Assembly: GCF_048593235.1 (NCBI RefSeq)
Contig: NC_133620.1
Location: forward strand, 439,981,261-440,045,260
Source of the DNA: Sminthopsis crassicaudata
Taxonomy: Eukaryota
Direction of reading: 5' to 3'
DNA length: 64,000 nt
Shown here: positions 1 through 64,000 of the stretch, piece after piece
Numbering within the stretch: the stretch's first letter is position 1
Layout of the letters: every line of letters begins with the position of its first letter
Program-made: the position numbers and the translations under genes
The notes under the pieces: model-generated
What the model saw: only the letters and a program-made list of their open reading frames with translations
The model's database searches: none
Told to the model about the DNA's origin: nothing

Positions 1-645
1 CACTGAAGTCTAGAGGTGTCAAGTGACTTTTCCATGCGTTAAGTGTTAGAGGTGAGATTTGAATTCAGATACTTTATCTCCAGATGCTGGGAGTCTTTCC
101 ACTAGAGTGGAAAATATGGATATTCTTTTTGTGGGTGCATCAAACTACTGGTTACTGTGATCTCTTCCAATTCTATGATTCTTATTTTTTATTCTTATTT
201 TTATTTATTTTTATTTTTATTTTTTTATTAATTTTTATAATTATAACATTTTCTTTGACAGTACAAATGCATATGCATTTTTTTTTACAACATTATCCCT
301 TGTACTCCCTTCTGTTCTGAATTTTTCCCCTCCTTCCCTCCACCCCCTCCCCTAGATGGCAGGCATTCCCATACATATTAAATATCTTATAGTATATTCT
401 AGGTACAATATATATGTGCAGAACCGAATTTTGTTGTTATTGTTGTTGCAAAGGAAAGATTGTATTCAGAAGGTAAAAATAATCTGGGAAGAAAAACAAA
501 ACAAAACAAACAAACAAACAAACAAAAAATGCTCACAGTTTAAACTCATTTCCCAGTGTTCCTTCTCTGATGTAGCGGATTCTGTCCATTATTGATCAAT
601 TGGAATTGGATTAGCTCTTCTCTATGTTGAAGATATCCACTTCCA

Positions 646-1518
646 TCAGAATCCATCCTCATACAGTATCATTGTTGAAGTGTATAATGATCCCCTGGTT
701 CTGCTCGTTTCACTCAGCATCAGTTGATGTAAGTCTCTCCAAGCCTCTCTGTATTCCTCCTGTTGGTCATTTCTTACAGAACAATAATATTCCATAACAT
801 TCATATACCATAATTTACCCAACCATTCTCCAATTGATGGACATCCATTCATTTTCCAGCTTCTAGCCATTATGAAAAGGGCTGCCACAAACATTTTGGC
901 ACATACAGGTCCCTTTCCTTTCTTTAGTATTTCCTTGGAATATAAGCCCAGTAGTAGCACTGCTGGGTTAAAGGGTATGCACATTTTGATAACTTTTTGG
1001 GCATAATTCCAGATTGCTCTCCAGAATGGTTGGATTCTTTCACAACTCCACCAACAATGCATCAGTGTCCCAGTTTTCCCACAGCCCCTCCAACATTCAT
1101 CGTTATTTGTTCCTGTCATCTTAGCCAATCTGACAGGTGTGTAGTGATATCTCAGAGTTGTCTTAATTTGCATTTCTCTGATCAATAGTGATTTGGAACA
1201 CTCTTTTATATGAGTGGATATAATTTCAATTTCATCATCTGAAAATTGTCTGTTCATATCCTTTGACCATTTTTCAATTAGAGAATGGCTTGGTTTCTTA
1301 TAAATTAGAGTCAATTCTGTGTATATTTGGGAGATGAGGCCTTTATCAGAACCTTTAACTGTAAAAATGTTTTCCCAATTTGTTACTTCCCTTCTAATCT
1401 TGTTTGCATTAGTTATGTTTGTACAAAAGCTTCTTAAGTTGATGTAATCAAAATTTTCAATTTTGTGATCAATAGTGATCTCTAGTTCTCCTATTTTATA
1501 GTTCTCTATTTTATGCAA
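646..1518 (-). pseudogene. L1 ORF2 C-terminal region (cysteine-rich/zinc knuckle), open frame
   Basis: Translation includes KTTLRYHYTPVRLAK, CWRGCGKTGTLMHCWWSC and KWSKDMNRQFS, typical of the L1 ORF2 C-terminus. Confidence 0.95.
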
Positions 1519-1650
1519 GTAGGCTTGTAGAGATATAACACTTCCCCTTATTACTGCTTAGGCTGTATCCCACACATTTTGGTATGATGTCTCATTATTG
1601 TCATTTTCTTGGGTGAAGTTATTAATTATGTCTATGATTTGCTGTTTTAC

Positions 1651-2430
1651 TCAATCATTCTTGAGTATAAGATTATTTAGTTTCCAATTATTTTTTGGTC
1701 TATTTTCCCCTGGCTTTTTATTAAGTGTAATTTTAATTGCATTGTGGTCTGAAAAGGATGCATTTACTATTTCTGCCTTACTGCATTTGATTTTGAGGGT
1801 TTTATGCCCTAGTATATGATCAATTTTTGTATAGGTTCCATGAACTGCTGAGAAGAAACTATACTCCTTTCTGTCTCCATTTAGCTTTTGCCAAAGATCT
1901 ATCATATCAAACTTTTCTATTATTCTATTTACCTCTTTGATTTCTTTCTTATTTATTTTGTGGTTTGATTTATCTAATTCTGAGAGTGCAAGGTTAAGAT
2001 CTCCCACTGTTATAGTTTTGCTGTCTATTTCTTCTTGCAGCTCTCTTAATTTCTCTTTTAAGAATTTAGATGCTGCACCACTTGGTGCATATATGTTTAA
2101 TATTGATACTGCTTCATTATCTATGCTACCCTTTAGCAGGATACAATGCCCTTCCTTATCTCTTTTAATTAGATCAATTTTTGTTTTTGCTTGATCTGAG
2201 ATGAGGATGGCTACTCCTGCTTTTTTGGCTTTGCCTGAAGCATAGTAGATTCTGCTCCACCCTTTTACTTTTAGTTTGAATGTATCACCCTGTTTCAGGT
2301 GTGTTTCCTGTAAACAACATATAGTAGGATTCTGACTTTTAATGCAGTCTGCTAACTGCTTCCTCTTTATGGGAGAGTTTACCCCATTCACATTTATGGT
2401 TAGAATGACTAATTCTATATTGCTTGCCAT
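1651..2430 (-). pseudogene. L1 ORF2 APE-type endonuclease domain, 259 aa open, ending at a premature TGA
   Basis: Catalytic motifs NVNG, LQETH, GDLN, IDH and SDH are all present. The TGA at 1651-1653 replaces a Trp, and the same frame continues VKQQIIDIINNFTQENDNNETSYQNVWDTA. Confidence 0.95.
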
Positions 2431-2856
2431 CCTGCTAACCCCTGCTTATGCTTTTCTCTTTTTCTTCCCTCTTACCCCCCTACCCAGTATTAAACTGGTG
2501 AACACCACTTGCTTTTCACAGCCCTCCCTTTTTAGTATCCCTCCCCCACTTTAAAGTTCCTCCCTTTATTTTACCCCTTTTCCTCACAATTTCTGTATTC
2601 CCTTCCCCTTAGCTTACTTCTTCCCTTTCACTTTTCAATGAAGTGGAAGAAGTTTCACCATAAATCGAATATGTCTATTGATACACACTATGTTCATCTC
2701 CCTCCTTTCTTTCTCTCAGAGGTTACCTTTGCCTCTTCATGAGATGTAGTACCACCACTTTACCCTTTTTAATGATATAATTTCCTTTCCACCGCTAGTT
2801 TCTAGGACAAATTATACATAAGTTCTTTACATATTTTTATGGCAGAAGTATAGTTC

Positions 2857-3051
2857 TCAAGATTTCTTTTTAGCTTTTTTAGAAATCTCTTGTGTTCTGA
2901 TTTGAAGATCAAACATTTTATGTAGGTCTGGTTTTTTCATCAAGAATAGATGGAATTCATTTATTTTGTTAAATGTCCATCTTCTTCCCTGGAAAATGAT
3001 GCTCATTTTTGCTGGGTAAGTTATTCTTGGCTGCATACCAAGTTCCTTAGC
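2857..3051 (-). pseudogene. L1 ORF1 C-terminal remnant
   Basis: Manual translation gives AKELGMQPRITYPAKMSIIFQGRRWTFNKINEFHLFLMKKPDLHKMFDLQIRTQEISKKAKKKS*. QPRITYPAK is the conserved ORF1p C-terminal motif. Confidence 0.9.
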
Positions 3052-3574
3052 CCAATTCTATGATTCTTAAAGAAATCGAGAAGGTGCAAAATCAGCTGAC
3101 TTTTGTGTAAAGTGCTTTGTAAACCATATAATCCATTATAAAAATGTCAGCTATTGCTCTAATTATCACTGTTACTGATAATATAGCACTCACAATTTGT
3201 AAGTTGGGTAATATGAGAGCAGCCTCTCTCTTGACCTCTTATTTTAGTAAAATTATATTCATTTTTCAGATAAAGAAACTGAGTCATGGAAAGCTTAAGC
3301 CATTTGTCCATAGTACCCATTGCTAGTATTCTTCAGAACAGGATATGTATAGAGTCATCTTCAAGCAAGGACTAGGAAACTAGTGAATACATTGATACGC
3401 TTAAGCAGTCCTGCCTCCCACCCTTAAATGATGACCACTGGGAAAATGATACTGCTGCTTTTTCATCTGCAAGATCACATGTGCATCAGTGTCCTGAAAA
3501 TATTCATTCAAACCCACACAATTATGATAATAACCAATAAGAAAATGGCCTAGTTGATTAAGCCAACCATATTA

Positions 3575-3716
3575 TGGGCTGTTCAGTTGTATCCAATTTT
3601 TATCACCCCATTTAGGGTCTTCTTGGCAAAGATACTAGGGTGGTTTTCCATTTCCTTCTCCAATTCATTTTACAGATGAAAAAACTTAGGTAAATATGGT
3701 TACATGATTTGCCCAG
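3575..3716 (-). mobile_element. MAR1-type CORE-SINE fragment
   Basis: cttggcaaagatactagggtggttttccatttccttctcc followed by CORE ttttacagatgaaaaaact. Confidence 0.7.
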
Positions 3717-6708
3717 TTTTTTCCTTTCTATGCACAAATAGAAAATAAACATTCCCTTCCCCCAAAAAATAGAGACAGCTTAGGCAACATAGAGAATAGA
3801 GCATTGGGCCTAGAGTCAGGAACATGAGTTCAAAACTAGCCTTAAGAACNNNNNNNNNNNNNNNNNNNNNNNNNNNNNNNNNNNNNNNNNNNNNNNNNNN
3901 NNNNNNNNNNNNNNNNNNNNNNNNNNNNNNNNNNNNNNNNNNNNNNNNNNNNNNNNNNNNNNNNNNNNNNNNNNNNNNNNNNNNNNNNNNNNNNNNNNNN
4001 NNNNNNNNNNNNNNNNNNNNNNNNNNNNNNNNNNNNNNNNNNNNNNNNNNNNNNNNNNNNNNNNNNNNNNNNNNNNNNNNNNNNNNNNNNNNGAGGGATG
4101 GAGGAAAGGTTAAGGACCATGCCTAGGTGAAGAGGCAGGTCAATTCTCCAAGAGCCTCCACAGCTGTGAATCATAACACTTGAAAGAGTTGAAAAGGAGG
4201 CTTTACTAATGCAGATATTCCTTTTGGATGGGGAATGAAATAAATTGGAAGCAGAGGGAAGAGGAGAGAGGTCAGACAATGCAAGGGCCTCTCAGTGGAG
4301 AGGTTAGAGAATTCAACTGCCTCTCAGTCTCTTTGTATCATCATCATCCTCTCACATGAAGAGATCCATTCTACAAGTCTGAGTTAGATCTCCAGCAGCC
4401 ACTGGCAAATAGCTCCCAAATCACAACAGGAAGGAAAGAAGGAAGGAAGGAAAGAAAGTGGGAGGGAGGGAGGCAGGGAAAGAAGGAAAGAAGAAAAAGA
4501 GGTAGAAAAGGAGTAGAAAAATTTGTTTGTGGGGTGGGATATTGCCAGAAGACATCTGGCATAGAGGAATAATATCCATGAAATAGAACCCAAACAAAGA
4601 AACTTATGGGAAATGAAGATTAGTTGGATAAGCCTGAATTTCAATCAGAGAGGAGGGATAACAGAGGGTCCTGGGATGGTGTTGAGTTTCAGATTCTGAA
4701 TCAATTTTCAGGATGATGAAATTTCAGGTGATGAGTTTATTCTGAAGGAAGACATATTGTTCCTGGATTCAAATCTAAGTAGAGACACTAATGGAAAGTA
4801 TTAATTTCCATCCAGTCCAACAACAAGGAATTGCTGGGCATATAATAAATATAGTCAGGTTTCTTAAGGGCAGTTTCCAGTATTTGTGCTTTGCTTTATT
4901 CACTATATTGTTCTGCCTTTCAGGTCTGGGAGCAATTGCCAGCTATACTTTAAGACTAAATAATGGTAATAATGGCACTTTAAGGTTTGCAAAGCACTTT
5001 GCAAATAATTATATCTGTTCTAGGGTGGAAAAAAGATTTTCTGCATTAAGCAGAAAGTCCCTAAGATAATTTGTTTCATTGTTGTGATATACTGCATGAA
5101 GAAAGCCTGTTAATTAGGTACTGTTCCAAGTTATTTAATGGACCAAACATTAATTATAATTTTGAATATTATTCCTTTCTTTTATGAAATTGGACATGAG
5201 CTTTGGGGCACATTTTTTAAAAAGTCAAACAAATAAAGAAAAGACATCGAATCAGCTACAATAATCCAACTGGAATATTGTGTACTGTGCTAGTCACTTT
5301 CTTACTGGAACTGGGGAATGGGGTGGATAGAACCACAAATTAATGGTTAATAGTCTGAAACAACTTAGATGGTCAAGTTGAGAAGTAAAAATCATAGCAA
5401 GTAAAGAGACACCTGACAGTTACTTCTAAATTTAAGATGCATTACAAGGCTATTTTTACATAATCAGATCAAATGGTAAATAATTTGCTTAAAATTTCTC
5501 ACAGAAAGATGTATTAGATTCTAGAATCTTTTTTGAAAAGTAGATGAATGAATGGCTTCTTAAGGTGTTTCAAAACAGATTAAGCAGACTCAGAAATCAC
5601 AGAAGCATCCAAAGGTTAGAATGACTGACTTAACAGAGTGGGATATGTTAAGGTTTATGATTATATTAATTATTCCTTCCAGGAAGTAGATAGTGTTTGA
5701 TGGAGATGAATATTAATCTATGAACAGTTTACTTTGATGAGGCAACATTCCTATGAAACATTCACAGGTGAATAAAATGGCTTCTATCTTATAAATTCTG
5801 AGAAGTGATCCCATTAAGGAAAATAAAATTTAGCAAAGGGCCAAACCACAAAAATTTCTAGAGAAACTGGTTTAAAAACAGCAACATTAACAATACCAGA
5901 GAAGCCTGAGAATATTGAAAAAGAAGGGAGTTAAGTGTGTATGTGAAGAGTCTCTTACTAGGGCAGGGTGACCTGGCTGTGTCCCAGAATGCCATTTTTA
6001 AAGGGTGCTGACAGCACAATTTGTAGCAATTTACAAACAGCAGGATTTAGTACCTACTTAGTAAGAATAATGATTTAAAATAGGAAGTTACCAAAGGGTA
6101 GGCTGGAATGCTCTCCTTCTTTTTCCCACAGTGTCCCAGACTCTTGGTTTCCTCCATGGAAGGAAGATATCCCATCCGTGCTACTTCACTAAGGGAGAAC
6201 TCTGTACTGCTTGTCCCATATGCATTTGTGATTTTTGCACCAGGTACAAAAATTCCCAGTTATGGTTTTGTGTATGAGAAAGACATGGGAGGGTTGGGAT
6301 CATTTTCATGTAAAAGTCAACGATCTTTCCAAAATTATGAGTCAAATCTTTACTCTTTTTGAAAGAACTGGGTGGAATGGTGGTGGCCACTCAAATCCAT
6401 AGAGGAGATTGCCCATCTGAGCTGGTCAATATAGACAACAAAGTTTAGAAAGCTGTGGCAAGCTGCCTTGGATTAACCCCAGATGTGCATAACAGAGTAC
6501 TGCTGTGCATGTCGCTCCTATCACTGCTCCTGCTTAATTATACTTATGTTTTTAATACTTCTTTCCCACTCATCTTTCTTTTGAATATGATCCCAAAAAA
6601 CAAAGGAGAAAATCTAAGAAACATCTGACACTGAAAGAGCATGGCTAATAAGAAGACTGTTAAACAACTTTAAAAACCAGCAGGAATCATTGGATTTCCT
6701 AACACAAG

Positions 6709-7647
6709 ATGAGACCAATGGACAATGGACTTCAATTACTGAATTCATCTTCCTGAACTACAGGGATTGTTCTTCCTGATATTTTTAGTTGTGTACCTGA
6801 TAGCTCTCCTGGGAAACCTTCTCATACTAACAGCAATCAGAATCAATCCTGTTCTTCACACCCCTATGTACTATTTCCTCAGCAACTTGTCCTTCCTGGA
6901 CATCTGCTACACCTCCACCACTGTCCCCATCATGCTGGTGAATTTCTTCATAGAGAAGAAGACCATTTCCTATGAAGGCTGCCTGTCCCAGCTCTTCTTC
7001 CTTGTTACCTGTGCTGGTACTGAGGGTATCCTATTGGCCACTATGGCTTATGACAGGTTTGTAGCCATTTGCTAGCCATTATACTTCCCAGTCCTTATGA
7101 GTAGGAGGGTATGCGCATACCTAGCAGCTGGGTCCTGGTTGTATGGTTTGGGGAACTCTCTTGATACACACAGGGCTCACAGTAACTCTCTCTGTGTGCA
7201 ATTCCAATGAGATAAGTCATTTTCTCTGGACATCCCCCTACTCCTGAAGCTCTCCTGCTCAGACACTTCAGTGAATGAGGTCACCCTCTATGTGGCCAGT
7301 GTCACCATTGGTCTGAGCCCCTGCCTCTTCACTGCTGTCTCCTATATTTTCATTATCTCTGCCATCTTGAAGATCCAGTCAGCTCAAGGATGGGGAAAGC
7401 CTTCTCCACCTGTGCCTCTCACCTCACTGTGGTGGTCATCTTCTTTGGAACTGCCATCTTCAACTATGACTGGCCCAGCTCAGGCTACTCCCTGGATGTG
7501 GACATACTGGTCTCTGTGCTCTTCTGTATTGTTACTCCCATGCTAAACCCCATCATCTACAGTCTGAGAAACAAGGAAGTCAAGGGGGCTATAAGGAAAT
7601 TTCCTTATTGGCTGGAGAATGTCAGTCAGCAAGATCTTAATAGGTAA
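6709..7647 (+). pseudogene. Olfactory receptor pseudogene (class II)
   Basis: Motifs [36 protein letters not shown] and [16 protein letters not shown] are split across frames. Lesions: frameshift near 6725, deletion near 6753, TAG at 7073-7075, and further indels near 7160-7230 and 7390. ATGs at 6709 and 6718 follow an acceptor-like ctaacacaag. Confidence 0.96.
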
Positions 7648-8219
7648 TTCTTATGTTGTATAGAACAAAATGACCAACATAGAATGGCCATTCATTTCGC
7701 TTTGACAGACTAACTTGTATCAGTTTAGTGTGAGAGCACAATATAGACCAAATGAGGGACTGTTAAGTCATCTGAGAGTTCTGATTACATATATGTTGCT
7801 ATATAGATATATAATGTAACTTCAAGAACATCTCACGTTTCAATGAGAGTAGTGATGTTCCTATTTGTACATAAGCATGGATACATATATAATGTGTCAC
7901 TTTTGCTACCTAATAAAATGTTTAAGTAATGGACATTTATCTGCATGCACATATATGAATATTTCCATTGTATGGCTTTTGCTTGCTTTCTTCCTGAACT
8001 TTTTAAGGGACTTCTCTATGTCAGCTCCCCACCTCACAAAATTATAGGTCAGAGGTAAGTCATCATTTTTGACTCAGATTAAATATAAATAGCAGTCATT
8101 TCTGCTTTGGCCCGAAACCCTGAGCATCTTCCCCTCCCAAATTCATTTATTTAGATTTTTTTTTTTTGGTGGGAGGGACTAGGTGAAGGAGGAGAATTTT
8201 TACCTCAATTGCTACCTAG

Positions 8220-8475
8220 CCTTAATCACTGAAAGTGTGCTGCCTTGGTCAAACTGTGACCTGTTGAAAACCTTAGCTCAAAAAAAGACCATGGTCTCCC
8301 ATTCATCCAGGGCCACCTCCTGTTGTCCTGATCTCTATCTGGCCACTAGACCCAGCTGGCTCTGGAGGGGAAAATGAGGCAGGTGACCTTGCACAGCCCT
8401 CCCTCACTTAAATCCAGTTCACTTCATCACCTCCCTGATGTCATGGTCTTCTTTGAGAAAAAAGAACAAACAATA
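8220..8475 (+). mobile_element. RTE-tailed marsupial element fragment (WALLSI/RTE_Mars-like)
   Basis: ggctctggaggggaaaatgaggcaggtgaccttgcacagccctccctcactt...gtcatggtcttctttgagaa...gaacaaacaa. Related copies at about 14200-14400 (+), 29700-29870 (-), 34600-34870 (-) and 46060-46270 (+). Confidence 0.7.
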
Positions 8476-9819
8476 ACCTCTGTGAGAAGAAAGGGCATAC
8501 CCTTTATGTTTGCTATGGATAATTAAAAAACCCTTTTTTATTCAGTCAATTTGGGGTATTCTTGGCAAAGATATTGGAGTACTTTGCCATTTTCTTCTCT
8601 AGCTCACTTTACAGATAAGGAAACTGAGTCAAACTGACTTGCCCAGGTAAGTATTTGAGGTCCAATTTGAACTCAGTAAGATGATTCTTCCTGACTAAGG
8701 TGTAGCCCTGTATAATACAGGCATAGTACAGCTATGTAGCTGTTCAATAAATTTATAAGTTTGACTGAAAGTAAAACCAATCCCCTTTCAATGCCCTCAA
8801 TCAATTGTAATGACTAAGATAGACATTTGTCTCCTAACCACTAGAGAATCCAAAGTAGAAAAACAATGAATCAAAGAGAGCCTTCTAAAGATAGGCCATC
8901 TGAGGTATTGGGGAATTGTCACATAAATTCTTTCCCAGGAACAGCCTCTGCTTTGTATGGACATAGGGCCACACAGGCTCAGAGAAAGTTTGCACCCAAG
9001 AGAATAAAATAGAAATAAAGGGAGGAAGGGGGTGCAAAGATATGCCTTATCTTAATTAAGAATTGGCTGTTGTGAGCATGGATCCTTATTGTGCCACTTA
9101 ATTAGAGAGATCCAAGGACATGTAGAAATGCATGTTATTGAAGCAGATAAAGTGCTGAACTTGTAGTCAGAAAGAGCTGAATTTGAACTGAATTTGAATT
9201 CAACACTAAGTGTGTGAGCTGGGACAAGTCACTTCACTTGCTTCATTCTCTATTTTCTCACCTGTAAAATGGAGATAATATTATCTATTTCATAAGGATG
9301 TTATGACGATCAAATATAATATAAAGCATTTTATATACTTTAAAGCACTGTATAAATGCTAGCTAATGGTCTTCTTATTATTATCTCTACTGCTGTACTG
9401 GAAGGAAATGCATTGTGGGTTGAGTTTTATTTTTTAATAAAAAATGTCACCTGTGCCCACTTAGCTTCGGCTTTCCTATTTATTTAGTAGAATGAGGCAT
9501 TCTGAATCCAATAGAAGTAGCCACTGGTGCTTATTATCCTCATTGCTGCCAGCAAGTGTGATCTATCAAGATGATTAGGAGGAGAAAAAGTCATCCCTGA
9601 ACATCCTGGTGTACAGGGCACCTCTATCCTATTCCACTTACTGTTGTGTTGTGAGCTACACATTTATTGAAACCAGCTGTGAAGAAGGATATGCAACTAC
9701 AGTCTCTGCAGCCAGGATCATCAGAATCTATTTTCTTATGTGTGTGTGTATGTATGTGTGCCTCCTAATTATCATCACCCCAAACCAAAGAAGAAAATGA
9801 TAAAATGTGGGCAGAGATT

Positions 9820-10190
9820 AAATTTTATTTATACTCTTTTTTTTGCATTATTTGCATAATCATCAGTTTTCAAAGATGATGATAATTACCTCTTCCAAAT
9901 GGCCTGTCCCTCTTCCAAAACAGAATTCTCCAACAAAGAAATCCTCCATCACAACAAAGAAGTACAAGTAAGAAAAACAAATCAATACCTTGGTCTTCTC
10001 TGTCAAAATCTATTCCTTCCCACCCACAACTTCTCTGCAGAGAGGATTCACTATTGGGCCAGTGGAATCATGATTGAATTTACATTGCCTGTTTCACAAT
10101 GGTTCTTTTTTTTACTCTGTATCAGTTCATACAGTTCTCACTTTTCCATGACTCTTTAATATTTTTCTATTTCTTACAAATGTATTTTGT
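9820..10190 (-). mobile_element. Old L1 3' fragment
   Basis: Diverged marsupial L1 3'UTR-like sequence starting with a T-rich tail. Confidence 0.55.
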
Positions 10191-10440
10191 TTTTCATTAA
10201 AGTAACACCTCTAGGTGATCTCTCACCTCTAAGTCCAGCCTTTTCCCCTGTCTTGCTCCCCTACTTAATAAACTCCAGTGGTTTCCAATTGATGTAATGG
10301 GACTTTCTGTCTCCCTGATCTTTGGTGGGGAGGTGAATATGGGTTAGAATCTCAACCTCTTCTGGCCTTTGGGAGGAGCCCCATCCTCCTGTTTATAGGG
10401 GGAAACTCCCAAATGGTAATCTCCACAACAATTCAATTGG

Positions 10441-11299
10441 AAATGTTGGAGGGGATGTGGGAAAACAGGGACACTGATACATTGTTGGTGGAGTTGTGAA
10501 TACATCCAGCCATTTTGGAGAACAATTTGGAACTATGCTCAAAAAGTTCTCAAACTGTGCATACCCTTTGACCCAGCAGTGTTGCTACTGGGCTTATATC
10601 CCAAAGAGATTTTAAAGAAGGGAAAGGGACCTGTATGTGCAAAAATGTTTGTGGCAGCCTTCTTGTAGTGGCCAGAAACTGGAAACTGAGTGGATGCCCA
10701 TCTGTTGGAGAATGGCTGAATAAATTGTGGTATATGAATGTTATGGAATATTATTGTTCTGTAAGAAATGATCAGCAGGATGATTTCAGAAAGGCCTGGA
10801 GACTTACATGAACTGATGCTGAGTGAAATTAGTACGACCAGGAGATCGTTGTATACTTCAACAACAATATTACATGATGATCAATTCTGATGGAGGAGGC
10901 CATTTTCAACAATGAGATGAACCAAATCAGTTCCAATAGAGCAGTAATGAACTGAACCAGCTACACCCAGAGAAAGAACTCTGGGAGATGATTAGGAACC
11001 ACTACATAGAATTCCTAATCCCTCTAATTTTGTCCATCTGCATTTTGGATTTCCTTCACAGGCTAATTGAACACTATTTCAAAGTCCGATTCGTTTTGTA
11101 CAACAAAACAAGTGTTTGGACATGTATACATATATTGTATTTAACTTATACTTTAATATATTTAACATGTATTGGTCAACCTGCCATCTGGGGGGGGGAA
11201 GGAGGGGAAAAATTAGAACAAAAGGTTTGTCAATTGTCAATGTTGTAAAATTACCCATGCATATATCTGGTAAATAAAAACTATTAAAATGTTAAAAAA
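10441..11299 (+). mobile_element. L1 3' fragment (about 860 bp) with TSD
   Basis: ORF2 end plus 3'UTR and A tail. aattcaattgg(a) at 10430-10441 and 11300-11311. Confidence 0.95.
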
Positions 11300-11441
11300 A
11301 ATTCAATTGGAGATCTTGGTGTGGGGCATAATCACCACCCTCAAATTGCTCCCCAGCTCCAGGCCACAAAAACCCAATATAACCAAAGCCTGTACCCCCA
11401 TCTCTGCTAAAGATTCTAACAGGATTTTGCCCACTGATGAA

Positions 11442-11934
11442 TGTAATGTTCTCTTTGGTTTTCTGGTGGTCTCTTGGGCAGCCTTCATTTCAGTTCAGTA
11501 ATCACCACAAGAATAGCCAGGTGTTAAAATCCAAATCCTTTATTATCTCCTTGCTGCCTGATGCTGGTCAGCTTTCTGGAAAGCCTTTCAGTCTTGCCTT
11601 GGTTTCAGTGGAGAAATGCAGGAGGAGAGCCTGCCATCAGGAGCCCGACTGAAGATGGAAATGAAATTCTCTCTCCTTCTCTCTGAGAGCTTAAGCTCCT
11701 GCCTTCAGTTCTCTTGTCTTCTCTGCCTCTGAATCTGACTGCATTTGTCCGAGCTTATGTGCTCTTATCATAAGTGTGAATCTTGTGGAATTATATTAAG
11801 TACTAAGTACATGTACTGAAGTAGAGAACTATGAAGCACCATGCTAAACTAGATAAGCATTGTCTTTATCAATTCCACTGACTTAACAACTTGTAAGAAT
11901 CTTTGTTCCAAGTTCAGAGTTCTGGCCCATAACA
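11442..11934 (-). mobile_element. Solo LTR, probably betaretrovirus-like (ERV2)
   Basis: TG...CA termini, perfect 6-bp TSD GATGAA (11436-11441 and 11935-11940), AATAAA on the minus strand at 11539-11544, length 493 bp. Confidence 0.92.
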
Positions 11935-12069
11935 GATGAAAAAAATGTCTTCTCAGTATAATAAACCCAATTTTGCACAAACCTGGCCTTTAGAGATTGT
12001 GAATTCTTTCGCAAAATCTGTGACACCTACCAGGGGATCTCTTGCCCTCATTTCTCACACCTCAATATT

Positions 12070-12108
12070 TAGTGGCCCAGATGGGGATCTAACCGGCAAC
12101 CTTGGCGT
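12070..12108 (-). other. 39-nt copy of the 3' half of mature tRNA-Ile(AAT), including CCA (extended PBS)
   Basis: tagtggcccagatggggatctaaccggcaaccttggcgt versus the reverse complement of mammalian tRNA-Ile(AAT) recalled from memory, TGGTGGCCCGTACGGGGATCGAACCCGCGACCTTGGCGT: 32/39 identical, with 5 of the 7 mismatches at CpG positions. Confidence 0.88.
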
Positions 12109-14989
12109 GCCTCCAGGATCAAATGCAAAATCCTCTATTTGGTACACAAAGTCTTTCATAATGTACCTCTCACCTCCTCCAGTCTTCTCACACCTCAGGA
12201 ATATGGATATCCTTCTCTACCTCTATCCTCCATGGAGTCCTCCCTGATCTCCTCAGCTGCTAATGCATTCCCCACCTATGTATATATTTTACATATTTCT
12301 ATACATGTACATGCCATGTTCTTAAAGGAATTTAAATTACTTGAGAAAGGGGGTGGTTTTATTTTCATCTACTTATTTCTAGTGCCTAGCACATAAAAAA
12401 ATACTTAATAAGTACTTACTGATTGATTGATTGATTCCTCCTTCAGTAATTGAGGAAATGAAGAGAGAGGAATGATGTTACTAAAATTTTTTTTAAAATG
12501 GAGGGAAAGAAAAAAGTAAGCTGTGAGTTTCACTGAGGTTATTTGATTTAAGTGAAGGGAGTGGGATTTGGGAGGGAAGTTGGTGATGGGGGAAATAAAA
12601 AAAAATTTGGAGTAATTATGTGGAAAACAAGTTTTGAATGCAGTGAATTTTTCTGACAAATCAGATTTAAGATCTGAATCAGCCAATTTCCCCCAGGTCC
12701 AAATTTTCCTTCTTTAAAACCAAATAAAAGATTTCATATTTGTTCCTAATTTAAAATTGTCCTACTTTCAAAAGCCTTTGGACTTATTTATAAAATAAAA
12801 CTTATCAGTTTTTCTCTAATTATAATCCACAAAATGTCCTGAACTGGAATATCTCTAGCCATTTTTATCAAAAGCCTAACTAGTTTCCAATGCACCCCTA
12901 GGATCCTCTTTCCTGATTGGTCTCAGAAGGACTCTTCCCATAAGTGATTGGGGTAAGTTATCAGACTAAGAGAAAGAAGAAATCTTTGGTGACTTCACTT
13001 AATGGAACTGATAAGGTATTAGGGGTTGAACCTCCCAAAAATTGGGATTTAGGGCTAATGTCACTAGATGTCTCAAAAGAATTTGTAGGCTTAGACCATC
13101 CCCAAATCAAGAGGCAAAGATTTTATTTTGCTATTGGCAGTAGACTAAACTCCAAAAGGGAGTTTAGTGATTAACCCTGGAGAAAGGTGAGAGCTAAATT
13201 CCACTTGTCATTAACAATTGTGAAGACCTAAAGAACTTGCCAATGTAACTTAGTAAGGAGAGTAAGTTCCTAAAAGGAGTTATTGAAGAAGTTCTTTTAT
13301 AAGACAAAAATAACCTCAGGGATTGATATATGTAGCTTGGCTTCTGATTGGATGCAGTGACAGTGGGATCATAATTTTTTCAAAGCAAGGGATTCAATGA
13401 GGGCAGAGTGCAACAAAGGCCCACTTAAGGACAAAAAAGGGCCCACTTAAGAACAAAATAATCCTGTCAATATCTCTGTTTGCTTCAGAGAATAGTTGGC
13501 TTCTCATCTATATATTCAGACCTTCTCCTGGTAATGTCTTTCTCAATGGGCTACATAACTACCAAGGGCCTGGGACCTTTTTGCTGGGGTCTTATTTGTC
13601 TCATCAGAAACATTTATCTTTGATCTCCTGGAAAGAAAAAAAAATATTTAAAGAGAATGATTTACGTGGAATAAATAGTTTTAGTACTATAATTCTCCAG
13701 AGGTATGCTGAAAGTTGTCATTTAATCTGTTTCCTTCAGTTCCTTCAACAATAACATGGAAATAACAGCATCCACTTTTCCATGACTGTTGTGAAGACAA
13801 AAAGAGATAATGTTTGCAAAAATGTTTAATTTAGTGACTTGCAAATAGGTCCTTTATTAATTTATTTTTCTTGTAGGCATCAAGTTCTCTTGTATTCAGA
13901 GAAGCTAGTCTTAGTTTTGTCTGAGGCAACATCCATTTATTGATTGATTAGGTAAGAAATGAAGCAGAGAATGGCCTTTTTTACCTAATCAAAAAAAATG
14001 AATCTGAAGAAGATCCCCATGGTTTCTGGCCAAGAAAGAAACATTCTGAACCATCAGAGCCCAAACTATGACCCAAAAAGGCTTAGTATGGAACCTATTG
14101 TTAGCCAATCAATGAAAGCCATAGTAATCTGGGTTTAAAGCATGACACTTAAAAAAGAAATTTAGCTCCCAAACTCCAAGACCTTGGGTATTTCTCAGGC
14201 TTAGAAAGGTCAAGGTCTCCCACTACATCCAGGGCCATCTCCAATCTTTCTGACCCAAAATACCACTGGACCCAAATAGCTCTGGAGGAGAAAGTGAAGC
14301 TGATGACTTTGCACAGTTCTGACTTTCTTAAAAGCTTGCAAGTCCTGACATCACCTTCTCAAAATTATGATCTCCTTAGAGAATGAAGGACAAACAATAG
14401 CTAGCCAGTGTCTTTAGGCTGAAATATATATATATATATATATTTTTTTTTTGAACCATATTACTCAGTCACTGAAGTCTATGTCCTTATGAGAGATGTC
14501 TCTCCCCTCCCAGGAATTTCCCATGCTTTAAACTGAAAAATCCCTATTAAATTCTCAGTTGGGAATATGCTGCTCTCAACCTCATTTCAAAAGAACTCTG
14601 TTGCAGAAACTCCATAAAGTCTGATCCCTTACTCTGTTTTGGAGGACCCAACATGCTTTATGTCTGTTACACAAATGAATATAAGCAAACACAAAAGCTA
14701 AGCCTGAGGCTAGACCATGATCTACCTTCTCACTAACCACATTTTCAGGCTTTCATATGGATATGTCCCTGAAAAGCCTTCTCAGGCTTAGAACCCACTC
14801 TATTTATCTTTAACATACATAATAAACATTACTGGACCTGGTGGTCACCTCAGCCCACTCTCTTTTATCTAGATAAAAGACTTGTATGCTGATGGATTGA
14901 TCCATTGTGGTGGGGAATATGGAATCCCTTTCTCACATCATGTTTTCTCAGAATCAATTAAGGATATTAGATTAGTATAAAGTGAATTT

Positions 14990-15360
14990 CAAGATTGTCA
15001 TTTGCTCTCCAAATTCCTGTCCCTTCCATTTCACTCCTTCATTAAAATTGTTATTAAGCCTAAATCTATAGTTCTCTTGCTTCCTACACTTTTTTTGGCA
15101 GTCTCTTATCACCTCCTGCCCAGACTATTGCAGTAGTTTTCTGATTGGTCTCCTAACCTCAGGTCTCGTCCTACACCAGTCCATTGTCCACTCAGATGTC
15201 AAAATGATCTTCCTAAAGTACATCTCTGACCATGTCATCTCCTCATTCAATAAATTTGTGACTCCCAAAAAGCTTGTGTCACCTGTAGAATCAAATATAA
15301 AATCCATTGTTTGGCATTCCAAACCTGTCTCAGCCTGCCTCCCTCCTATTTTTCCAGTCC
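14990..15360 (+). mobile_element. L2 fragment
   Basis: ccagactattgcagtagttttctgattggtctcc...tcaaatataaaatcc...ttggcattc. Confidence 0.75.
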
Positions 15361-17150
15361 TTTTTTTGTTTTTCTTTTTATATTTCTTTTATTTTTTTGT
15401 TACATTTTTAGTTCTGAGCTGTCTTCTTTCCTCCTTGTCTCCCTCCCAATCTCAAACTAGAGAAGACCAATATGTGACATAGATGTATATATGCCATATT
15501 TTCACATATCAGTTCTTTCTCTGGAGCTTTATAGTGTATTCCTTCATAAATCCTTTAGAGTTGATTTGAATATTCATATAACTCAGAATAGCCTAGTCAT
15601 TCACAATTACTGTTGGAACAATATTGCTGTCACTGTATTCAACATTTTCTTGCTTTGATTCATTCCATTCTTCATTATTTCATGTAAGTCTTTTTTTTTT
15701 CCTAAAATCAACCTGCTTATCATTTCTTACAGAATAGTAGTTTTACATCACAATCACAGACCACAATTTATTCAGCCATTCCCCAAATGATGAACATCTT
15801 TTCAATTTCTAGTTCTTTGCCACTACAGAGAGAATTGATAAAAATATTTTAGAACATATAGGTCCTTTTTTGTTTTCTCCAATCATTTTGGGAATAGATC
15901 CAATAGTGGTATTGCTGGTTTAAAGGCTATAGATGATTTAATAAATCTTTTAATAATGCACCATTTTATAGCTATTTGGACATATTTCTAGATTATTCTC
16001 CAAAATTGTTGGATCAGTTTACAATTCCACCAACAATGTATTAGTATGCCATTGTTTCTACATCCCCTCCAATATTTTACATTTTCTCCTTTTATCATTT
16101 TAGCCAGTCTAATGGGTGTGAGATAGTAAAAGTGCTTTAATGTGCATTTCTCTAATTCATAGTGATTTAGATAATTTTTTCAGGTGGCTATAGATGGTTT
16201 TGATTTCTTCTTCTAAAACGGCCTATTCATATTATTTCACCATTTATCGTCAGGGCAATGATTCATATTCTTTTAAATTTGACTCAGTTATCTACATATT
16301 TGAGATACAAGGCCTTTATCTGAGAAACTTTTTGTAAAATCCAGCTTCCCCATTTTTTGCTTTCCTTTTAAAATTGGTTACATTGGTTTTATTTGTATAA
16401 GAATTTTTAAATTTAATGTAATCCAAAACCATCAAAAATTCATCTTATACATCATACTTTTCTCTTTTTCTTGTTCATTCATAAATTTTTTTCTATCTAT
16501 AAATCTGATAGGTAATATATTCCAGAGTTTTCTAATTTACTTAGGATATCTTCCTTTATGTTTCCATTTTGTATGCATTTATGTATGTTTAGGTATTCCT
16601 TTTGACCTTATTTTGTTAAATAGTATAAGATATTGGTCTATAACTAGTTTCTGCCATACTACTTTCTAGTTTTTCCAACAATTTTTACCAAATAATAAAG
16701 TCTTATCCCCAAAGCTTAAATCTTCACATTTATCAAACACAAAGTTATAATCACTTCCTACTGCATATTGTATATTCACTCTATTCTCCTGGTTTACTGT
16801 TCTATTTTTTTCTTGCTAAATGATTTTTTATTATAGCTTTTTATTGACAAGATATATGCATGGGTAATTTTAGAACATTGAAATGCCTTTTGTTCCATTT
16901 TTTTCTTTTCCTCCCCCCACACCCCTCCCCCAGATGGCAGGTTGATCAATACATGTTACATTTGTTAAAGTATAAATTAAATACAATATATGTATACATG
17001 TCCAAACAGTTATTTTTCTATACAAAAAGAATCGGACTTTGGAATAGTGTACAATTAGCCTGTGAAGGAAATAAAAAATGCTGTTGGACAAAAATAAACT
17101 TTTCTATTTTTTAGCCAGTACCAGATAAATTTTGATATCACCTTATAATA
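15360..17150 (-). mobile_element. Older L1 (ORF2 3' part and 3'UTR) with a younger L1 3'UTR fragment nested at about 16812-17101
   Basis: Diverged L1 ORF2 sequence, e.g. tttattcagccattccccaaatgatg. The nested fragment is flanked by ttctatttttt at 16800-16810 and 17102-17112. Confidence 0.85.
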
Positions 17151-17194
17151 TAATTTAAAATCTAGTCCTGCTGAACCTCCAGATCCCTGAGCCA

Positions 17195-17791
17195 TGACTC
17201 TTGAAGAGAACCAAAATGACATCATTATGTTAGGTCAAATTACAGTGTGTCCAACTGTGACTGAACAGACCAATACTAGCTCAGAATGTTTTGCTACAGT
17301 TTGGAATACTCCCTATGAACATTTGGGGTAACAATTTTGTGCATCTTGTGTTTCTTCTGAGCTAGATCAGTTCTGCTTTGTTCATAGAACACAGTATCTT
17401 CCCTGATTAGGTCATACCATGCTGGACAGTCCTGTGCCAGTGTCTCCCACGTCATGCAATCAAATCTTAAGTACAGCCATTGTGCTGACCTCATGGTTGT
17501 ATCCCTGTGAAACTTGGACAGGATACCAGCCATGCTGGGAAACTGAATCACTTCCATTTGAACTGTCTTAGGAAGTTGGTGAAGAGCATGTTGCAGGACA
17601 AGATACCAGACCCTGAGGTCCTTTCTTGTACTAAATTGCCAAGTATTCAAACTCTTTTGCAGAGAGCACAACTCCATTGGGCTGGCCACATTGTTCCAAT
17701 GCTGAATGTATACTTATCAAAAAGATTATTTTATGGAGAACTCACACAAGGCAAGCACTCACAGGGTGATCAGAAAAAAGTGATACAAGGA
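17195..17791. mobile_element. RTE-clade LINE 3' fragment with inverted 5' part (17195-17471 minus; 17472-17791 plus)
   Basis: The plus piece encodes LHWAGHIVPM...KRLFYGELTQGKHSQGDQKK. The minus piece encodes the continuation LRFDCMTWETLAQDCPAW...YEQSR. Confidence 0.9.
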
Positions 17792-17849
17792 TAAAAAATT
17801 ATGTACATACATATGAGTTCTATGCATATACATAGATGAATATGCATAA

Positions 17850-17864
17850 ATTTCAGTATAGGGC

Positions 17865-17922
<58 letters not shown>

Positions 17923-17937
17923 GCCCTATACTGAAAT
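17850..17937. repeat. Perfect 88-bp palindrome: 19-bp unique arms around (TA)25
   Basis: atttcagtatagggctatg-(ta)25-catagccctatactgaaat. Confidence 0.97.
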
Positions 17938-17984
17938 ATATATAGATATACCTATATCTAAATATAGATGCATAGTTATATATA

Positions 17985-18068
17985 CATATATATATATATA
18001 CACATGCATGTATAGACATATATGTATGGATAGCTGTATATCCATATGTATGTATATATATATGTGTA

Positions 18069-18120
<52 letters not shown>

Positions 18121-18121
18121 C
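17985..18121. repeat. (TA)n/(TATG) microsatellite and poly-T
   Basis: Seen directly in the sequence. Confidence 0.9.
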
Positions 18122-19385
18122 CATGTGGGTAGTATACTGGACTTCAAGTCAAATTTGGGCCTCACTTACTTACTTGTGTGAACCTGAGCAAATTTCTTAC
18201 TGAATCAAATGCAGTTTACTTGTTCACCTCAAACATACAATTTGGTGTAAACTGTAATTTCTGTTTTCTGTTTCTCTTTGTATTCATCTTGTTTAATCAC
18301 ATTCATTTCAGTCAATGACTACCTGGAGCAGCTGAAAGCTGCACTGATTAGCTGATATCTTACCTTATGGGTATCAAAAGTCATATTGAAATGGAAGGCT
18401 GACTGCCATTACACCCCCAAGAAGTCTTGGTGTACTGTTGGTCTTCCTGAAAACTGGCAGACACAATAACGCACTCCGTCCCCAACACACCTGTATTGTG
18501 CTCTATGGTCTACCAAATGGAAGGTCTATCAGCTAAGATGGACTTTTTTGTTTCACGTCCATCCTTGTGTTCTGCTTCTCTTTATTGGGATGAGTCTGCC
18601 TAAAACCTGAAGGACATATGCCCAATCTGACTAATTGTGCTCAGACAATAAGGCTACATTCCAGGAAACCCAAAACTCTTAGAAGTGATGGGGCTACTTG
18701 GAGTACAACCCAAAGAGATAATATGGGAATAGCTTGCACTTTTGTGGCTGCCTCAAAGTCAATGTTATCACATTAATCCACAGGCTTCTAAAAAGTCATT
18801 CTAGGTGGAAGAATAGTGAGTTATTGAACCCACAAGGTGTCTATACACCTGATGGAGCAATAGGTGGGGTTAATTCCTCATAACTATGAGACAATCTGGC
18901 TTATGTGGAAACTTTGTGTGCAACAAGTTGTAACTGACCAACACTCAGTGTTATTCCCCATGAAGGGCTACCTGACTTGAGACCTGATTCTGCTCTTTAC
19001 CCATATCTGCTATGACTTTAACTGGGCTCAGAATTTTCTTTCAATTAATTTGTTGAGCTTGTTTATGCCTTTAGTCACCACAAGAGGAACTGATAATTCT
19101 TTACTTCTCTTCCTTTTGTTACTTTCTTTTCCTTTTTTTCCTGTTTTTTGCATGTTTCTTCTTCCTATCTTCTTTCCTTCCATCTTTCCTGTATCTTTTT
19201 GTTATGCAATATTTATATGGTTATCTGTATATCTTTTAATTCTCTGGCTTCATCAACATTTTTCTTAGACTGTAATATCTGCCAAGTTTGAGGATGATCC
19301 TTGTAATTCCCATTATATAGGTCTTGCAACAGGGACAAGCATAAATAGTCATTCACTTAATAATTTGCTAATAACTAATGTTGAA

Positions 19386-20271
19386 CCTGTCAGATTAGCT
19401 AGAATGAGAATGTTGGAGAGGATGTGGGAAAACAGGGATACTGATACATTGTTGGTGGAATTGTGAATACATCCAGCCATTCTGGAGAGCAATTTGGAAC
19501 TATGCTCAAAAAGTTATCAAACTGGGCATACCCTTTGACCCAGCAGTGCTACTACTGGGCTTATATCCCAAAGAGATTTTAAAGAAGGGAAAGGGACCTG
19601 TATGTGCAAGAATGTTTGTGGCAGCCCTCTTTGTGGTGGCCAGAAACTGGAAACTACATGGATGCCCATCTGTTGGAGAATGGCTGAATAAATTGTGGTA
19701 TATGAATGTTATGGAATATTATTGTTCTGTAAGAAATGATCAGCAGGATGATTTCAGAAAGGCTGGAGAGACTGACATGAACTGATGCTGAGTGAAATGA
19801 GCAGGACCAGGAGATCATTATATACTTCAACAACAATACTGTATGATGATCAATTCTAATGAACGTGACTCTCTTCAACAATGAGATGAACCAAATCAGT
19901 TCCAGTAGAGCAGTAATGAACTGAACCAGCTACACCCAGCGAAAGAACTCTGGGAGATGACTATGAACCACTACATAGAACTCCCAATACCCCTAATTTT
20001 GTCAGCCTGCACTTTGGATTTCCTTCACAGGCTAATTGTACACTATTTCAAAGTCCGATTCTTTTTGTACAGCAAAACAACTGTTTGGACATGTATAAAT
20101 ATATTGTATTTAATTTATACTGTAACATATTTAACATGTATTGGTCAACCTGCCATCTGGAGGGGAAGGGGGAAGGAGGGGGAAAATTAGAACAAAAGGT
20201 TTGGCAATTGTCAATGTTGTAAAATTACTCATGCATATATCTGGTAAATAAAAACTATTAAAATTAAAAAA
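19386..20271 (+). mobile_element. L1 3' fragment (about 885 bp) with 16-bp TSD
   Basis: aataactaatgttgaa at 19370-19385 and 20272-20287. ORF2 C-terminal translation LLLGLYPKEILKKGKGPVCARMFVAALF. Confidence 0.96.
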
Positions 20272-21039
20272 AATAACTAATGTTGAAGGACCCTTCAGTC
20301 TAGACCGTGTAACCGATCTATAAAGGGCAAGGCCTTTGTTCAAGGACCTTGTCTCATTCTATATTTTGTATGGTTGCTAATTCTTGACTAGAAGGGATTA
20401 GTTAAAATGCCAAGGAAAGACATTATACCACTACAGCAATTGCTACCTAATGTTTTGCTTAGATAGAGTAAGAAATCATTTATAATATTCAACTATAACA
20501 CTTCATTTGTCTACACCAAACATACCTTTTTATTAAATGTTGATTTATATCTTCTGTTCCTCTTTTTAGTCACATTGTGTATTACTACTTTCTCCCTTCT
20601 TCCCATCTACACACATGTTTAGCCTCCCCTTTATCCTTACTTGCTCAGTGGGAGAATGTCACAATGGGGCATGAAGAAATTATGTTCTGGTTGTAATAAC
20701 TTTATGATTTGATGTTGAGAGTACTGTATACTTGTGTTAGACCATGTTAGCAATGAAGCTAAAATTCAACTGAATGTGACAGCTTACAAGGTATTAGAAG
20801 AAGCTCCATCATCTTTACAAGGACCAAGGAGATTTACATATGTGTTCCACATGTGAATCATGACTGAAACCCTAACTCAGAAATGAATGCTTTTATTTGC
20901 TTCTATCAGAGGATTAGCAAGACAAGAGGAATTGATTACTGTATTCTAATAACAGTACTGACAACACAAAGCATGCACTTTGTGATCATCATGCACAGGT
21001 GATATCAGAGCTAGAAGAGACCTTTAGGATCATCTGGAC

Positions 21040-21103
21040 CAGGAATTCCTAAACTTTTTCCACTTGCAACCTTTTTTCACTGGAGAAATGTCTACATGAC
21101 CTT

Positions 21104-21170
<67 letters not shown>

Positions 21171-21280
21171 AAAAGGTATACAAATGAAACATTTACTGAT
21201 AATAAATCATAATTTCACAACTCCCACATTCAATGACAAGATCCTATATGGAGGCATGAATCATAACTTAAGAAGCTGGG
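21040..21280. mobile_element. hAT (Charlie-like) MITE containing a (TA)n expansion
   Basis: TIR-like ends caggaattcctaaac and ttaagaagctggg. 8-bp flanks atctggac/acctagac resemble the NTCTAGAN target. A related copy lies in the opposite orientation at 35076-35266. Confidence 0.75.
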
Positions 21281-22559
21281 ACCTAGACCAACTTTCTGGT
21301 TTTAAAGATGAGGAATCTTCATCCCAGAAAAAATAAGAGATTTGCCTAAGATCACTCAACAGAGCAGTGAGAGATTCAGAAAAGGAACAAAAGTAACCAG
21401 TTCAATGTTCTTTCTTTTATATCAGGATGAACATGGCACATAATTATTTGGAGTGGATGGGATTCGGGCAATAGTCTCAGTGATTAAGCATTCCTGGGTT
21501 TTCCTATTTAATGAATATGTATTTATACCCCTTCCCACACATATTCTACTTTCATTTATGATTTTTGAATTAGAATCAAAGAATCATATGGTTTCAGATA
21601 TGGAAGGGAACTTGGAAATCAACTAGTTTGACCTGTATGTAAAGGATGAATTCCCTTTCCTTTTTTTTCTGGCTTTCATTTTTTACACTTCCACTGAGGG
21701 AGAATGCACTCTTCTGAGGCAGCTTATTCCACATTTGAAAAGCTCAGATTTTTTAGGAATATTTTTATTGCATCACTTGTCTAACCATATCATTCCAATG
21801 CAATATTTGAGAAGATTTAAAAATTAAGTGTAGTAACAATATCTAATGTTTATGGAGTGTTTGGGGTTTGAAAAGTTATTTACAACTCTGTGATATAAAA
21901 GGTATTATTATCCCCATTTGATAGATGAGGAGACTGAGCATAAAATATGTTAAATGACTTTCTCAGGTTCATAAAATAATAGTATCTGAAGTAGGATTAA
22001 AATTTAGGTTCTCCTCATAGGCTAATACTTTATGCCATCAACTGATCATATTGACATTGGAAATGAAGTCATCCATATTTTGTTTTATTACATAATTATA
22101 GCCTGTCAAGATGATGGGAAATCCAAATTCTGTCCTCTAACACAATAATTAATTCTTCAAGTTTCATGTCATCTCAATTTGATGGTTGAGGATCTGTCCT
22201 TGGTACTGCACTATTCAATAGTAAGTCAAGTCAACTCAATTCAAATAATATTTACTATCTGCTGCAGACCAAGAGCATAAGTGATGTTAAAATGAAAGTG
22301 AGACAGTCTCTGTTCTCAAAGGACCTTACATCTGTAACTTGGGTGGAGGAATGGATAGTATGCTAATCAATTCTGGTGGTGATGCAAAGCTTTTGGACTA
22401 AATATGATATATTGAAAAAAGCACCAGACTTGAAATCAAAAACTGGGTTCAAATTTGGGTTTTGCTTTAACTTTTGGCAACCCGTTTCTCTAGTCTCAAT
22501 CAATCAAAGGAAGAGCATGGATTAAAGTTCTACAGCTTCAAATTTTGTACTTACTTATG

Positions 22560-23770
22560 GATAGCTAACAAATTGGAAGAGAGAATGTAAAAAGATCTCA
22601 GTAGGCTAGAATGATAGAGTGAGTACAAAAATAAAAATTTCTACATTCAAATTTTTAAAAACATTGCAATATGTATAGGAGATAACATGATAGAATGGGA
22701 AGAATACTGAGTTTGAAGCAGAAAACAGGAGTTCTAATCCTATCCGTGTCATTTACTTACCATGGGATTTTAGGCAAATCATTTAAACTCTGGTTTTCCA
22801 TTTCCCCATTTTTAAAATAAGGAAATTGGATTATATAACCTGTAAGGTCCCCTATGATCCTATCTTAGGAAGAAAGAGTCATGACTAGACAATAATAAAA
22901 TATCTAAGGGTTAGTGAACTGCAAGTGCAATATGTCAACAATGTGATATGGACAGGGGGAAGAAGCATTTATATAAATAGCACTACTATGTTCCAAGCAT
23001 TGTACTAAGGTGCTTTACAAATATTTTCTCATTTGATCCTCATAACAATACTGGGAGATGGATGTTATTATCATCCCTATTCTATAGATAAGGAAACTGA
23101 GGCAAACAGAGGTTAAGTTGCCTAGGCTCGCAAAACTAGGATCTGAAACTACATTTGAGGTGAGATTTTTCTGACTCCAGACCCATAACTCTATCCATTA
23201 TATTACCTATATACCTTGAAATGCCTCTAATATGGCAGTCAAAATGTTAATTTGATATGAGATTATGTTAAGAGAACACAATTTGCAGGATAGAATAAGT
23301 CATGATCCCACAATACTGTGTTTTGGCCAGTCCAGTTCTCTATGGGAATCACATTTTTTTGGAAAGAACACTTGAAAGAACTAATGTGAATCTAGAGGAA
23401 AGAAAAACAGACAGATGAAGGAATTGAAGACCATAATCTATGAGAACCAAGTGACAGAACCAAAGGTATTTAGCCTAAAGAAAATAATCTTCAGGCTGGA
23501 AATCATAGTTGTTTTCACATAGTTAAAAAGTTATTATGTGGAAAAAGTGTTATTCCTTTACTGGTTAACACTAGAGGAGAAGATGAAATGAAATGGGTAG
23601 AAATTGCAGAAATGGATTTAGGATTGTTTCAAGGCTATTCAAAAATGGCATTAACTGTCTCAGAAAGGATGGAGATTTCTATCACTGGACATATTCAAGA
23701 GGAGGCTAGCTGACCCCACATCAAAGGTGTTATAATAAAAGATTAATGTTTGAATATACATTGAGCTAAG
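22560..23770 (+). mobile_element. L3/CR1 LINE 3' fragments interrupted by MIRs
   Basis: Diverged CR1 RT and 3' sequence (gatctcagtaggctagaatg; tttagcctaaagaaata; tcactggacatattcaagaggaggct). Confidence 0.7.
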
Positions 23771-23907
23771 GACTTCCTATTAGGAGCAGGATGAGTAGAA
23801 AGTAGTAATGAAAAGAGTTAATCAAACCTTCCTAAGCTCTGGAAGGCCTTATCTTAACTCCCATGTTCACTAGCAAACTAGGAACTCAAAGGACAACTAA
23901 TGTAGAC

Positions 23908-24101
23908 CAGGTGTTTTTGACTTTTTTATACCGTGAGCCCCTTTGACAGTCTAGTGAAGCCTATGGAACCCTTATAGAAGAATGTTTTGAATGTATAAAA
24001 TGGAACATATAAGATTATAAAGGAAATTAATTATATTGAAATACAATAATCAAAATATTAAAACAGAAATGAGTTCATGAATCCCAGGTTAAGAACTCAT
24101 G
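23908..24101. mobile_element. hAT Charlie-family MITE
   Basis: Ends caggtgtttttgac and ggttaagaactcatg, with internal ccctttgacagtctagtgaagcctatgga. A similar element lies at about 50214-50452. Confidence 0.7.
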
Positions 24102-25154
24102 CTATGGATTCTGGGATTCATTGTTCCAATGTATAGTCTTATTGGCAAGTCAGGTCTCAAGACATGAGCACTTCAGACTCTGAGGATCCTCATCCCAGCG
24201 CCCATTCTCACTGGGAAGTTGAGTTCCCAGAACAAAGCTACTTTACCTTCCTTAGACTTATAGGGGTATCTCTTAAAAAGTTGGTATTTTTCTTTCTAAT
24301 TGGACAAAATACAGCTTTTGGTGTGTTTTCTCCAAAATCAGTTGCCAGTGATTATCAATTATCCCAGCATTATATAACCAATTAATATTAATTAACTCTT
24401 TCAAAAGAACGTTTATGGAAAAGGCACAAAAAAGAACCAAAATACAAACCCAGCTCTCCAATGTAGGTGTATAATATCTATATAACCTAGGTCCCTAGGG
24501 TAAACTGGCTCAAATGTAAAGAAACTGATCTAAATATATATCCTTCCAATGTGATGTCACTAAAATGAGAGAAGTCAATTCACTGCTGGACTGGATTAAG
24601 CAAGTCACTACTCAGCACCTTGCTGGCACCTCACCTGGCTCAGCTGCTACATATTCTGTTATAGATTCTAGTTTCTAGATCATTGAGGACTTTTAGATCT
24701 TTCAAAGCTCAGAAGGTCCCATCTTTGATCTCCAATACTTCTTCACATAAGACCAGGGAAAAAACAAATACAAAAAAACAAACAAACAAACAAACCCAGA
24801 AACTCTGAGTTCCTGGCCACATGTTAACCTGGGTAGATAGGCTAGAATAGGTATTTGAAGCAGGGAGCCACAGCTACCACTGCTGCTACCTCTCTATCCA
24901 CCCAGATGCTTACTGATTCTTTTAACACCAAGAAAGAGAGTGCGCAATTTATCGATGAGCACTCTCTGTATCATAAACAGTTATGACTCAGCATTCAGAA
25001 ACAATCACAGAATACCTGCACATTTTCTGACAAAGAGAGGAGGGTACTTCCATTACACTTCCACCCCTTACTTCCAGTCTTAGGATCATGAAACCTCCTC
25101 ATGTTGCATATATTCAGAGGATTGGATTCCCATTGACCAAACCTTGTTACAGAA

Positions 25155-27165
25155 TCAATAAATCAACTCATAAGCGCTTGTTAAGTATATAGTATGTGCC
25201 TTTCATTGTGCTAAACACTGGGGATGCAAAGTCTAAAATGAGAAAATTCTTGATCTCAAGAAACTCAAATGATAATATATATTCTAACAAAACGTACACA
25301 TATGAAAATAAATATATGCTGAATACAGGTAAATCAGTTAAGTGAATACATGAGAAATTTGGAGGCAAGGGTGAATTTGAGCTGAGCTTTGAGGGAAACA
25401 AGGGTTTACCTTGTAGGGGATCACCAAAAGAAGGCATGGAGAAAGGTGATGAAGCATAATGTGGGAGAACCACTGTAGGGCAGTATGGCTGAATTATAGG
25501 CTACATGGAGGAAAATAATATATAAGAAGATTAGAAGGGTAAGAAGAGACCAAGTTGTGAAGAGGTGTAAGTGCCAGGCAGGATTTTATATTTTATCCTA
25601 GGGATAAATAGGGAGTTAGTGGTATTTATTGAATAGGGATGAGTGACATGATAAGATCAGGGGTTTCAGAAAATTGGATTGGAGTATGGAGGAGGCACAA
25701 GATCAAAGAATGGCCCAGGAAAGAAGTGACAAGTAACTGAACTAGGATAGTCAGTTTTTGAGTAGATAGGAGAGATTTTGTGGAGGTAGAAATGGCCAGG
25801 TTTTTCAATTGATTAGTATGTGGGTTCAGGGAAAGTAAGAAGTGGATGACAGAATGTGTAGGCTTGGATGATTAGAAAAGTGGGGGTGACCTCAGTGATA
25901 ATAGGGAAGTTTTGAAGGGGAGAAGATTTTGGGAGAATAGTAATGAGTTCTATTTGGGATATGCTGATTTTTGAGATACCTTTGAGATACATGTTTAAAA
26001 AGGAGATCATGATGAAAGACAGGAACACAGAAGAAATGCTAGAGGAGTATATATATACATACTTATATACACATAGAAAGTCATGTATGCACATATGTAT
26101 CAGCAGATATACAACACTCACAATACACATATGATATGTATGTGCATACATGTAACATATATAGTATTGTACATATGTGTAATATATAAATAGACATAGA
26201 TAATACATATATTGTGTGTATATATTGAATAATAGATGTGTTGCATTATATATACAATATGCATATGTATACAATATATGTGTTGAATATATATTATACA
26301 ACATATTGTATACATACAATATATATGTAAGTATGCATACATACAATATGTTCATATGTATATGTACAATATATTTTATATATGTAATACAGTGTAGAAA
26401 TATTGTATATGTGTGTATATATGCATATATGCAATATGTATGTGTTGTGTATATATTGTAGAATATATCATATTGTATATAAAATATATGTTATGTATAT
26501 GTAGCATATGGTATATATTATATATATACTATATGTGTGTATATATTTACATAATATGTATGTATTATGTATATANNNNNNNNNNNNNNNNNNNNNNNNN
26601 NNNNNNNNNNNNNNNNNNNNNNNNNNNNNNNNNNNNNNNNNNNNNNNNNNNNNNNNNNNNNNNNNNNNNNNNNNNNNNNNNNNNNNNNNNNNNNNNNNNN
26701 NNNNNNNNNNNNNNNNNNNNNNNNNATCTTCCTAGAAACAGTAGCTGAATGCATTGGAAGTAATGAGGTCAACAAGTGAGAACATATAGAGAGAAAAGAG
26801 TAGAGGGCTTGGGGCAGAGTGAGTGGATAAGCACAACATGGATGATGATTCAGAAAAGGAGAGAAGAAAGTGATCAAATAAGGAGGGAAACTAGGAAAGA
26901 GTTGTACCACAAAAACCAGAGAGGGGAGAATATCCAGGAGGAAAACACATCCAGTAGTATCAAATGCTGCAGAGAGGTCAAGCAAGATGAAGACTGTGAA
27001 GAAATCGTGTTATTGGAAAAATAAGAGATCACAGATAACTTTAGAGAAAATCGTTTCAATTGAGTGATAAGGTCAGAAGCCAGATTGCAGACGTTTGAAA
27101 AGAGGGAGTGAGAGGAGAGAAAGGAAAAGCATTGAGAGTAGATACATTTTTCAAGGAGTTTGACT
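25155..27165 (-). mobile_element. L2 fragment interrupted by AT-rich low-complexity sequence (26046-26575) and a gap (26576-26725)
   Basis: Reverse-complemented L2 tail at 25155. The minus-strand translation MLDLSAAFDT at 26985 matches the L2 RT motif LDLSAAFDT. Confidence 0.85.
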
Positions 27166-27639
27166 CTATTATTTATTGTTTAGTTGTTTTTCAGTCATGT
27201 TCCATTCTTCATGACCCCATTTGGGGTTTTCTTGGCAGAGATACTGGAGTGGTTTGCCATTTCCTTCTCCAGCACATTTTACATGTGAAGAAACTGAGGC
27301 AGACAAGATTAAGCCCAAGGTCACACAGCTAAATATGAACTCGGGAAGATGAGTCTTCTTGACTCCAGACCCAGAACTTTGTCCACTGTGCTACATATTA
27401 TAATCCTGTCATTCAGTCTGTCAGATTACCACACACTAGAGAGATATTGCCAACTTGTGCTAACAATTGAGTCATAGTAACATAAACTAGTACTTCTATA
27501 ATGTTTGAAGGTTTGCAAAGAACTTAAAAATACTGTCCCATAACAACACTGAGAAGTAGATGCTATCTTAATTTTATAGATGAGTAAACTGAGTCAGAAA
27601 TACAATAAATGACAGAGCTAGTAAATGCCGGAGATAAAA

Positions 27640-28915
27640 TTTGTCTTTTAAAATTTATTTTGTTTTTAGATTATACATGTACATTCATTTTTTTATACAT
27701 TTCCATTATGAGTCATGTTGGGAAAAAAAAATCAGAACAAAAGGGGGAAACCACAACAAAAGAAAAAAAAGAAGAAAAAAGGTAAAAATGATATGCTTCA
27801 GTGCTCATTCAATTTTCATAATTCTCTCTTTGATGCATATGCCATTTTCCAATCCAACTCTATTGGAATTCCCTTGGATCACTGAATTACTGAGAAGAGC
27901 TAAGTCTATCACAGTTGGTCATCACACAATCTTGGTATTGCTATGTACAATATTTTCCTGGCTCTGCTCACTTCATTAAGGTAAAATTTATACTCAAATC
28001 TTCCTGGCCCCAAGGTCAGAGCTCTAGTTAGGGCACTGAGTAAGGACCATCAAAAAGGAGTAATCTTCCTGGTGGAAAAAAAGAATGTGTTCTACATTGA
28101 ATAAACCATATTTGATGATGGGTTCAGTCCAAAGTTCCCCAGAGAACCAATGTAGATAGTGTGATAAGTTAGGAAATGGAGTATGCAGCTACAGTTCCAA
28201 AAAGTTAGGGGGAGTAAGCTCCAATGGAGGTTACCAATGAAAAATCTTGCACAGGGTTAGATGTTGGAGAAAGCATGACTTACTCTTGTGTGCCACTCTC
28301 AGTAAAGGCAACTTAAAAAATTAATAGTATTTTATTTTTCCAAATACATACACAAATAATTTTCAACATTTACCTTTGCAAAACCTTGTGTTCCAAATTT
28401 TCCTCCCTCCTTCTCCTTCTTCCCCCTCCTCTAGACAGCAAGCAATCTGATATAGGTTACACATGTGCAATTCTTCTAAACATATTTCCATATTTATCAT
28501 GTTGTGCAAGAAAAATCAGATCAAAAAGAAAAAAACACAAGAAAGAAAAAATGAACAAACAAACAACAACAAGGTGAAAATATGATCCACTTTCAATCTC
28601 TATAGTTCTCTCTCTAGATACGAATGGCTCTTTCTATCATAAATCTATTAGAATTGCCTTGAATCACCACATTGTTGAGAAGAGCTAAATCCATCACAGT
28701 TGATCATCACATAATCTTCTTGTTACTGTGTACAATGCTCTCTTGATTCTGTTCATTTCACTCAACATCAGTTCATGTCCGTCTCTCCAGGCCTCTCTGA
28801 AATCATCCTCCTGATTGTTTCTTATAGAACAATGATATTCTATACATTCATATACCATAACTTATTCAGCCATTCCCCAATTGATGGGCATCCCCTCAAT
28901 TTCCCATTCCTTAAT
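27640..28915 (-). mobile_element. Two L1 3' fragments (about 27640-27975 and 28315-28915)
   Basis: Marsupial L1 3'UTR and ORF2-end sequence (catcacagttgatcatcac; ttattcagccattccccaattgatggg). Confidence 0.8.
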
Positions 28916-30962
28916 ACAACTTTTTGAAAGACCTTTAAGGGTTTTTTTTTAATGGTATGCCAACCTCCTACCTCCTCCTCCTGCCCTCAGGAATGTGTCA
29001 TTTGCATTATCACCAGATTAAACATCTTATTTTTTTTGTTAACCAGGATGTTGGGAGACATTTAGTAAAATGTTTTGAGGGAATTTCAAGTTGTCTTTGT
29101 CAGAAAAAAATTACTGAGAACAGAGACTTTTTTTTCTTTCTTTGAATCCTCTAAATCTACCTCAGTGCTAACATATAGCAGATACTTGATAAATACTTGT
29201 TGGATTAATTCATTGATACTCAAAAGTTATTTTATCATGCCCCAGGTCTGATGAGTAGAACATGTTGAAAGCACTTAAGTATATGTTCTCTTTATATCTT
29301 CTCATGTTTCTTTAGTTTTACTATAAAATATAAAAAAAATCCTTTCATATGGCATTTATATCTCTTCATAACTTAGCCCCCTCTTGCCTTTCTAATTATC
29401 TTTTAAGTTGCTTCCCTCCAGGTAGCCCACACTTTGATTCTCCCACATTGTTTCATCATCTTTCTACATGCTTTTTGGTCTGGGGATCCCTTATGCCATT
29501 ATTTCTTCAAAGCTCAACTCAAGTCTACTTACTCTATACTCTATAAAGCATTTGTTTTGATAAGAAAGGACCAGCTTCTGGAGAGCTTTAAGATTCAAAG
29601 AACTTAGCATACTTCTTGAACTGGGTATACTACAGATATCTTTCTCTTTGATAGAAAAAGGCAAAATAATTTTGTAATCTGTCTTCACTATATCTTCTAT
29701 TATCTTATTGCTGTTTGTTTTTTCATTCTCTAAGAGGATTGACATCAGGAGGTGATACCATGACATGCAAATGAATTGGATTGAAGTGAGGGAGGGCTGT
29801 GCAAGGTCACCTGCTTCACTTTCCCCTCCAGAGCCATCTGGGTCCAATGTCCAGACATAGATCAGGAAGTCTCCTATCATCTATGCAAAATTATGACCCT
29901 TTCTCTTCTATAATCTCCCTCCTCCATAGCATAGCTAAAATGACCTTTTAAAATTATCTTTAGTATCAATAATTAAGTCTCCTTGTGTTTGGAGCTTCAG
30001 TGTCCTGGTCATTATTTTTATAGATCTGTGTAATCCTTTTATATTCTAGATTACCTGTATCCTAAAATTACTTTCATTTTTTGTTTGCTCTTTTAAGATC
30101 TCAGTTGGTCCATGAGTTCCCTGGGTAACCATGGAGATTTCTTTAAATGGTTCTGCCCCTTTTTAAACTCACCCAGGATCATTAATTTAGACCCAGACCA
30201 GATCTTTGAAGGATTCCTGTCAGTTAGTGTCATTATATAGATAAGGAAATAAATTGCAGATCAAGGTCACACAGTTTACATGTGACAGAGCTGGAATTTG
30301 AAGCAATGTAGCCCAACAAGTTACCACTATTCTATAACTGCTTCTCATCCCTTTACTACATAAAAGCCTTCCAACATTTGGATTGCTATCATGTCCCATC
30401 TACCATTTTCTCTTACAAATCACAGATGTTTGTAATAATCCTTTCATGAATAATTCCTTTCCGGATTCCTTACTATTCCCCAATATTCCTCTGAGCTCTT
30501 AGAAATTTAAAGTCAGCTTTAATCGTGTGATGTTTCTAAGCCTGGTTGTCAAGAGATTTGGATTCAAGGGCCAATTCTGACACTAATTTACATGTGATTT
30601 GGGGCAAGTCAGTTTATATGCATGAATCTTGGGTTCCTCTTCTGTTAAATGGGAGCAGTTGGAGCACAGAATTGCTAAGAACCTAACATCCTGTGATCAA
30701 TAGCCCACTTCCCAGAGAGGCAGTGGGATTGAAATTGCAGTTGAAGAGAAAAGACCTGAGTTTCTATGAGTACTGAGCTATTTTTGCCCTTGTAATTGTG
30801 GGCAGATCACTCACCTCTCTAGATTTCCAGCTCCCTCGTCCATGAAATGAAGGAGGTGCACTTGGTGGTCTCCCTTCCAGCTCTAAAGGCTGGGTCTTAA
30901 GAAAGGCTGCCTTGGCTCTTTGTGTGGAAATGATACTTATTTCTGCTGGAATCTGGAAGAGC

Positions 30963-30978
30963 CCACGAGGGGGCAGCA
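30963..30978 (+). promoter_or_regulatory. Candidate CTCF site
   Basis: CCACGAGGGGGCAGCA closely matches the CTCF core CCASYAGRKGGCRS, lies in non-repeat sequence and retains a CpG. Confidence 0.55.
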
Positions 30979-31284
30979 GAGACTAGCAATGCCATCTAAC
31001 AGCAAAGGGGTGCCAGGGAAGGAAATTGGAACCGAGACCATAAAGCCAGGTGTTCTTGTCTTGGAACAGGAGACGGTTAACTGTGTGTCACTGTGCAATA
31101 ACTTGTACCAATAATCTCAAAATTGCTCTACAGATAAAATCTAATTTAATTGGGGAAGTCTAACCTACACAAGGGAAAATTCAGGTGAGGACATGTGAGT
31201 TCTGCTCAAGCGTTTGAAGGGATGACCTGCAGAAGAAAGATTAAGCTTCTTCTCCTGAGGGCATAGCTGGAAGAAATCTGTGGA

Positions 31285-33082
31285 AGTCAGTCAATCAACG
31301 CGCATTTATTAAGCACCTTCTATGTGTCAGGCACTGGGCTAATCACTGAGGATAGAAAAACAGGCAAAAACAATCCCTGCTCTTAATGAGCTCACACACA
31401 GACTAATGGGGGAGACAACATGAAAACATCTATGTACAAACAAGTTAAAAACTGAATAAATTGGAGTTAATCAAGAAAGGGAAAGCACTAGTCTTAATTA
31501 GGGGATCAGGGAAGACTTCTTGCAGAAGGGTGACTTCACACGCGCTTGAGAGAAGTTAGGCAAGTTGGGAAGCAGAAATGAGGAGGGAGAGTGTTCCAGG
31601 TATGGGGGGCAACCAGTGGAAATGCATGGAACCTGGAGAGGGAGTGTCCCATGTGGCAGTGTCTCTGGATTGCAGAGGAAATGGAGGGGAAGAAGGTATA
31701 AAAAGACAGGAAGGGTCCAAATTCTGGAGGGCTTTCAAACCAAAGAGCCTTCTGGACATCTTGAACTGGGTGTGTCACAGACATCTCAAACTCATCATGT
31801 CCAAAACTGAGCTCATCATTTACCCCCCTCAAACCTCCCTCTTCTTCTCTTTCCTATTACTGTGGAGGAACAAATGTGAGTTTTCCTAATGACTTAAGTT
31901 CATTATCTAAATTTTATTCTCTCCTAATCCACCTTATCCTCATAGTTAATCTGTTATAAGACCCTCTCTTAGCAACATAAATGCTTACTTCTCTCCTCTG
32001 ATACAACTACCATCTTGGTGAGAGTCTTCTTTCTCCCAGGAAGGTAGAGTTAACAGGAGCTAGCAACAGACTGGATATGGGAAGTGGGAGGGGAGAGACT
32101 AAGAGACAAGCAGAGACAGAGACAGAAAGACAGAGACAGACATAAGTAGACAGAGACAGGAGACAGACAGAAAGATAAGAGAAAGAGACACAATGCGAAA
32201 CAGAGAGACAGAAAGACAGATAAAGACACATAGAAATACAAGAGACAGAGACACATACAAAAACAGGCAGAGAAAAAGACATAGACAGAAAAGAGACAGA
32301 CATAGAGAAAAACCAACAGATACAGACAGAAAGACAAGAGACAGAGACACACAGAGAAAATGACAGAGAGAGATAGAAAAATAGAGACAGTGACAGACAG
32401 AAATATGAGAGACAGAGATAAGAGAGAGAAACAGAGACAAAAAGAGACAGATACGAGAGATAGATAGGGACACAGAGAGACAGATAGAGACAGAAAGAGA
32501 GAGACATACAGAAATACAAGAGACAGAAAAACAGACAGAGAAACAAAGACAGAGACATTCAGAAAGACAAGGGACAGAGAGGCAGAGAAAAAGTTAAAAA
32601 TAATGCCTAGATAATGAGTCAAGAGGGGAAATGACAAGTTTTAGATATGATGAGTTTAATATATCTGTGACATATCCAGTTCAAGATGTCCAATAAGCTC
32701 TTTGGCTTTTAAAGCCCTCCAGAACCTGGATCCTTCCTGTCTTCTTATACCTTATTCCCCTCCATTTCCTCTGAAATCCAGTGACACTGACCTCCTTGCT
32801 GTTCTTCACGTGGGACACTCCCTCTCCAAGTTCCAACCAGTTTTCACTGCTTGTCCCTCATACCTGGAACACTCTCCCTCCTTATTTCTACTTCCTGACT
32901 TCCCTAGCTTCTCTCAAGTCTTATATAAAGTCACACCTGAAAAAACTTTTCTCAATCCTTAAACTTGTTGCTTTCAATCTGAGACTACTTCCAGTTAGCC
33001 TCCATTGGACTGTGGGCTCCTTGAGAGCAAAGTGTTCTGGTTTTTCTTTGTATCCCTAGAACTTAGCACAATACCTAACATA
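31285..33082. mobile_element. L2-derived inverted duplication (arms about 31530-31830 and 32625-32940)
   Basis: The right arm is the reverse complement of the left arm, and both contain the same chimeric junction ccaaagag|c-t--tggacatcttgaactgg. Confidence 0.85.
32093..32592. repeat. Degenerate (GACA/GAGA)n purine-rich low-complexity tract
   Basis: Seen directly; it explains the S/L/C/V-rich pseudo-ORFs in the track. Confidence 0.92.
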
Positions 33083-36000
33083 NNNNNNNNNNNNNNNNNN
33101 NNNNNNNNNNNNNNNNNNNNNNNNNNNNNNNNNNNNNNNNNNNNNNNNNNNNNNNNNNNNNNNNNNNNNNNNNNNNNNNNNNNNNNNNNNNNNNNNNNNN
33201 NNNNNNNNNNNNNNNNNNNNNNNNNNNNNNNNNNNNNNNNNNNNNNNNNNNNNNNNNNNNNNNNNNNNNNNNNNNNNNNNNNNNNNNNNNNNNNNNNNNN
33301 NNNNNNNNNNNNNNNNNNNNNNNNNNNNNNNNNNNNNNNNNNNNNNNNNNNNNNNNAAATACTTCCTAACAAATAGAATTGTCAAGAAGTGAAATAAGCT
33401 GCCTCAGGAGATGATGGGGTCCTCAACATTAGACTTCTTCAAGTAAAAGCTACAGCTGGTAGAGGGAGTTCCTATTCAAGCAGAGATGAATGAGGTACCT
33501 TCTGATGTCCTTTTTAACTCAGAAATTCTATCACTACACCTTTATGCATCGGACAGAAAAGATCAGTGATAATTGATGATAATGATGATTATAGTAATGC
33601 CCTATACATATACAGCACTTTGGAGCTAGTAAATCACCTTCATAACTATTCTTTCATTTGATCTCATCCATCTATTTATCTATCTATCCATCTATCTATG
33701 CTAGAGCATATTTCCCAAATAATGAAACTGCCTCAAACAGACCAAACAGATTGACCTGAAAGACTTAAGGAAGAAAGGCCCATTTATAGTTGAGAATGTG
33801 GCACTACACCCAATTTGGAAGGGGGAAAATATTAATAAAAGGAACTAACAAAAGTGCCATTTATTGACATGCAAAGAGTGTTATAAATATTATCTCATTT
33901 TGGTCTCACAATAATTCTGGGAGGTAAGTGCTAATATTATCATCTCCATAGAGGAAACTGAGATGAACAAAGGTTGGATACATAGGTAGGATTACCTAGC
34001 TTATAAGTATTTGGAGCAGAATTTCAACTCAGATCATCCTGATTCCAGATTTAACTCTGTATTCAAAGTGCCATCTAAGAGGAATAGATGGAGCCAAGTT
34101 TCAAGGTCAGGGTGGGGGGAAAGAATCTATTTTGGAAATGAGAGAGAGCCTACATAAGTAACTAAAGATAGAGGAGGACAAAATGGGGTGGTGATAATAA
34201 TATTAGCGTGCATGTATATAAACCCTTTTAAGGTTTACAAATCATTTTACAATTTCCAAAGTGCTTTACATGTATTATTTCGCTGGATCCAGCACCTGAA
34301 ATGTGAACAGTAGAAAGCCTATTTAATTGGAGCTTAGAGTTTGTGAAAGAGAATACCAAGAAATAAAGCAGAAAAAGATGTGATAGAGTCACCATTTACT
34401 TTTTTCTGCTCCCTACAATTTCTGGCATACTCTCTCCCAAACTGCCTTGTATTTTATGATTTTGTGCGGGTTTTTTTTATTGTGTTTATAGATATTCTAC
34501 ATAAACTTGTACATGTATTTGAATCTCTTACTAGCTTAGAACTTACTCGTGAATAGGAATAATATCATTTGTTGTTTTTATATCCTTGGCACACAGTAGG
34601 TGCTTAACAAATGCTTCTTGTTGTTTCATCCTCCATTTTCAAAGAGGATGTGAGGACATCACAGAATATTTTGGCCTGTGTGATGTCTTGATCTATGTGT
34701 GAATTTGGATTTAAATGAGGCAGATTGCACCAAGTCATTAGTTTCATTCTCTTCCAGAATCTTTGAAGTCCAGGAACAGGACAAAAGTCAAAATGACAGG
34801 TGATGGATTAGGATCCAGTAGATGACTTTGACATCTCCAATGACTGACCAAAATTCTAAACTCTTCAGCGCACTTATTGACAATAAATGAGTGAATAAAT
34901 AAGTAATAAATGTTTATTGATTGATTGACTGATTGATGTAAGAAATGGACCAAATCTGATTTGCCATCAATTATCCAAAGGGCAAAAGAGATTTTCCTCC
35001 TTTCCCCTCTTTCCAGCTGTGCTTTTATGGACAGGAGAGGAAAGAAATTTTTGTGGTAAATCTTGTACTCTAAACCAAAGCTTCTTAAACAATGGTGGTA
35101 CCCCCACATAAGGCCATTTAACTGAATGTGGGGAATTGCAAAATTGTGATTTATTATCAGTAAAATTTTAATTTATATACCTCTTTTATATACCTATATA
35201 CTCAGGGTCGCATAAAATTTCTCAGGCAAAAAGAGGTCACAAATGGAAAAAGTTTAAAAAGCCCTGCTAGACCTATATAGACTATAGTTTAATGGACAGT
35301 ATTTTGGACTGGAAGTCAAAGAGACTGGGAATTTGAATCCCATCTTAGATGTTTCCTAACTGGGTGAACTTAGACAAGTCATTTATCTTATCTGAGTCTC
35401 CATTTCATGATTTTGGACTAAACAATCTTTAAAGTTTCTTCCAGCTCTTGCTATATGAAGCTATATGAAGAAATGAGTGGAGAATTCTGGGATGGTAAGG
35501 AAGCTTGAAGGGAGCAAAACACTTTGATGAACAAAAGACACTATACTAGAAGGAAGAAGGGTCTAAAAGCAAAGCAGGACCACATGTGCTATCACCTCTC
35601 CTCACCAGTTCCCATGGGAAATTAATTTCATGTTGAGTTGCTCTATTTAAAAACTCTGACTGAAGTGTCTTTGGGAGGTAAACAATTGGAATGGCTCCAG
35701 GACCATCCTAAGGCATTTAGAGCTGCCAAAGGCTGACCTGACCTAAATTGGGGGGAGTGGGAAGGAGACTAGGGAATACCAGCCTCTGTTCCACTCCCTG
35801 GCAGCCTGGCTGACTGCCACATTAAGATACCAGCCTGAGCCTTGTGGTTTTTGCAGCAGCTGGCAGGCTGCCCCCCAGCCAGAGGGGATGCTTGCTATCA
35901 GCATGTTGTTCATTAGGAAGCATCTTCTGAATGCGATGATCCAAGTACTCTTTCAAAGGAGACTTAAGAGAGCCAGAGTACTTGAATGGAATCCTGATGC

Positions 36001-36754
36001 CCATGTGAAATGGGTCTGCTGCTGGCATGAGGCATTCAAAGAGTTCAGGGAAGAAGGATGTGGAGGAACTGGGCTTGAGGGACTTGATTATTAATTATTA
36101 TTATTAAGAAGCCACATTTTAGGAAGGACACTGATAATCCAGAACATATTCTGAGGATGGGGGGAAGATGGGAAACCATGCTGTGGGATTGTCATTCAGT
36201 ATCACGGTAGATGATTCTTGATTTTCAGGAAGGAATCCAGCTTTCCTTCTTACCAGCTGAGTGATGTATAAGTTCTATGGACCCTACATTTTTCATTTGT
36301 AGAATGACCTTTAATGTTGCTTCCAGCTTTAAATCCATGGTACTATGAAATGAAGATATTTTAGTCTAGAAAAGACTTCATGAGGTAACTAAGTGGTACA
36401 CCAGTTAGAGCAATAGGCCTGGAATCAAATTCTGTCTCAGACACTTCCAGTCTTATATGACTCTGAGCCAGTGACTTCCTATCTTTCTGCCTCAGTTTCC
36501 TTAACTGTAAAAATTGGGAATAATAATAGTACCTACTTCACAGAGTTGTAAGAATCAAATAAGTAATTAGCACAATGCATGGAGCAAAGCATAAGCTTCA
36601 TAAATATTTGTTCATTTCTCCCTTCAAGTATCAGAAGGGCTGAGACAGCAAAGAAATCTGAGACCTATTCTTTAGACCCAAGAACAGAAGTTGAAAAGAG
36701 GAAAATTTTTGGTTCAGTATAAAGAAAAACTTCCTACCAAATAGGACCAGCTAG

Positions 36755-36985
36755 GGACTGTGGTGGGTAGAGTACCTGGTCTGAAATTGAGAATATTTGA
36801 GTATAAATCTGACCTCAGATACTTACTAGCTGTGTGACCCTGGTCAAGTCATTTAACTCTGCCTCAGTTTCCTCATCTGATAAATGAGACAGAGAAGGAA
36901 ACGGCAAAACATTCCAGTATCTCTGCCAAGAAAACCCCAAACGGAGTCATAAAGAGTAGGACATGACTAAAATAATTCAGCAATA
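36755..36985 (+). mobile_element. MAR1-type CORE-SINE (representative copy)
   Basis: tRNA-like head, CORE (ctgtgtgaccctggtcaagtcattt...cctcagtttcctcatctg) and RTE-derived tail (tatctctgccaagaaaacccc). Other copies at about 8535-8700, 27175-27390, 40120-40340, 40660-40870, 42590-42800, 43410-43630, 44710-44920, 52440-52680, 56792-57020, 61365-61610 and 62780-63015. Confidence 0.85.
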
Positions 36986-37239
36986 TTGAATAGAGTCACC
37001 TGAAAGTGAAATGGGCTATCTTGTAATTATTAGATTCTCCATTCCTAGTGGTCCTCAAGCGGAGGCTGCACTGCCACTTGTGGGAGATATTATAGGACCT
37101 CTGCTCAGATACAGATCTCCTGTAGTCCTTTCTAATGCTCATACAAAGGACACTAGCTCCAGCAGGAGAATAAGTAGAATCCATTAATCAGAGGATGTCC
37201 ATCAATGATCAGACTATACCTTAGATTAATTTTGTGTTC

Positions 37240-37470
37240 TTTGCTGGCATATCAGTTAAATATACAAACTATTAGGTTGAAAATAGCCTTCTTGGAGTGC
37301 ACGTGTTTAACCTTTAACAGATTGCTTGCTGTCTTGTGGGGTGGAAAGAGAAAGAGAAAAATTTTAAATATGAGGTCTTGCAAAAGTGAATGTTGAAAAC
37401 TATCTTTGCATGTATTTGGGAAAATAAAATATTATTAAAAATGAAAAAAAGAAAACAAAGAAACAAAAAA
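37240..37470 (+). mobile_element. L1 3'UTR fragment with A tail
   Basis: gcaaaagtgaatgttgaaaactatctttgcatgtatttgggaaaataaaat followed by an A-rich tail. Similar fragments at about 55810-55960 and 49600-50105. Confidence 0.8.

Positions 37471-64000: not shown

What the first reader, a model, noticed from the sequence alone, without database searches (positions are those of the whole stretch)
10292..12108. Solo ERV LTR fused to 39 nt of tRNA-Ile: candidate captured plus-strand strong-stop DNA
Seen: after removing two later inserts, a roughly 400-bp LTR (TG..., TATA, AATAAA, ...CA>TA) is followed by TT and then 39 nt complementary to the 3' end of tRNA-Ile(AAT), including CCA (32/39 identity against a recalled sequence). 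The copy ends at tRNA nt 38, just before position 37. The host L2 resumes immediately (ccaattg|cctccagg is continuous). There is no internal ERV sequence, no second LTR and no 4-6-bp TSD, only 1-2 nt of T/TG overlap, plus one extra A before the LTR's TG. Established: a normal PBS is 18 nt because plus-strand synthesis stops at m1A58; HIV-1 RT studies report minor read-through products that stop at the modified base in the anticodon loop; Ile(AAU) tRNA carries t6A37; unprocessed gammaretroviral DNA ends are AATG...CATT; retroelement cDNA intermediates can be captured at double-strand breaks (yeast Ty1). Inference: a U3-R-U5-tRNA reverse-transcription intermediate that read through m1A58, stopped at t6A37 and was ligated into a break without integrase. 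It would be a fossil record of tRNA modification and of a non-canonical insertion route.
Basis: partly seen in the sequence, partly recalled or inferred. Interest (0 to 1): 0.8.

Follow-up and report, generated by a model that had tools for sequence, protein, structure and literature searches.

The report
Retroviral primer-tRNA read-through fossil
An old retroviral LTR here is fused to a reverse copy of half of its primer tRNA, likely because reverse transcriptase ran past its normal stop, and the same genome holds about a hundred more such fusions whose copying errors likely record the tRNA's chemical modifications.

Summary
Real, and not unique. A class I-like ERV LTR (10290-12067, two later inserts) is followed by TT and 38-39 nt complementary to mature tRNA-Ile(AAT) with CCA (32/39). 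The host L2 is continuous, with no target-site duplication (TSD), and two related organisms share the junction. Normal proviruses of the family carry only a 20-nt primer site.

Corrections: the LTR starts at 10290, so there is no extra A. The last matching base is also an L2 base.

I found 10 such Ile junctions, and 95 of 100 CCA-bearing tRNA-Lys(CTT) copies examined follow an LTR-type CA end. Position 58 is misread in 35 of 125 Lys copies (m1A-like). All 3 Ile copies spanning position 34 read it as inosine. Ile copies never pass G26, while 38 of 100 Lys copies reach position 1.

A t6A37 stop is not supported (0 of 100 Lys copies end at 38; 5 of 6 long Ile copies pass it). Many sibling events carry integrase TSDs. 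Best reading: over-extended plus-strand DNA, likely joined by integrase at U3 and by host repair at the tRNA end. The scan noted single similar cases in other genomes (unchecked notes).

The parts
10210..10289 (+). Host L2-type repeat, left part (approximate start; family name recalled)
   Evidence: Aligns directly before the right part, gap 0, in 17 of 22 repeat copies; same register in the loose ends
10290..10440 (+). LTR, 5' part of U3; starts at the exact terminal TG; 10430-10440 is the first copy of the poly-A insert's TSD
   Evidence: Family starts and 4-bp TSDs in solo copies; collinear with family LTRs
10441..11310 (+). Later insert: 3' end of a poly-A (L1-type, name recalled) retroelement, 10441-11299, plus second TSD copy 11300-11310
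   Evidence: 11-bp direct repeat; 92% match to window 19409-20274 and many loci
11311..11441 (+). LTR, middle part with TATA-like motif
   Evidence: Collinear with family LTRs
11442..11940 (+). Later insert: solo LTR of another family (TG..CA, 11442-11934) with 6-bp TSD (11436-11441 / 11935-11940)
   Evidence: Sequence
11941..12067 (+). LTR, 3' part: AATAAA at 11960-11965, R-U5, terminal CA decayed to TA
   Evidence: 40 family matches, most ending here, 74-86% identity
12068..12069 (+). TT spacer between LTR and primer site, unprocessed U5 dinucleotide
   Evidence: Same spacer in proviral copies
12070..12108 (-). Copy of mature tRNA-Ile(AAT), CCA76 to position 39/38 (tRNA sense on the minus strand); first 20 nt equal the family's native primer site, the rest is read-through; 12108 is shared with the L2
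   Evidence: 32/39 to genomic gene plus CCA
12108..12230 (+). Host L2-type repeat, right part (approximate end)
   Evidence: 39 repeat matches in the genome; register

Best explanation
The insert is an LTR fused to a reverse copy of the 3' half of mature tRNA-Ile, likely an over-extended plus-strand strong-stop DNA of a class I-like endogenous retrovirus that entered the germ line in one step, probably joined by integrase at its U3 end and by host end-joining at its tRNA end. Steps: (1) Plus-strand synthesis copied U3-R-U5, TT and the primer, and did not stop at position 58 (structure shown, process inferred). (2) The over-long 3' end no longer matched the leader, so the normal second strand transfer failed (leader mismatch shown; failure from HIV-1 literature). 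(3) The U3 end lost its AA and was joined at the exact TG (sequence shown; integrase inferred). (4) A one-ended join nicks one host strand only. Replication through it would give a break exactly at the join, and end-joining of the tRNA-bearing end to that break (1-nt T overlap) would leave no TSD and no loss, as seen (inferred). In most sibling events the stuck 3' end instead switched template to an LTR end, an inverted U3 or internal sequence, which restored a CA end and gave a normal TSD. The end at 38/39 may be a t6A37 pause (about 25%) or trimming to the T overlap. The element has no shown function; it is a dead by-product.
For: 32/39 match with CCA in register after LTR-CA-TT. Extension absent from 32 normal leaders. 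L2 gap 0 in 17 of 22. A 3' LTR of the family is preceded by a purine tract ending AA (L186), and the window lacks that AA. Nine more Ile junctions (backwards-pattern controls 0). Mature-tRNA template: C opposite position 34 in 3 of 3 LTR-adjacent copies against T in 13 of 13 genes and C in 2 of 28 other tRNA-Ile-like copies (P = 0.002). Integrase handles such products: TSD 4/4 in L063 and L096, 3/4 in L071 and L082; 6-bp TSD (at least 5/6) after a restored LTR end in 9 of 65 Lys loci with a called LTR start. Independent twin: L316, LTR plus whole tRNA-Lys, canonical start, no TSD, gap 0 in 17 of 19 repeat copies. Modified-A58 read-through: T 90, A 22, C 13, G 0 opposite position 58, against 0-3 changes in about 80 copies at non-CpG, non-isodecoder positions. 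Low RNA-sense C fits the m1A-G signature (PMC4787781, section 27 read). Lab precedent: HIV-1 provirus with intact 5' junction, dinucleotide plus primer-site sequence at the 3' junction and no short repeat (PMC2797772, passages).
Against: The LTR's TG equals the host's next two bases, so the left joint could also be a 2-nt microhomology, and end-joining could trim the AA without integrase strand transfer. No outgroup empty site was seen: organisms B and C both carry the insert, so zero loss rests on repeat paralogues. The window itself has the correct T opposite 58 and stops before 34, so it carries no modification signature of its own. Ile copies show 1 of 10 misread at 58 and no A, although A is predicted for the m1A-U context (PMC4787781). 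Only 2 zero-gap cases could be shown: 2 of 76 loci gave a testable gap, and the other had a 21-bp overlap. TSDs of L053, L106, L047 and L095 are weak or unresolved; the L047 right flank is single-copy and could not be tested. Papers describe products this long as unable to transfer or integrate (PMC8599865, PMC13191261, passages).
Confidence: 0.6

Rival explanations
1. One reading: the same over-extended DNA was captured at a blunt chromosome break by end-joining at both ends, with no integrase strand transfer.
For: No TSD, no host loss, 1-2 nt T/TG overlap at the joints. Micro-homologies at abnormal retroviral junctions are described (PMC2797772, passages). An earlier scan note read a similar case this way (e1-7808317, unchecked).
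Against: Exact processed TG start without AA. 76 of 100 Lys loci have an intact canonical LTR start with mixed preceding dinucleotides. Many siblings have family-length TSDs.
Confidence: 0.25
2. A read-through product with a rescued right end (short LTR piece or deleted provirus) integrated normally with a CAAT duplication; a later deletion removed the rescued end and the second CAAT.
For: Such rescued forms exist, some with only 19-41 nt between tRNA copy and TSD (L063, L239, L311, L312), and deleted proviruses with an extended primer site exist (L053, L061). This would also make the end at 38/39 a deletion breakpoint.
Against: The deletion would have to end exactly at the last TSD base (gap 0), and the same coincidence would be needed at L316. 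Organisms B and C have the same junction.
Confidence: 0.12
3. The extension is native to the family, or a tRNA gene or tRNA-derived SINE fragment lies next to a solo LTR by chance.
For: A tRNA-Ile gene cluster lies about 1 Mb away. Old tRNA-Ile-like repeats exist. Normal leaders show partial, shifted complementarity to tRNA 53-40 (mean 8.2 of 14 against 4.3 control).
Against: CCA complement in exact primer-site register after CA-TT. Genes and the 15 old copies examined lack it. Normal leaders match 0-6 of 18 in register.
Confidence: 0.03

Closest known systems
Over-extended plus-strand strong-stop products of HIV-1 (P1, P3-P5 in Fig. 3B of PMC13191261, passages; PMC8599865, passages)
   Same: U3-R-U5 plus tRNA copied beyond position 58; minor products end at 55, 54, 37 or the tRNA 5' end.
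   Different: Described from cell-free and cell-culture HIV-1 work as transfer-incompetent dead ends that do not integrate. Here they are fixed in a germ line, from at least two ERV groups, and a stop at 37/38 is rare.
Aberrant proviral junctions with retained dinucleotide and primer-site sequence (Sakurai et al. 2009, PMC2797772, passages)
   Same: Intact U3 junction, abnormal U5 junction with up to 15 nt of primer site, micro-homology, TSD short or absent.
   Different: Full vector proviruses in repair-deficient cells, 15 nt or less of tRNA. Here a lone LTR with 38-39 nt (up to 76 nt in siblings).
Primer over-extension sequence of lentiviruses and spumaviruses (Muthuswami 2002, as summarised in PMC13191261)
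   Same: The family's native primer site is 20 nt, covering positions 58 and 57.
   Different: That is a native leader feature of a few bases. The window's further 18-19 nt are not in the family leader.
Deleted proviruses from plus-strand transfer errors (Pulsinelli and Temin 1991; title seen in the reference list of PMC9278108, content recalled), tRNA between LTRs in circular DNA (Colicelli and Goff 1986, recalled), CCA-bearing mouse tRNA-Phe pseudogene (Reilly et al. 1982, recalled)
   Same: tRNA or other cellular sequence copied next to an LTR during reverse transcription; siblings L053 and L061 look like the first.
   Different: Single clones or loci as I recall them. I could not read these papers, so earlier description of genomic LTR-tRNA fusions is likely and unverified.
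Solo LTR formed by LTR-LTR recombination
   Same: One complete LTR without internal genes.
   Different: A true solo LTR ends at CA and keeps the TSD. This one keeps TT plus tRNA copy and has no TSD.

Membership tests
ERV LTR (class I-like, Ile primer) | TG..CA termini, AATAAA, repeated family with common ends | tested here: met
   CA decayed to TA here
ERV LTR (class I-like, Ile primer) | Proviral copies with primer site and retroviral genes; 4-bp TSD | tested here: met
   Primer site plus leader in 32 loci; zinc knuckle (E 4.7e-5) and weak TLV_coat env (E 1.2e-4, below cut-off) in 2 of 16 segments scanned; TSD
ERV LTR (class I-like, Ile primer) | Placement by reverse-transcriptase phylogeny | not tested
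   No RT segment found in the six proviral loci scanned; the class I label rests on TSD length and weak env match
Canonical solo LTR | Ends at CA, no primer site | tested here: not met
   TT plus 38-39 nt tRNA copy follow
Canonical solo LTR | Family-length TSD | tested here: not met
   CAAT not repeated; repeat gap 0
Over-extended plus-strand strong-stop DNA | Starts at U3, whole U3-R-U5, spacer, CCA-bearing primer copy longer than the native site | tested here: met
Over-extended plus-strand strong-stop DNA | Template was the mature, modified tRNA | tested here: met
   CCA in the window; I34 and position-58 signatures only in siblings
t6A37-terminated product (P5) | 3' end at position 38, enriched among such products | tested here: not met
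   End 38 or 39 here; 1 of 10 Ile and 0 of 100 Lys copies at 38
Integrase-independent capture at a double-strand break | Both ends joined without integrase (unprocessed or eroded ends, no TSD) | tested here: inconclusive
   No TSD, but exact processed U3 end
L1-made processed pseudogene | Starts at R, poly-A tail, 7-20 bp TSD | tested here: not met
   Starts at U3, no tail, no TSD

The most novel reading that the evidence does not exclude
Primer read-through is a common, overlooked route by which ERVs put antisense tRNA copies, up to whole tRNAs, into mammalian germ lines: over a hundred loci in this one genome. Integrase accepts these supposedly dead-end products, and together they are a readable in vivo record of ancient germ-line tRNA modification (m1A58 misreading at 28%, I34, an m2,2G26 block) and of how each ancient reverse transcriptase treated it.
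Probability: 0.5. Interest if true: 0.8.

Novelty: new variant of a known kind. Interest (0 to 1): 0.65.

Why it matters
HIV-1 work treats products that copy the primer far past position 58 as unable to integrate. Here about a hundred are fixed in one genome, many with normal TSDs, so integrase and host repair do rescue them in vivo. The copies keep a sequence-level signature of tRNA modifications in an ancient germ line. That makes a long-discussed question countable from assemblies: which modifications really stop retroviral reverse transcriptase in vivo. They are also a source of CCA-bearing tRNA pseudogenes that can inflate tRNA gene counts. The single window locus is a modest example; the class is the valuable part.

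Tried and rejected
ARAGORN on the window found no tRNA and Rfam found nothing credible in 9000-13500; the half-tRNA is too short and decayed. A t6A37-specific stop was rejected as unshown: with 6 long Ile copies ending between 27 and 39, one end at 38/39 is unremarkable. The 'extra A' was rejected. Origin from the nearby tRNA-Ile cluster was rejected (genes lack CCA). The empty-site test for L047 failed because its right flank is single-copy. The automatic class 'LTR end, no TSD' was too permissive (8 of 10 match within 1.4 kb) and is not used. Direct TSDs at the tRNA end (3 of 65) were not above shuffles (mean 2.2, max 7) and are not claimed. In one search, 35 of 100 loci had no called LTR start. 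Laying contigs on the whole locus was swamped by repeats and showed no empty allele. Rfam did not confirm the rRNA-like piece at L305. Literature: searches gave 0 papers; searches listed none describing genomic LTR-tRNA read-through fossils (listings only). The library lacks most older journals: Pulsinelli and Temin 1991, Wu 1999 and Oh 2006 were not held. No supplements were read.

Full report
Observation. The sequence at 9400-13200 shows an LTR interrupted by two inserts and followed by TT and a tRNA-like stretch. A motif search of the own genome found 13 identical tRNA-Ile(AAT) genes plus the window itself. Against gene plus CCA the window matches 32 of 39, and 15 of 18 beyond the first 20 nt. 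The 3' LTR piece found 40 scored family matches, most ending at the same CA. Each LTR piece, compared separately, is collinear with natural family LTRs. Family LTRs start with the bases seen at 10290, and 10 of 28 loci show a perfect 4-bp TSD. In 17 of the 22 copies of the host repeat whose left flank aligned (29 examined), the flank ending at 10289 abuts the flank starting at 12108 with gap 0. The T at 12108 therefore belongs to both tRNA copy and host, and the copy ends at position 39 or 38. Contigs from organism A span the right junction without differences, and organisms B and C carry the same junction at about 4-5% divergence. It is old and not an assembly error.

Is the extension native? 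No. Proviral copies have CA, TT, a 20-nt primer site reaching positions 58 and 57, and then a leader. In 32 such copies the next 18 nt match the tRNA at 0-6 places. Internal segments gave a zinc knuckle and a weak gammaretrovirus-type env match in 2 of 16 scanned. With the 4-bp TSD this suggests a class I ERV; this was not tested by RT phylogeny.

It is one of a class. Junction and motif searches gave 10 LTR + extended tRNA-Ile junctions from several LTR families, ending at about positions 52, 48, 47, 43 (uncertain), 39/38, 36, 35, 32, 31 and 27. The three that span position 34 in register have C there, the reading of inosine. All 13 genes have T, and 2 of 28 other tRNA-Ile-like hits have C (Fisher P = 0.002). 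What follows the tRNA copy varies: a re-copied piece of the LTR ending in CA with TSD 4/4 (L063); a second LTR head to head with TSD 4/4 (L096); an inverted LTR or inverted U3 start with TSD 3/4 (L071, L082); a jump into internal sequence with a 3' LTR (L061, L053; TSD weak); a re-copied U5 end (L106); or apparent host sequence (window, L047, L095).

A second primer as control. The same kind of motif for tRNA-Lys(CTT), taken from the genome's gene, gave 234 hits at up to 2 mismatches, control 0; this number includes an unknown count of true genes. 90 exact hits have T opposite position 58, and 35 more have A (22) or C (13), none G. I examined 100 loci: the first 70 of the T list and the first 30 of the other. 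95 have CA 1-3 nt before the copy; 38 run to position 1; only 3 end at 27 or above (39, 33, 31); none ends at 38; position 37 is unchanged in 85 of 85. Other non-CpG, non-isodecoder positions differ in 0-3 of about 80 copies, so 35 of 125 at position 58 is far above background (P about 4e-24 against 3%). The near absence of RNA-sense C fits the m1A-G signature in PMC4787781 (abstract and section 27 read). The misreads occur in several LTR clusters and with different right ends, so they are mostly independent; L268/L281 share flanks and L266/L267 are one head-to-head pair. All 6 clearly long Ile copies end at 27-39 against 3 of 100 Lys copies (P = 5e-8). The Ile gene has G26 and the Lys gene A26, and m2,2G26 blocks reverse transcriptase in human tRNAs (PMC11139479, passages). 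A G26 block is therefore a likely cause, but a difference between the two enzymes is not excluded and the modification was not measured in this species. That both tRNAs carry t6A37 is recalled.

Integration route. A 3' LTR of the family is preceded by a purine tract ending in AA; the window starts at the TG without it. Of 65 Lys loci with a called start, 9 have a 6-bp TSD after a restored LTR end, so integrase does act on these products. L316 repeats the window's anatomy: canonical start, whole tRNA, no TSD, gap 0 in 17 of 19 repeat copies; only 2 of 76 loci were testable this way. By inference, a single integrase join at U3 followed by breakage at the nick and end-joining of the tRNA end gives exactly no TSD and no loss. 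PMC2797772 (abstract and passages) reports an HIV-1 provirus with intact 5' junction, primer-site sequence at the 3' junction and no short repeat. Capture of both ends at a blunt break remains possible (0.25), because the LTR's TG equals the host's TG. A later exact deletion is less likely (0.12).

Comparison with what is known. PMC13191261 and PMC8599865 (passages) describe over-extended products ending at 55, 54, 37 or the tRNA 5' end, and state that the longer ones cannot transfer or integrate. The locus works like these products and is not a canonical solo LTR. It fails the test for a t6A37-terminated product as a class. Older reports of tRNA next to LTRs (1982-1991) are recalled and could not be read. 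Ten library searches listed no paper on a genomic class of this kind, but the library misses most older and subscription papers. PMC6088434, PMC2857682, PMC9278108 and PMC11301382 were seen as passages only and added references or background. Earlier notes of this scan describe single similar loci in other genomes; they are unchecked and not counted as evidence.

Verdict. Observation confirmed with two corrections; interpretation partly supported. New variant of a known kind; interest 0.65, carried by the class rather than by this locus.

Noticed in passing
L223-L322 (G000, genome-wide): About a hundred beta-type LTRs followed by 35-76 nt of CCA-bearing antisense tRNA-Lys(CTT); 38 of 100 hold the whole tRNA; 28% are misread opposite position 58.
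   Followed up: partly
L231, L233, L244, L245, L248, L262, L286, L294 (after the tRNA copy): After a whole or nearly whole tRNA-Lys(CTT) copy the sequence jumps to a second primer site of another lysine tRNA type (label recalled) and a leader, mostly through a short U5 end; these may be recombinants between co-packaged ERV families.
   Followed up: no
L259, L265, L272, L309, L318 (after the tRNA copy): Five whole-tRNA copies continue into the same internal sequence yet differ opposite position 58 (C, A, A, T, T), suggesting a recurrent jump site rather than one lineage.
   Followed up: no
L305, just after the tRNA copy: The tRNA copy is followed by about 48 nt that look like antisense 18S rRNA (recalled); the Rfam scan did not report it.
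   Followed up: partly
L181 (G000:C3:10097200-10097950): The Ile copy ends at position 27, where its last five bases equal the tRNA's own 3' end and could prime on a primer site; an inverted full LTR follows. It is also one base before G26.
   Followed up: partly
32 proviral leaders, e.g. L046, L050, L064, L080: Just after the 20-nt primer site the leader is partly complementary to tRNA-Ile 53-40 if three loop bases are skipped (mean 8.2 of 14, control 4.3; related copies, not independent): a possible extended primer contact.
   Followed up: partly
L292, L315 (before the LTR): The LTR bearing the tRNA copy is preceded by a polypurine tract, so here a 3' LTR kept the read-through copy.
   Followed up: no
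Lys set: Nine of 62 incomplete copies end at position 11, next to G10; paired changes at 29 and 41 mark a second isodecoder used as primer.
   Followed up: no
G000:C4:440.97-441.10 Mb: tRNA gene cluster with 9 tRNA-Ile(AAT) genes about 1 Mb from the window; judged unrelated to the insert.
   Followed up: yes
L182 (G000:C1:85907470-85908020): About 550 bp of unidentified filler joins two head-to-head LTR-primer ends inside one 4-bp TSD.
   Followed up: partly
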